From positions 1 to 56,267 of the forward strand of contig JAWOGL010000232.1 of assembly GCA_046496945.1 (NCBI GenBank): a DNA stretch of 56,267 nt. Direction: 5' to 3'. Position 1 is the first letter of the stretch, and every line of letters begins with the position of its first letter. This document shows positions 1 through 56,267 of this stretch, piece by piece. Below the pieces are notes generated by a model, which saw nothing but the letters and a program-made list of their open reading frames with translations, was not told the origin of the DNA and searched no databases. The stretch is from Desulfonatronovibrio sp. (lineage in GTDB: Bacteria > Desulfobacterota > Desulfovibrionia > Desulfovibrionales > Desulfonatronovibrionaceae). The translations under genes and the position numbers were made by a program.

Positions 1-45
1 ACAAAGACAAAGTACCCTACGTGCCTCTTTTGTCATGAGGATTAA
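1..45 (+). CDS. 3' end of a gene entering from the left edge; ends in a CxxCH motif (possible c-type cytochrome)
   Basis: Frame 1 reads TKTKYPTCLFCHED* with TAA at 43-45. Only 14 codons are visible. Confidence 0.3.
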   Translation, partial: TKTKYPTCLFCHED

Positions 46-610
46 ATGATTTGACGGCCTTTGGCAGGATGGGATTGTAGCTGAGACAGCCTCATCCTGC
101 TAAGACTCGTGGCCCGTTCTTGCGCATCAGGCAGGGGATGTCAGGCAGCTATAGAGAGGCTTCATGAGAAGGATACTGTGAGCAGGTCGAATGTTTAAAA
201 AACTGCCTTGGACCATATCCGCCGTGGATTCCAACTGACAACATAACGGCTATGGACCTGAGGTAGTCCTCTCCAATTATTTTAAAGACTGCCAGAATAA
301 ATCTTGATAATTCAGGCAGGGTTAAACTTCTCTTTGAGCATGCACGTAGTCTTGCCCCTCATGTATCCTCAATCAGGTTATCAAAACACACTGCCCAAAG
401 CTACTACAGCGGCCTTCTCCACAGGCCCAGCCTCATAAAATTCTTGCTATTACTTTCCTGTACTGCTTATTTACCGACACAGGCAGAAACTCCCTCCACT
501 GATTTCGTAACTCGAATTTTCTGAACTGCCAACAAACCCAGTGCCAACTACTGCCAACCAAGTTGGCTCCAACTTAAGGCTGATCGCGGCTGGCTTCTTT
601 ACGCAACGTG
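46..610. repeat. ~550-bp island repeat, copy A (full length)
   Basis: Aligns by eye with 1648-2200, 3620-3940 and 4537-4642. Shared blocks include ctttggcaggatggg, ggaccatatccgcc, ttcaggcagggttaaacttctc, ccgacacaggcagaaactccctccactgatttcgtaactc and ccagtgccaac. Confidence 0.9.
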
Positions 611-695
611 CTGATTTTAAGAGTTTTATTGTATGGCATAGATAGTGCTTTTATACTGATAATATCACCACCCAACCAACCAAAGAGGAACGATT

Positions 696-1064
696 ATGAT
701 TACAATGCGGAAAACGGATTCGAAAAAAGTTGCCTGTGCGCTGATCATCGCCTGCGCCCTGGCCTTGACAGCGGTCACGCCTGCGTTGGCTGACGAGAAT
801 TATGCCTGCAGGTGTAAAGGTATTAAGCACTGGATTCTGTTCGTACCCTCGTATGCCAACTGCGGAAACGATTTTGCCAGTGGCAGAAAAGGCGAAGTGA
901 TACAAGGCATCTCCCGTGACGGTCTCTCCAGCTATATTCCTTCCGGAGTCATCGGTCAGGTAACTTCAGGGAACTCGCAATGCGGATATTACCCTGATTC
1001 AGGATGGAACTGCGTGGAGATGAGCGGAAGTTCCATTCCGGATTGCATTAACAAAATGCGTTAA
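696..1064 (+). CDS. Small secreted Cys-rich hypothetical protein
   Basis: AGAGGA RBS upstream; Sec-type signal peptide ending ALA|DE; six Cys in the mature part. Confidence 0.75.
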   Translation: MITMRKTDSKKVACALIIACALALTAVTPALADENYACRCKGIKHWILFVPSYANCGNDFASGRKGEVIQGISRDGLSSYIPSGVIGQVTSGNSQCGYYPDSGWNCVEMSGSSIPDCINKMR

Positions 1065-1196
1065 CAACTATCAGTAATCCGGGATGTCTGTTGTCGCTTA
1101 CATGTATGATTTTAGATTCATAAAGTTTTGCCATGGGATGGGTCGTGCTTAACGAGATGCAAGCCCCTACGGTCCACCCTTAACAGGAGAAATATC

Positions 1197-1628
1197 ATGA
1201 AGAAGCTTCTCGCGGTTGCAACTATGGCGGTTATGCTTTGCCTGACCGGGCTGGTCATTTCAGGGACAGCCATTGCCCAGCAGTGCGTGGACAACGGGGA
1301 TGGAACAGTGACGGACAACGGCACTGGCCTGATGTGGCAAAAGGCGACGGCTGGACCTATGAACTGGGATGCGGCTATGAGCTATGCCTCCAGCCTTTCA
1401 CTGGGCGGTCATTCCGGCTGGGGGCTGCCGAGCAAGGATGAATTATTGGGGCTGTACCATGGGCCGTCATGTCGCGATATGATGGACGTGCGAAAAGACT
1501 ATTACTGGTCGTCTACTACCTACGCCCTCTATACGGACTACGCATGGCTCGTGAACTACCTCGGCGGCGTGGGCAGTAGCGATAAGTCGGGTAGTTACTA
1601 CATTCGTGCCGTGCGTGCCGGACAGTGA
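1197..1628 (+). CDS. Secreted DUF1566 (Lcl C-terminal, CLec-fold) protein, putative DGR target 1
   Basis: AGGAG RBS before ATG 1197; signal peptide; motifs DNGDGTVTD-x2-TGLMWQ, W-x-LPS-x2-EL, YWSST and terminal IRAVR. Confidence 0.9.
   Translation: MKKLLAVATMAVMLCLTGLVISGTAIAQQCVDNGDGTVTDNGTGLMWQKATAGPMNWDAAMSYASSLSLGGHSGWGLPSKDELLGLYHGPSCRDMMDVRKDYYWSSTTYALYTDYAWLVNYLGGVGSSDKSGSYYIRAVRAGQ
1491..1628 (+). repeat. Putative DGR variable region VR1 with IMH-like 3' end
   Basis: Compared with 4374-4514: the first 36 nt and last 23 nt are identical, and internal differences fall mostly at positions 1-2 of NNC/NNT codons. Confidence 0.75.
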
Positions 1629-1647
1629 TGGGTGCTTTGGCACTTGG

Positions 1648-2200
1648 ATGATTTGATTCTTTGGCAGGATGGGGTTGTCGCTGGGGCAGCCCTATCACGC
1701 GGATGCAGTTGGATCTTTTTATGCATCAGGCAGGGGGGTATCCAGACAGCTATGGAGAGACTTCATTAGAAGGATACAGTGCACAGTCAAAAAGTGTTTA
1801 AAAGACTGCCCTGGACCATATCCGCCTTGGGTTCCAACTGGACAACAATCCGGCTATGCCTGTGTAGTAGTTCTATCCGATTATTTTGTAGACTGCCAAA
1901 TGAAAGCTTGATAATTCAGGCAGGGTTGAACTTTTCTCAGAGCATGCACGTAGGCTTGCCCCCATTACCCGATACAGTGTCAAGTCGTCCTGCCTATTAA
2001 AAAAGCTGCCATCATCAACATTGCAACCATCATATAATCCTTGAAAACTCCTTTCAAGGCTGGTTAATTTTCATGAAGGGCAAAACTCCCCCACTATTCC
2101 CGCAGCTTAATGCCCTGAGCAGTCCATAACTCCAGTGCCAACTGCCCACCAGGTTGCCGCCAACCTATGACTGACCGTGGCTGGCTGCTTTTCACAACAT
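1648..2200. repeat. ~550-bp island repeat, copy B (full length, 3' half more diverged)
   Basis: Starts 20 nt after the DUF1566 stop; colinear with copy A through ctga(t/c)cg(c/t)ggctggct. Confidence 0.88.
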
Positions 2201-2374
2201 ATTGTTATTATTCTCCGTAACCTCCATCCTTAAGCCAGGCGTTTATAATCTCAATCTCTTTTTTGGTATAGCTGTGATGATTTCTGCTGCCAAAGCTCTA
2301 ATCCAGGGGTCCTGTCCGTATTTTTCTTCCAAGGTCGACTGAATCCTAACTGGTTCCAAGGCGTTGTGTTTTCG

Positions 2375-2450
2375 TGTGAGCCGATTAAGACATTTAATCG
2401 GCTCACAATTACTATTGATAGTGAGCCGTTTGTATGATATGTTTGGCTCA
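2375..2450 (+). promoter_or_regulatory. Tandem palindromic operators TGAGCC-N17-GGCTCA upstream of the Fic gene
   Basis: Perfect 14-bp inverted repeat at 2375-2388 / 2394-2407; a second site at 2422-2450 has the same spacing and overlaps the A of the ATG. Confidence 0.65.
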
Positions 2451-3562
2451 TGAGACAATACAACTGGCAAAAATCCGATTGGCCGTATTTTACTTACAGT
2501 CTTTCAGGACTTGAAGACAAGCTATTTGAGTTTGCAGAAAAAATAGGTCGGATATCAGGCATACTGGATTCTTTACCAGAAGATATTCAGCAAGAAACGC
2601 TCATCAATATGATGTTGGAAGAAGCCATTAAAACTTCCGAAATTGAAGGAGAGTATATAAGCCGACAAGATGTATTGTCCTCCATTCGCAAAAATCTGGG
2701 GCTGCACGTTTCTGCTTCGATGATAAAAGATCCAAAAGCCGAAGGGCTGGGTCAGCTTATGATTGATGTAAGAAATTCATTCAAAGAACCTCTTTCCATA
2801 CAAAAGCTTTTCCACTGGCACCGGATGTTATTCGGTGCCAGTGACAATATCATGGTCGGCAATTGGAGAACTCATGACGAGCCTATGCAGGTTATATCTG
2901 GAGCCATTGGAAAGGAAAAAGTTCATTTTGAAGCTCCACCGTCCTCGCAGATTCCATCTGAAATGGATCGATTTATCCATTGGTTCAATGAGACCAAACC
3001 GACCGGAAAGAAACCATTACCAAACACTTTGGTTCGAAGCGCGATTGCCCATTTGTATTTTGAGACGATTCATCCTTTTGAAGATGGCAATGGACGAATC
3101 GGACGGGCTATTGCCGAAAAGTCCTTGTCTCAAGGTATAAACCGTCCTGTTTTGTTAAGCTTGTCTGATACCATAGAAGCCAATAAAAGAGATTATTATG
3201 ATGCATTGAAAGTTGGTCAGCGATCAAACGAGGTTACCAAATGGATACACTACTTTATTGATACAGTCCTCCAGGCTCAGGATAAAGCAGAAAAACAAAT
3301 AGAATTTACTCTGCAAAAAGTTAAGTTTTTTGACAAGTATGAACTTCAGCTTAGCGAACGCCAAAAGAAAGTAATCAACAGGATGTTGGATGAAGGCCCG
3401 GACGGCTTTGAGGGCGGGATGAATGCAAGAAAATATATCGGAATAACCAAAGTCTCAAAAGCTACTGCAACAAGAGATATCCAGCAGTTGGTAGATTTGG
3501 GAGTACTTGTGCGTTATGGAAAAGCAGGTGGAAGAAGTACTAGTTATCGTGTGAACCTATAG
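2450..3562 (+). CDS. Fic family protein (DUF4172-type N-terminus, Fic domain, C-terminal wHTH)
   Basis: Canonical HPFEDGNGRIGR motif; N-terminal YNWQxxDWPxF; C-terminal SKATATRDIQQLV HTH; AT-rich. Confidence 0.95.
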   Translation: MRQYNWQKSDWPYFTYSLSGLEDKLFEFAEKIGRISGILDSLPEDIQQETLINMMLEEAIKTSEIEGEYISRQDVLSSIRKNLGLHVSASMIKDPKAEGLGQLMIDVRNSFKEPLSIQKLFHWHRMLFGASDNIMVGNWRTHDEPMQVISGAIGKEKVHFEAPPSSQIPSEMDRFIHWFNETKPTGKKPLPNTLVRSAIAHLYFETIHPFEDGNGRIGRAIAEKSLSQGINRPVLLSLSDTIEANKRDYYDALKVGQRSNEVTKWIHYFIDTVLQAQDKAEKQIEFTLQKVKFFDKYELQLSERQKKVINRMLDEGPDGFEGGMNARKYIGITKVSKATATRDIQQLVDLGVLVRYGKAGGRSTSYRVNL

Positions 3563-3619
3563 CTCTATCTTAAGAAACGTAAGGAATGTTCAAGTTGCCC
3601 TGAATTGGCTCTGATATTT

Positions 3620-3940
3620 CTATGGCCATGGCATAATCCTGTTCAATTATTCTGAAGACTTCCGGGATAAAGTTTGATTATTCAGGCAGGCTTAAACTTC
3701 TCTCAGAGCATGCGCGTAGTCTTGACCACCATGTATCCGCAATCAGGCCAGTCAAATCATTTTGACCAAAGCAACCCCTGCTGCCTTCACCACCGGCCCA
3801 GCCTCATAAAAAATCTTGCTATTGCTTCCCTATACTGCTTATTCACCGACACAGGCAGAAACTCCCTCCACTGATTTCGTAACTCAAATTTCCTGAACCG
3901 CCAATAAACTCCAGTGCCAACCACTGCCAAACAAGTTGGC
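3620..3940. repeat. Island repeat, copy C (5'-truncated)
   Basis: Matches ~250-568 of copy A, including an identical block of ~40 nt (accgacacaggcagaaactccctccactgatttcgtaactc). Confidence 0.9.
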
Positions 3941-4070
3941 GCACACTTTGAGGCCTAATCAAGGAGTTTTTTTCCCTTTTATGTTGTTATTACTCACTTT
4001 TTTATTCTGGTATGTATAATGCTTATAAACAGGAAACCTGGACAAGATTATTTAACTTAAAGAGGAAGAC

Positions 4071-4514
4071 ATGAGGGCAGTACAACAAAAGTGGCTTGTA
4101 ATCGTGGCAATGGCATTCATGCTTTGTCTGGCCGGGCTGGTCCTTTCAGGGACGGCCTTTGCCGACAGGTGCATGGATAACGGGGATGGGACTGTGACTG
4201 ATAACGGTACGGGCTTGATGTGGCAGAAGGCAACGGCTGGTCCAATGAAATGGGATACGGCCATGAGTTATGCCTCCGGACTTTCACTGAGAGGACATTC
4301 CGGCTGGGGGTTGCCGAGCAGGGATGAATTATCAGGACTGTTTAATTCGCCGTGTCGCAATATGATGGACGACCGAAAAGACTATTACTGGTCGTCTACT
4401 ACCTACGCCAACGATACGCTCGGCGCGTGGCACGTGTACTTCTACAACGGCAACGTGAACGTCAGCCATAAGTCGAATAGTTACTACGTTTGTGCCGTGC
4501 GTGCCGGACAGTGA
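4071..4514 (+). CDS. Secreted DUF1566 (Lcl C-terminal, CLec-fold) protein, putative DGR target 2
   Basis: AGAGGA RBS; signal peptide; same motifs as 1197-1628; C-terminus AWHVYFYNGNVNVSHKSNSYYVCAVRAGQ. Confidence 0.92.
   Translation: MRAVQQKWLVIVAMAFMLCLAGLVLSGTAFADRCMDNGDGTVTDNGTGLMWQKATAGPMKWDTAMSYASGLSLRGHSGWGLPSRDELSGLFNSPCRNMMDDRKDYYWSSTTYANDTLGAWHVYFYNGNVNVSHKSNSYYVCAVRAGQ
4374..4514 (+). repeat. Putative DGR variable region VR2 with IMH-like 3' end
   Basis: Paralogous to 1491-1628; retains four AAC codons and one AAT at variable sites. Confidence 0.75.
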
Positions 4515-4536
4515 TGGGCGATTTGATTCTTCGGAT

Positions 4537-4642
4537 ATTTGACCCTTTGGCAGGATGGGGTTATCGCTGAGGCAGCCCTATCACGCGGATGCAGTTGGAG
4601 CTTTTTATGCGTCAGGCAGGTATGGTCAGTCTTCATGAGAAG
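4537..4642. repeat. Island repeat, copy D (5' ~100 bp only)
   Basis: Near-identical to the start of copy B (ctttggcaggatggggtt...ggcagccctatcacgcggatgcagttgga...tcaggcagg). Confidence 0.88.
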
Positions 4643-5132
4643 AATCAGGCTATTTTTCTGAGATAGTCCAGCCCCCTGAATTTTGAAGACTACCTGCCTC
4701 CCGAAGCTGCTGATCCAGGGGGCATGCTTCGGGGCAGGCTATACTATCCATATACCAAAATGATCGCCTATGACTCTGAGGGGATAAGCCTTGGGCGATT
4801 CTGGGATGGAACAGAAAACAATGGAAGGCTCAAAGGATGTGGAAAAGGGCTGGAGTTACTGTGGACAAAATGATTCAACTGTTGCAGAGTCTTGATTGCT
4901 GAATCACTCAGGAAATGAAGGATCATGCCGTGGCCGAGCTGCTTACTGAAAAAGTGTTTGGGGCAGAGGAATGATCAGTTTTTTTAGCTATTGATATTGT
5001 GAAGACTGGCAAAAGAAAGTTTGACAATTTAGGCATTTTTGGACTTCTATCAGAACATGACTATATTCAATAAGTACGCAGCAAAAACAACTCAAGGGCC
5101 TGCTGGCCCATAAATATGGCTGAGATCAAAAA

Positions 5133-5402
5133 ATGCCTGTTTTATCAATATTTTTCGGCATCATTATAAGGATGAGACATGATGACCATCCCCCTCCACA
5201 CATACACGCTGCTTATCAGGGATTTGAGGCCTTGATTGAAATCAAAACAGGCACCATAACCGATGGATACCTTCCGAATAAAGCAGAAAAAATTGTTAAA
5301 GAATGGTGTCTTGTACATCAGGCTGAACTGCTTGAAAACTGGGAAAGGGCACAGCGTTTTGAACCCTTGGAACGTATACAGGGAGCTGACTTCGATGATT
5401 AA
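5133..5402 (+). CDS. DUF4160 family protein (putative toxin of a DUF4160/DUF2442 TA pair)
   Basis: MP-x-LS-x-FFGIIIRM...DHPPPHIHA motif and W...H..EL.ENW signature; 89 aa. Confidence 0.88.
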   Translation: MPVLSIFFGIIIRMRHDDHPPPHIHAAYQGFEALIEIKTGTITDGYLPNKAEKIVKEWCLVHQAELLENWERAQRFEPLERIQGADFDD

Positions 5403-5643
5403 AATTACTCAGGCCAAATATCTTGGCGACTACCAGGTTGAGTTGTCATTTTCTGATGGAATGACCGGAATTTTTGACGGAAAATCTCTTTTAAAAAGAA
5501 GCGGTCCTTTACTGAAACCATTAAATGATGAGCTCTTTTTTCAACGTTTTTTTGTAGACTTTGGAGCTTTGAGCTGGCCTCATGGGCTGGAATTGTCGCC
5601 AGCCAAACTCTATCAGAGCTGCAATCTGCACAAGGCCGCTTAG
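5395..5643 (+). CDS. DUF2442 family protein (putative antitoxin)
   Basis: ATG at 5395 overlaps the upstream gene; Y-x-V-x-L-x-FSDG and LSWPHGLELSP motifs. Confidence 0.85.
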   Translation: MIKITQAKYLGDYQVELSFSDGMTGIFDGKSLLKRSGPLLKPLNDELFFQRFFVDFGALSWPHGLELSPAKLYQSCNLHKAA

Positions 5644-5675
5644 TACCATTCTACCTTATACAAAGCCTGGACCAT

Positions 5676-5792
5676 TCAAGCCAGAGGCAACGTAAAGCTG
5701 ACTGTAGTTCCCTGGCCTGGCTCACTTTCAATCCAGATCTTTTCGCCATACTGTTCAATGAACTATTTGCACAGAATCAAACCCAGCCCGGT
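5676..5792 (-). pseudogene. C-terminal remnant of a histidine kinase HATPase_c domain
   Basis: Minus strand reads [37 protein letters not shown]: G2 box and terminal strands, with an internal stop. Confidence 0.8.
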
Positions 5793-5909
5793 GACCGGGA
5801 AAAATTTCTGGATGCCGGAATGGATGATTATATAGGAAAACCTGTTAATCTGGAGGACTTTCAAAGGGTGTTTAGTAAGTTCTTTGGAGTTAAGGAAATG
5901 CAGGCTTGA
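5781..5909 (+). pseudogene. C-terminal remnant of a receiver (REC) domain
   Basis: Plus strand reads TQPGDREKFLDAGMDDYIGKPVNLEDFQRVFSKFFGVKEMQA*; no start and no N-terminal part. Confidence 0.8.
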
Positions 5910-6084
5910 TTTTCAACAATCCGGCTATCAGTCTTGACATTTCTAAGCTTAATTACCTGTAATGACAAGCAAAAATAAGGCTTCATTTTTTTCAGCAGGC
6001 TCGGGCAAATTAAAAGATTCGAAGATGCCACCCTCTGTGCCGGGTTTATAGCTGACTGCAGGAATCATTATTCCAGGATAATTA

Positions 6085-6354
6085 TTATTTGCCGGTGTCT
6101 GTCTTTTCCATTGGGATTATCTTTGCCCCTTGTCTCAGGCTGTCCAGATAATCAGCCCACCACTGCATTATTTTGCGACGATCATCCAGGTAAAGTGCCC
6201 GGTTGTAAATACCTCTGATGGTGTTTTTATCCACGTGAGCCATCTGTATTTCAATTACCCTGGAATCCCAGAGACCGGATTCATGCAGACCGGTTGAACC
6301 TATGCTCCTGAATCCATGAGCGCCCATCTGCCCTTTGGAAATACCTATGACACG
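6085..6354 (-). pseudogene. Truncated P4-like tyrosine integrase (C-terminal catalytic part only)
   Basis: HGFRS...AH...IRGIYNRA-x-YL..RR..MQWWADYLD; ~90 aa; lies just downstream of the tRNA-Leu 3' end. Confidence 0.88.
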
Positions 6355-6379
6355 CTGACATCAAAGAATCCAGGCGCAC

Positions 6380-6413
6380 AAAAAAGAAAAGCCCGGACAA
6401 TATGCCCGGGCTT
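6380..6413 (-). terminator. Rho-independent terminator after tRNA-Leu
   Basis: Minus strand AAGCCCGGGCA-TAT-TGTCCGGGCTT followed by a T-rich run. Confidence 0.7.
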
Positions 6414-6468
6414 AAGCTTTGAATTTATTTACTTTATTTGTTCAGTCTGACCTGACTGGATTTGTTGA

Positions 6469-6554
6469 TGGTGCCGAAGGGGGGACTCGAACCCCCACGA
6501 GCGTTGCTCACTACCCCCTCAAGATAGCGTGTCTACCGGTTCCACCACTTCGGC
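6469..6554 (-). tRNA. tRNA-Leu(GAG)
   Basis: GCCGAAG acceptor stem, anticodon arm CTATC-TTGAGGG-GGTAG, long variable arm, GGTTCGAGTCC, CCA end; sits downstream of secG. Confidence 0.95.
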
Positions 6555-6616
6555 ATTGAAAATGTGCTTAAAAAGAAAGTGTCAGATATTCTTTGTTTGC
6601 GGCTTTGTCCAGATTT

Positions 6617-6961
6617 TTATTGGGCGGTTTCCTGAGGAATGTCCTCATCATCGCGTGCCCCCTGAACAGGAAGGGCCGGAGCCATATCACCCCGTGCGCT
6701 TTCATCCAGTATAATTGAACTTGGCTGGGTAGAATGCTTTTTGGCACTCATATAGGTAAAAGTAAGGGAAGTACAGAAAAAGACTACAGCCACACCCACG
6801 GTCAGTTTGGACAAGAGACCCCCAGCACCGCTGCTGCCGAAAAGACTTCCGCCGCCACCGCCGAAGATTACACCCATTCCCTGCTGTCCGGACTGAAGAA
6901 GGACCAGTATAACCAGAGAAATGCATGAAATAATGTGGATTGTTATGATCAAGGTTTGCAA
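6617..6961 (-). CDS. secG: Preprotein translocase subunit SecG
   Basis: LVLLQSG...GMG..FGGG...LFGSSGAGGLLSKLT; probable TTG start at 6961. Confidence 0.93.
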   Translation of the reverse strand: MQTLIITIHIISCISLVILVLLQSGQQGMGVIFGGGGGSLFGSSGAGGLLSKLTVGVAVVFFCTSLTFTYMSAKKHSTQPSSIILDESARGDMAPALPVQGARDDEDIPQETAQ

Positions 6962-6992
6962 AAGATTACCCCCAGGCAAAAATATTGTTATT

Positions 6993-7748
6993 TTATGCCG
7001 AAACAATCTGCGAGAATGAATCAGCCTTTAAACTCGCTCCACCTACCAGCACTCCGTCCACATTGTCAAGCTGAATAATGGAAGAACAATTGTCAGGCTT
7101 AACGCTTCCGCCGTATAAAATCCTGACTTCATGGCCCTGGGCAAGCATCTGCTTAAGTTTTTCCCGGATAAAATCATGGGCATGAGAAATATCTTCCAGC
7201 CCGGCGGTTTCTCCGGTTCCAATAGCCCAGACCGGCTCATAAGCTATAACCATGTCCCTGGAAGAAATGTTTTTATCAACCCCGGCCAGTCCTTTTTCCA
7301 GCTGAGCGGCAAGGACTTCTTCAATGCGGCCCTGCTTGCGCTCCTCCAGCTGCTCACCTATACATAAGATAATCCTGAGTTTCTTTTGCAGACCAAAAGC
7401 AACCTTGCGGGCCAGAAAATCATCCTTTTCTCCCAGGACGTGTCTTCTTTCAGAATGTCCCACCAGGGCAAAGCTGCATCCGGCGTCAATCAGCTGTCCC
7501 GGGCTTATTTCACCGGTAAAGGCTCCTTCTTCTTCAGGATAAAAATTCTGACCCCCCAGAAAATATCCTGACTGACCGGCGAGCATTTCCTGTACACTTT
7601 TAAGAGAAGTAAACGCAGGTATCAATAAAACCTCCCTGTCCGGCGGAAGACCGGGGCCAAGGGCCACAATAAGTTCCCGGGCGGTCTGTCTGGCTTCTTC
7701 CCAGGATTTATGCATCTTCCAGTTGGCTGCCATTAATTTCTTGATCAT
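6993..7748 (-). CDS. tpiA: Triosephosphate isomerase
   Basis: ANWKM, GHSERR, AYEPVWAIGTG, YGGSVKP, LVGGASL. Confidence 0.98.
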   Translation of the reverse strand: MIKKLMAANWKMHKSWEEARQTARELIVALGPGLPPDREVLLIPAFTSLKSVQEMLAGQSGYFLGGQNFYPEEEGAFTGEISPGQLIDAGCSFALVGHSERRHVLGEKDDFLARKVAFGLQKKLRIILCIGEQLEERKQGRIEEVLAAQLEKGLAGVDKNISSRDMVIAYEPVWAIGTGETAGLEDISHAHDFIREKLKQMLAQGHEVRILYGGSVKPDNCSSIIQLDNVDGVLVGGASLKADSFSQIVSA

Positions 7749-7804
7749 GAGCTACTCCGTTGGTTTAGTGGCTTTCAGATGAAAGCCTGTCAGAAAAAAT
7801 AATA

Positions 7805-8014
7805 GACAGGATTAACAGGATTTGCAGGATAAGCAGTCATTGGCTGGGAGCCACTGATTGCTTGGGCCATCGCCAAAGGCGAATGACAACCTTTTATTTT
7901 GGCTTCCGGCTTGCCTGGCTGAATAGCTTCCAGGGCTAGGCCGTAGGGCATTCAACCGGGGCCAAAACAAAAACGATTCTTCTTAATCCATCTTTTAATC
8001 CTGTTCATCCTGTC
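7805..8014. repeat. Palindromic intergenic element (MITE/REP-like) between pgk and tpiA
   Basis: 18-bp terminal inverted repeat gacaggattaacaggatt / aatcctgttcatcctgtc (1 mismatch), plus internal inverted repeats such as ttttggcttccgg...ccggggccaaaa. Confidence 0.65.
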
Positions 8015-8078
8015 ATAATATTTTCTTTTTTTTATTGGATTGCCGGTATCGCCCCTGTTGGGTATATCTCTAAAACAA

Positions 8079-9260
8079 TTAATCTGCCTTCTCCTCCAGG
8101 GCCTTAAAGCCGGGCAGGGTTTTGCCTTCAAGAAACTCCATGAATGAACCTCCTCCGGTAGAAATAAAGCTGAACTTATCTGCTATGCCCAGAGTATGGA
8201 CCAGGGCGTCAGTATCCCCTCCACCGACTATGGTTTCAGCAGGGAGATCCGCGATAAGATCGGCGATATTATACGATCCCTGAGCAAAAGCCCGGTTTTC
8301 AAAAGCCCCCATGGGTCCGTTCCAGACAATGGTTCCGGCCTTGTTAAGGACTTCGGCAAACAGGGTGCAGGTGGCCGGACCTATATCCAGGGCCATTTTA
8401 CTGTCTGGAATATCCTGAAAAGGAACTACCTCCAGACCTTCATTGCTCTCCAGGTCTTTGCCCACGATAAAATCCACTGGCAGGTAAAAACCGATCTTGT
8501 TCTCCCTGGCCTTTTGCATGATATTTCTGGCGTCATCCAGAAGATCCTCCTCCACCAGAGACTTGCCGGTGGAGTACCCCATGGCTCGGATAAATGTATT
8601 GGCCATGGCCCCGCCTATAACCATGGCATCCACCCTGTCCATGAGATTACTCAAAACTCCCAGCTTGGAAGAGACTTTGGCTCCGCCTGACACCAGCACG
8701 AAAGGCTTTGCCGGATCCGCTATTCTGGAAAGGTACTCCCATTCCTTTTTCAGCAGCATCCCCCCCATACACAGGTCAAAATTCCTGGTTACTCCCACCA
8801 CCGAGGCATGGGCCCGGTGACAGACCCCAAAAGCGTCATTAACATAGATCTCTCCCATTTTGGAGAGCTCCCGGGAAAAATCCGGGGAATTTTCCTTTTC
8901 GCCAGGGTGGAATCTCAGGTTTTCAAGCATAAGTATCTGGCCGGGCTCAAGTTTTTCGGCCATGGATAAAGATTCCTGCCCAATGCAGTCCGGGGCCATA
9001 GAGACTTCTCTGCCCAGGAGTTCTCCGAGGCGCCTGGCTACAGGAACAAGGGAAAGATTCTGGTCTGGTTCTCCTTTGGGTTTGCCCAGATGAGAGCAGA
9101 TCACAAGGGAAGCGTTTTTCTCCAGAGCCAGTTTTAGGGTGTCCAGGCTGGCTTTTATCCTGTTGTCATCCTGGATCTCTCCGTTTTTCAGGGGCACATT
9201 ATAGTCAACCCTGACCAGAAGTTTTTTTCCGGATATGTCCTGGGTATCAATAAAATTCAT
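8079..9260 (-). CDS. pgk: Phosphoglycerate kinase
   Basis: RVDYNVP, SHLGKP, LENLRF, VNDAFG..HRAHAS, GGAKVSSK, STGGGS. Confidence 0.98.
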   Translation of the reverse strand: MNFIDTQDISGKKLLVRVDYNVPLKNGEIQDDNRIKASLDTLKLALEKNASLVICSHLGKPKGEPDQNLSLVPVARRLGELLGREVSMAPDCIGQESLSMAEKLEPGQILMLENLRFHPGEKENSPDFSRELSKMGEIYVNDAFGVCHRAHASVVGVTRNFDLCMGGMLLKKEWEYLSRIADPAKPFVLVSGGAKVSSKLGVLSNLMDRVDAMVIGGAMANTFIRAMGYSTGKSLVEEDLLDDARNIMQKARENKIGFYLPVDFIVGKDLESNEGLEVVPFQDIPDSKMALDIGPATCTLFAEVLNKAGTIVWNGPMGAFENRAFAQGSYNIADLIADLPAETIVGGGDTDALVHTLGIADKFSFISTGGGSFMEFLEGKTLPGFKALEEKAD

Positions 9261-9417
9261 ATTTCCTCCTGAAGATGATTTGCAGCTGTTTACCGTGTTT
9301 TTATGATCAAACCCAAAGAATAAGGCCGGCCTCTGGTGATGGCAAACAGATAAAATAATCTTAACAGTTTGTTGATAAAGTCCTTACCCGGCAGACTTTT
9401 AAAAACGTGCCGGGCTA

Positions 9418-10689
9418 CTAATCCCATGTGCGCTGGTCTATAATGCCGGGTCCTGCTTCAGGAAATTCCTTGTCGTTTGAAGAAATTACAACCTCAGCCC
9501 TGAGCTTGATTTTTTCCTGAAACGCCCTGGAAACCGGCAGGGTATCCATATCTACAGGAGCCAGGATGAAAAGAGTCAGCCTGTCCCTGCCTCCTGGATT
9601 GGCCGCGGTAAGTTTCCAGGATCTGATCTCTGAAAAATCTTTCAGGGCTTCTGCTACCTGACCCGGATATACAAACTGCCCTTTGACTTTTATAGTATCG
9701 TCCACCCGCCCCAGAATGCCGGCAAGCCTGGGGGCGGTGCGCCCGCACAGGCACTCTTCTTCATGCAGCACAGATAAATCGCCGGTGGCCAGCCGAATCA
9801 GGGGATAAGCCGGGTTGAACGGGGTAACCACGACTTCGCCCACTTCTCCGGCAGGCAGGGGTTTCCTGGTCTGGGGGTCGCAGATTTCTACATAGCATCT
9901 GCTGGAAAGATGCATCCCGCAGTTTTCAGGGCATTCATAGGCTATACAGCCCAGATCGGCTGTACCATAACCCTGGCGCACCCGCATGCCCAGGCGCTCT
10001 TCCAGTTCTGACCGCAAAGCCTGGGTAAGTCTTTCCGCGGCGACAAATGCGACCTTGAGTCTGAAATCATTTTTCAGATCCAGTCCCTTATTCTCAGCTT
10101 TGTCCGCGATGATTTTCAGGAAACTGGCCATGCCCACAAACCCGCTCACTCCCAGCCTGGTCATTGCTTCAATCTGACCCTCGGTATTGCCCGGTCCGGC
10201 AGGAAACACGCTGCAGCCTATCTCGTGCAGGGGTTCTTCCATCATCAGCCCGGCTGGAGTGAAATGATAGCTGAAGGTCATTTGAACAATATCAGACCGG
10301 CGAAACCCGGCCGCGTAAAATGCCTCGGCAAAACCCCAGTAATCACGATTTCTGGCCTCGGGATCAACAATAGGCCCCGGAGACATGTAAATATGACGAA
10401 GATCCCCCGGGCTGCAGGTCAGAAGCCCTCCAAGATCCGGCCCTTGAGTCTGAAGCCGGACCAGATCCTTTTTGGGTAGTACCGGTATACGCGGCCAGTC
10501 ATCAATATTTTTGATGTCCCCGGGGCTCAGGCCCGCGCCGTCCATTCTTTTTTTCAGGGCCGGGGACTTTTCATAAGCAAAATCCAGGAGTTCCTTGAGC
10601 CTATCCCGGTAATAGGCGGAGCGCTGCTCCCTGCTCAAGATTTCCAGATCATGGAAAAAACCTTTATCTCTTATTATCTGATGTTTCAT
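9418..10689 (-). CDS. Phenylacetate-CoA ligase family protein
   Basis: PaaK-like YGTADLG, PLIRLATGD, CxCGRT..RL..ILGRVDD..KVKG. Confidence 0.88.
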   Translation of the reverse strand: MKHQIIRDKGFFHDLEILSREQRSAYYRDRLKELLDFAYEKSPALKKRMDGAGLSPGDIKNIDDWPRIPVLPKKDLVRLQTQGPDLGGLLTCSPGDLRHIYMSPGPIVDPEARNRDYWGFAEAFYAAGFRRSDIVQMTFSYHFTPAGLMMEEPLHEIGCSVFPAGPGNTEGQIEAMTRLGVSGFVGMASFLKIIADKAENKGLDLKNDFRLKVAFVAAERLTQALRSELEERLGMRVRQGYGTADLGCIAYECPENCGMHLSSRCYVEICDPQTRKPLPAGEVGEVVVTPFNPAYPLIRLATGDLSVLHEEECLCGRTAPRLAGILGRVDDTIKVKGQFVYPGQVAEALKDFSEIRSWKLTAANPGGRDRLTLFILAPVDMDTLPVSRAFQEKIKLRAEVVISSNDKEFPEAGPGIIDQRTWD

Positions 10690-10692
10690 GTC

Positions 10693-11490
10693 CTAACCAA
10701 GCCACCTTTTGCGTCTTCTGTAATGCTTAACATTACGGTAACTTCTTTTTTCTCCGGAACTGCCGATACCTAAGTAAAATTCCTGCACATCAGGGTTTTC
10801 AAGGAGGTTTTTGGCCAGGCCATCCAGAACAATACGGCCGTTTTCCAGAATATATCCATGGCTGGCAATGCTCAGGGCTGCCCTGGCATTTTGCTCAACC
10901 AGAAGAATTGTAACCCCTTCTTCCCTGTTCACCCTTTTGATGATCTCAAAGATTTCATCAACCAGAAGAGGAGCAAGTCCCAGGGAAGGTTCGTCCAGGA
11001 GCAGAAGCCTGGGTTTGGCCATGAGCGCCCGGCCAATGGCCAGCATCTGCTGTTCACCGCCGGATAAATATCCGGCAAGCTGTTTTCTTCGCTCTTTAAG
11101 TCTTGGGAAATATTCAAAAACCATCTCTCTGGAAGGGACAAACTCTTTCCCGGGCCTGATAAATCCTCCGCATCTAAGATTCTCCTCCACACTCAAGTCT
11201 TCGAATATCCTTCTTCCCTCCATTACCTGGAAAATGCCCAGGCGTACTATTTTTTCAGGCCAGAGTTTGTGAACGGGCCGGCCTTCATAATTAACCGACC
11301 CTTCAGTAATCTCCCCGTCTTCTGTGGCCAGAAGTCCGGAAATAGACTTGAGAGTAGTGGATTTGCCGGCCCCGTTGGAACCAAGCAGAGCCGTAATAGA
11401 ACCTTTTTCCACTTTGATGGACAGGCCTTTGAGCACAAGGACCACATCGTTATAAACAACTTCAAGGTTCTCAACACTGAGAATATTCAA
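10693..11490 (-). CDS. ABC transporter ATP-binding protein (LivF-like)
   Basis: GSNGAGKST, LSGGEQQMLAIGRAL, LDEPSLGLAP. Confidence 0.93.
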   Translation of the reverse strand: MNILSVENLEVVYNDVVLVLKGLSIKVEKGSITALLGSNGAGKSTTLKSISGLLATEDGEITEGSVNYEGRPVHKLWPEKIVRLGIFQVMEGRRIFEDLSVEENLRCGGFIRPGKEFVPSREMVFEYFPRLKERRKQLAGYLSGGEQQMLAIGRALMAKPRLLLLDEPSLGLAPLLVDEIFEIIKRVNREEGVTILLVEQNARAALSIASHGYILENGRIVLDGLAKNLLENPDVQEFYLGIGSSGEKRSYRNVKHYRRRKRWLG

Positions 11491-11519
11491 ACCTTACTCC
11501 AAAGTTATGGGGTTGGATA

Positions 11520-12683
11520 TTATTTGCCCAGCCATTCATCTCTTCTTTCCAGAGTTTTGGTGGTAATCAGTTCCATACCGTCTTCATGCAGACGGTAAAT
11601 ATTAACCGACATATTGGGCCGGTGATCATCCGGATAAAAACTGATGGGCGGAGTCAGACCCATGGGATCAAAATCACGCAGCGTTCTGGCCGCGTCCCTG
11701 ATGCCCTTTCCGGTCAGCTCTCCTTTTTCCGAGGCAATCCTGATGGCTTCAGCCATGACATACATGGAAGCAAAACCGCGGATATAATGAGTCATTTGAG
11801 GCTCTCCCCCGGTTATTTCTTCAATGACTTCCATTCCCGGGACATCTTCTCCGTAAGTCACGGCGGCCTGCAGCCCGATATGCCCGTTGACCGCTTTGCC
11901 TGCCAGGGAAAGAAGCTGCTCATCGCTTCCCCAGATATTGGTAATAAAGGTGGAATCCATGTTCAATCTCCGGGCATCCTTGAGGATTACCGCGGTAGAA
12001 GAAATGGTCCCTCCAACCCAGACATAATCCGGTTTATTTCGGTTAAGCCTGATAAGCTGCGTGGTGGCGTCCATGTCTCCCAGGCCTACATTTTCCTCCC
12101 CAACCACCTCAAAGCCAAGCTCCTGGGCATACTCCTTTCCCGCTGGAATCGGGGCCAGGCCGTACGGGTGATTGGGATAGACAAAGGCGAACCTGGGGGC
12201 CCTGTCTTTATCCCATTCACTGTACAGGTAATCCAGGACTCCGCGCAGCTGGGTGGAATAATCCGCCGCAATAAAAAAATTATACGGCGCCGCTTCCGGA
12301 TCAGTCAGATGGGCTGAATAAGAAGCAGAAAAATTTGGAATCTGGTCCCGGGCCACATGACGGACCAGAGCCTCGGTGTCTCCTGTACCCCAGCCCTGCA
12401 GGGCCACAATCCCCTTGCTCTTGAACCTGTTGTACGCAGATATGGCCTGCTGAACATTATAAGCGTAATCAACCTGCATCAGATCAATTTTCTGACCGTC
12501 AATTCCGCCTTGTTCGTTGATATACTTGACGCAATCCTTGACTCCTTCAGCGTAAGGCCTGCCCACGTCTGAAGTGGCCCCGCTCAAATCTGAAATCAGA
12601 CCGACCTTGATCTCGGCCTGAGCTGTACCGGTTCCCAGGAAAACAATGGTAAACAATAAAATAAAAAGCCATAAACGTTTCAT
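11520..12683 (-). CDS. ABC transporter periplasmic substrate-binding protein (Liv/PBP type 1)
   Basis: Signal peptide; IKVGLISDLSG, INEQGGIDG; operon context. Confidence 0.9.
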   Translation of the reverse strand: MKRLWLFILLFTIVFLGTGTAQAEIKVGLISDLSGATSDVGRPYAEGVKDCVKYINEQGGIDGQKIDLMQVDYAYNVQQAISAYNRFKSKGIVALQGWGTGDTEALVRHVARDQIPNFSASYSAHLTDPEAAPYNFFIAADYSTQLRGVLDYLYSEWDKDRAPRFAFVYPNHPYGLAPIPAGKEYAQELGFEVVGEENVGLGDMDATTQLIRLNRNKPDYVWVGGTISSTAVILKDARRLNMDSTFITNIWGSDEQLLSLAGKAVNGHIGLQAAVTYGEDVPGMEVIEEITGGEPQMTHYIRGFASMYVMAEAIRIASEKGELTGKGIRDAARTLRDFDPMGLTPPISFYPDDHRPNMSVNIYRLHEDGMELITTKTLERRDEWLGK

Positions 12684-12751
12684 GCCCTACCCCCTGTTGG
12701 TTGAAATGCGATAATTATTCCTCAGCCGGCAAATGGACTTTAAGCGTACCT

Positions 12752-13798
12752 TTAATGAGCAAACGGATGCAGCTTGAAATACGCCTTGGCCAGCTGCCAG
12801 CGCCTGGCCAGGCCGTCCGGCTCAAATATAAGAAAAAGCACCAGTATCAGGCCGAATATTCCATCGCGCATGGCCAGAAAATACGTGCTGATATTGGGGA
12901 AAAAGCCGCTGAGCAGATTGGCCAGGAATCCCAGGCCCTCCGGCAGAAGGGTCAGAAAGACCGCTCCAAAAACACTGCCCAGGACACTCCCCAGCCCCCC
13001 TATGACGATCATGGCCAGGTATTGTATGGAAAGGCCGATCTCAAACTGTTCCGGGGTAATATACATGGTATAGTGGGCCCAGAGACCTCCGGCGATGCCG
13101 GCCAGGAATGAACTTATCCCAAAGGCCTGCAGCTTGTAATAAAACAGATTAATGCCCACGGACTCGGCTGAAAGATGAAAATCCCGGATAGCCACAAAGG
13201 CCCGGCCTGATCTGGTGCGCATGATATTTTTCACGATCAGGACAGCCAGGACTGCAAAAACCAGGGTCAGGTAAAACATCTTGGGATCAGTATCAAAGCT
13301 GTATCCAAATATTACCGGAACATCCAGCCCCATACCCGTGGCTCCTCCGGTAACGCTTTTCCAGTGCATGAACACATATACCAGGATAAGCTGGGCAGCC
13401 AGAGTGGCTATGGCCAGATAAATTCCCTTGAGCCTCAGGGAAGGTATCCCGAAAATCATCCCCACCAGGGCGGTCACCGCCCCCCCGGCCAAAAGGGCGG
13501 CTAAAAACGGCCAGCCATTAAGGGTACATATGCCGGTGGTATACGCGCCCACTCCGATAAAAGCGCCGTGCCCAAGGGATATCTGCCCGCAGGCTCCGGT
13601 GAGCAGGTTAAGGGATACCGCTCCGATAACCGCGATATTGATCATGCTGAGCAAAGACACCTGATAAGAGCTGAGAAAAAAAGGAGCTGCCAGAAGAACC
13701 AGGAAAAACAGAGCAACGCTGGATTTTTGAAAACGCGTATGAAAGATCTGACTCTCTTTGGCGTAAGTAGTAAAAAACAGACCGCATTTACCCTGCAT
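12752..13798 (-). CDS. ABC transporter permease (LivM-like)
   Basis: LNLLTG..GQISLGH, LRLKGIYLAIATLA, GRAFVAIRD, IGGLGS. Confidence 0.92.
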   Translation of the reverse strand: MQGKCGLFFTTYAKESQIFHTRFQKSSVALFFLVLLAAPFFLSSYQVSLLSMINIAVIGAVSLNLLTGACGQISLGHGAFIGVGAYTTGICTLNGWPFLAALLAGGAVTALVGMIFGIPSLRLKGIYLAIATLAAQLILVYVFMHWKSVTGGATGMGLDVPVIFGYSFDTDPKMFYLTLVFAVLAVLIVKNIMRTRSGRAFVAIRDFHLSAESVGINLFYYKLQAFGISSFLAGIAGGLWAHYTMYITPEQFEIGLSIQYLAMIVIGGLGSVLGSVFGAVFLTLLPEGLGFLANLLSGFFPNISTYFLAMRDGIFGLILVLFLIFEPDGLARRWQLAKAYFKLHPFAH

Positions 13799-13801
13799 GG
13801 C

Positions 13802-14689
13802 TTAGACTCTCTCTATTTCATGGGTTCCAAAGAGCCCATATGGTTTGATCATCAGAATAATAACCAGTATAAAATACGCGGCCACCTCCCTGAAACCGGC
13901 CAGCCCCAGAAACTGCTGAGCCAGTCCGTCGGACACGTTTTCCAGAACTCCGATAATCAGACCACCCAGGGCCGCTCCCAGCAGACTGTCCAGACCACCA
14001 AGGATAACCGCGGGAAAGACCTTTAATCCCAGGTGTCCCAGCTGAGGGGTTATTCCGTTGATATTTCCCAGAATAATCCCTCCAATGCTCGAAACTACAG
14101 CCGCAATACACCAGGACATGGCAAAGATATTTTTAACCCCGATGCCCATAGACTGAGCTGCCTGCTGATCAAAAGCAGTGGCCCTCATGGCGATACCCAT
14201 GGTGGAATACTTGAAGAAGAGGGAAAAAACAACAAAGAGGATCACTGAAAGACAGAACGCGGCAATATAAACCGGGGCCACCGGCAGCCCCAGAATCCAG
14301 ACCGGGTCGGCCGGCAAGACCTGGGGATAGACCCTGACCTGAGTGCCCCAGAAAAGTTGAATAACCGCCTTGAGCACGGTGGAAAGACCTATGGTGACCA
14401 TAATCACACTGATTACCGGCTCACCGATCATGGGTCTCAGGATCACTCTTTCCAGACTGAGCCCCAGAATCACCGAAAAAATAAGGGTCATAAAAAAAGA
14501 GACCAGAAAAGGAAGCCCCATCTGCACTGTAAGGGCAAAACAGATATACGCCCCGAACATGACCAGCTCACCCTGGGCAAAATTAACAACCTTGGTTGCC
14601 TTGTAAATAATAACAAACCCCAGGGCCACCAGGCTGTATATGCTGCCTATGACCAGACCGTTTAGCACCAGATGGAGATAGTATTCCAT
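13802..14689 (-). CDS. ABC transporter permease (LivH-like)
   Basis: GSIYSLVALGF, VNFAQGE, GIAMRATA, ILGGLDS; probable start at MEYYL. Confidence 0.92.
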   Translation of the reverse strand: MEYYLHLVLNGLVIGSIYSLVALGFVIIYKATKVVNFAQGELVMFGAYICFALTVQMGLPFLVSFFMTLIFSVILGLSLERVILRPMIGEPVISVIMVTIGLSTVLKAVIQLFWGTQVRVYPQVLPADPVWILGLPVAPVYIAAFCLSVILFVVFSLFFKYSTMGIAMRATAFDQQAAQSMGIGVKNIFAMSWCIAAVVSSIGGIILGNINGITPQLGHLGLKVFPAVILGGLDSLLGAALGGLIIGVLENVSDGLAQQFLGLAGFREVAAYFILVIILMIKPYGLFGTHEIERV

Positions 14690-14875
14690 GTAACTTCTCT
14701 TGCCTGAGTTTAGACCGTAGAGACAACAGGGCATTGTCTCCTTATCAGTCTGTGTGGGTTAATAACAAATGTGTCTGTTCTCTATATATTAATTGTCCGC
14801 CGCTGAATTGAAGGATAACCCCTGATTGACCGGTGGTTTTGGTTAACAGCCTGTTGAAAAAGTCCGTACCAGGTA

Positions 14876-16765
14876 CTAATAGATATCCATTATAGCGATT
14901 CGTCCCTTCATTTCCCGGATACCGCCATCCTGATACTGGATTCTGGCTGTCATATCCACATGGTCATCATCAGTATACAGACTGTTTATCAGGTGGTCGT
15001 AACGCTCTCCCACCACTTTTCGCCTGATCTTTCTGGTCCTGGTCAGTTCGCCGTCATCCGGATCGAGCTCCTTAAAGAGCAGGGCAAACCGCCTGATTCT
15101 GGTATTTTCCGGGATGGTTTGGTTAATCCCGCGCACTTCATCGGCCACCAGATGATAGACCTCATTTTTGGAAGCCAGATCCTGGTAGGTAGTATAGGTA
15201 AGGAGCTTGCTTTCACTCCATCTGCCCACGATTTCCTCATCAATGCACACGATGGCCGCGATATATTCCTTGTCCTTGCCCACTACCACTGCCTCGCGGA
15301 TATAAGGTGAGAACTTGAGCTTGTTTTCCATGAACTGCGGTGAAAACCTGGTTCCGTCAGCCAGTTCCATTACATCCTTGAGCCGGTCAATAACCACCAG
15401 CTGCCCGTTGTCCTTAAAATACCCGGCATCTCCGGACAATAGCCATCCGTCCGCGGACAGGGTTTCCCGGGTGGCATCTTCATCCTGGTAATAACCCTGA
15501 AAAACAGCTCCGGACCGGGACAGTATTTCGCCGTCTTCTGAAATTCTTATTTCAGTTCCGGGAATAGGCTGGCCCACCGTATCAAAATCAATATAGCCGT
15601 CACGGTGAATGCAGGAAATGCCCGCGATCTCGGTTTGCCCGTATATTTGTTTGAGATTTACACCCATGGCGTGAAAAAACTTGAATGTGTCCGGCCCCAG
15701 GGCAGCCCCGCCGGTAGTAGCTGAACGGATCCTGGTAAAACCCAGGCGGTCCCTGAGAGACTTGAACAGAAGAAACTGGGAAAGCAGATAAAGCGTACTA
15801 AGCAGCCCGCCCGCGGGCTTTCGGTTTAATCTGCACTCCGCCATCCGGATGCCGATGGCCATGCACTTATTATAGATAAACCTTTTCAGCCTGGTGGTTT
15901 CCATAATGCGGACCTGGATGCTGGCCGCCAGATTTTCCCACACCCTTGGCGGAGAAAATATAATATGCGGCCCGATTTCCCGGATATCGCTTTGAACGGT
16001 GCTTTGTTCTTCAGGAAAATTAACGCAGAATCCGTAAACAAGGGCTGACGCCACCGCCATCATCTGCTCGCCCATCCAGGCCAGAGGAAGAAACGAGACA
16101 AACTCGTCATCCCTGTGCCTGGGGTCAACCTGTCCCAGATTATGGGCCATGCAAAGCAGGTTGGCATGGGAAAGCATGGCCAGCTTGGGCCTGCCTGTTG
16201 TACCGGAAGTGGTGGCGATGAGGCAGGTATCCTGCGGTGAAAGTTGATTGACCCGGTCTTCAAAAAAATTCTTATGGCTCCGGCCTCTCCGGCGGACCTC
16301 TTCAAAAGGAAGAAGGCCTTTGTCTTCATATTTTATCAGTCCTTTTGGATCATGATAAACAATGTGTTCAAGGTGAGATACTCTGTCCCGCAGGGACAGC
16401 ATTTTATCCACCTGCTCCTGGTCTTCAGCAATGACCAGCCTGCAGCCGGTGAGTTCAAAGATGTATTCAATCTCGCCGGCCTGGACATCCTGGTAGACCC
16501 CCAGCGCCATCCCCCCCAGACTTTGTATGGCGATCTCGGCCCACAACCATTCAGGACGGTTGTCTCCGATAAGGACTATCACGTCTCCTTTGCCCAGTCC
16601 CAGTTCTTTAAGACCACCGGCGAACTCGGCTGTGATATCAAGATAATCCTGCCAGGAATATGTTTGCCATATACCCCATTCCTTTTCCCGCAGGGCGGTT
16701 GTGGAACCGAATTTTGCGGCGTTTTCAATAAGCAGCCCGGGCAGAGTAGTGTTATGATCTGTCAT
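14876..16765 (-). CDS. Long-chain acyl-CoA synthetase (AMP-binding)
   Basis: TSGTTGRPK, YGQTE, GWLLSGDAG, IDRLKD, ELTRTRKIRR. Confidence 0.92.
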   Translation of the reverse strand: MTDHNTTLPGLLIENAAKFGSTTALREKEWGIWQTYSWQDYLDITAEFAGGLKELGLGKGDVIVLIGDNRPEWLWAEIAIQSLGGMALGVYQDVQAGEIEYIFELTGCRLVIAEDQEQVDKMLSLRDRVSHLEHIVYHDPKGLIKYEDKGLLPFEEVRRRGRSHKNFFEDRVNQLSPQDTCLIATTSGTTGRPKLAMLSHANLLCMAHNLGQVDPRHRDDEFVSFLPLAWMGEQMMAVASALVYGFCVNFPEEQSTVQSDIREIGPHIIFSPPRVWENLAASIQVRIMETTRLKRFIYNKCMAIGIRMAECRLNRKPAGGLLSTLYLLSQFLLFKSLRDRLGFTRIRSATTGGAALGPDTFKFFHAMGVNLKQIYGQTEIAGISCIHRDGYIDFDTVGQPIPGTEIRISEDGEILSRSGAVFQGYYQDEDATRETLSADGWLLSGDAGYFKDNGQLVVIDRLKDVMELADGTRFSPQFMENKLKFSPYIREAVVVGKDKEYIAAIVCIDEEIVGRWSESKLLTYTTYQDLASKNEVYHLVADEVRGINQTIPENTRIRRFALLFKELDPDDGELTRTRKIRRKVVGERYDHLINSLYTDDDHVDMTARIQYQDGGIREMKGRIAIMDIY

Positions 16766-16821
16766 ATATTTTAACTCAGGGATTCAAGGTTCATTAGTCG
16801 ACATTAGAAACAGAATACAGT

Positions 16822-17604
16822 CTATATTCCCAGAAAAGCGGCATTTTCTCCTCCCAGATAAGCGGCGATCACATCCGGATTGGACTGTACTTCCCGGGGA
16901 GAACCCTCTGCCAGAACCTGACCAAAGTCCAGCACCACCACCTTGTCTGAAATGTCCATAACCACACCCATGTCATGCTCTACCAGAAGCACGGTTATTT
17001 TCCATTCCTCGTTTATATCCAGGATATATCTGGCCATTTCCTCGGTTTCTTCCAGATTCATTCCGGCCATAGGCTCATCCAGAAGAATCAGTTTTGGCTC
17101 GGCAGCCAGAGCCCGGCCCAGCTCCACCAGCTTCTGAACCCCGTAGGGCAGGCTCCCGGCAATCTTATGCCTGTATGCGGAAAGACCCAGAAAGTCGATA
17201 ATCTCTTCCACTTTTCTGCGGTGTCTGTCTTCTTCTTTTCTGGCGGGTCCAAAATAGATCAGCGAAGCCAGAAGACCGCAGTTAATCCGGCTGTGCCGGC
17301 CCACCATAAGATTATCCAGGACACTCATGCCCTTAAACAGGGCAATGTTCTGAAAAGTCCTGGACAGCCCCGAACCCAGCCTGGAATGGGCAGGAAGAGT
17401 CAGGATATCTTTGCCGTGCAGATTAATCAAACCGCTGTCAGGATGATACCGGCCGCTGATGCAGTTAAGCATACTGGTTTTTCCGGCTCCGTTAGGTCCG
17501 ATAAGAGAGACAACCTGGCCAGTGCCAACAGTAAAGCCCACATCCATAAGCGCGGCAATGCCTTTAAATGTCAGGGTTACGTCCCGGACTTCCAGAAGAG
17601 CCAT
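16822..17604 (-). CDS. ABC transporter ATP-binding protein (LivG-like)
   Basis: GPNGAGKT, RTFQN, LPYGVQK, LDEPMAGMN, VEHDM; alternative start at 17619. Confidence 0.92.
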   Translation of the reverse strand: MALLEVRDVTLTFKGIAALMDVGFTVGTGQVVSLIGPNGAGKTSMLNCISGRYHPDSGLINLHGKDILTLPAHSRLGSGLSRTFQNIALFKGMSVLDNLMVGRHSRINCGLLASLIYFGPARKEEDRHRRKVEEIIDFLGLSAYRHKIAGSLPYGVQKLVELGRALAAEPKLILLDEPMAGMNLEETEEMARYILDINEEWKITVLLVEHDMGVVMDISDKVVVLDFGQVLAEGSPREVQSNPDVIAAYLGGENAAFLGI

Positions 17605-17606
17605 TT

Positions 17607-18263
17607 TTACAGACTCCATTCCGACCTGAAATCTTCAGGCCCGACTACTTTATAACCCAGTTTCACCAGCTCCTTGACAATCGGCCCCTGGTCCTCGGTC
17701 TGAACCCGGAAAACCACCATCCTGCTGTCATTATGAAAAAAGGTGGCTGTTGAGATAATACTGATCCCCATGTTGAATATCAGGCTGGATACCTCGGCAA
17801 TGACACCTTTACGGTCCTGGATTTCAAAAACTATCCTTGCGCCGCCCTGGGCCAGACCCATCTCTTCCACCAGAACTTCCAGCATGATATTGCGATTGAT
17901 GTTGCCCACCAGCCTGCCTGTGGAATCAAGCACGGGAAGACCGGACAGATTATGATCGAACATGATTTTAGCCGCGACTTCTATTTCAGCCTCAGGCATG
18001 ACCGTGGGGATATCTTTCCGGATAATCTTGCTCACGGTCAACTTGTTCAGGAGGTAGTTGAGCTCGTGCCTGCTTAACGTGGTGGCCGGAGAGGGCAGGG
18101 AACTGCGCACGTCTTCTTTTAACACCGCCCCGACAAACCTGTCATCCTGGACCACCATGAGCATCCACGACCTGGTTTCGCTCAGAATTCTGTCAGCCTC
18201 CATCATCAGGGTATCAGGAGTAATAGCGGCAAAATCCTTTAACATTTTCAGACCAACAAACAT
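17607..18263 (-). CDS. CBS-pair plus ACT-like domain protein (AcuB-like)
   Basis: LPSPATTLSRHELNYLL, GLPV; C-terminal DRKGVIAEV ACT-like region. Confidence 0.85.
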   Translation of the reverse strand: MFVGLKMLKDFAAITPDTLMMEADRILSETRSWMLMVVQDDRFVGAVLKEDVRSSLPSPATTLSRHELNYLLNKLTVSKIIRKDIPTVMPEAEIEVAAKIMFDHNLSGLPVLDSTGRLVGNINRNIMLEVLVEEMGLAQGGARIVFEIQDRKGVIAEVSSLIFNMGISIISTATFFHNDSRMVVFRVQTEDQGPIVKELVKLGYKVVGPEDFRSEWSL

Positions 18264-18611
18264 GGCTCTATCCTCCTAAACAATTAGATGAAATTAATAA
18301 AAAAATACAAACTTTTCATTTTTTCTTCTGCTAACGGCCGATAAACAAGGTAAGTGGAGCAATATGCTCCTTAAATAATTGGGTTATGGTAATAATAAAC
18401 CTTCTGCATAATGCCTTTTAGCTGGCCTAAACACAAGTTTTATAAAAAGTCCACCAAAGACTGCTGACCCGGTCCATCTGCCGGCAATGAAGTCATGAAT
18501 TCATTTTATTGCTGCCAGGCAGTCTGACAGATTCCCGGATTTATTGTTCAACTCTTGTCATCTGAATTTTATGACCTATTATGAACACAACACTTAAAAA
18601 ATGGAATCCCT

Positions 18612-18794
18612 ATGAAGGCAGCATACCTTACCGCCCCAAGAAACAGGCTTCTGAAAAGAAAAATTGAAGAACTGGAAGACCTGGCCCGGGACTGTACCCT
18701 TTGTCCAAGACAATGCCGGGTCAACAGGCTGGAGAATGAGACCGGGTTCTGTAATCACGGACCTGAAAAATCAGGCCAGGTCCCTGGGACTTAA
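18612..18794 (+). pseudogene. N-terminal fragment of a PflX-like radical SAM protein
   Basis: CTLCPRQCRVNR...GFC motif; the ORF stops after 60 aa, before any CxxxCxxC. Confidence 0.6.
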
Positions 18795-18823
18795 GCGTCT
18801 GGACCAAAGATCCTCCGGGTTGT

Positions 18824-19336
18824 TCAGGATGCTGCTTTAACTGAAAATGTAAGGTCCAGTTGCAATACCAGGGCATCTTCCATATTGTCCGGGTAATAAT
18901 TTTTCCGGATGGCCATCTCTTTAAATCCAAATCTCTGGTAAAGATTCAAAGCCGCAACATTGGATGGCCTTACCTCCAGAAAAATACTTTTGAGTTCGGC
19001 TTTGCGGCAAAGCTCCACAGCACTGCGGACCAGGCTGGTAGCCATACCTCTTTTACGGCATTCCGGGTGGACTCCCAGGTTAATAATTTCTGCTTCCTCC
19101 GGCATAAAGTAAAAGGAAATGTAAGAACGAAGCTCGCCGTGTTCAAACACACCCAGAATTTTGAAATGATCAAGGCCTGTAAACCGGCGGTACTGATCAA
19201 CGCTCCAGGGCTGGGCAAAACATTGCCGCTCCAGGGACACCAGCTCAGGGAGATTTTTGTCTTCTATGGGCAAAACCTGATATGAAAAGATTTTCATGGT
19301 TGAATAGTTCTCAGCATAACTGTAGATGAGTTTCAA
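18824..19336 (-). CDS. rimI: Ribosomal protein alanine N-acetyltransferase
   Basis: PWS, NLGVHP..RKRGMA, LEVRPSN..A..LY...GF, RKNYY...EDA; start may be 19297. Confidence 0.9.
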   Translation of the reverse strand: MKLIYSYAENYSTMKIFSYQVLPIEDKNLPELVSLERQCFAQPWSVDQYRRFTGLDHFKILGVFEHGELRSYISFYFMPEEAEIINLGVHPECRKRGMATSLVRSAVELCRKAELKSIFLEVRPSNVAALNLYQRFGFKEMAIRKNYYPDNMEDALVLQLDLTFSVKAAS

Positions 19337-19364
19337 TAATGCGTAATGGACAGCAAAAAATCAG

Positions 19365-19910
19365 ATGATCACCAGAAATTCCCTGAAACAACCATCCTTC
19401 CCCGAATTCATCGAAATAGTAGATTCATGCAATCAGCCCCTGGGGGTTTTATCACGAAAGGAAGCCCATCAGCAGGGGCTCTACCACCGCTCTGTTCTGG
19501 TGCTGATCTATGATGACCAAAACCGGCTCCTTATTCAGAAAAGACATGGTTCTAAAAGAATTTATCCTGGTCGGTGGGATCTGCCTGCTACCGGGCATGT
19601 GCCTGCCGGAGAATCAGCAGTTGACGCAGCCTGCGCAAAGCTAAGAAAACAGCTGGGAGTGGAAGTACCGCCATGGCGAATCAGGCATCTGACCACAATA
19701 AACGCGACAGCAGAGACTAATTTTGAATTTATCTATCTTTTTAGTGGGGGAAAGATTCACACCTCTCCTGTTCCTGTGTCCGGAGAAGTGGAAGAGATTA
19801 CCTTCCTGAATCAGAATGATATGGAGGCACTGGTTCTGGAGTTTCCGGACATCCTTACCCCTGAACTGGTTTATTTCTGGAGAAGACGGCTTTTGTTTGC
19901 AAAATTTTGA
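19365..19910 (+). CDS. NUDIX hydrolase (IPP isomerase type 1-like)
   Basis: HQQGLYHRSV, QKR...K..YPGRWD..ATGHV..GES. Confidence 0.85.
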   Translation: MITRNSLKQPSFPEFIEIVDSCNQPLGVLSRKEAHQQGLYHRSVLVLIYDDQNRLLIQKRHGSKRIYPGRWDLPATGHVPAGESAVDAACAKLRKQLGVEVPPWRIRHLTTINATAETNFEFIYLFSGGKIHTSPVPVSGEVEEITFLNQNDMEALVLEFPDILTPELVYFWRRRLLFAKF

Positions 19911-19959
19911 CCGGATTTTTATTCTGTGGCGAGCATTGATCTGCCGGCGCAGACAGGCC

Positions 19960-20988
19960 CTAATTTATATAAACCCCTTCGTACCTTTTTTCATTGCCAA
20001 GAGTCAGGCCCGCCCCTCTAACCACCGTGGTCAGTGGATCATCATCAATGCGCACTGCGACCTGAACCTTGCGACTGATCAACCTGTCCAGGCCCTTGAG
20101 CAGAGCGCCTCCTCCGGCAAGCAGGAGGCCGTTATCAGCAATGTCCGCCACCAGTTCGGGCGGGGTTTTTTCCACAGCCGTTCTTACTGCCAGCACAATG
20201 GCGTTGACAGGCTCACTTATGGCCTCTCTAATTTCAGCATCGCTGACAGAGATTGACTTGGGATTACCATTGACTATATTTTTCCCCATTACATTAAAGC
20301 TGAATGTCTCATCCATGGGAACAGCCGTCCCAATAGCCATCTTCACCCTTTCAGCCATGTTCTCGCCTATAAGCAGCTGATGCTGATCCTGCATATATCG
20401 CTGAATAGCTTCATTCATCTCGTCTCCGGCGATACGAACTGATTCCGAGTAAGCCACTGCGGAAAGAGATATAACCGCTACTTCTGTAGTTCCTCCCCCG
20501 ATATCCACAACCAGGTTGCCCACTGGCTCTTCTATGGGCATCTGAGCTCCAATGGCAGCACTCATGGGCTCTTCCACCAGCTTGACCTCTCTTGCTCCGG
20601 ATTGCAGCCCTGACTCAATAACCGCCCTTTTTTCAACCTGGGTAATTCCGGTAGGCACGCAGATAACAATCCTGGGTTTAACCAGAGTCATTCCCTTGAT
20701 AATCTTTTTGATAAAAAAAGTTATCATGGCATTGGTCACCTCAAAATCAGCAATCACGCCATCTTTAAGCGGTCTTATGGCCACTATCTTCTGCGGAGTT
20801 CTTCCCAGAAATTCTTTGGCTTCCCGGCCCACGGCAAGCACTTTTCCGTCACGGGAATCCAGGGCAACCACTGAAGGCTCGTTAAGGACCACTCCGTGCT
20901 TCTGGGTGTAAATCAGGGTATTAGCTGTTCCCAGATCCATAGCTATGCTCTTGCTCATGAAACCAAACAATTTTTTATAAAACATCAT
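19960..20988 (-). CDS. mreB: Rod shape-determining protein MreB/Mbl
   Basis: DLGTANT, RPLKDGVIADF, TQVEKRAV, DIGGGTTE, LAGGGALL. Confidence 0.95.
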   Translation of the reverse strand: MMFYKKLFGFMSKSIAMDLGTANTLIYTQKHGVVLNEPSVVALDSRDGKVLAVGREAKEFLGRTPQKIVAIRPLKDGVIADFEVTNAMITFFIKKIIKGMTLVKPRIVICVPTGITQVEKRAVIESGLQSGAREVKLVEEPMSAAIGAQMPIEEPVGNLVVDIGGGTTEVAVISLSAVAYSESVRIAGDEMNEAIQRYMQDQHQLLIGENMAERVKMAIGTAVPMDETFSFNVMGKNIVNGNPKSISVSDAEIREAISEPVNAIVLAVRTAVEKTPPELVADIADNGLLLAGGGALLKGLDRLISRKVQVAVRIDDDPLTTVVRGAGLTLGNEKRYEGVYIN

Positions 20989-21072
20989 TCGCCCCAGTGA
21001 TCTTCAGTTTGAAATTTGTTGTTTGCAGACAATAATTATCGCAACGTATCGGGAAAGTGCTTACTAAGCAGA

Positions 21073-22032
21073 TTACTGCCGGGTACGGCTCTTAAGGTAC
21101 AGATTTTCAAGGAACAGCCCTAGATAATCGCCGATCATCTGCACAAACATCTTCATCTCACCATCAATATAAATAGATCCGGAATCCGCCATAACCAGGA
21201 CTCCTCTGGTTTTGCGGTGGACAACCAGGGGAAGACATATAACCGATTTAAAATGCAGTGATGAAAATTCCTTTCCGAACAAAGGCAGACCGGCAGGTCC
21301 ATCCTGCTGTCCGGAAAAAACAGATGTCCCGTGTTTAAATACCCAGCCCACCAGTCCAGAGTCCATCTTAAACTTATGGACCGAAAAATCCACCTCCGGC
21401 AAAAAGTCCCTGCTGAGACCTTCTACAAAATATCCCTGGCCGACTTCGTCCCTGGCAGCCATGAAACAATAATGAAATCCGGTTGCCTGAGACAGGATGT
21501 CCAGGAGTTTTTCCAGAAAAATACGCCATTTAGGAAATTTTGCCCTGAGACTGTGCACCAGAGTCAGATATTTGTAGTAATCCATACTTCTGGCACTGTT
21601 GTCCGCCTTGCATATTCCTGTCCGGATATCCTCTATCAACTGTCCGAACTGATAAAGTATTTTCTGGTCTTTGTCACTGAAAGAGTAGGTCTTCTTGCTG
21701 TCTATGCACAAAACCCCGCCGCCTCCGGGAAGATGAGTCCCCATGAAGGCCTTGATTTTTGACTCTCCTTCTGCGGGATAATAGCCCAGACAACCTACGT
21801 TACGATCAAATTTATTGATAAGAAGGGGTTTGCTGTTTTTTATTATCCAGCCCACCAGCCCGGCTCCTGGCTTGACAATGGTATCCGGCTTAATGCTGTC
21901 GCCCAGGCTGAAACATGACGCCAGGAAATAATCCTCTTTCCCGCCCTCAAGAAAAAGGACAGCGGAATATCCGTCAAATACGCTGCATACCAGCCCGAGT
22001 ATTCTGTCCAACCAGTTATTTCCGTACATCAC
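21073..22032 (-). CDS. Tandem GAF-domain protein
   Basis: Two GLVGW repeats; GVLCIDSK...FSDKDQKIL; SVICLPL. Confidence 0.75.
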   Translation of the reverse strand: MMYGNNWLDRILGLVCSVFDGYSAVLFLEGGKEDYFLASCFSLGDSIKPDTIVKPGAGLVGWIIKNSKPLLINKFDRNVGCLGYYPAEGESKIKAFMGTHLPGGGGVLCIDSKKTYSFSDKDQKILYQFGQLIEDIRTGICKADNSARSMDYYKYLTLVHSLRAKFPKWRIFLEKLLDILSQATGFHYCFMAARDEVGQGYFVEGLSRDFLPEVDFSVHKFKMDSGLVGWVFKHGTSVFSGQQDGPAGLPLFGKEFSSLHFKSVICLPLVVHRKTRGVLVMADSGSIYIDGEMKMFVQMIGDYLGLFLENLYLKSRTRQ

Positions 22033-22107
22033 TTAAATAGCAGTTTGATCCTGATAAAAATTTTTCCAGTGCCCGGGAAACTCCGCGCCTGTACATTACT
22101 ATGCCTG

Positions 22108-22323
22108 CTAAGTCCTTCTTTGACAATAAAATTCTATGGACCGGTTATATGTTCTTTCTTCCTCCTGAGTGAAATAACAGGCGGGAATTTCTCTGCGCTC
22201 ACGGTGGTAATGAAGACATTCGCAACACAGTCCGTGCCTTGGACAGGACAAATATGTGCAGGTGCAGTACTTTGCATTATCCTCAGCTTTGGGACATTTG
22301 TCGATCTTTTGCATATCCGGCAT
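22108..22323 (-). CDS. Small Cys-rich protein (DUF6485-like)
   Basis: CTCTY..CPRHGLCCECLHYH.....IPACYF...EERTYNRS. Confidence 0.75.
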   Translation of the reverse strand: MPDMQKIDKCPKAEDNAKYCTCTYLSCPRHGLCCECLHYHRERREIPACYFTQEEERTYNRSIEFYCQRRT

Positions 22324-22559
22324 CCTGAATTTCTGGTAATATATTAAACTTGCAAATAAAAAAGTATTTATTCAGCATTTTGACTTTTGGTCCGGCCGGT
22401 CTCTACCGGCAGAACCGGAAAGATTCTTTCCGGATGAAAGCATAAAGCTGATCAATCCTGTGTCAAATCAACCTTTAAATTGATATTTTTTAAAAAATAT
22501 GTAAAAATTTATCTTAATAAGAGGACATTAGAAAAACACATATTACTCAGGAAACATTA

Positions 22560-24287
22560 ATGAAAAAATGGGTTGATTATTTTACCGGGTCACAGTCTTA
22601 TGATTGGACAGATAAAAGACTACCTATTCCAAATTTCAAAATCAACAATATCTTCAGCCTGAAAAAATACCTGGATACAATCCATATAAAACAGTGCCTG
22701 ATCAAACCATTTCTGGAAACCAGAAACTATCCCGTTGTTGAGGCCCGGGAACTTTTGCCTTCCTTTGAATCCGATCTTTATGAATATGAAAATTTACCCG
22801 GATTCAGCCTGGTGGCCTTTAACCGACCCATAGACTATTTCAATGAAATATTTCAGTTTGATATAATCCATAACTGCTGGGAGGAAACCCCCGGACAAAA
22901 GGGAGCTTCATGCCCCTTGCTTGAACCTATTCATCAGAGCAACGTGGGATCATTCCAAAGCAGACTGCCCAAAAACCTCCAGGATCCATTCAAAGAGTCT
23001 TTTTCCGGAAAAGACGTTTCAAAGCTCACCAACTATCCTGAAGTTATGGACTTCCTCTTAAATATGGACCGGGGCCATGTTCTGGGCATGAATACCAGGA
23101 ATGAATTCTATCTTGCAGGCATATATGGTTCCTTCCCCTCTGACCTGGACCCGGAGCTTAAAAGATTCGGGCTTAAAATCAAAAAATTTAAACCCAACGA
23201 CAATCTTAAATACAGGCTGAACCGCGGTTTTGTGTACCAGTTCCTTATGGAACTTTATGGATATCCCGTGGTCTCGGAGCGCAGAACTTCCGCGGCCCTG
23301 TTTTCCCGGAAGCTTTTCAAGACAGGAGAACACTTCCTTATCCGCGCCCTGGGTCAGACAGACCGGACCATTACCACCTTTTACTCCACAGGAGAGCAGC
23401 ACTCCTATCCCGCCGTGGAAAAACTGGCCCTGGTTCGGGTTGAAACCAAGAAAAAAGATACTCTCAATTTTTTAAGAGACAATAATTGCTTTGTCGATAA
23501 AAGCAAAAAAGTGGTTATCTTAAGGGTTAAATACAAACAACACAAATATGACCCGGACAATGTCCGGGAAGACAGAGCCCTGTCTGTTTACCGCCAGGAA
23601 GTCATTCATCCTGTCACCGGGGAAATATATTCCAATCTGAATATCATCAATGACACCTCCTACATGACCCTTATCCTCAATGATATCGTTAAAGGTGAAT
23701 ATACCGGCAGAATCAAATACCGAAGGGAAATCATTGAAAACACCGACACTTATGAAAAACGCCTCAAATTCCTTTTTTCCTGGCTAAGTAAACACCAGAG
23801 AAGAATTATCGGTTATTCTGACGACTTCTATGCCGAGGTAATCAAAGTTCTGGACAACTTCCTGCTGAATCCGGATAATTATGAAAAATTTAATAATATG
23901 TATAAGCTGTACCAGGAAGTATGGAATAAATACAGCTACCTGCGTCAGGCCAGAAAAATCAAGACGCTACAAGACCTTTTTGAAAAAAGATATTCCGGGA
24001 AAAAAATCAACTATTTACACATGCTTGAGCACGTCAACGCCCTGCTTGGTGAGCTCAGGTTTGAACTTGTCGATTATTTTGACGATATTGTAGCCAGGAT
24101 CATTTACATGGTGGAAAAGATTTCCAATGACAGATACCTCATTTCCACATATATAAAGAATAAAAAACCCGAGGATCTGACTGCCTATGGTCAGAAAATA
24201 AGAAAACATTACGGCCGCATGGTGTCCTGTCTGGATGAACTAAAATCCATCAGGAAAATCAAACTGGAAAGACACTTCTCAACTTAG
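22560..24287 (+). CDS. Hypothetical protein, 575 aa
   Basis: Long uninterrupted ORF with an upstream AGGA; no motif recognised. Confidence 0.8.
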   Translation: MKKWVDYFTGSQSYDWTDKRLPIPNFKINNIFSLKKYLDTIHIKQCLIKPFLETRNYPVVEARELLPSFESDLYEYENLPGFSLVAFNRPIDYFNEIFQFDIIHNCWEETPGQKGASCPLLEPIHQSNVGSFQSRLPKNLQDPFKESFSGKDVSKLTNYPEVMDFLLNMDRGHVLGMNTRNEFYLAGIYGSFPSDLDPELKRFGLKIKKFKPNDNLKYRLNRGFVYQFLMELYGYPVVSERRTSAALFSRKLFKTGEHFLIRALGQTDRTITTFYSTGEQHSYPAVEKLALVRVETKKKDTLNFLRDNNCFVDKSKKVVILRVKYKQHKYDPDNVREDRALSVYRQEVIHPVTGEIYSNLNIINDTSYMTLILNDIVKGEYTGRIKYRREIIENTDTYEKRLKFLFSWLSKHQRRIIGYSDDFYAEVIKVLDNFLLNPDNYEKFNNMYKLYQEVWNKYSYLRQARKIKTLQDLFEKRYSGKKINYLHMLEHVNALLGELRFELVDYFDDIVARIIYMVEKISNDRYLISTYIKNKKPEDLTAYGQKIRKHYGRMVSCLDELKSIRKIKLERHFST

Positions 24288-24295
24288 GAACATCT

Positions 24296-25387
24296 ATGGA
24301 TCATATTAAAACTCCACTTTCACAAGACCACAAAAGACTCAATGCCAGAATGGGGCCTTTTGCCGGGTGGGAAATGCCCATTCAATATCAGGGGATAATA
24401 GCCGAGCACATCCATACCCGGTCAAGGGCATCTCTGTTCGACATCTGTCACATGGGAGAACTCCTGGTCACCGGCCAAAACGCAGCTATGGAACTGGGCA
24501 GGCTGGTCACCCACGATCTGGACAATGCCCTGCCCGGAAAGTGCTCCTACGGGTTTATCCTCAACCCTTCCGGAGGCATTCTGGACGACCTGATTATCTA
24601 TCCCCTGCAAAAGGATAAGTTTTTGCTGGTAGTCAACGCCTCCCAGAAACAGGATGATCTAAAGCACCTTAAAGACAATCTTTCCTCCGGGATCAAAGTC
24701 ATGGACCAGACCATGCAAACCGGCAAACTGGATCTGCAGGGCCCGGAATCATTAAGTGTACTGGAAAAAATAACCAATGAAAAATGGGGTGATCTGAAAT
24801 ACTTCCATTTCCGCCAGACCGCCATGGCCGGTCAGGATATTCTGGTCAGCCGAACCGGGTATACCGGCGAACTGGGCTATGAGCTCTATATACCCTGGGA
24901 CAGGGTCAGGGAGGTCTGGGAAATGATCCTCGCGGATGAAAGAGTCAAACCTGCCGGACTGGGAGCAAGAGATACCCTGCGTCTGGAAGCAGGCCTTCCT
25001 CTTTACGGACAGGACCTGGACCAGCACCATACTCCGGCCGAAGCCGGCTATGAATTTGTCTTAAAATCAAAGGCCCGCTATCTGGGTAAAGACCGGGCCT
25101 TTTCCGTGAAAGAGCGTCTCATCGGCCTTAGCATTGAAGGACGAAGGACCCCCAGAGCCGGAGACAAAATACTCGCCCGGGACCGGCCGACAGGAGTGGT
25201 CACCAGCGGTTCTTTTGCCCCCTCCCTGGGGCATTGCCTGGCCTTTGCCTATATAGACCGGCAAGACCCTGATCTTACGGAATTCTTCATCCAAAGGGGC
25301 AAGGTACTGCTTAAGGCCGAAAAAGCCAGTCCACCCTTTTACCAGGGCACAGCCAGGATAAATACATCCGGATTGTCCGGGCAGTAA
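24296..25387 (+). CDS. gcvT: Glycine cleavage system aminomethyltransferase T
   Basis: PFAGWEMPIQY, LFDICHMG, SRTGYTGELGYE, GLGARDTLRLEAG. Confidence 0.95.
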   Translation: MDHIKTPLSQDHKRLNARMGPFAGWEMPIQYQGIIAEHIHTRSRASLFDICHMGELLVTGQNAAMELGRLVTHDLDNALPGKCSYGFILNPSGGILDDLIIYPLQKDKFLLVVNASQKQDDLKHLKDNLSSGIKVMDQTMQTGKLDLQGPESLSVLEKITNEKWGDLKYFHFRQTAMAGQDILVSRTGYTGELGYELYIPWDRVREVWEMILADERVKPAGLGARDTLRLEAGLPLYGQDLDQHHTPAEAGYEFVLKSKARYLGKDRAFSVKERLIGLSIEGRRTPRAGDKILARDRPTGVVTSGSFAPSLGHCLAFAYIDRQDPDLTEFFIQRGKVLLKAEKASPPFYQGTARINTSGLSGQ

Positions 25388-25412
25388 AAAATCGGGCAAG
25401 CCTTGAGCAGGC

Positions 25413-26165
25413 ATGTTTTTGAGGGCTATGTACCATAAAATAAATACTTTTTATCTTGAGCCTGACAAATGGCAGGAGCCTTTCAGCCTTAGCGGCGGGG
25501 AGGCTCATCACCTGGCCAGAGTTCTGCGCGTAAAGCCCGGTCAAAAGATCAGGCTCATTAACGGTCAGGGCCTGACCGGCGTGTTTACTGTTCAGGAGAT
25601 TACGAAAAGACAGGTCTCCTTATCTGTGGAAGAAACCCGGTCCTGGCCTGAACCTTTAAGCAAAGTATACCTGGCGCTGGCATGGAACAAAAGCTTCAGG
25701 CGCTCCTGGCTTCTGGAAAAAGCTGTTGAACTGGGAGTCTGGAAGATTATTTTATGGCAGGCCAGGCACAGTCAGGGCCGGACCAGGGATGCCGTCCAGG
25801 ACAACTGGCAGGCCAAGATGATCGCCGGGGCCAAGCAATGTGAGAACCCTTGGCTTCCCGGGCTTGAGTTCGTACACGGCGGAGTGGATGAACTGGTTCA
25901 TTGTTCCAGATCTCTGGATTCCAGAATTCTTCTCTGGGAAGAAGAAGATCAAGCCATGCTTATGGATTATTACCAGCAGCACAGACCAGAAGAAAAAATC
26001 ATAGTGGTGGGACCGGAAGGCGGGCTGGCCGGAGAAGAAGTAGACTCTCTGACCAGAGCCGGATTTACTTCACTTAGCCTGGGGCCCAGGGTCCTTCGCT
26101 GGGAAACAGCAGCCCTGGCTCCGTTATTTCTGGATATGCTTTTTTTCTCTGAAAAGAAACTTTAG
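25413..26165 (+). CDS. rsmE: 16S rRNA m3U1498 methyltransferase
   Basis: HHLARVLR, EKAVELG, GPEGG, LGPRVLRWETA. Confidence 0.93.
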   Translation: MFLRAMYHKINTFYLEPDKWQEPFSLSGGEAHHLARVLRVKPGQKIRLINGQGLTGVFTVQEITKRQVSLSVEETRSWPEPLSKVYLALAWNKSFRRSWLLEKAVELGVWKIILWQARHSQGRTRDAVQDNWQAKMIAGAKQCENPWLPGLEFVHGGVDELVHCSRSLDSRILLWEEEDQAMLMDYYQQHRPEEKIIVVGPEGGLAGEEVDSLTRAGFTSLSLGPRVLRWETAALAPLFLDMLFFSEKKL

Positions 26166-28081
26166 CTGACTCTGTTGCCTGGCTCAGTTCCGGGATCAGC
26201 CTTTAGAAGAGACATCTGTCTGCCCTGGCGCACCGCCAGAACCATGCCCTGGGACATAACCCCTCGGATTTTTTTGGGTGCAAGATTGGCCAGCACCACG
26301 ACCTCCCGGCCTTCCAGTTCATTTGCAGCAAAAAATTCCGCCAGCCCGGCTACGATCTGCCTGGGCGAGTCTTCACCGATCTCCACCCTGAGTCTGAAAA
26401 GCTTGTCTGCACCTTCCACCTTTGCGGCTTCAATAATTTTTCCGGTGACCATCTGAAGCTTCTGAAAATCCTCAAACTGTATCTCCGGGGTTTTGTCCTT
26501 TTTCTCTGCCCTGCTTTGCCCGGCCTTATCATTTCCAGATTCTTCCTGTTTCACTTCAACCCTGGGGAAAAGGTTGGATTTGGGGGCCACCATGATTCCC
26601 GGAGGCAAACCCTGCCAGTGATCAGCTTCCGCAGCCAGGTCAACCGCTTCCGGATTAAACCGGACTCCGAGCTGGCCGAGCATCTTTTCAGCGGATCCGG
26701 GCATAACCGGCCAGAGATGCAGGGCAATCTTGCGAAGTCCTTCCAGAAGAATATACATTACGGTCTGCAAACGCTGCGTATTTTTCTTTTTATAAAGAAC
26801 CCAGGGAGCGCTTTGATCAACATACTTATTAAGGTGGCTGACCAATACCCACAGCCGGGCCAGGGCCTTGGCAAAATCAAAATCCTCAAAAAGCCTGACG
26901 TATTCCCTGAGGCAATGCCGGCCCAGATCAAGGGTTTCCTGATCTGTTTCCTGAATATCTCCCATAACCGGAACCTGCCCCTGGAAATATTTATGGGTCA
27001 TGGCCAGGACCCGGTTGGACAGATTGCCCAGATCATTGGCCAGATCAGAGTTCAGCCTGCCCACCAGGGCTTCTTCGGAAAAAGAAGAGTCCAGGCCGAA
27101 CTGCATTTCCCTCAAAAGAAAATATCTGAAAGCGGAGACTCCGTATTTATCCTTCATGGACATGGGCTCCACCACATTTCCCAGGCTCTTGGACATTTTG
27201 GTTTCCTTTATAGTCCAGTAGCCGTGAACGCGCAGACTCCTGAAAAGGGGAATGCCTGCGGCCATAAGCATGGTCGGCCAGAAAACTCCGTGGGGTTTGA
27301 GGATATCCTTGGCCACCAGATGATGCGCTCCGCCCCAGTATTTTTTGTAATCAGCTCCGTCAGGCCAGCCCAGCGCGGAAATATAGTTTATCAACGCGTC
27401 AAACCAGACATAAGTTACGTATTCTTGATCAAAAGGCAGTTCTATGCCCCAGGTAAGCCTCTTCTTAGGGCGTGAAATGCACAGATCAGTCAGTTCTTCG
27501 CCCAGCATGCCCAGGACTTCGTTGCGGTATCTTTCCGGCCTTATAAAATCCGGATTGTTCCGGATATGTTCCTTAAGGGGCTTTAAATATTTGGTCATAC
27601 GGAAAAAATAGTTTTTTTCCTGGATAAAGGCGGGCTTTTCCAGATGATCCGGACAAAGTCCGTCCTTTAGTTCTTTTTCCGTATAAAAACGTTCGCACCC
27701 ATAACAATAATGCCCGCCATACTCTCCAAAATAAATATCCCCGTTGTCATAAACCTTCTGCAATATTTTCTGCACGCATTTTTTATGTTCAGTATCGGTA
27801 GTCCGCACAAATCTGTCAGGCTCCACTTCCAGCCGCGGCCAGGTCTCTCTGAATAATAAACTGATCCGGTCAACATACTGACTGGGGCTTAGATTATTCT
27901 TTTCAGCTGCTTCCACAATCTTATCCCCATGCTCATCTGTGCCGGTGAGAAAAAAAGTGGGGCGGTTCTGCAGCTTGTGCAGTCTGTTGACGCTGTCGGC
28001 TATTATGGTCGTATAGGCATGCCCCAGATGAGGCTTGGCGTTAACGTAATAAATGGGGGTGGAAATAAAAAAAGGGTTCAA
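26162..28081 (-). CDS. metG: Methionyl-tRNA synthetase
   Basis: TPIYYVN..PHLGHAY, YVWFDAL, KMSKS; C-terminal tRNA-binding domain. Confidence 0.98.
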   Translation of the reverse strand: MNPFFISTPIYYVNAKPHLGHAYTTIIADSVNRLHKLQNRPTFFLTGTDEHGDKIVEAAEKNNLSPSQYVDRISLLFRETWPRLEVEPDRFVRTTDTEHKKCVQKILQKVYDNGDIYFGEYGGHYCYGCERFYTEKELKDGLCPDHLEKPAFIQEKNYFFRMTKYLKPLKEHIRNNPDFIRPERYRNEVLGMLGEELTDLCISRPKKRLTWGIELPFDQEYVTYVWFDALINYISALGWPDGADYKKYWGGAHHLVAKDILKPHGVFWPTMLMAAGIPLFRSLRVHGYWTIKETKMSKSLGNVVEPMSMKDKYGVSAFRYFLLREMQFGLDSSFSEEALVGRLNSDLANDLGNLSNRVLAMTHKYFQGQVPVMGDIQETDQETLDLGRHCLREYVRLFEDFDFAKALARLWVLVSHLNKYVDQSAPWVLYKKKNTQRLQTVMYILLEGLRKIALHLWPVMPGSAEKMLGQLGVRFNPEAVDLAAEADHWQGLPPGIMVAPKSNLFPRVEVKQEESGNDKAGQSRAEKKDKTPEIQFEDFQKLQMVTGKIIEAAKVEGADKLFRLRVEIGEDSPRQIVAGLAEFFAANELEGREVVVLANLAPKKIRGVMSQGMVLAVRQGRQMSLLKADPGTEPGNRVS

Positions 28082-28096
28082 ATTGAGAGTCTCCTG

Positions 28097-28927
28097 TTAT
28101 TTGGCTTCTTTACTTCTGGTCTGTTTTTTAATTATTTCGTTCCATTCAGATAGAGGTATCTCTTTTTCAACTCCGTCCTCATTCAGAACAGTCAGAGAAT
28201 CCCTGAAAAGGTTGGCTCTTATCACCCGTAAATATCCCTGATCCGTTTTAAAACGCTTACCAAGTTTTGGTGTTTTGCGCTGAAACCGGGCATAGTTTTC
28301 CTGCTCAAAGTTAAGACAACAGAGCAGGCGTCCGCAAATTCCGGAGATTTTGGCTGGATTTAAAAAAAGATTCTGATCTTTAGCCATTTTAATGGTTACA
28401 GGATCAAAATGACGCATGAATTTGCGGCAGCAGCAAACCTGACCGCAATTGCCCAGGCCTCCTATCATCTGGGTTTCATGGCGCACCCCGATCTGACGAA
28501 GTTCGATCCTGGTCTTGTAGATCTTGACCATATCCTTGACCAGATCCCTGAAATCAACCCTGCCGGGCGCTGTAAAATAAAAGATTATCTTGCTGCGGTC
28601 GAAATATACTTCCACATCCACCAGCTTCATGTCCAGGTTACGCTCTTTGATGCGCTCGCGACAGTATTTAAAGGCTTCCTGGAGCAGGGCGTAATTTTCT
28701 TTCTGGCTGCTCAGATCTTCTTCATTGGCCAGTCTGAAAATCGGTTTCAGCTGTTCCTGGGTAAAGCCCTCGGGCAGACTGTCCCTGACCAGGACCACCC
28801 TGGCCAGTCCCAGACCTTCCTCGGTCTTGACTATGACCGAGCCTCCCTTTTCCACCACAAAAGGGCTGGACTGAAAATAGTATACCTGGCCCTGGTCCCG
28901 GAATTTTACTCCTATAACCTGTGTCAT
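28097..28927 (-). CDS. ricT: PSP1/RicT (YaaT) family protein
   Basis: RVDFRDLVK, TRIELRQIGVR, CG..CCC, KISGICGRLLCCL. Confidence 0.88.
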   Translation of the reverse strand: MTQVIGVKFRDQGQVYYFQSSPFVVEKGGSVIVKTEEGLGLARVVLVRDSLPEGFTQEQLKPIFRLANEEDLSSQKENYALLQEAFKYCRERIKERNLDMKLVDVEVYFDRSKIIFYFTAPGRVDFRDLVKDMVKIYKTRIELRQIGVRHETQMIGGLGNCGQVCCCRKFMRHFDPVTIKMAKDQNLFLNPAKISGICGRLLCCLNFEQENYARFQRKTPKLGKRFKTDQGYLRVIRANLFRDSLTVLNEDGVEKEIPLSEWNEIIKKQTRSKEAK

Positions 28928-30345
28928 GATTCTTTTAACCTTTTAAGTATCTCTTTGGCGGCAAATCTGCCGGCGCCCATGGCCTCAACCACGGTGGCTG
29001 CTCCGGTGACAATATCTCCGCCCGCAAAGACCATGGGCATACTGGTTTCTCCTGTAACTGGATCAACTTCAATATTTCCCCATTTATTTAATCTCAGCTC
29101 AGGAGTAACCTGAGTCAGTACCTTGTTCGCTCTGGTTCCTACGGCCATTATGGCCAGATCCGTTTTCAGCTCGAAAGTTTCCCCCTGTACGGGAACCGGT
29201 CTTCTGCGGCCGCTGGAATCAGGCTTGCCCAGTTCCATTTTCTGCAGAAGGACTTTGCTGAGTCTTCCTTTTTCATCGGCGGAAAAGGAAAGAGGCGAAG
29301 ACAGTATTTCCAGCTCTATGCCTTCCTCCAGGGCGTGTTCCAGCTCTTCCACACGCGCCGGCATTTCACCCTTGGTGCGGCGATAAACCACCCGCACACT
29401 GGACGCGCCCTGCCTGTAAGCTGTTCTGGCCGCGTCCATGGCCACGTTGCCCCCGCCGATAACCACCACATTATTGCCTCTGGGGGCCGGAGTATCATAT
29501 TCAGGAAATTTATAAGCGTGCATCAGATTAATCCTGGTCAGGTACTCATTTGCTGAATAGACCCCCACCAGATTTTCCCCTTCCAGACCCATAAAACGGG
29601 GAAGCCCGGCTCCAACCCCAATGAATACGGCCTTGTAGCCTTCCTGAAACAGGTCTTTGACAGTAACACTCATACCGCCCACATAATTGCACCTGAAATC
29701 AACTCCCATATCTTCCAGGGAGTCCACTTCTCTTTTGACCACTGATTTGGGCAGTCTGAATTCAGGAATGCCGTACATCAGAACTCCGCCCGGTGAATGA
29801 AGGGCCTCAAAAATTGTCACCTTGATTCCCCTGGCTGCCAGGTATCCTGCCAGGGTCAGGCTGCTGGGTCCTGAACCCAGAGCAGCCACTTTGAGGTTTT
29901 CATCAGGAAGCTGACACTCCAGAAAACCTGTTTCTTCTTCACAGGAATTCCGGGCGTAAAAATTGTCCGCCACAAACCTCTCCAGCCTGCCAATGGCAAT
30001 GGGCTCACCAGTAGGCCGCAGTTTGCAGGCCCCTTCGCACTGATTTTCCTGAGGGCAGACCCGGCCACAGACAGCCGGAAGACTGTTGGTATCCTTGATT
30101 ACCCTGAAAGCTTCCTGAAAATTCTCTTCAGCCACCAGACGGATAAATGACTTGCAGTCCACTTCCACCGGACAGCCCTTCTGACAGGTGGGTTTTTTAC
30201 ATTGCAGACACCTTCTGGCCTCGGAAACTGCTTCGCCGGCCTGATACCCCAGGGCGACCTCGGAAAAAATCCGCCCTCTCTTTTCCGGGTCAAGCACGGG
30301 CATGGCTGTTCTGGGTTTAATCCTGGCTTTTTTCTTTTTGGTCAT
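28924..30345 (-). CDS. NADPH-dependent glutamate synthase-like flavoprotein / NfnB (transhydrogenase large subunit)
   Basis: EARRCLQC..P.C..GCP, CGRVCPQENQCE, GGGNVAMDAAR; adjacent to an NfnA-like gene. Confidence 0.88.
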   Translation of the reverse strand: MTKKKKARIKPRTAMPVLDPEKRGRIFSEVALGYQAGEAVSEARRCLQCKKPTCQKGCPVEVDCKSFIRLVAEENFQEAFRVIKDTNSLPAVCGRVCPQENQCEGACKLRPTGEPIAIGRLERFVADNFYARNSCEEETGFLECQLPDENLKVAALGSGPSSLTLAGYLAARGIKVTIFEALHSPGGVLMYGIPEFRLPKSVVKREVDSLEDMGVDFRCNYVGGMSVTVKDLFQEGYKAVFIGVGAGLPRFMGLEGENLVGVYSANEYLTRINLMHAYKFPEYDTPAPRGNNVVVIGGGNVAMDAARTAYRQGASSVRVVYRRTKGEMPARVEELEHALEEGIELEILSSPLSFSADEKGRLSKVLLQKMELGKPDSSGRRRPVPVQGETFELKTDLAIMAVGTRANKVLTQVTPELRLNKWGNIEVDPVTGETSMPMVFAGGDIVTGAATVVEAMGAGRFAAKEILKRLKES

Positions 30346-31181
30346 GAGCCCTTGCCCTTATTAAACATTTCCATTGATAATTGTTCCTGGTCCTTGTAGG
30401 CCGCCAGCCTGTTCATGAGCTCATCAAAATCCACCTGGGAAGCATCGAATTCAGGACCATCAACGCACGCGAAACGGGTTTCTCCGCCGATGCTTACCCT
30501 GCAGGCCCCGCACATGCCCATGCCGTCGATCATAATGGAATTAAGACTGACCACTGTTCTGACCTCAAAGGGCTCGGTAACCCGGGCTACCGCTTTCATC
30601 ATGGGCACCGGCCCTACTGCCACCACTTCCTGAACCGCAGTGTTTTCCTGGAGATACTTTTCCAGAACCTCGGTCACAAAACCTTTGTGCCCCTCGGTTC
30701 CGTCATCAGTTGCCACCAGCACTCTTGCAGATATCTTTTCCAGCTCAGGCCTGAACAAAAGAAGATCCCGGCTTCTGGCTCCGATTATGGAGGTCACCTC
30801 ATTGCCGGCTTGAGAATTTCCCTTGGCAATATGGTGCATGGCCGCGATACCGGTACCTCCACCCACACACACGACTTCTCCCTGCCGCTTTATTTCAGTT
30901 GATTTGCCCAGAGGCCCGCATAAATCCAGAATCATATCCCCTTCATCAAAAGTATCCAGCAGGGCCGAGGTTTTGCCCACCACCAGATAGACAATAACAA
31001 TCGTGCCTTTCTCAGGATCTTTGTCCGCGATGGTCAGGGGAATGCGTTCTCCTTTTTCCGTAAGCCTCAGCACCACGAAGTTGCCGGGGCGGGCATTTCT
31101 GGCGATATGCGGTGCAAAAATGGTCATCTCGCTGACCTTTTGCGGAATAAGAATTCTTTTATGAAGTATTGTATTAATCAT
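30342..31181 (-). CDS. NfnA / sulfide-dihydroorotate dehydrogenase-like FAD/NAD-binding subunit
   Basis: GERIPLTIAD, GGGTG, GPVPMM, MIDGMGMCGACR, CVDGPEFD; probable start 31181. Confidence 0.88.
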   Translation of the reverse strand: MINTILHKRILIPQKVSEMTIFAPHIARNARPGNFVVLRLTEKGERIPLTIADKDPEKGTIVIVYLVVGKTSALLDTFDEGDMILDLCGPLGKSTEIKRQGEVVCVGGGTGIAAMHHIAKGNSQAGNEVTSIIGARSRDLLLFRPELEKISARVLVATDDGTEGHKGFVTEVLEKYLQENTAVQEVVAVGPVPMMKAVARVTEPFEVRTVVSLNSIMIDGMGMCGACRVSIGGETRFACVDGPEFDASQVDFDELMNRLAAYKDQEQLSMEMFNKGKGS

Positions 31182-31283
31182 GTCTTTCTGATAAATCCCG
31201 GGCTCCAGCCAAAAAATGCTTGCCTGGAGCAAAAAAATAGTTATAAAATAAATCCAGTTCAACCAACTTTTATTTACAGGATC

Positions 31284-31655
31284 ATGACTCTGATTACCAG
31301 CTCCTCATTCCAGAACCCTGTCCAGCAGTATGCCCGGGTGGAAAACAAAACTTCCGGGTCAATACACAGGCACGAGGTATCAAAAGTCACTTCCGTACAG
31401 AAAAGCACCGGCTTTAGATGGAAAAATCTGGGAATAGAGTACCAGACCGAGGATATTCATGTTCAACCCGGCAATAAAACTTCCCGAACATTTGTTCATG
31501 AAATGCGCGAAGCCCGGGAAATTAAATCCCTAACCAGCTATAAAGCCGGCCAGAATTACGGATCCCATCATCCAAAATCAGCAGCCACTGCTTACGCCGC
31601 ACAAGCCAGGATTCCTCTGGACTATTCACACCCCATGCTTAATATGGCTGTCTAG
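31284..31655 (+). CDS. Hypothetical protein
   Basis: ORF fills the gap between the nfnA-like gene and alaS; ATG 31284 follows AGGA. Confidence 0.5.
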   Translation: MTLITSSSFQNPVQQYARVENKTSGSIHRHEVSKVTSVQKSTGFRWKNLGIEYQTEDIHVQPGNKTSRTFVHEMREAREIKSLTSYKAGQNYGSHHPKSAATAYAAQARIPLDYSHPMLNMAV

Positions 31656-31678
31656 CTGATTATCAGGCAATAAAAAAA

Positions 31679-34333
31679 TTATTCCGGCTCGCCCATCTCC
31701 TTAAGAATCTCCTCCAGCCTGGCCATGGCCCTGTCCAGGCCGCTGACATCTGACCCGCCTGCCTGGGCAAGATCAGGCCTGCCGCCTCCGCTGCCCTTGA
31801 TGTGTACCGCGATATCCTTGATCAGTTGCGGGGCGGTAAGTCTTTCATGCAGGTCTTTGCTTACAAAAAGAAGGAGCATGGGTTTAGAGTTTTTCTGGGA
31901 AGCAAGAAGAACAACCCCGGATGTTACCCTGGACCGGATATCATCCATAAGCTTTCTAAGGCCGTTCATATCGGCATCGTCCAGTTTTTGGGCAATAAAA
32001 TTTATCCCGGAAATTTTCCTGGCCGATGCGGCAAGTTCACTGCCTGTACCCGAAGAAAGTCTGCTCTTGAGGTGCTTGTTTTCTTTTAAAGCACTTTTTA
32101 ACTGATCCTGAAGGCTGGTGACCTTATCCAGCAATTGCTCTGACCCGACTTTAAGAGCCTCCTGAAGAGACTCCACACTGGCGCGTTTATCCTGCCAGAA
32201 CCTCAGGGCCTGCCAGCCGGTAAAGGCCTCGATTCTGCGCACTCCGGCCGCCACTGCTCCTTCGCTTACAATACAGAAACTTCCCATCTGCCCGGTTGAT
32301 CTGAGATGCGTCCCCCCGCAAAGCTCCATGGAAACATCTCCCAGGGCAACCACCCTGACCTGGTCCGCGTACTTTTCTCCAAAAAGGGCCAGGGCTCCTT
32401 TTTCCACTGCCTGTTCATGCTCCATTTCCATGGTCTTCACCTGAATATCAGAAAGTATATATGAATTTATCCTTTCCTCGATCCGGCCCAGGTCTTCTTT
32501 TTTCAGAGGTTTGATATGAGTGAAATCAAAACGGAGCCGGTTTTCATCTACCAGGGACCCGGCCTGACGAACATGCTCACCAAGCTCATTTCGCAAAGCT
32601 GAATGCAAAAGATGGGTAGCGGTGTGATTTCTGGCAATAGACACTCTCTTGCCGTCATCAACTAAAAGCTCTATTTCCTGGTCCAGAGACAGCCTGCCCG
32701 AGGTCATTTCAATCCGGTGGACAATGATTCCCGGAAAAGGTTTCTGGGTATCTTTGACCCCGGCCTGCCCTGTCACGGAAACAATGCGTCCCTGATCTCC
32801 GGTCTGACCGCCTGACTCCCCGTAAAAAGGAGTAATGGTTGAAACCAGCCATCCCTGCCCGCCCTGCTCAAGTTCTTGCCGGGGCTGTCCCGTGGCGTCC
32901 AGCAGAAAACTGATCCTGCCCTTGGAGCTAAGCTTGTCATATCCCACAAAATCAACCTGGAAACCATCGGCTGCCGCCCGGTTCAAATAATCAAACAGAT
33001 TATCGCTGTCCTCTCCTTTCCAGGCGGCTTTGGCTCTTTTTCTCTGCTCTTCCATTAGGGCGCGGTAACCCTCTTCATCCACGCCAAAACCCTTTTTCTC
33101 GGCAATATCATTGACAATATCCAGGGGGAACCCATAAGTATCGTAAAGCTTGAAGGCCACCTCTCCGGGAATCACCCCTGTTTCAGCACTCTCAAGTCTG
33201 TCCATCTCTTCTTTGAGCAGAATAAGGCCTTTTTCCAGAGTCCCGGCAAAACGCTCCTCTTCCTGTTTAATCACTTTGGCCATGAACTGTTTTGATTCTT
33301 CAAGTTCCGGATAAGCGTCCTTCATTGCCTGGACCACCTGTTCAGAAACCATGTACAGAAAAGGATCATCCATTCCCAGGGTTCGGCCGAACCTGTAAGC
33401 CCTGCGGATAAGCCTTCTCAGGATGTATCCCCGGCCTTCATTGGAAGGAAGCATTCCATCGGCAATCATAAATGCTGAAGCCCGGGAATGATCAGCTATC
33501 ACCCTCAAGGCGACGTCCCGGTCTTCTTCGGCGCCATAAGAAACCCCGGCCAGGCTGGACGTATATTTAATCAAACGCTGAAACAGGTCTGTGTCATAAT
33601 TTGAGAAAACGCCCTGACATACCGCGCTTATCCTCTCCAGCCCCATGCCCGTATCAATGCTTGGTCTGGGCAAAGGGTTAAGATTGCCCTGTTCATCCCG
33701 GTCGAACTGCATGAACACCAGATTCCAGATTTCCAGATAACGGTCACAGTCGCAAACCCCGATTGCGCAGTCAGGCCCGCAGGACATGGCCTCTCCCTGA
33801 TCATAAAGTATCTCGGAGCATGGCCCGCATGGTCCGGTATCTCCCATGGACCAGAAATTATCCTTTTCTCCCAGGCGGATTATCTTTTCCCCGGGAACTC
33901 CAGCTGTCTGTTTCCAGAGTTCCATGGCTTCATCATCGTCCAGAAAAATGGTAATAAACAGTTTCCCCCGGTCCAGTCCCATTTCCCGGGTTAAAAACCT
34001 CCAGGCCAGATCAATGGCCTCTTCCTTAAAGTAATCCCCAAAAGAAAAATTGCCCAGCATTTCAAAAAAAGTATGATGCCTGGCGGTCCTGCCTACGTTT
34101 TCCAGATCGTTATGTTTGCCCCCGACCCGTAGACACTTCTGGGCAGTCACCGCCCGGGTGTATCCGCGTTTTTCCCGGCCCAGAAAAACTTTTTTAAACT
34201 GGACCATGCCGGCATTGGTAAACAACAGAGTAGGATCACTTTGCGGCACCAGTGAAGAACTGGGCACAAGCGTATGCCCGTTATCCTGAAAAAATTGCAG
34301 AAATCTGTCTCTAATCTGGGAAGAGGTCAGCAC
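31679..34333 (-). CDS. alaS: Alanyl-tRNA synthetase
   Basis: LLFTNAGMVQFK, HHTFFEMLGNFSFGDYFK, NHTATHLLH, ELCGGTH, GGGRPDLAQAGG. Confidence 0.99.
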   Translation of the reverse strand: MLTSSQIRDRFLQFFQDNGHTLVPSSSLVPQSDPTLLFTNAGMVQFKKVFLGREKRGYTRAVTAQKCLRVGGKHNDLENVGRTARHHTFFEMLGNFSFGDYFKEEAIDLAWRFLTREMGLDRGKLFITIFLDDDEAMELWKQTAGVPGEKIIRLGEKDNFWSMGDTGPCGPCSEILYDQGEAMSCGPDCAIGVCDCDRYLEIWNLVFMQFDRDEQGNLNPLPRPSIDTGMGLERISAVCQGVFSNYDTDLFQRLIKYTSSLAGVSYGAEEDRDVALRVIADHSRASAFMIADGMLPSNEGRGYILRRLIRRAYRFGRTLGMDDPFLYMVSEQVVQAMKDAYPELEESKQFMAKVIKQEEERFAGTLEKGLILLKEEMDRLESAETGVIPGEVAFKLYDTYGFPLDIVNDIAEKKGFGVDEEGYRALMEEQRKRAKAAWKGEDSDNLFDYLNRAAADGFQVDFVGYDKLSSKGRISFLLDATGQPRQELEQGGQGWLVSTITPFYGESGGQTGDQGRIVSVTGQAGVKDTQKPFPGIIVHRIEMTSGRLSLDQEIELLVDDGKRVSIARNHTATHLLHSALRNELGEHVRQAGSLVDENRLRFDFTHIKPLKKEDLGRIEERINSYILSDIQVKTMEMEHEQAVEKGALALFGEKYADQVRVVALGDVSMELCGGTHLRSTGQMGSFCIVSEGAVAAGVRRIEAFTGWQALRFWQDKRASVESLQEALKVGSEQLLDKVTSLQDQLKSALKENKHLKSRLSSGTGSELAASARKISGINFIAQKLDDADMNGLRKLMDDIRSRVTSGVVLLASQKNSKPMLLLFVSKDLHERLTAPQLIKDIAVHIKGSGGGRPDLAQAGGSDVSGLDRAMARLEEILKEMGEPE

Positions 34334-34349
34334 CGGAACACTCCTTGAT

Positions 34350-35408
34350 TTATTTTGAATCCTTGTCAGCCTCGGCTTGCGTGTTCTGCTCAGGCTCTAA
34401 AACTCCCAGCTGAACCAGAAGATCGTTTTCAATGGCTTTGGCTATTTCCGGATTTTCCAGCAGAAAAGACCTGACGTTCTCCTTGCCCTGGCCAAGCCTT
34501 TCTGAACCATAGGCATACCATGCCCCGCTCTTATCCAGAACCTTGTTTTCCACTCCCATGTCCAGCAGTTCTCCGATGCGGGAAATCCCCAGGCCATAAA
34601 GGATATCAAACTGGGTCTCCCGGAAAGGAGGAGCAACCTTGTTTTTTACTATCTTGACTCTTACCCGGTTGCCTACAACCTCTTCCTTATCCTTAAGGGT
34701 CTGGATTTTTCTGATATCCATGCGGATGGTGGCATAAAATTTCAGTGCGTTTCCACCGGAAGTAGTTTCAGGATTGCCATATCCCATGGTTCCTATTTTC
34801 ATGCGGATCTGGTTTATAAATACCAGGGAGGTTTTGGACTTATGGATAGTGCCTGTTAATTTACGCATGGCATGGGACATGAGTCTGGCCTGGCCTCCAA
34901 CCTGAGTTTCCCCCATACTTCCTTCAAGTTCGGCCTGAGGGATAAGAGCGGCTACCGAGTCAATCACAATAACATCCACCCCGCCCGAGCGGACCAGAAG
35001 ATCGGCAATTTCCAGGGCCTGCTCCCCGTAATCAGGCTGAGAAATCAGCAGTTCTTCAGTGTTCACACCCAGCCTGCGGGCGTAAGTGACATCCAGGGCG
35101 TGTTCTGCATCAATAAACGCAGCCACGCCCCCCTTTTTCTGGGCTTCAGCGATTATATGCAGAGCCAGAGTTGTTTTGCCTGATGATTCAGGGCCATAGA
35201 TTTCAGTAACTCTGCCTCTGGGAATTCCTCCCAGACCCAGGGACAGATCCAGGCCAATGGAACCTGTGGGGATAAAAGGAATGGACTGGTGAGCATCATC
35301 AGACAAGCGCATAACCGAGCCCTGTCCGTATTTTCTCTCGATAGTGGTGATTGCGGTTTCAAGGGCTTCTTTACGCAGCTCCTGAGGGGACATACCTTTT
35401 TTGGCCAT
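34350..35408 (-). CDS. recA: Recombinase RecA
   Basis: [40 protein letters not shown]. Confidence 0.99.
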
Positions 35409-35530
35409 AAAAACTCCCTTTATGTGCCGTAACCGGCGTGGAAATTAAAAATAATCTGGATTTCGGTCTGAAAAAATAAGTTTTTGAATATAACCTCAAA
35501 GATAAATAAAATCAAATCCCGGATATCCGC

Positions 35531-36298
35531 TCAAAGCCTGGAAATCCTGGCGTAGGCACTATGGTTGTGGATGGATTCAAAGCTTTCCACCTCCACTTCA
35601 TACCAGTTGATCAGCTTATGCGCATCAAGACTTAAAGCGGCCTTTCTGACGACGTCTTCTACAAACGCCGGCCGGGAAAAGGCGTACTCGGTCACAAATT
35701 TTTCATCTTCGCGTTTGAGAAGGGGATATACCGGGGAGGAACCGGCCTCTGAGGCGATATCAATAAGTTCTTCCAGCCAGAGCAGTCCGGTGAAGCCGCA
35801 TTTTATCCTTACCAGGGCCCGTTGACTGTGTGCCCCTTTTTCGCTGATGGCCAGGGAACAGGGACAAACCGTCATTACCGGAACTTCAACCCCGAGGATC
35901 ATGTTGACTTCTTCACCGTCAAGTTCGCCGCGAAGAAAAGAACTGAAATCAACCACAAATTCGTGTCCGCTTACCGGGGCCTTCCTGGAATAAAAATAGG
36001 GAAAGTCAAAGCGCAGAATGGCTTTTTTGGCTTCCAGATTCTGCCGGACCCTGGACAAAAGATCTTTGAAACTTTCATAGTTCAATACCTGGGACCAGGA
36101 ACTAAGGACCATGAGAAAACGGCTCATGTGGGTGCCCTTAAACCTGGCCGGAAGATCCACACACAAATCAACATCAGCAATAGTGTGCTGACTGCCCTGC
36201 CTGCGGTCCTGGACCACCAGGGGAATCTTAAGGTTTTTCACCCCTACCCGGTCTATGGGCAGGGGAACCTCTGAAGGACCGCTCTGAATATCCTGCAT
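35531..36298 (-). CDS. folE2: GTP cyclohydrolase FolE2 (type IB)
   Basis: [46 protein letters not shown]; its start overlaps the nikR stop. Confidence 0.93.
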
Positions 36299-36717
36299 CA
36301 GGCAATATCCTGGCCGGTGGTTGTCAGATTGAGCCGTCCGTGCTTGACTCCCTTGGTAGACGTTAACTTCTGGGAAGTCTCTTTGATGCTTTTGCCTGAG
36401 CCGCGAAGAATAAGGACTTCCAGACAATTATGATGGTCCAGGTGAATATGCATGGATGTTACAATATCATCCAGGGCCTGGTGCTGAATCTCGGTCAGCT
36501 TCTGAGAGAGATCGCTTTGGTGATGGTCATAGACCAGTGAAAGCACTCCGATGGTTTCCAGGTCATCGTCTTCCCACTGTTTTTGAACCAGGGCTCCCCG
36601 GATGAGATCCCTGATCGCTTCAGACCTGGTTTGATAACTTTTTTCCTCACACAGTTCATCAAACCTGGTCAACAAATCCAGGTCCAGGGAAACTCCAAAA
36701 CGAATTGTCTTACCCAT
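36298..36717 (-). CDS. nikR: Nickel-responsive regulator NikR
   Basis: [32 protein letters not shown]. Confidence 0.95.
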
Positions 36718-36771
36718 GCCAATCCTCCAGGGTTTATCATTTATTGAACGCGGTGTCTGCAAAGCACCTGC

Positions 36772-37482
36772 TCAGCTGGTTGTTAACTCCATCAACCGAA
36801 CCATGGCGCTGTGATAGCCTACCACAGTTTTCTGCCTGCCGATCTCTTTAATTGTAAAGCCTTTTCTTTCAAAATAATCCCAGGCCTTCACAGAAACATT
36901 TCTTTCAGGATCGGCTATCCAGATTCTGCCGTTATCCTTGAGACAGTATCGCAGAAGCCTGGCCAGGGGTTCGCAGAATCTGGCCTCATAAAGAACATCC
37001 GCAGCCCAGATAAAATCAAACACTCCCGGTCCAAACCCTGGATTTCTCCAGTCTGTCTGAACCCAGCACATGGAAGGGATATTATTAATGGAAGCGTTTT
37101 GACGGGCAAATTCCAGTGCCGGCTTCTCAAAATCCATGGCCACCACCCTGGCACCCACTGAGCCTGCCACCAGCGAGGTAAGCCCCAGGCCGCAGCCTAT
37201 ATCCAGACACAGCCCACCGGCAAGAAGCCGGGCGCTGCGGCCTATATGACCGGCCAATGCCTTTGAGGCGGGCCAGACTTCTGTCCAGTATGGTATGTGA
37301 TCCTCAGCGTCTAATGTTTCACCGGTCATGTTCTCCCACAGTTCATCAAGATTGCCGGCTCTGCTGATGAGCCATTTCCGCCCTGCAAGTTCCAGTTCAA
37401 TACTGTGATGGCTGTATGATTCCAATTCAACTCCGATTATCTGGTGTTTCTTACTGCTTGGTTCCGGATCATTGCGGGCCAT
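36772..37482 (-). CDS. Class I SAM-dependent methyltransferase (Methyltransf_16-like)
   Basis: PYWTEVWPA, LDIGCGLGL, AADVLYE, IADP.R; start uncertain. Confidence 0.85.
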   Translation of the reverse strand: MARNDPEPSSKKHQIIGVELESYSHHSIELELAGRKWLISRAGNLDELWENMTGETLDAEDHIPYWTEVWPASKALAGHIGRSARLLAGGLCLDIGCGLGLTSLVAGSVGARVVAMDFEKPALEFARQNASINNIPSMCWVQTDWRNPGFGPGVFDFIWAADVLYEARFCEPLARLLRYCLKDNGRIWIADPERNVSVKAWDYFERKGFTIKEIGRQKTVVGYHSAMVRLMELTTS

Positions 37483-38359
37483 GGTCGTGAAAAGTCCGGC
37501 CGGCCAGCAGGCTGCTGACAATCCCCACTGCGGCAAGGGCTGCCACAAGGGACCCGGCATACAGGGGCGGAAGAAATTCAATCCTGATCCAGAGAGGAGG
37601 AAAATACAGGAGATCTTTAATCAGCAGATGCACTCCTTTTAAAAGGATTACCGAAAAAACACCCCCCAGCAGTCCCTGCAAAGCGCCTGTAACCAGAAGC
37701 GGAAACTGGATATACCAGGAACTTGCCCCCACCAGGGACAATATCTCAACTTCGTCCTTGCGGTTAACCTGATTCAGCTTGAGGGTATTGGCCACCACCA
37801 GACCGGTGATAACAAACATGAAGCCGACTAAAGGCCAGAACACCCGGGAAGCGATCTTAAGCCATGTCCGGGCCATGTCCATCTGCAGTGGATTGTAGCT
37901 GACTCTGTCAACACCGGGCAACTGTTCCAGCCTGTACAAAGTCTCTTTGGCCAGGTCTTTCCGGTCCGATCTGCTCAGAGAAATTTCAACAAGGGCTGTT
38001 GGAGGCAGCGGATTTGATCCGGCCAGATGCCGGGGATCAAAATCGGCGGTCATCGAGTCCACCAGAGTCTGCAGAGCCTGCTGCGGGGTGAAGGTCTCCA
38101 GGGATTCAATTTCCCAGGCAGCCATTTCCTGCCAGGTTGCCCGGACATCCTCCATGGGCAGGTCATTGTCCCAGTAAACCTGATACTGCAGCTTGTCCTG
38201 GGTGGTGGCAACAGCAGTACTGAAATTAAAAAGCAGCAGCAAAAAAAGACCGGCCAGAAAAGAAACCAGGGTGACCGCGCTCATGGTAAAAACCTGAGCC
38301 CATTTGTTATGGGCAAAGTTGGCAACTCCCCGGGCCAGAAGATGTCGGAAAATTCTCAT
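37469..38359 (-). CDS. ftsX: Cell division permease FtsX
   Basis: NPLP, EVEILSLVGA..WYIQFP; coupled to ftsE. Confidence 0.88.
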   Translation of the reverse strand: MRIFRHLLARGVANFAHNKWAQVFTMSAVTLVSFLAGLFLLLLFNFSTAVATTQDKLQYQVYWDNDLPMEDVRATWQEMAAWEIESLETFTPQQALQTLVDSMTADFDPRHLAGSNPLPPTALVEISLSRSDRKDLAKETLYRLEQLPGVDRVSYNPLQMDMARTWLKIASRVFWPLVGFMFVITGLVVANTLKLNQVNRKDEVEILSLVGASSWYIQFPLLVTGALQGLLGGVFSVILLKGVHLLIKDLLYFPPLWIRIEFLPPLYAGSLVAALAAVGIVSSLLAGRTFHDHGPQ

Positions 38360-39039
38360 ATCCCGGTTTGCTCCAGGGACCAGTTTGCACCGGTGATGCG
38401 TCCTTCTTCCAGGGAAAGGATCTTCGCGTCCGGCTGGCTCTTGATAAGTTCTTCATTATGTGTGGCAAAAATAACAGTAGTGCCGTGAACATGAAACTGC
38501 CTGAACACCTCAAGAAGCTGAACAGAAAGCTGCCTGTCCAAATTTCCTGTGGGTTCATCCGCCAGAAGAACTTTGGGATTAACCACCACCGCCCTGGCCA
38601 CTGCCACCCTTTGCTGTTCACCTCCGGATATCTCCCTGCACAGACACCATGTCTTTTTGTCAAGACGAAGCCCTCTGAGTACAGCCCGGACCCTTTTCTG
38701 AATCTGCTTTTTTACCATCCCTCGGACCACCAGGGGCAGGGCCACGTTATCCCAGACCGACCTGTCAGGCAGAATCCTGAAATCCTGAAACACTATGGCT
38801 ACCTGACGTCTCAACAGGTAAAGCCTGCGAGCCGGCAAAGAATTGAGATCAAAATCCGCAACGTCGGCCTTGCCCCGCTGAACAGGCAGGCTGCCGTGCA
38901 GAATCCGCATCAGGGTGGTCTTTCCAGCTCCTGACGGACCGGTCAGGAACAGAAAGTCCCCTTTTTCCAGGGAAAAAGTAATATTCTTCAAGGCCCAGTA
39001 ACGACCAAAAGAATGAGAAAGATACCTGGCATTGATCAT
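38356..39039 (-). CDS. ftsE: Cell division ATP-binding protein FtsE
   Basis: GPSGAGKTT, LRRQ..IVFQDF, SGGEQQRVAVARA, ADEPTGNLD. Confidence 0.92.
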   Translation of the reverse strand: MINARYLSHSFGRYWALKNITFSLEKGDFLFLTGPSGAGKTTLMRILHGSLPVQRGKADVADFDLNSLPARRLYLLRRQVAIVFQDFRILPDRSVWDNVALPLVVRGMVKKQIQKRVRAVLRGLRLDKKTWCLCREISGGEQQRVAVARAVVVNPKVLLADEPTGNLDRQLSVQLLEVFRQFHVHGTTVIFATHNEELIKSQPDAKILSLEEGRITGANWSLEQTGI

Positions 39040-39055
39040 TTATATCCTGAAATGC

Positions 39056-41293
39056 TTACCCGCATTTGGTATAACCGCATGCTCCGCAGACAAAGCACCC
39101 CTCCTGAAAAACCAGCTCCTGTCCGCATTCAGGACAGACCGGCTTGCGCAGGCTTACGTAATCAGAGTCTGCCTTGTTTCCCTGCAGATATCTGTTTTCC
39201 AGAACCCAGCCCACTGCGTCGGGGATGGAAAGCAAGAGGCCTTTTTTCTGAAACACTGGATGCTCTCCGCCGATTCCCTTAATCTGGCCGACTATATCGC
39301 GCACGTCAACGCCAGAACGAAGGGCCAGGGAAACCAGCCGGCCTATGGCTTCAGCCTTGGCCGTAATTGACCTGCCTGAACGCCCGATGGTGGCAAACAC
39401 TTCAAAAGGTTTTCCATCCACTTCATTTACAGTCAGATACAGCTCACCAAGACCTGTGCGAACTTTCTGGGTAAATCCGTAGACCACTTCCGGCCTTTCT
39501 TTTACGTGCTTTACACCCTCCCGGCCTTTTTCAGAAGCCTGCTCTCCCTCTCCGGTACAAAGCACCTGGGCATTCTTACATCCGTCCCGGTAAACCGTAA
39601 CTCCCTTGCATCCCAGTTCATAGGCCATCCAGTAAATAGACCAGATATCCTCCTTAGTGGCGTCCCGGGGGAGATTTACCGTCTTGGAAACCGCATTATC
39701 AGTAAATTTCTGGAAGGCAGCCTGCATCTTCAGATGAAATTCCGGGTCTATATCCATGGCCGTCACAAAGACCTCGCGCAGATATTTATCCAGAAAATCC
39801 ATATCTCTGATGCTGCCTTTCTGGGTAATCTCTTCCATTAATTTGACGCTGTGGCTTTGCGCCTTTTTCAGGGCTTCCTCCAGATGAGGATTGACTTCCA
39901 CCAGTCTTTCCCCGTCCATAACCTGACGCACAAAGCTTAAGGCAAACAGAGGTTCTACTCCTGAAGAGCATCCAGCTATTATGGACAGAGTCCCGGTAGG
40001 AGCTATGGTGGTGGTGGTGGCGTTGCGGTAGGGTCCATAATTCTGACTGGCGTAAACCGACTGGTCATAGGCTGGAAATGGTCCCCTTTCCTCAGCCAGC
40101 AGCTTGGAGGCGGATTTGGATTCCTTATGGATGAATTCCATTATTTTTTCAGCCAGCATCAAGGCCTTATGGCTGTCATAAGGTATTTCCAGCTGGAACA
40201 GCAGATCAGCCCATCCCATTACACCCAGACCGATCTTCCGGTTTTTGCGGACCATTTCCGTGATCCGGTCCAGGGGATACTGCGAAGAATCAATAACATT
40301 ATCCAGAAAACGTACACACAAATGAATCGTCTCCTTCAACCCTCCCCAGTCAATTCCGTCTGCTTCGTCCGGAGCAAAAAACTTATCCAGATTTATGGAA
40401 CCAAGATTACAGGCTTCATAGGGTAGCAGGGGCTGCTCTCCGCAGGGATTAGTGCTTTCAATCTCTCCCTGCTTTGGGGTGGGATTGTCCCTGTTGATGC
40501 GGTCCAGAAAAATAATGCCCGGATCTCCGCTCTCCCAGGCCTTATGGACCAGAAGAGAAAAAACTTCCCTGGCTCTGAGCCTGTCCTTTTCAGTGCCGGA
40601 ATGCGGAGCCAGCAGGGAGTATTCTTCGTCATTTTCCACTGCCTGCATGAATTTTTCCGTCAAAGCAATAGACAGGTTAAAATTATTCAGATCACCGTCC
40701 TTTTCCTTGGCCCGGATAAAATCAATAATATCAGGATGATCAACACGCAATATGCCCATATTGGCTCCGCGCCTGGTCCCGCCCTGTTTCACCTGTTCAG
40801 TGGCTGTATTAAATATTCTTAAAAAAGAAATGGGTCCGGAAGCAATGCCTCCGGTTGATCCCACCCGGCTGTCTTTAGGCCTCAGCCTGGAAAATGAAAA
40901 CCCGGTTCCTCCGCCGGATTTATGGATAAGAGCCGCGTATTTAATAGCGTCGAATATTTCCTCCATGGAGTCGCCCACCGGGAGGACAAAGCAGGCTGCC
41001 AGCTGGCCGAGCTCAGTCCCGGCATTCATCAGGGTCGGCGAATTGGGAAGAAACTTATAGTCAACAATCATTTCATAAAAGATGCCGGCCAGCTCATCTG
41101 CCTTGTATGTGGATTTTTTGTATTTTTTTTCTTCGTTGGCAATGCTGGAGGCGACTCTCCAGAACATGCCCTTGAAATCCTCAAGAGGTTCGCCCTCAGC
41201 CCCTTTTCGCAGGTATCTTTTGGTCAAAACAGTTCTGGCGTTATCGCTGATTACCGGCTCTTTAATATTGGAAGGTGTTTTACTGGGCTTCAT
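39056..41293 (-). CDS. nrdJ: Vitamin B12-dependent (class II) ribonucleotide reductase
   Basis: PNSPTLMNAG, ACFV, TNPCGEQ, TIAPTGT, SKTVN; C-terminal CPECG...CGYTKCG. Confidence 0.95.
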   Translation of the reverse strand: MKPSKTPSNIKEPVISDNARTVLTKRYLRKGAEGEPLEDFKGMFWRVASSIANEEKKYKKSTYKADELAGIFYEMIVDYKFLPNSPTLMNAGTELGQLAACFVLPVGDSMEEIFDAIKYAALIHKSGGGTGFSFSRLRPKDSRVGSTGGIASGPISFLRIFNTATEQVKQGGTRRGANMGILRVDHPDIIDFIRAKEKDGDLNNFNLSIALTEKFMQAVENDEEYSLLAPHSGTEKDRLRAREVFSLLVHKAWESGDPGIIFLDRINRDNPTPKQGEIESTNPCGEQPLLPYEACNLGSINLDKFFAPDEADGIDWGGLKETIHLCVRFLDNVIDSSQYPLDRITEMVRKNRKIGLGVMGWADLLFQLEIPYDSHKALMLAEKIMEFIHKESKSASKLLAEERGPFPAYDQSVYASQNYGPYRNATTTTIAPTGTLSIIAGCSSGVEPLFALSFVRQVMDGERLVEVNPHLEEALKKAQSHSVKLMEEITQKGSIRDMDFLDKYLREVFVTAMDIDPEFHLKMQAAFQKFTDNAVSKTVNLPRDATKEDIWSIYWMAYELGCKGVTVYRDGCKNAQVLCTGEGEQASEKGREGVKHVKERPEVVYGFTQKVRTGLGELYLTVNEVDGKPFEVFATIGRSGRSITAKAEAIGRLVSLALRSGVDVRDIVGQIKGIGGEHPVFQKKGLLLSIPDAVGWVLENRYLQGNKADSDYVSLRKPVCPECGQELVFQEGCFVCGACGYTKCG

Positions 41294-41495
41294 TTGGCTC
41301 CTCTTAATATGTTTTTACTAACTAACTGAATATTCATAATTTATTTTACAATAACTTGATCTTAAGGACCGGCTGTGCCAGTCAGATTTTATCTTGGGAA
41401 TTTTGCCCTGTCCGGGAGATATTTTTTAAATAGTGAACAGTCAAGTCAAGAGAATAGATATCTATTCATCATAAGTTAACGACCAGCTGTTGAAT

Positions 41496-41654
41496 TTAAC
41501 AGCGTGTTGAAAAAGTCCTTACTAGACAGGTTGTTCAAAAATTCCAAGTGCACGGAGCAAAAAAAGTTCAAGGTCGCGGCGTATTTGTACATACGTAAGA
41601 GTTTGAACTTTTTGTAGCGACACAGCAATTGGGAGATTTTCAACAACCTGTTAA
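41496..41654. mobile_element. MITE-like repeat with TTAA-ended terminal inverted repeats, copy 1
   Basis: ttaacagcgtgttgaaaa ... ttttcaacaacctgttaa; internal aaaaagttcaa / ttgaacttttt inverted repeat; homologous to 46777-46966. Confidence 0.75.
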
Positions 41655-41722
41655 GGCAGGCCCGAGACCACGGTGAATCTTCACAAAACAAATCCATTTC
41701 CGGCAGGATCAAAGTAACCCGG

Positions 41723-42901
41723 CTAACTCTCTGCCCGGCCCTTACCAGGTCCGATTTTACAGGTCCGGTCCCGGGGTTTCAGGGCTGAAGCCAAAGGCTG
41801 CTCTGTAAATCCTTTTATCGGTCCAAGGTGCCGTTTATCCCTTTCCGTCACCGGCTCGCTTTGCATATAAAGCGTCATGAGGTGAGCCAATGCTTCCAGT
41901 GAAGCCAGATGAGAACGCTCGTGGCCGTGAGAGGCATCCACTCCGAAACAGGCCAGAGCCGTACGCAGGTCGTTTCCGGCCTCAATGGCTGAAGCCGCGT
42001 CACACTTGTAATATCTGAACACGTCTCTTTGATGGAGGATGTTATTTTTCTGGCAGAGGTCCAGGAGAAGATGAGTCAGGTGATAATCAAAGGGGCCGCT
42101 GCTGTCCTTGACGCACAGGGTAACTCCTTTTTCAAACCGGTTGCGCCCTTCAATCAGGGGAGCATTATCAATGCTGACCATTTCAGCCACGTCTCCGTGC
42201 AGTATCCCTGAAGCTCCTGAACCTACCTCTTCGGAAATAGTAAATAAAACATGGCAATCTACAGGCAGCTTTATCCCGCTTTGCATAACAGCCTGGACCG
42301 CGGTCAATATGATAGCCACTCCGGCCTTGTTGTCCAGATGCCTGGCATTGATATATCCCTTGGGGCTGACTTCCAGAGGAGAATCCACCGCCACCCAGTC
42401 GCCGGCATTAAATCCCAGATCCTCAAGATCTCCTGTGTTCAGAGCATCTTCGTCAACCCTGATTTCAACCTGATCCCAGGTTACGGGCTGGGTATCCACC
42501 TGAATATCATAGGCATGCCCGGATGCCTTCAGAGGCAGAATAGTTCCCCGCCTGACTCCGGAATCAGTAAATATGCTCACCCTGGCCCCTTCGGCAAACC
42601 TGCTGGACCAGGTTCCGATGGGGGTAATGCCCAGTCTGCCGTTGGGCTTGAGATTGGTGATCATTGCCCCCAGAGTATCCAGGTGAGCGACAACAGCGCG
42701 GTCGGGCGAAGACATGGCTCCCTTGATATCCCCCCGGATGGCTCCCCGCCTGGTCAGCTCATAAGGCACTCCCATATCTTCCAGCTGCCTGCAGGTAAAA
42801 TAAACTATTTCGTCAGTATAGCCGGTAGGACTGGGGATGCTGAGCAGTTTTCCCAGGATGTGCTGCAGATAATGTATATCCAGTGATAATTTTTTTTCCA
42901 T
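41723..42901 (-). CDS. Osmoprotectant NAGGN system M42 family peptidase
   Basis: IPSPTGYTD, AHLDTLG, ARHLDNKAG, SEEVGSG, DASHGHER; third gene of the asnO-ngg operon. Confidence 0.9.
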   Translation of the reverse strand: MEKKLSLDIHYLQHILGKLLSIPSPTGYTDEIVYFTCRQLEDMGVPYELTRRGAIRGDIKGAMSSPDRAVVAHLDTLGAMITNLKPNGRLGITPIGTWSSRFAEGARVSIFTDSGVRRGTILPLKASGHAYDIQVDTQPVTWDQVEIRVDEDALNTGDLEDLGFNAGDWVAVDSPLEVSPKGYINARHLDNKAGVAIILTAVQAVMQSGIKLPVDCHVLFTISEEVGSGASGILHGDVAEMVSIDNAPLIEGRNRFEKGVTLCVKDSSGPFDYHLTHLLLDLCQKNNILHQRDVFRYYKCDAASAIEAGNDLRTALACFGVDASHGHERSHLASLEALAHLMTLYMQSEPVTERDKRHLGPIKGFTEQPLASALKPRDRTCKIGPGKGRAES

Positions 42902-43004
42902 TTTATTTTTTCTTTTGGTGTTAAAAACAAAAAAGTACTTCTGAGACCGTAAAAAAGCAGTCCTGGAGAATGCTCAAAGGCCGGTAAAAAACCACGTCAA
43001 AAAT

Positions 43005-44741
43005 CTATACCGTGGTTTGGGGAAAGAGAAGATCAACATACCTGCGGGCTGTGGGCTGGGGTTCATGATTGGCCAGTCCGGGACGCTCATTGGCCTCAAT
43101 AATTACATATTCCGGGCCGCTGACATGGGGAACCAGGAAATCTAACCCCACCACCGGGATATTAATAGCCCGGGCTGCATCCTGAGCCGCCTTTTTCAGT
43201 TCCGGGTGAAGATCTGCGGTAACGTCGTGGATGGTTCCCCCGGTATGCAGATTGGCGGTTTTCCGGACTTCCAGTTCATGTCCGCCGGCAAGTATATCCT
43301 CAAGATCATGGCCCTTCTGCTTAACACATCTTTTGGTTTCTGCGTCAAGGGGTATCCTGCTCTCTCCGCCTGTGGCCGAAGCCCTGCGCCTGCTTTGCTT
43401 CTGAATGAGCTGTTTTACGGTGTGCCTGCCTGTTCCCACCACCATGGCAGGCTTTCTCACTGCCGCTGCAACTACCTTGAAGTCTATTACAATGATGCGC
43501 AGGTCCTGGCCCTGAACATAATTTTCAATTACTACTTCATTACAAATCCTGGACGCAGCCTTACACGCCCTGTCCAGGCTGTCCGGATCCCGGATATCCA
43601 CGCTGATGCCCGCTCCCTGTTCCCCTCTGACCGGCTTGACCACCACTGATCCGTGCTTTTCCAGGAATTGATGGTTATCCTCCGGTTTCCCGGCCTTTAT
43701 CTGTTCCGGGGTATGCAGACCAGCCCTGCGCAGAATCCTTCTGGTCAGGGCTTTATCATCACAGCGGCACATGGCGATGGCATTGGTGAGTTCACTCAGG
43801 GATTCCCAGCAGACAATGGTTCTGCCTCCGAAAGTAAGGGCGAAATGTCCGGTCTCCTGATCCAGAACTTCAACACTGATGCCCCTGCGTTTGGCTTCTT
43901 TAATGACAATGGCAGCATACGGGTTTAGTTCTGCGGCTTCGGTTGCAGAAGTAAACAATGGCTCATTGATAGGATTTTTACGCTTGATGCAGAAAACCGG
44001 CACTCTCTGAAACCCTATTTTTTCATAAAGGGCAATAGCCTGCTCGTTATCATGCATAACAGAAAGATCCAGATAAGATCTGCCTCTGGCCATTAATTTT
44101 TCCGCCAGATACCGAACCAGGGCCTCTCCAATGCCGGGCTGAAAAGCCTGGGAATCCACTGCCAGGCACCACAGGCTGGAGCCGTTCTCAGGATCATTGA
44201 AAACTTCTTTGTGGTCAACCCCGGTCACTGTCCCGAGGATTTTTTTCTGCAGCGTGTCTTCAGCTACCAGAAACATTATTTCCCGGGATTTGCGGTTTTT
44301 CCACAAAAAAGATTCGTCAGAATTAACCATGCCCCAGGTGGAATATATTTTGTTTATTTCCCGGCAATCCTGTCTGGAAGTAATCCTGCGGATCACAATA
44401 CTTGGGGACGGGCCCTTGCGGGGAAGGTAACTGTCCAGCCACAGACGGTAAGTGTGAGAAGGGTCCATGAACAGATCCTGAGGGGCCAGAGACAAAACCA
44501 CATGTGGATCTCTCAGATAAATAGCGATATCTCTTTTGCCCGGTCTTTCGTGCAAAAGGATGTCCACAAGCTTTTGCTGGTTCTGGAAGGTATGCCCAAA
44601 AAGAAGGCGCCCCCAGCCGCAGTCCAGGACCACATCGCTTTGCATTTTGATGCCGGGGGTCAGATTTTTGCTTTCCCAGTTGCGCAGAGAGGGCACATTA
44701 CTGCGGTTAAACCTGTAATCAGTTTTATATTTCTGAGCCAT
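43005..44741 (-). CDS. ngg: N-acetylglutaminylglutamine synthetase (GNAT plus ATP-grasp)
   Basis: DCGWGRLLFGHTF, LSVMHDNEQAIALY, VVKPVRGEQG, IEANERPGLANHEPQP; probable start 44741. Confidence 0.92.
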   Translation of the reverse strand: MAQKYKTDYRFNRSNVPSLRNWESKNLTPGIKMQSDVVLDCGWGRLLFGHTFQNQQKLVDILLHERPGKRDIAIYLRDPHVVLSLAPQDLFMDPSHTYRLWLDSYLPRKGPSPSIVIRRITSRQDCREINKIYSTWGMVNSDESFLWKNRKSREIMFLVAEDTLQKKILGTVTGVDHKEVFNDPENGSSLWCLAVDSQAFQPGIGEALVRYLAEKLMARGRSYLDLSVMHDNEQAIALYEKIGFQRVPVFCIKRKNPINEPLFTSATEAAELNPYAAIVIKEAKRRGISVEVLDQETGHFALTFGGRTIVCWESLSELTNAIAMCRCDDKALTRRILRRAGLHTPEQIKAGKPEDNHQFLEKHGSVVVKPVRGEQGAGISVDIRDPDSLDRACKAASRICNEVVIENYVQGQDLRIIVIDFKVVAAAVRKPAMVVGTGRHTVKQLIQKQSRRRASATGGESRIPLDAETKRCVKQKGHDLEDILAGGHELEVRKTANLHTGGTIHDVTADLHPELKKAAQDAARAINIPVVGLDFLVPHVSGPEYVIIEANERPGLANHEPQPTARRYVDLLFPQTTV

Positions 44742-44757
44742 TGTCCGTTCCTTAATC

Positions 44758-46530
44758 TCAGATATTAAAGGTTTGGAGCCACAGCTCAAGAAGAGCAGCC
44801 TGCCAGAGTCTGGAAGACCCAAGCGGGGTAATTTCCCGGGAAGGGTTATCCATGAGCCTGTCCAGGTATGATTTCTGGAATATATTTCTTTGGGCGGCCC
44901 TGGGATCGGACAGCACTTCCCTGACCATCTCCAGAAAATCACCCTGCAGATACTTGAGCGCGGGAACAGGAAAATACCCTTTGGGCCGGTCAATAACCTC
45001 TGCCGGTATCACCTTCCTGGAAGCCTCTTTGAGCACATACTTGCCCTGGCCCTGCACTTTATACTCCGGTGGTATGCGAGCGGCCAGCTCCACCAGTTCA
45101 TGATCCAGAAAAGGAACCCTGGCCTCCAGACCCCAGGCCATGGTCATGTTGTCAACGCGCTTGACCGGATCATCCACCAGCATAACCAGAGAATCAAGGC
45201 GCATGGCTTTGTCAATGGGTGTGTCTGCACCTTCCATGTCAAAATGCTCCCGGACAAACCTCAGGCTGAAATCATCTTCCACAAGTTCAGGATTTACCGC
45301 CCCGGCATAGGCCTGGTAATCAAGATCAAAAAAAACCTTAGAATAATCCCTGACAGGATCAGGGCTTTGCATAAGCGGAGGGTACCAGTGATATCCCCCG
45401 AAAATTTCATCTGCTCCCTGCCCGCTCTGAACAACTTTGACGTGTCTGGCAACCTCGCGGGACAAAAGGAAAAACCCGATGTTGTCATGACTGACCATGG
45501 GTTCAGACATAGCCCTGATACAACCGGGCAATCTGTCCAGGGTTTCCCGGGAACTGATTCTCATCTTATGATGATCTGTGCTGAAATGTCTGGCTATCAC
45601 ATCAGAGTATTTGAATTCGTCTCCGGTTTCCCCGCCCACGCTTTCAAAGCCTATGGAAAATGTCTTCAAATCCCTGACTCCGGCTTCGGCAAGCAGTCCC
45701 ACCACCAGACTGGAATCAATTCCACCCGACAGGAGAACTCCCACAGGCACGTCAGCCACCATTCGTCTTTTAACAGACTCGCGCAGGGCCTCCATGAGCA
45801 GATCCTGCCAGTCTTTAAGCGATTTTTTTCCATCTTCCGGGCCTGATCCGTAGACGGGCTGCCAGTACCGGGTTTCAGTCATTCTGCCGTCCGGTTCAAT
45901 GGTCATCAGGGTGGCCGGGCTGAGTTTGCGGATATCCTTAAGCATGGTATGAGGCGCGGGAACAACTGCGTGAAATGACATGTAATAATTAAGGGCTGCG
46001 GGATCGATTTCCTTACCTGTCCTGCCGGTGGCCAGTATTGCAGGCAAAGAAGAAGCAAAGAGCACTCCCCCGTCTATTCTCGCAAAATAAAAAGGCTTGA
46101 TTCCCAGGCGATCCCGGCCGAATATCACCCGGCCGGAATCGCGCTCCACCAGGGCAAAAGCGAACATGCCCATGAGCCGGTCAACACATTTAAGTCCCCA
46201 TTTATGATAGGCCTTAATCAGTACTTCTGTATCCCCATCAGAAAAAAACGTATAGCCGTAAGACTTGAGTTCGCTGCGCAACTCTTTATAATTGTAGATC
46301 ATCCCGTTGAACACACATGAAAACCCCAGCTGTGGATCAATAAGAGGCTGACCGGACTTTTCGCTCAGGTCCACAATCTTAAGTCTGCGATGGCCCAGAC
46401 ATTGTCTGCCCTGCATTATTAATCCGTATCCGTCCGGTCCCCGGGGAATCATTTCCCTGGACATGGCATAAACCGCGTCCGGGTTTATTTCCTGATTATC
46501 AAATCTGATTTCTCCACAAATGCCGCACAT
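44758..46530 (-). CDS. asnO: N-acetylglutaminylglutamine amidotransferase (AsnB-like)
   Basis: N-terminal MCGICG, LLSGGIDSS, SGQGADE.FGGYHWY, LVDDPVKRVDNMTMAWGLEARVPFLD. Confidence 0.92.
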   Translation of the reverse strand: MCGICGEIRFDNQEINPDAVYAMSREMIPRGPDGYGLIMQGRQCLGHRRLKIVDLSEKSGQPLIDPQLGFSCVFNGMIYNYKELRSELKSYGYTFFSDGDTEVLIKAYHKWGLKCVDRLMGMFAFALVERDSGRVIFGRDRLGIKPFYFARIDGGVLFASSLPAILATGRTGKEIDPAALNYYMSFHAVVPAPHTMLKDIRKLSPATLMTIEPDGRMTETRYWQPVYGSGPEDGKKSLKDWQDLLMEALRESVKRRMVADVPVGVLLSGGIDSSLVVGLLAEAGVRDLKTFSIGFESVGGETGDEFKYSDVIARHFSTDHHKMRISSRETLDRLPGCIRAMSEPMVSHDNIGFFLLSREVARHVKVVQSGQGADEIFGGYHWYPPLMQSPDPVRDYSKVFFDLDYQAYAGAVNPELVEDDFSLRFVREHFDMEGADTPIDKAMRLDSLVMLVDDPVKRVDNMTMAWGLEARVPFLDHELVELAARIPPEYKVQGQGKYVLKEASRKVIPAEVIDRPKGYFPVPALKYLQGDFLEMVREVLSDPRAAQRNIFQKSYLDRLMDNPSREITPLGSSRLWQAALLELWLQTFNI

Positions 46531-46700
46531 TATAACCTCTGTCAGGTTTTGAGTTCAGTCGCGCCTGCTGAAACAGCAGGACCCATTACTGGGATTATAT
46601 TCCAATAATAGAGGATCTCCCCCTTGTCAAATCAGGACTGCCACGGCCTGCCGGAAAAAGCTCTCCCTGACAGGTTCATTATCCCTGCCAATAAGCATAG

Positions 46701-46741
46701 AAAAAGCCGCCTTACAGGTATTTCCGGCAAGACGGCTTTTC
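46701..46741. terminator. Probable intrinsic terminator downstream of rnj
   Basis: aaaagccg(c)ctt ... aag(a)cggctttt inverted repeat with A/T flanks. Confidence 0.5.
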
Positions 46742-46776
46742 AGCAGAATCAAAAACAACCCGTGAAGTCCTGCTTT

Positions 46777-46966
46777 TTAACAGCGTGAAAAAGTCCTTAT
46801 CAGGCTGGCTGTTTAAAAATTTCAAGTGCAAGAAACCAAAAAAGATCAAGATCAAAGTTTACCCCGTGAAACCTTCTTTCGTTTCACTGGGGGTAGTTGT
46901 GATACCTAAGAATTTGAACTTTCTGCAGGGACAAAGCCAATTGGCAGATTTTCAACTGCCGGTTAA
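46777..46966. mobile_element. MITE-like repeat, copy 2, carrying an inserted ~30-bp hairpin
   Basis: Colinear with 41496-41654; extra ccccgtgaaac-N8-gtttcactgggg at 46862-46892; the right-hand TTAA overlaps the rnj stop. Confidence 0.7.
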
Positions 46967-48621
46967 ACCTTGATTATCAGGGGTATTACTATGGGGTCGC
47001 GGTCCAGGATCTTGCGAAAAAATCTGCGCAAAACCGAACGCGATTTGTCCTCAAGCTTTTTGGTGGCTCCGGGCTTGGTTTCCTCAAAAAGATCCAGAAC
47101 CAGGCATTTGGCATCTTCAAGCACATGGTCATAATGCTGTTCAAAAACAAACCCTCTGGAAAGAATCCGGGGCCCCATGAGCAGATCACCGGTTTTCTCG
47201 CTTATGACCATGATCACAATAACCAGCCCCTCGCCGCCCAGGATATGTCTTTCCTTGAGTACTGTATGGCCTACATCGCCAACACCTTTGCCGTCCACAA
47301 GGATTGACTCAGCCATAATCTCCTCTTCAAAACGAACCGTGCTCCGGGTCAGAGTGATGGGCTGGCCGTTTTCCAGGACAATGCTTCTTTCCGGAGCCAC
47401 TCCGCATTTTTTGGCCAGCTCAGCGTGCTTGTAAAGATGCCTGAATTCTCCGTGCACCGGGACAAAGAACTTGGGACGCACAGTCTCAAGCATTACCTTC
47501 AGTTCTTCCCGATGGGCATGACCTGAGGCATGAATGGCCCGGACCTGTTCATAAACCACATCTGCACCAAGCCTGTACAGATTATTTATAACCCGGGTAA
47601 TGGCCTTGGTATTGCCCGGAATTATCCGGGATGACATAAGCACCAGATCCCCTTTATTGATTCTCAGCTGCCGGTGTTCCCCCAGAGCCAGCCTGGTCAG
47701 AGCAGACAAAGGTTCCCCCTGGGAACCGGTCAGCAGGAGAACCAGTTCCGAATCATCATAATCAGGCAACTGATCCAGGGGACAATATACCCCCTCATCC
47801 ACGGCTAAAAAACCATGTTCCATGGCCATTTCAATGTTCTTGGCCAGACTGCGTCCGCTGACAGCCACCTTGCGTCCGAAATCCCTGGCCAGATCGAATA
47901 TCTCCTGCATCCTCTGAATATGACTGGAAAAGAGGGTGACCAGAATTCTTCCCCGGGCTTCCTGAAAAAAACCTCGCAGAGACGACTTTATCTCCCTCTC
48001 GGTCAAAGCGTAGCCATCTCGTTCCACATTGGTGGAATCGGACATAAGCAGTTTAACACCCGAATCTGAAAATTTTTCAAAGGCTTGAAGGTCGGTCCTG
48101 TGCCCGCCCAGAGGATCACGGTCCAGCTTGAAATCTCCGGAGTGGACGATCTTTCCCACAGGAGTCTCTATTCCCAGGCCAAATCCCTGAATAATTGAAT
48201 GACAAACCGGAAAAAAATTAAAGGTAAAATCTCCCAGTTTTAAGGCCTGCTTCTCGCTGACCACTTCAGTGCGGACATAGTCCTTGAGATTGAATTCCAA
48301 GAGTTTATTGGACACAAGCTGCAGAGTAAATCTTGACCCGTACACCGGAACATCCACGTAGGGCAGAAGCCAGGGCAGGGCGCCTATATGATCTTCATGT
48401 CCATGGGTAAGGACTATTCCTTTAAGCTTGTCCTTGTTTTTAAGGATATAATCAAAACGGGGAATGACCACGTCAACTCCCAGAAGAAAATCTTCAGGAA
48501 ACATCAAACCACAATCAATAACCACCATGGAATCCCTTGTTTCCATGATCATGCAGTTCTGGCCAATGGCCCCAAGGCCTCCCAGCGGAGTCAGCCTTAC
48601 AAAATCGTCACTTAATTCCAT
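46963..48621 (-). CDS. rnj: Ribonuclease J
   Basis: PLGGLG.IG.NC, THGHEDHIG, HSGDFK, SDSTN, GSQGEP, HASGH, PVHGE. Confidence 0.96.
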   Translation of the reverse strand: MELSDDFVRLTPLGGLGAIGQNCMIMETRDSMVVIDCGLMFPEDFLLGVDVVIPRFDYILKNKDKLKGIVLTHGHEDHIGALPWLLPYVDVPVYGSRFTLQLVSNKLLEFNLKDYVRTEVVSEKQALKLGDFTFNFFPVCHSIIQGFGLGIETPVGKIVHSGDFKLDRDPLGGHRTDLQAFEKFSDSGVKLLMSDSTNVERDGYALTEREIKSSLRGFFQEARGRILVTLFSSHIQRMQEIFDLARDFGRKVAVSGRSLAKNIEMAMEHGFLAVDEGVYCPLDQLPDYDDSELVLLLTGSQGEPLSALTRLALGEHRQLRINKGDLVLMSSRIIPGNTKAITRVINNLYRLGADVVYEQVRAIHASGHAHREELKVMLETVRPKFFVPVHGEFRHLYKHAELAKKCGVAPERSIVLENGQPITLTRSTVRFEEEIMAESILVDGKGVGDVGHTVLKERHILGGEGLVIVIMVISEKTGDLLMGPRILSRGFVFEQHYDHVLEDAKCLVLDLFEETKPGATKKLEDKSRSVLRRFFRKILDRDPIVIPLIIKV

Positions 48622-48791
48622 ACCAAAACCTCCCAAAAACCTTCAGGAAACGAGCATCCTGAATAAAAAGTTGAAACAAATTATCTTCCTGACTTACCTC
48701 AATGGATAAATCTTTTGTCTTGATTAAAATAATTAAACGTATCTTAATGCCGCAAAAAACACAATAAAAAACCCGGACATCCACCTCAGGC

Positions 48792-48844
48792 GAAAAAATC
48801 AGGCTTGAAACAAAATCTCACAGATACTGTTGTTTCAAGCCTGA
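48792..48844 (-). terminator. Intrinsic terminator after the EF-G paralogue
   Basis: 15-bp perfect inverted repeat tcaggcttgaaacaa / ttgtttcaagcctga, with a T run following on the minus strand. Confidence 0.7.
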
Positions 48845-48908
48845 AATACAAAACCCCTGAAGGAGACCCCGGGTCGATATAAAGTTAAGCTTTCTGCCTG
48901 CCTACATC

Positions 48909-50972
48909 TCAGCCGGCCTGGTCTTCGCGGCTCTCCGCGATTATCTTTTCCGCTATGGGCGCGGGGCATTCTTCATAATGATCAAACTCCATGGTAAATG
49001 TTCCCTGCCCGCCGGTCATGGAGCGCAGGTCCTGGGCATACTGCAGAATTTCAGACATGGGCACGTGAGCGCGCACTTCGGTTATGCCCTTGTCTGAATC
49101 CGACCCCAGAACCTTTCCTCTCTTGCTGGAAAGATCCCCGATCACATCACCCATATATTCATCAGGCACATAAACCTGGACCAGGACTATGGGTTCGAGC
49201 AGCACTGGTTTGCATTGTTCAACCGCCTTTTTAAAAGCCATGGATCCGGCAATCTTAAAGGCCATTTCAGAAGAATCAACGCTGTGATATGATCCGTCAT
49301 AAAGGGTAACTCTAAAGTCAACCACGGGATATCCGGCAATTACGCCTCTGGACGCGGTTTCCTGAATGCCCTTATCCACTGCGGGAATATACTGCCTGGG
49401 AATGGAGCCGCCGACAATAGCGTCCACGAATTCGTATCCCTGCCCTCTCTGCCTGGGTTCCAGCCTGATCCAGCAATCTCCGAACTGCCCCCGGCCTCCG
49501 GTCTGTTTCTTGTATCTTCCCTGAACCTCGGCTTTGCCTTTGATGGTTTCGCGGAACGGGATTTTGGGAGTTTTAAGTACAATATTGGCCTTGTAGCGTC
49601 TCCTGGCTTTTTCCACAGCGGTTTCAATATGCAGCTGCCCCATGCCGGACAAAAGCATGTCTCCGGTTTCTTCATTTCTGGCCAGAGTCAGATTGACATC
49701 CTCATCCAGAAGCCTTTGTACCGCTGAAAATACCTTGTCTTCCTCGCCTTTAACCTCGGCGGCCAGGGCGTATGATAGTATGCAGGGAGGAAGGTCTTCG
49801 GTTTCCAGGATAAATGACCCTCCTTCATTGCAAAGAGTGTCTCCGGTTGTGGTTTTTTTAAGTTTGGGAGCGGCCACTATAGCGCCCGGACCTATTTCGG
49901 TTTTAACCGGGATCTGTTTTTTTCCTTCCAGAAAAAGAAGCTGGCCAAGTTTTTCCTTTTCTTCTTTCACAGGATTGACCAGGGTCGTGTCCGGAGACAA
50001 TCTGCCGGACAGGATTCTCATCATGCTCAAATGACCGGCAAAAGGATCTGTGATTGTCTTAAAGACAAAGGCAGCCACTGGTTCATCAGGATGGGACTTT
50101 CTCTGGGTCCCGTCCCGGCCCTCCCAGGGGGCATGCTCTAAAGGCGAGGGCAGAAGTTGTTGAACGGCCTCCATGAGTTTTTGTCCGCCTTTGTTCTCCA
50201 GAGCCGCGCCGACGCAGATAGGAACAATCTCCCGGGACAAAACTCCCAGGTGCAGGCCTTTATACATTTCATCCGGCGTGAGACTGCCCTCTTCCAGGTA
50301 TTTTTCCATCAGTTCTTCGTCACTCTCGGCGATATTTTCTACAGCAGCCTCCCTGGTTTCCTCGATCATATCAGCCATATCTTCAGGGATATCGCCCTGG
50401 GTAAGCTTCCCGTCTTCAGCAAAAAAATACGCCTTGTTTTCCAGAATATCCACTATCCCCTTAAAATCCGATTCCGCGCCTATGGGATAATAAAGCTGGA
50501 CCGGCTTAATACCCAGCATGTCAATAAGGCTCTGATAGGCCATTTCATAGTCAGCCCGTTCCCGGTCCATTTTATTGATGAAAAATATTGCCGGCAGGTT
50601 CAGTTTTCTGGTTTCCGACCAGATTTTCTTGGTCAGAGGCTTGGCTCCGTCAATGGCATCAATGACAAAGACAACCGAGTCCACAGCTGTCAAAAGATAA
50701 TTAATGTCTCCTATAAAATTATTATCTCCGGGAATATCCACTAGAAAATGCTGATTTTTATTCCAGTTAAAAGTGGCAAATCCAGGCTGAACACTCCCCC
50801 TTCTTTTGATTTCCTCGGGTTCGAAGTCAAGAGCAGTGGTTCCTTCTTCAATCTTACCCAGCCTTTGAATGGCTTTGCAATTATACTGAATCATCTCAGC
50901 TACAGAAGTTTTGCCGGCACCGCCATGTCCGACCAAGGCGTAGGTTCTTTGATTTTCCAACTTATCCAGCAT
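48909..50972 (-). CDS. Elongation factor G paralogue (EF-G2 type)
   Basis: GHGGAGKT, NKMD, GMGQLH, KKQTGGRGQFG, DSSEMAF, LRSMTGG; outside the str operon; divergent G2 and G3 motifs. Confidence 0.92.
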   Translation of the reverse strand: MLDKLENQRTYALVGHGGAGKTSVAEMIQYNCKAIQRLGKIEEGTTALDFEPEEIKRRGSVQPGFATFNWNKNQHFLVDIPGDNNFIGDINYLLTAVDSVVFVIDAIDGAKPLTKKIWSETRKLNLPAIFFINKMDRERADYEMAYQSLIDMLGIKPVQLYYPIGAESDFKGIVDILENKAYFFAEDGKLTQGDIPEDMADMIEETREAAVENIAESDEELMEKYLEEGSLTPDEMYKGLHLGVLSREIVPICVGAALENKGGQKLMEAVQQLLPSPLEHAPWEGRDGTQRKSHPDEPVAAFVFKTITDPFAGHLSMMRILSGRLSPDTTLVNPVKEEKEKLGQLLFLEGKKQIPVKTEIGPGAIVAAPKLKKTTTGDTLCNEGGSFILETEDLPPCILSYALAAEVKGEEDKVFSAVQRLLDEDVNLTLARNEETGDMLLSGMGQLHIETAVEKARRRYKANIVLKTPKIPFRETIKGKAEVQGRYKKQTGGRGQFGDCWIRLEPRQRGQGYEFVDAIVGGSIPRQYIPAVDKGIQETASRGVIAGYPVVDFRVTLYDGSYHSVDSSEMAFKIAGSMAFKKAVEQCKPVLLEPIVLVQVYVPDEYMGDVIGDLSSKRGKVLGSDSDKGITEVRAHVPMSEILQYAQDLRSMTGGQGTFTMEFDHYEECPAPIAEKIIAESREDQAG

Positions 50973-51414
50973 TAAATTTGCCCCCTTTGATCATTTCTAT
51001 TCTTGTTTGGAGATAATGAGAGTCAAGGTTCAACCACACCTGCAATAATTTTTACATACATTGAAAAACCCTTTTTTTCAACAAGGGCTTATGCCAAAAT
51101 CAAAAAGAAGATCAGCCCGTCTTGATCATAGACATAATCAGCAGACCGGAGTAATTATCGGTCCCGGCATTTAGTTACCAGACAATATACTGAAAATATT
51201 TTTCCGGATGCCGTACCCGGACATACCCGGAACAATCCTGCAATCAATGATTCTATCCTATTGAAAGAGGATTGAAAAGTTGTCAAGTTGTTCCTGACAC
51301 CATAAAATACAGAAACCAGCCACTGCTTACCGCAAGCCTGCCCGGTCAGGCCTTAACTGGCTGTTAAATTATGCTGACGACCTGAAAAACAGGTTAAACA
51401 CTCACGACAAACTT

Positions 51415-52353
51415 ATGAATAAAAATACAGAATTGCTACTTATTTCTCCAGAAAAAATAACCATGACAGAACCGTGTCTTTTCTGGGCCAGAGAACCTGA
51501 TCAGGATTTTGTCCGCAGCATTGAGCGTTTCGGGCAGATGGAACCGGTTCTGGTCATGAGTAAGCCTGAAAAGAAAGTTCTGGTGGCCGGATACAAGCGA
51601 ACCAGGTCTCTTATGCACCTGGGCCGTGATATCATCGCCCTGGAAATCCCTCCTGCAGAAGATTACTGGAAAGGCATCGTCTATCTTTTATCCAATCAGA
51701 ACCAGATCCTGGACCCCGGAAAAACAATCCTTGCCCTGCGCTATTTTCAGTCAGCAGGCAATCTCTCGCAGGAAGTATGGACTCAGCTGCACATCAAGCC
51801 GGGTTCAAAAATACAGACACTGTGGCAAAACTGGCTGGAACTGCCTCTGGTCTGGGACGGTCTTCTGGCTGGAGGAAATATTTCAGTGGAGTGTTCCCGG
51901 ATATTAAAGCAGACCGGGCCGGATGACCGGCAATGCCTTTTTCCGTTTTTTTCCCGCCTGAGCTGGTCCAGAAACAACAGCATTAACCTGCTTTCCTGGC
52001 TTGATGAAACAGCAAGGAAAGACCACAAAGGCATGTGTCAACTCATTGATGAACTGAAACTAGCTTCTATACTGGACAAAGACCTCTCTCCCCAGGACAA
52101 AATAAAATCTATTCTCAAACTGGCTTTTCAGGCTAGATATCCTCTTCTGTCCACCATGAAAAACGACCTTGAGCACAGGCTTCGCAGCACGGCCGCGGGT
52201 TCAGGCTGGCGTATGGAGCACAGGGATGAATTTGAATCCACGGAGATTCACCTCTTTACCAGGATAAGCAGCAAACATGATTTAAAAAAGGCTTTGGACG
52301 AACTTGAACAAATTTACCAATCCGGCGCCCTGGACGACTGGCCGGTAAAATAA
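51415..52353 (+). CDS. ParB/Srx-like N-terminal domain protein
   Basis: SIERFGQMEPVLV...LVAGYKR resembles ParB boxes I and II; 1 nt before the next gene. Confidence 0.6.
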   Translation: MNKNTELLLISPEKITMTEPCLFWAREPDQDFVRSIERFGQMEPVLVMSKPEKKVLVAGYKRTRSLMHLGRDIIALEIPPAEDYWKGIVYLLSNQNQILDPGKTILALRYFQSAGNLSQEVWTQLHIKPGSKIQTLWQNWLELPLVWDGLLAGGNISVECSRILKQTGPDDRQCLFPFFSRLSWSRNNSINLLSWLDETARKDHKGMCQLIDELKLASILDKDLSPQDKIKSILKLAFQARYPLLSTMKNDLEHRLRSTAAGSGWRMEHRDEFESTEIHLFTRISSKHDLKKALDELEQIYQSGALDDWPVK

Positions 52354-52354
52354 C

Positions 52355-53491
52355 ATGCAGGAATCTTTTACAGCAAACCTTCCCGGCCATATGACTGTAC
52401 CGGGCAAAATCTATGTGGATGAAGAGGCCCTTCATACTCCCCTGGCCCGCAAAGTCATGCGGAAACTGCCAGGCATTCCAGTAAAGACAGTCCGGGCCGG
52501 ACAGGACATTTTCAGGGAAAACCCCCAGAATAATTTTCCGGCGATCTATCTTAAACATTACCGGGGCAAGTTCCTGCGGCCCTGCCCGGCTACCCGGACA
52601 TACCGGTGCTGCGGGTATCAGATAATCCATATCGGGGAAAACTGTCCCCTGAACTGCAGCTACTGCATACTGCAGGCCTATTTCCACGACCAGATCCTTA
52701 AGGTCTGGGCCAATCAAAGCGATTTGTGGTCTGAACTGGACAGCGCCTTTGGCCGGGACAATAGCAGACTTTTCAGAGTTGGAACCGGCGAATTTACGGA
52801 TTCTCTGGCTCTGGAGCACCTTACTGAATATACGTCTGACCTGGTGGGGTTCCTTGAAAATTATCCCAATGTCCGCCTGGAACTCAAATCCAAAATCATT
52901 GACCTTAGCTGGATGAAAAAAACTTCATCCAACCGGAACATTCTGCCGGCATGGTCTGTAAACAGTCCGGACATTGTTTCAACCGAAGAAGCCGGGGCGT
53001 CCACTCTGGAGGAACGCCTGCAGGCGGCCAGATACTGTGCTGACCAGGGATTCAGGGTCTGTCTTCATTTTGATCCCATAATCCACTATCCGGGATGGGA
53101 AAAAGGATACTCCCGGACCGTGCAGATGATTCTGGATTATCTAAGGCCCGAAAATATAGCCTATATAAGTCTGGGTTCTTTCAGATACATGCCAGGGCTT
53201 AAAGACATGATAATGCGCAATCATCCGGGCTCAACCTACATCTACAATGAATTCATCAGCGGAATGGATGGAAAAACCCGGCTGCTCCTGCCTCTGAGAC
53301 TCGAACAGTTCAGATCCATAGCAGGAAAACTCAGACATGGCGGGCTGTCCACTCAGATATACTTCTGCATGGAATCTGATCTGGTCTGGAAGGATGTTTT
53401 GGGCTATACCCCCAAGGACCTCGGCGGGCTGGCAAAACATCTGCTCAAGCTTAGTTTTCAGCGCGAACCGGACAATTATATATTTGACTAA
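52355..53491 (+). CDS. Spore photoproduct lyase (SPL) family radical SAM protein
   Basis: CPLNCSYC.LQ, GTGEFTDSLALE, LELKSK, LEERL.AA, HFDPII, YFCME. Confidence 0.88.
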   Translation: MQESFTANLPGHMTVPGKIYVDEEALHTPLARKVMRKLPGIPVKTVRAGQDIFRENPQNNFPAIYLKHYRGKFLRPCPATRTYRCCGYQIIHIGENCPLNCSYCILQAYFHDQILKVWANQSDLWSELDSAFGRDNSRLFRVGTGEFTDSLALEHLTEYTSDLVGFLENYPNVRLELKSKIIDLSWMKKTSSNRNILPAWSVNSPDIVSTEEAGASTLEERLQAARYCADQGFRVCLHFDPIIHYPGWEKGYSRTVQMILDYLRPENIAYISLGSFRYMPGLKDMIMRNHPGSTYIYNEFISGMDGKTRLLLPLRLEQFRSIAGKLRHGGLSTQIYFCMESDLVWKDVLGYTPKDLGGLAKHLLKLSFQREPDNYIFD

Positions 53492-53530
53492 TCACCATTT
53501 GTCAGATAGATTTAAATGTTTAACTTTTGC

Positions 53531-53614
53531 GCGAGAGTGGCGGAATTGGCAGACGCACTGGACTTAGGATCCAGCGGTATAACCGTGGGGGTTCAACTCC
53601 CCCCTCTCGCACCA
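53531..53614 (+). tRNA. tRNA-Leu(TAG)
   Basis: GCGAGAG acceptor stem, anticodon arm CTGGA-CTTAGGA-TCCAG, GGTTCAACTCC, CCA end; upstream of tig. Confidence 0.95.
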
Positions 53615-53770
53615 TTTCGCGCATAAGGACTCAACTGTCCGCCAGTTACAATATACATTTGGAAAATATCAAAAAGGCCTGGAGTTCTATTTTGAACTCC
53701 ATAATCATGATTTTTAAATTTTGGACTTAATTGTTTGTGTCCAAATCTATTTCAGGGAGGATCTAATACA

Positions 53771-55102
53771 ATGGAATATAATGTTGAAAACATTAGTCCG
53801 GTAAAAAAAGAAATTAAAATTCAGGTTCCAGCCGAGGAGGTTCATGCTTCCCTGGCCGCCACAACCGCCTTGTATCGCAACCAGGTTGACATTAAGGGAT
53901 TTCGCAAAGGAAAAGTTCCTTCATCGGTTGTTGAAAACAAGTTTAAGAAGCAGATATACAACGAAGCAACCTCTGAACTCATTAACCTGCATATCAACCA
54001 GATACTCAGCGAGCTGAAAATCAATCCCCTTTCCCGCATTGATGTAGATGCCGGGCAGATGAACCGGGGCGAGGACTTCAATTATTCCATAAGTTTTGAG
54101 GTCGCTCCTGAATTTGAACTTCCAGATTATACCGGCATTGTCATTGAGGAAGAAGACGTGGAATTCAACCCGGATGAAGTACAAAAGGTAATCGACCGGG
54201 TCAGGGACAACCTGGCTGAAATGGTTGTGATCGGCGAAGAAAGACCTCCCCGGGACGGCGAGATCGTGGTCATTGACTTTGAAGCCTATAAAGACGGCAA
54301 ACCCGTTGAAGGGGTCAAGGCGGACAACTTCCAGATGACTCTGGGCCAGGGCAATGCTCTGGCTTCTTTTGAAGATCTGGTCAAAAGCATCAAACCCGGA
54401 CAGACCGGTGAAGCTGAAATCACTCTGCCTGAAGACTTTCTTAATAAAGAACTGGCCGGACAAAGCGTGCTGATGAAAGTAACCCTTCATTCCATTAAGG
54501 AAAAAAAGCTTCCGGAAGTAGATGATGAACTCGCTCAAAAGGCAGGTGGATTCGAAAGCATTGACCAGATGAAGGAAGTCATTGAAAAGTCTTATGTCGG
54601 ATCCCGAAAACAGCTCCATAAAAGTACGGCCCAGAAAAAAGCCCTGGACGAACTTAAAGACAAGGTTGAGTTTGAACTGCCGGAATCTCTGGTCAAAGGC
54701 CAGATCGAACAGAAAATTGCTGAACTGAAAAACAGCACCGAGAAAAAAGGGAAAAGTTTTGAATCTCTGGGCAAAACCCAGGAAGAACTGCAGGAGATGT
54801 TCAAGGCTGACGCCGAAGACATGGTTAAATCCCAGCTGTTCCTTCTGGCTGTGGCCGACCGTGAGGAACTCACAGTTGACCAGCAGGAAATTGATGCTTA
54901 TCTACGGACCATCGCCCGCAACAGCGGCCAGGATTTTGACAAGGTAAAAAGCTTCTACGAAGAAAACAATCTCATGTTTGCCCTGAAAGACAGTCTACTG
55001 GCGGACAAGGCCATGGAACACATCTATGAAAAGGCCGAGGTAAAAATCATTCCTCCGGCTGAGGAAACAGAAAACTCTGAAGATCAGCAGGACCAGGCAT
55101 AA
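53771..55102 (+). CDS. tig: Trigger factor
   Basis: GFRKGKVP signature; FKBP domain; GGAGG RBS before ATG 53771. Confidence 0.96.
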
Positions 55103-55164
55103 AATCCGGCTGTCCGACTAAATCCTTTTTCATAAGAATCAGAAGAGTTAATCAAGGAGAAACA

Positions 55165-55770
55165 ATGAGTTACAATATTCCTATGGTCATAGAAAGCACT
55201 GGCAGAGGCGAGAGGGCCTTTGACATCTATTCCCGGCTGCTCAAGGACAGGATTGTTATCCTGGGCACGCCCATTGACAATAACATAGCCAATCTCATAT
55301 GCGCCCAGCTCCTTTTCCTGGAATCTGAAAATCCGGACAAGGAAATCAACCTGTACATAAATTCCCCGGGCGGATCTGTAACCGCCGGCATGGCTATTTA
55401 CGACACCATGCAATACATATCCGCGCCTGTAGCCACTCTTTGTCTGGGGCAGGCAGCCAGCATGGGATCTCTGCTTCTGGCCGCGGGACATGCCGGGATG
55501 AGATATTCCCTTCCTCACAGCAGGATACTTATCCACCAGCCCATGGGTGGTTTTCAGGGCCAGGCCACGGATATTGACATCCAGGCCAAGGAGATTATCA
55601 AACTCAAATCACAACTGAATGAGATACTGGCCAAGCATACCGGGGCAGAACTGTCCAAAATCGAACACGATACGGACCGGGATTATTATTTAAGCGCCCA
55701 GGAAGCCAAAGACTACGGGCTTATTGATAATGTTCTCACTTCCAGAAGTGAAGTTGAAAAATTAAGCTGA
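55165..55770 (+). CDS. clpP: ATP-dependent Clp protease proteolytic subunit
   Basis: [33 protein letters not shown]. Confidence 0.98.
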
Positions 55771-55813
55771 TTATTTGATTTACTAACAGAAACTCAGCTA
55801 ATCGAGGTGACCA

Positions 55814-56267
55814 ATGGCTAAAAAAAAGCCTTATGTTTATGATCTGTGTTGCTCATTCTGCGGAAAAACCCAGGAGGAGGTTGACAGGCTTATAGCCGGA
55901 CCGGATGTGTATATCTGCAACGAATGCGTACATCTGTGCGATGAAATTATCGCACAGGACCATGAGGAAGAGGGAAGCGAAAGCGAATCCCTTATGCCTC
56001 CTTCAGAAATCAAGCAAGCTCTTGATGATTATGTAATCGGCCAGGATGGTGCCAAGAAGACCTTGGCCGTGGCTGTATACAACCACTATAAAAGAGTCCG
56101 CTATGCCGGCAAAAAAAACGAGGTGGAACTGGACAAGAGCAATATTCTGCTCATCGGTCCTACAGGATCCGGCAAGACTCTTCTGGCCCAGACGCTGGCC
56201 AGGGTTCTAAGGGTTCCATTTGCCATTGCCGACGCCACCACCCTGACTGAAGCCGGTTATGTCGGGG
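55814..56267 (+). CDS. clpX: ATP-dependent Clp protease ATP-binding subunit ClpX (runs off the window edge)
   Basis: Manual translation: MAKKK...CSFCGK...[51 protein letters not shown]. Confidence 0.97.

What the first reader, a model, noticed from the sequence alone, without database searches (positions are those of the whole stretch)
1197..4514. Two DUF1566 genes carry the DGR adenine-mutagenesis footprint, but no RT or template is in view
SEEN: the 5' coding parts of the paralogues differ mostly at silent third positions (gac/gat, gga/ggg, aca/act, acg/act, ggc/ggt, caa/cag, gcg/gca, cct/cca). The pattern reverses in the last ~140 nt (1491-1628 vs 4374-4514). After 36 identical nt, 15 codons differ, plus one codon indel, and 13 of the 15 keep their third base. 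Eleven fit NNC/NNT variants of AAC/AAT: ctc/aac twice, tat/gat, gac/ctc, tac/ggc, ctc/cac, aac/tac, ggc/aac twice, gat/cat, ggt/aat. Scaffold codons (acg, tgg, gtg, ggc, aag, tcg) are invariant, and both genes end in the same gtgccgtgcgtgccggacagtga. KNOWN: DGRs rewrite a C-terminal VR by A-to-N mutagenic reverse transcription of an AAC-rich template repeat, and CLec-fold domains, including DUF1566, are recurrent targets. INFERENCE: both VRs were written from one template, which is absent from this window, as are RT and avd. They would therefore be targets of a DGR core lying left of the window, elsewhere in the genome, or lost. The products are small stand-alone secreted proteins rather than phage tail fibres.
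Basis: partly seen in the sequence, partly recalled or inferred. Interest (0 to 1): 0.9.

Follow-up and report, generated by a model that had tools for sequence, protein, structure and literature searches.

The report
Orphaned DGR lectins in soda-lake bacteria
Two small lectin-fold genes of a sulfate-reducing bacterium carry tips mutated almost only at the adenines of a matching template, the mark of a diversity-generating retroelement (DGR); no such enzyme was found in this genome or in the related genomes that carry the gene family, so the tips are likely frozen leftovers, although some relatives keep the unmutated template inside a sister gene.

Summary
Observation confirmed: 36 identical nt, 15 differing codons plus one indel, 13 keeping base 3. 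A real template-like stretch turned up in relatives G004 and G035. Against it, mismatches fall at template adenines (gene A 19/38 A vs 5/76 other; gene B 13/39 vs 3/78), unlike the 5' parts. Complete target-avd-TR-RT DGRs with the same template peptide exist in other Desulfobacterota. No RT, avd or template was found in this 92%-complete assembly, and no RT of this clade in any of 10 genomes with matching variable regions. The genes belong to a large radiation of short, predicted-secreted Lcl_C proteins, many under sigma-54-like promoters; alleles look fixed. Orphan DGR targets are known (Treponema denticola). The unusual part lies outside the window: 11 distinct relatives' proteins keep the unmutated poly-Asn template in frame inside a paralogue, with no RT in the two genomes checked. 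Best reading: frozen products of a lost DGR core. Rivals: an unassembled core, or a stored template awaiting an RT in trans.

The parts
1197..1628 (+). Target gene A: 143-aa Lcl_C (DUF1566) protein with an N-terminal hydrophobic leader (signal peptide judged by eye)
1503..1616 (+). Variable region A: 19/38 template-A mismatches, 5/76 others, one codon deleted
4071..4514 (+). Target gene B: 147-aa Lcl_C protein; model pLDDT 94, best PDB match the Legionella Lcl C-terminal domain (8q4e, TM 0.71)
4386..4502 (+). Variable region B: 13/39 template-A mismatches, 3/78 others
1617..1734 (+). Shared gene end and 3' flank of A (candidate IMH-like end plus TTTG repeats; function untested, no significant hairpin)
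4503..4620 (+). Shared gene end and 3' flank of B (same as for A)
46..100 (+). A third copy of the post-VR flank at the contig start, so a further family gene likely lies in the unassembled DNA to the left
3926..3940 (+). Palindromic upstream site (candidate enhancer-protein site), 82 nt before the sigma-54-like site of B
4008..4023 (+). Sigma-54-like -24/-12 site of gene B (consensus match only)
1134..1149 (+). Sigma-54-like site of gene A (one mismatch; no palindrome within 300 nt)
696..1064 (+). Cys-rich 122-aa ORF with leader, no Pfam match, under the same palindrome (553-567) and sigma-54-like site (634-649)
2450..3562 (+). DUF4172-Fic gene between the two targets
6085..6554 (-). Integrase remnant (6085-6327, weak Pfam hit below cut-off) and tRNA-Leu(GAG) (6469-6554): right border of the accessory island

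Best explanation
Genes A and B are DGR-written lectin genes that have likely lost their DGR core, so their variable tips are likely fixed now. Shown: the VRs differ from a real template-like sequence almost only at its adenines; the VR scaffolds are more alike than the 5' halves; complete target-avd-TR-RT DGRs with the same template peptide and a similar short secreted target behind the RT exist in other Desulfobacterota; no RT, avd or template is in this assembly. Inferred mechanism: such a DGR entered the ancestors of Desulfonatronovibrio/Desulfonatronum; its short target was duplicated into accessory islands and came under a sigma-54-type promoter; retrohoming rewrote the Asn codons of each copy after the copies had diverged; the core was then lost. 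The copies remain as a static repertoire of secreted ligand-binding proteins, spread by horizontal transfer and reshuffled by recombination at the shared start of the VR. The template-like paralogue of relatives would be a copy of TR recombined onto a target's 5' half. The ligand is unknown.
For: Adenine bias with a negative 5' control; 107 of 114 changed AAY codons keep base 3 in 10 close VRs; at template-Asn positions of 60 homologues only 18 of 840 residues are unreachable from AAY, against 21% in their 5' parts; 63 of 63 full-length VRs are distinct. RT-linked DGRs with this template: G451, G435, L140, and most of 65 longer proteins hit by the template peptide carry RVT_1, two with 100% identity over it. 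No RT or avd in G000. Of 10 genomes with VR-type matches, 9 gave no RT-domain match and G060 only 28-30% matches (positive control G451 at 5e-223). Frozen look: an orthologous VR of G035 and G040 differs at 1 of 117 nt while its 5' part differs at 16 of 342; contigs identical to VR A (run X3) and VR B (runs X1, X2) occur in runs of two studies; A has 3 private non-A changes plus a deletion and B has 1, against 0-1 non-A mismatches in intact DGRs; the C245 copy has an in-frame stop. A collapsed core of this RT type (avd fragment with a stop joined to the RT C-terminus) lies in G044. Precedent: T. denticola isolates keep targets without RT or TR (PMC4891356, passages).
Against: G000 is 92.5% complete in 295 contigs, and it breaks at these repeats; the window starts in a family flank. 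Contig depth on the repeats is 10-20 times that on fic, so many copies are unassembled. Operators' withheld bases in G040, G048 and G060 could hide a core. The read test used assembled contigs at 85% likeness or more, which would miss heavily rewritten VRs, and one of those runs may be the source sample. The template-like stretch is more conserved than its own 5' half (3.5% vs 19% amino-acid difference in 11 proteins), which a dead relic does not obviously predict. The G044 relic sits beside a different target subfamily, so it may be another DGR. In 8 of 9 other pairings of gene B and 7 of 8 of gene A, the synonymous contrast was weak or absent at p<0.01.
Confidence: 0.6

Rival explanations
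1. The core exists in this organism but is unassembled, for example left of the contig start as target-avd-TR-RT-target; A and B are ordinary active remote targets.
For: Contig C214 begins in a post-VR flank, and C143 and C260 also end in family sequence. In intact DGRs of this class a short target follows the RT. The assembly is 92.5% complete.
Against: A 1.6-kb single-copy RT gene should assemble or leave fragments; tblastn with 15 RT and 3 avd proteins found only the VRs themselves and three hits at E 0.01-0.06. The RT is also missing from well-assembled relatives with the family: G035 (one sequence, 99%), G011 (99%), G004 (97%). Identical VR alleles recur across runs.
Confidence: 0.2
2. 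Split DGR: the lineage keeps targets and, in some strains, the template as a sigma-54-driven paralogue with its own terminator; RT and Avd would arrive only now and then on a mobile element and act in trans, giving bursts of diversification.
For: 11 distinct proteins keep 13-14 Asn in the template stretch on two different 5' halves and several tails; three are named from D. magnus, Desulfonatronum lacustre and D. zhilinae. The gene has the palindrome plus sigma-54-like site and a terminator-like hairpin with a T-run about 150 nt downstream (read). It lacks the target-type gene end and TTTG flank. A sister gene with a near-identical 5' half carries a mutated VR (L013). The two differences between the G004 and G035 templates lie in one codon.
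Against: G004 and G035 copies are 96-99% identical in every region, so recent horizontal transfer explains the conservation without selection. No carrier was found: no relative of the RT in viral contigs, only 35-39% matches on plasmids. G000, G040 and G048 have no template copy in their assemblies. One homologue with the template-type tail has a mutated VR (P0140), so that gene can also be a target.
Confidence: 0.15
3. No DGR was involved: the pattern comes from diversifying selection on binding loops plus gene conversion among paralogues, and the Asn-rich paralogue is an ordinary allele.
For: No RT in any genome that holds the close family. Recombination between paralogues is likely (two 5' halves on one template stretch; an A-5'/B-VR joint in one contig of run X1, which may be an assembly artefact).
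Against: Selection on protein does not keep third bases (107 of 114) or exclude E, K, M, Q and W (18 of 840). The Asn-rich stretch is the peptide of real RT-linked templates.
Confidence: 0.03

Closest known systems
Leftover DGR target genes in Treponema denticola isolates that lack RT and TR (PMC4891356; passages read)
   Same: Several dispersed target paralogues whose VRs differ from a relative's TR at adenines, in genomes without the core; read by the authors as leftovers.
   Different: There the core is present in other isolates of the same species. Here no core of this clade was found in any searched genome of either genus (one genome per species), the domain is Lcl_C/DUF1566, and some relatives keep the unmutated template inside a paralogue.
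DGR target category 'd' / CLec2 (DUF1566, DUF823, Fib_succ_major), exemplified by the Legionella DGR (Wu et al. 2018, PMC5758913; passages read)
   Same: DUF1566 VR at the C-terminus; about half of such targets are short stand-alone domains; a few RTs carry a MutS_I-like extension, as the RT-linked DGRs found here do.
   Different: [quoted passage not shown]
Unnamed Desulfobacterota DGRs target-avd-TR-RT(MutS_I)-target (G451 L103, G435 L104, metagenome L140)
   Same: Same or nearly the same template peptide; L140 and G378 carry a 146-147-aa leader-plus-Lcl_C target right behind the RT; TTTG repeats after the target stop.
   Different: Their templates fit VR B less well at non-A sites (11/77 and 12/76) than L009 does (3/78); their targets form a separate clade and lack the palindrome plus sigma-54-like pair (0 of 5).
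Remote and trans-acted targets in cyanobacteria and Thiohalocapsa PB-PSB1 (PMC7517822, PMC10907252; passages read)
   Same: Dispersed CLec paralogues with VR-TR homology away from the core; degenerate loci; proposed removal of the machinery once a variant is selected.
   Different: Those genomes hold at least one complete DGR.
Legionella pneumophila Lcl C-terminal domain (PDB 8q4e)
   Same: Best structural match of the model of gene B (E 8e-6, TM 0.71, 26% identity).
   Different: No collagen-like stalk here; ligand not inferable from 26% identity.

Membership tests
DGR target (VR-bearing) gene | VR differs from a template almost only at template adenines | tested here: met
   A 19/38 vs 5/76; B 13/39 vs 3/78 against L009; 5' control not biased. 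The template is from a relative, not this genome.
DGR target (VR-bearing) gene | C-terminal VR in a CLec-fold domain | tested here: met
   PF07603 above cut-off; model matches Lcl CTD and C-type lectins.
DGR target (VR-bearing) gene | IMH and downstream hairpin that license retrohoming | tested here: inconclusive
   Shared gene end and TTTG repeats, as in RT-linked targets; folding z-scores 0.45 and -0.10; function not testable.
Complete DGR cassette | DGR reverse transcriptase in the genome | tested here: not met
   No RVT_1; tblastn with 15 RT proteins hits only the VRs. Assembly 92.5% complete.
Complete DGR cassette | Template repeat in the genome | tested here: not met
   Word-7 BLASTN of both VRs finds only other VRs; the AAC/AAT scan shows no template.
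Complete DGR cassette | avd or other accessory gene | tested here: not met
   tblastn with 3 avd proteins, best E 0.023; no match (that call had no positive control).
Active DGR | VR-restricted A-to-N polymorphism within a population | tested here: inconclusive
   Only assembled contigs were available; identical VR alleles recur in three runs, but variants under 85% likeness would be missed.
Integron cassette array | Integron integrase in the genome and attC sites | tested here: not met
   No TIGR02249 match over cut-off in G000; the spacer repeat was not tested with an attC model, and the genes carry their own promoter-like sites.
Sigma-54 regulon | -24/-12 site with an upstream enhancer-protein site | tested here: inconclusive
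   Pair at about 80 nt in 14 of 28 genes (14 of 23 in the clade, 0 of 5 outside). Motif match only; regulator unknown; the palindrome alone is not enriched genome-wide (11 vs 4-12 in 3 shuffles).

The most novel reading that the evidence does not exclude
Haloalkaliphilic Desulfovibrionales run a split DGR: the chromosome keeps a large regulated repertoire of secreted lectin targets and stores the template as a coding, sigma-54-driven paralogue, while RT and Avd are not resident and act only when a mobile element brings them. Diversification would then come in bursts and be shared across genera by horizontal transfer of both alleles and template.
Probability: 0.15. Interest if true: 0.75.

Novelty: new variant of a known kind. 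Interest (0 to 1): 0.42.

Why it matters
DGR surveys start from the RT, so repertoires left in RT-less genomes are not counted. Here a whole group of soda-lake sulfate reducers seems to hold many DGR-written secreted lectins (20-odd copies in G004; at least four plus fragments in G000) with no resident enzyme, which shows DGR output being kept, regulated and traded after the machine is gone. The template stored inside a paralogue gives a direct handle: supply the cognate RT and Avd and ask whether dormant targets are rewritten. For the window alone the finding is ordinary: orphan targets are in print and were noted many times in this scan.

Tried and rejected
Exact-pattern scans for the template gave 0 hits in genome, metagenome and viral contigs, although G004 and G035 hold it, so these blanks say little. 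BLASTN of template plus tail found nothing in plasmids or phages. Viral-contig searches with gene B, the template peptide and the RT gave two weak unrelated hits and one blank. Whether the sequencing runs that hold the window also hold a template or RT was not obtained and stays open. The tRNA-Leu site of G001 and G004 holds other genes and no DGR core, and nine family- or repeat-bearing G000 contigs show no core by ORF reading (not scanned with Pfam). A simple VR-TR deletion as the origin of the template paralogue was considered: it should leave the RT behind the template, but the tail matches no RT start. A downstream hairpin was not supported. Integron array rejected. Rfam finds only the tRNA. 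The palindrome was not found in the text of the D. vulgaris sigma-54 paper (PMC4641369, term search only, figures and supplements unseen). The template finder failed on most loci and gave no usable ranking. The tree's bootstrap had not fully settled.
Full report
1. The observation. The window is contig C214 of a 2.64-Mb, 295-contig assembly, 92.5% complete. Relatives' proteins are named from Desulfonatronovibrio and Desulfonatronum, and the runs that hold the stretch are sediment, lake and soda-lake metagenomes. Genes A (1197-1628) and B (4071-4514) are Lcl_C/DUF1566 proteins. Synonymous differences are 17 of 51 in the 5' mature part and 1 of 21 in the VR (p=0.008); over all 45 pairs of 10 close genes they are 705 of 1756 against 194 of 876, though most single pairs are not significant. 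The model of B (pLDDT 94) matches the Legionella Lcl C-terminal domain best, then C-type lectins.

2. A template exists, but not here. BLASTN of both VRs against G000 finds only other VRs: C175 (intact), C245 (in-frame stop), C260 (cut by the contig end), and bare 3' flanks at the starts of C143 and of the window. No RVT_1 match; 15 RT and 3 avd queries find only the VRs. Of 41 genomes searched with VR B, 6 matched. G004 (same genus) and G035 (another family) hold an AAC-rich stretch. Against it, A mismatches 19 of 38 adenines and 5 of 76 other bases, B 13 of 39 and 3 of 78, C175 16 of 39 and 5 of 78; the 5' parts show no bias. Two of the non-A differences are shared by A and B, so their own template differed slightly from this one. 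Across homologues, 107 of 114 changed AAY codons keep base 3, and only 18 of 840 residues at template-Asn positions are unreachable from AAY, against 21% in the 5' parts (60 of the 120 listed hits had a 39-residue VR with under 10 Asn). DGR origin is therefore well supported.

3. The intact system. A pattern search of 401 genomes of the phylum found two complete DGRs, G451 and G435, in the order target-avd-TR-RT-target, with the TR in frame with the RT start (in G435 an insertion splits the TR); a metagenome contig gave a third, L140. Their own VR-TR pairs give 16/40 vs 1/77 and 16/41 vs 0/76. Most of 65 longer proteins hit by the template peptide are RTs, many with MutS_I; two match it at 100%. 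This RT clade is patchy: 8 of 401 phylum genomes at E<=1e-80. L140 and G378 carry a 146-147-aa leader-plus-Lcl_C target behind the RT, the same build as A and B, which is the likely source of the family (inference).

4. A family without its enzyme. The protein search gave 1433 hits; in the top 120, all 63 VRs of full template length are distinct. G004 has 28 protein matches, G048 21, G040 13, G035 9 and G011 3, longer proteins and fragments included. In a tree of 28 5' halves, 23 form one clade (100/99) apart from four RT-linked targets and one G122 gene. Ten of 401 order genomes match the VR part; nine gave no RT-domain match and G060 only 28-30% matches. G035 is a single 3.76-Mb sequence, 99% complete, with no RVT_1 match. 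Two order genomes, G378 and G059, do have complete DGRs of this RT clade, with different templates. G044 holds an avd fragment with a stop joined directly to the RT C-terminus, a collapsed core, but beside another target subfamily. Caveats: one genome per species; withheld bases in G040, G048 and G060.

5. Frozen or active. An orthologous gene of G035 and G040 differs at 1 of 117 VR bases and 16 of 342 5' bases. Contigs identical to VR A (X3) and VR B (X1, X2) occur in runs of two studies, while the fic contig of X1 differs at 5 of 1602 bases. One run may be the source sample, and heavily rewritten VRs would not have been laid. Repeats and gene 5' halves have 10-20 times the depth of fic, so further copies exist in these communities. 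The evidence leans to fixed alleles but is not decisive.

6. The template inside a paralogue. In G004 and G035 the template-like stretch is in frame in a full family gene with leader, promoter-like sites, a different tail and a terminator-like hairpin; no RT or avd lies near it in the 23.6-kb contig or the 20 kb read. Eleven distinct proteins of this type exist, three named from D. magnus, Desulfonatronum lacustre and D. zhilinae; they keep 13-14 Asn, on two different 5' halves. Mean amino-acid difference is 3.5% in the template part and 19% in the 5' part; for 34 diversified members it is 46% and 31%. This fits a selected template, or a recent spread of one template-plus-tail module by recombination and transfer; the G004 and G035 copies are 96-99% identical throughout, which favours recent spread. 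G000 has no such copy.

7. Setting. The genes lie in an accessory island ending at an integrase remnant and tRNA-Leu, among a Fic gene, a DUF4160/DUF2442 pair and repeated spacers. A palindrome about 80 nt before a sigma-54-like site precedes gene B, ORF 696-1064 and 14 of 23 clade genes, and none of 5 others; this is a motif match only, and the sigma-54 consensus is from my own knowledge.

8. Comparison and verdict. Targets left without RT and TR are described in T. denticola (PMC4891356, passages); remote and trans targets in PMC5758913, PMC7517822 and PMC10907252 (passages). Four searches (listings and abstracts) showed no paper on DGRs in these genera or on a template kept in a target paralogue; most subscription papers and all supplements were unseen, and the supplementary tables of the DGR surveys may list such loci. 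Earlier notes of this scan report orphan DUF1566 targets many times (27 findings; unchecked leads). The window's genes work like DGR targets and pass that test; the genome fails the test for a complete DGR. Best reading: frozen products of a lost core (0.6); unassembled core (0.2); split DGR with a stored template (0.15); no DGR (0.03). Interest 0.42.

Noticed in passing
window 250-377, 1854-1981, 3620-3747, 4995-5059; at least 21 copies on 14 contigs of G000: A dispersed repeat of about 130 nt, mostly downstream of accessory genes (HigA-like antitoxins, Fic, sensor kinases, secreted proteins); no Rfam match; many copies lie near contig ends. Nature unexplained.
   Followed up: partly
L009:1198-1800 (G004:C47) and L005 (G035): Family gene whose VR is an almost unmutated template, with its own tail and terminator-like hairpin; 96-99% identical between two families, followed by pieces of a Y1-type transposase gene (label recalled).
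   Followed up: yes
L092 (G004:C42:29374-29648): A second gene with the same promoter and 5' half as the template paralogue is cut by the contig end before its VR.
   Followed up: no
L137:299-830 (G044:C61): Collapsed DGR: avd fragment with an internal stop fused to the MutS_I-like RT C-terminus; TR and the RT catalytic part are gone; a DUF1566-type gene follows.
   Followed up: partly
L102 (G435:C4, about 3430-3700): The TR of a complete DGR is split by an insertion of about 270 nt that encodes a small GIY-YIG-like ORF (label by eye, recalled motif).
   Followed up: no
L020, L050, L080, L090: A subclade of the family has a second VR scaffold ending in WPVR, which points to a second template; not searched for.
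   Followed up: no
window 696-1064; G000 C175:4911-5342, C249:289-681, C175:247-606: Small Cys-rich proteins with leaders; the first three sit under the same palindrome plus sigma-54-like site as the targets, and C175:4911 shares the targets' leader but has another mature part.
   Followed up: partly
L095:7826-10846 (G004), L046/L061 (G048:C121), L103:12314-15823 (G451): Large secreted proteins with N-terminal or internal Lcl_C domains whose VR-like parts fit the same template (L046: 23/39 A vs 6/78).
   Followed up: partly
run X1, joint 1490 to 4374: One contig joins the 5' part of gene A to the VR of gene B through the 36-nt shared block: recombinant allele or assembly artefact.
   Followed up: no
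G048:C201:98436-99359: An integron integrase over the NCBIfam cut-off; G004 has split matches. Family genes lie on the same G048 contig but 40-95 kb away.
   Followed up: no
L028 (G001), L033 (G028), L034 (G033): Other, unrelated DGR-like cassettes (target, avd-like ORF, RT) in relatives; their templates do not match these VRs.
   Followed up: no
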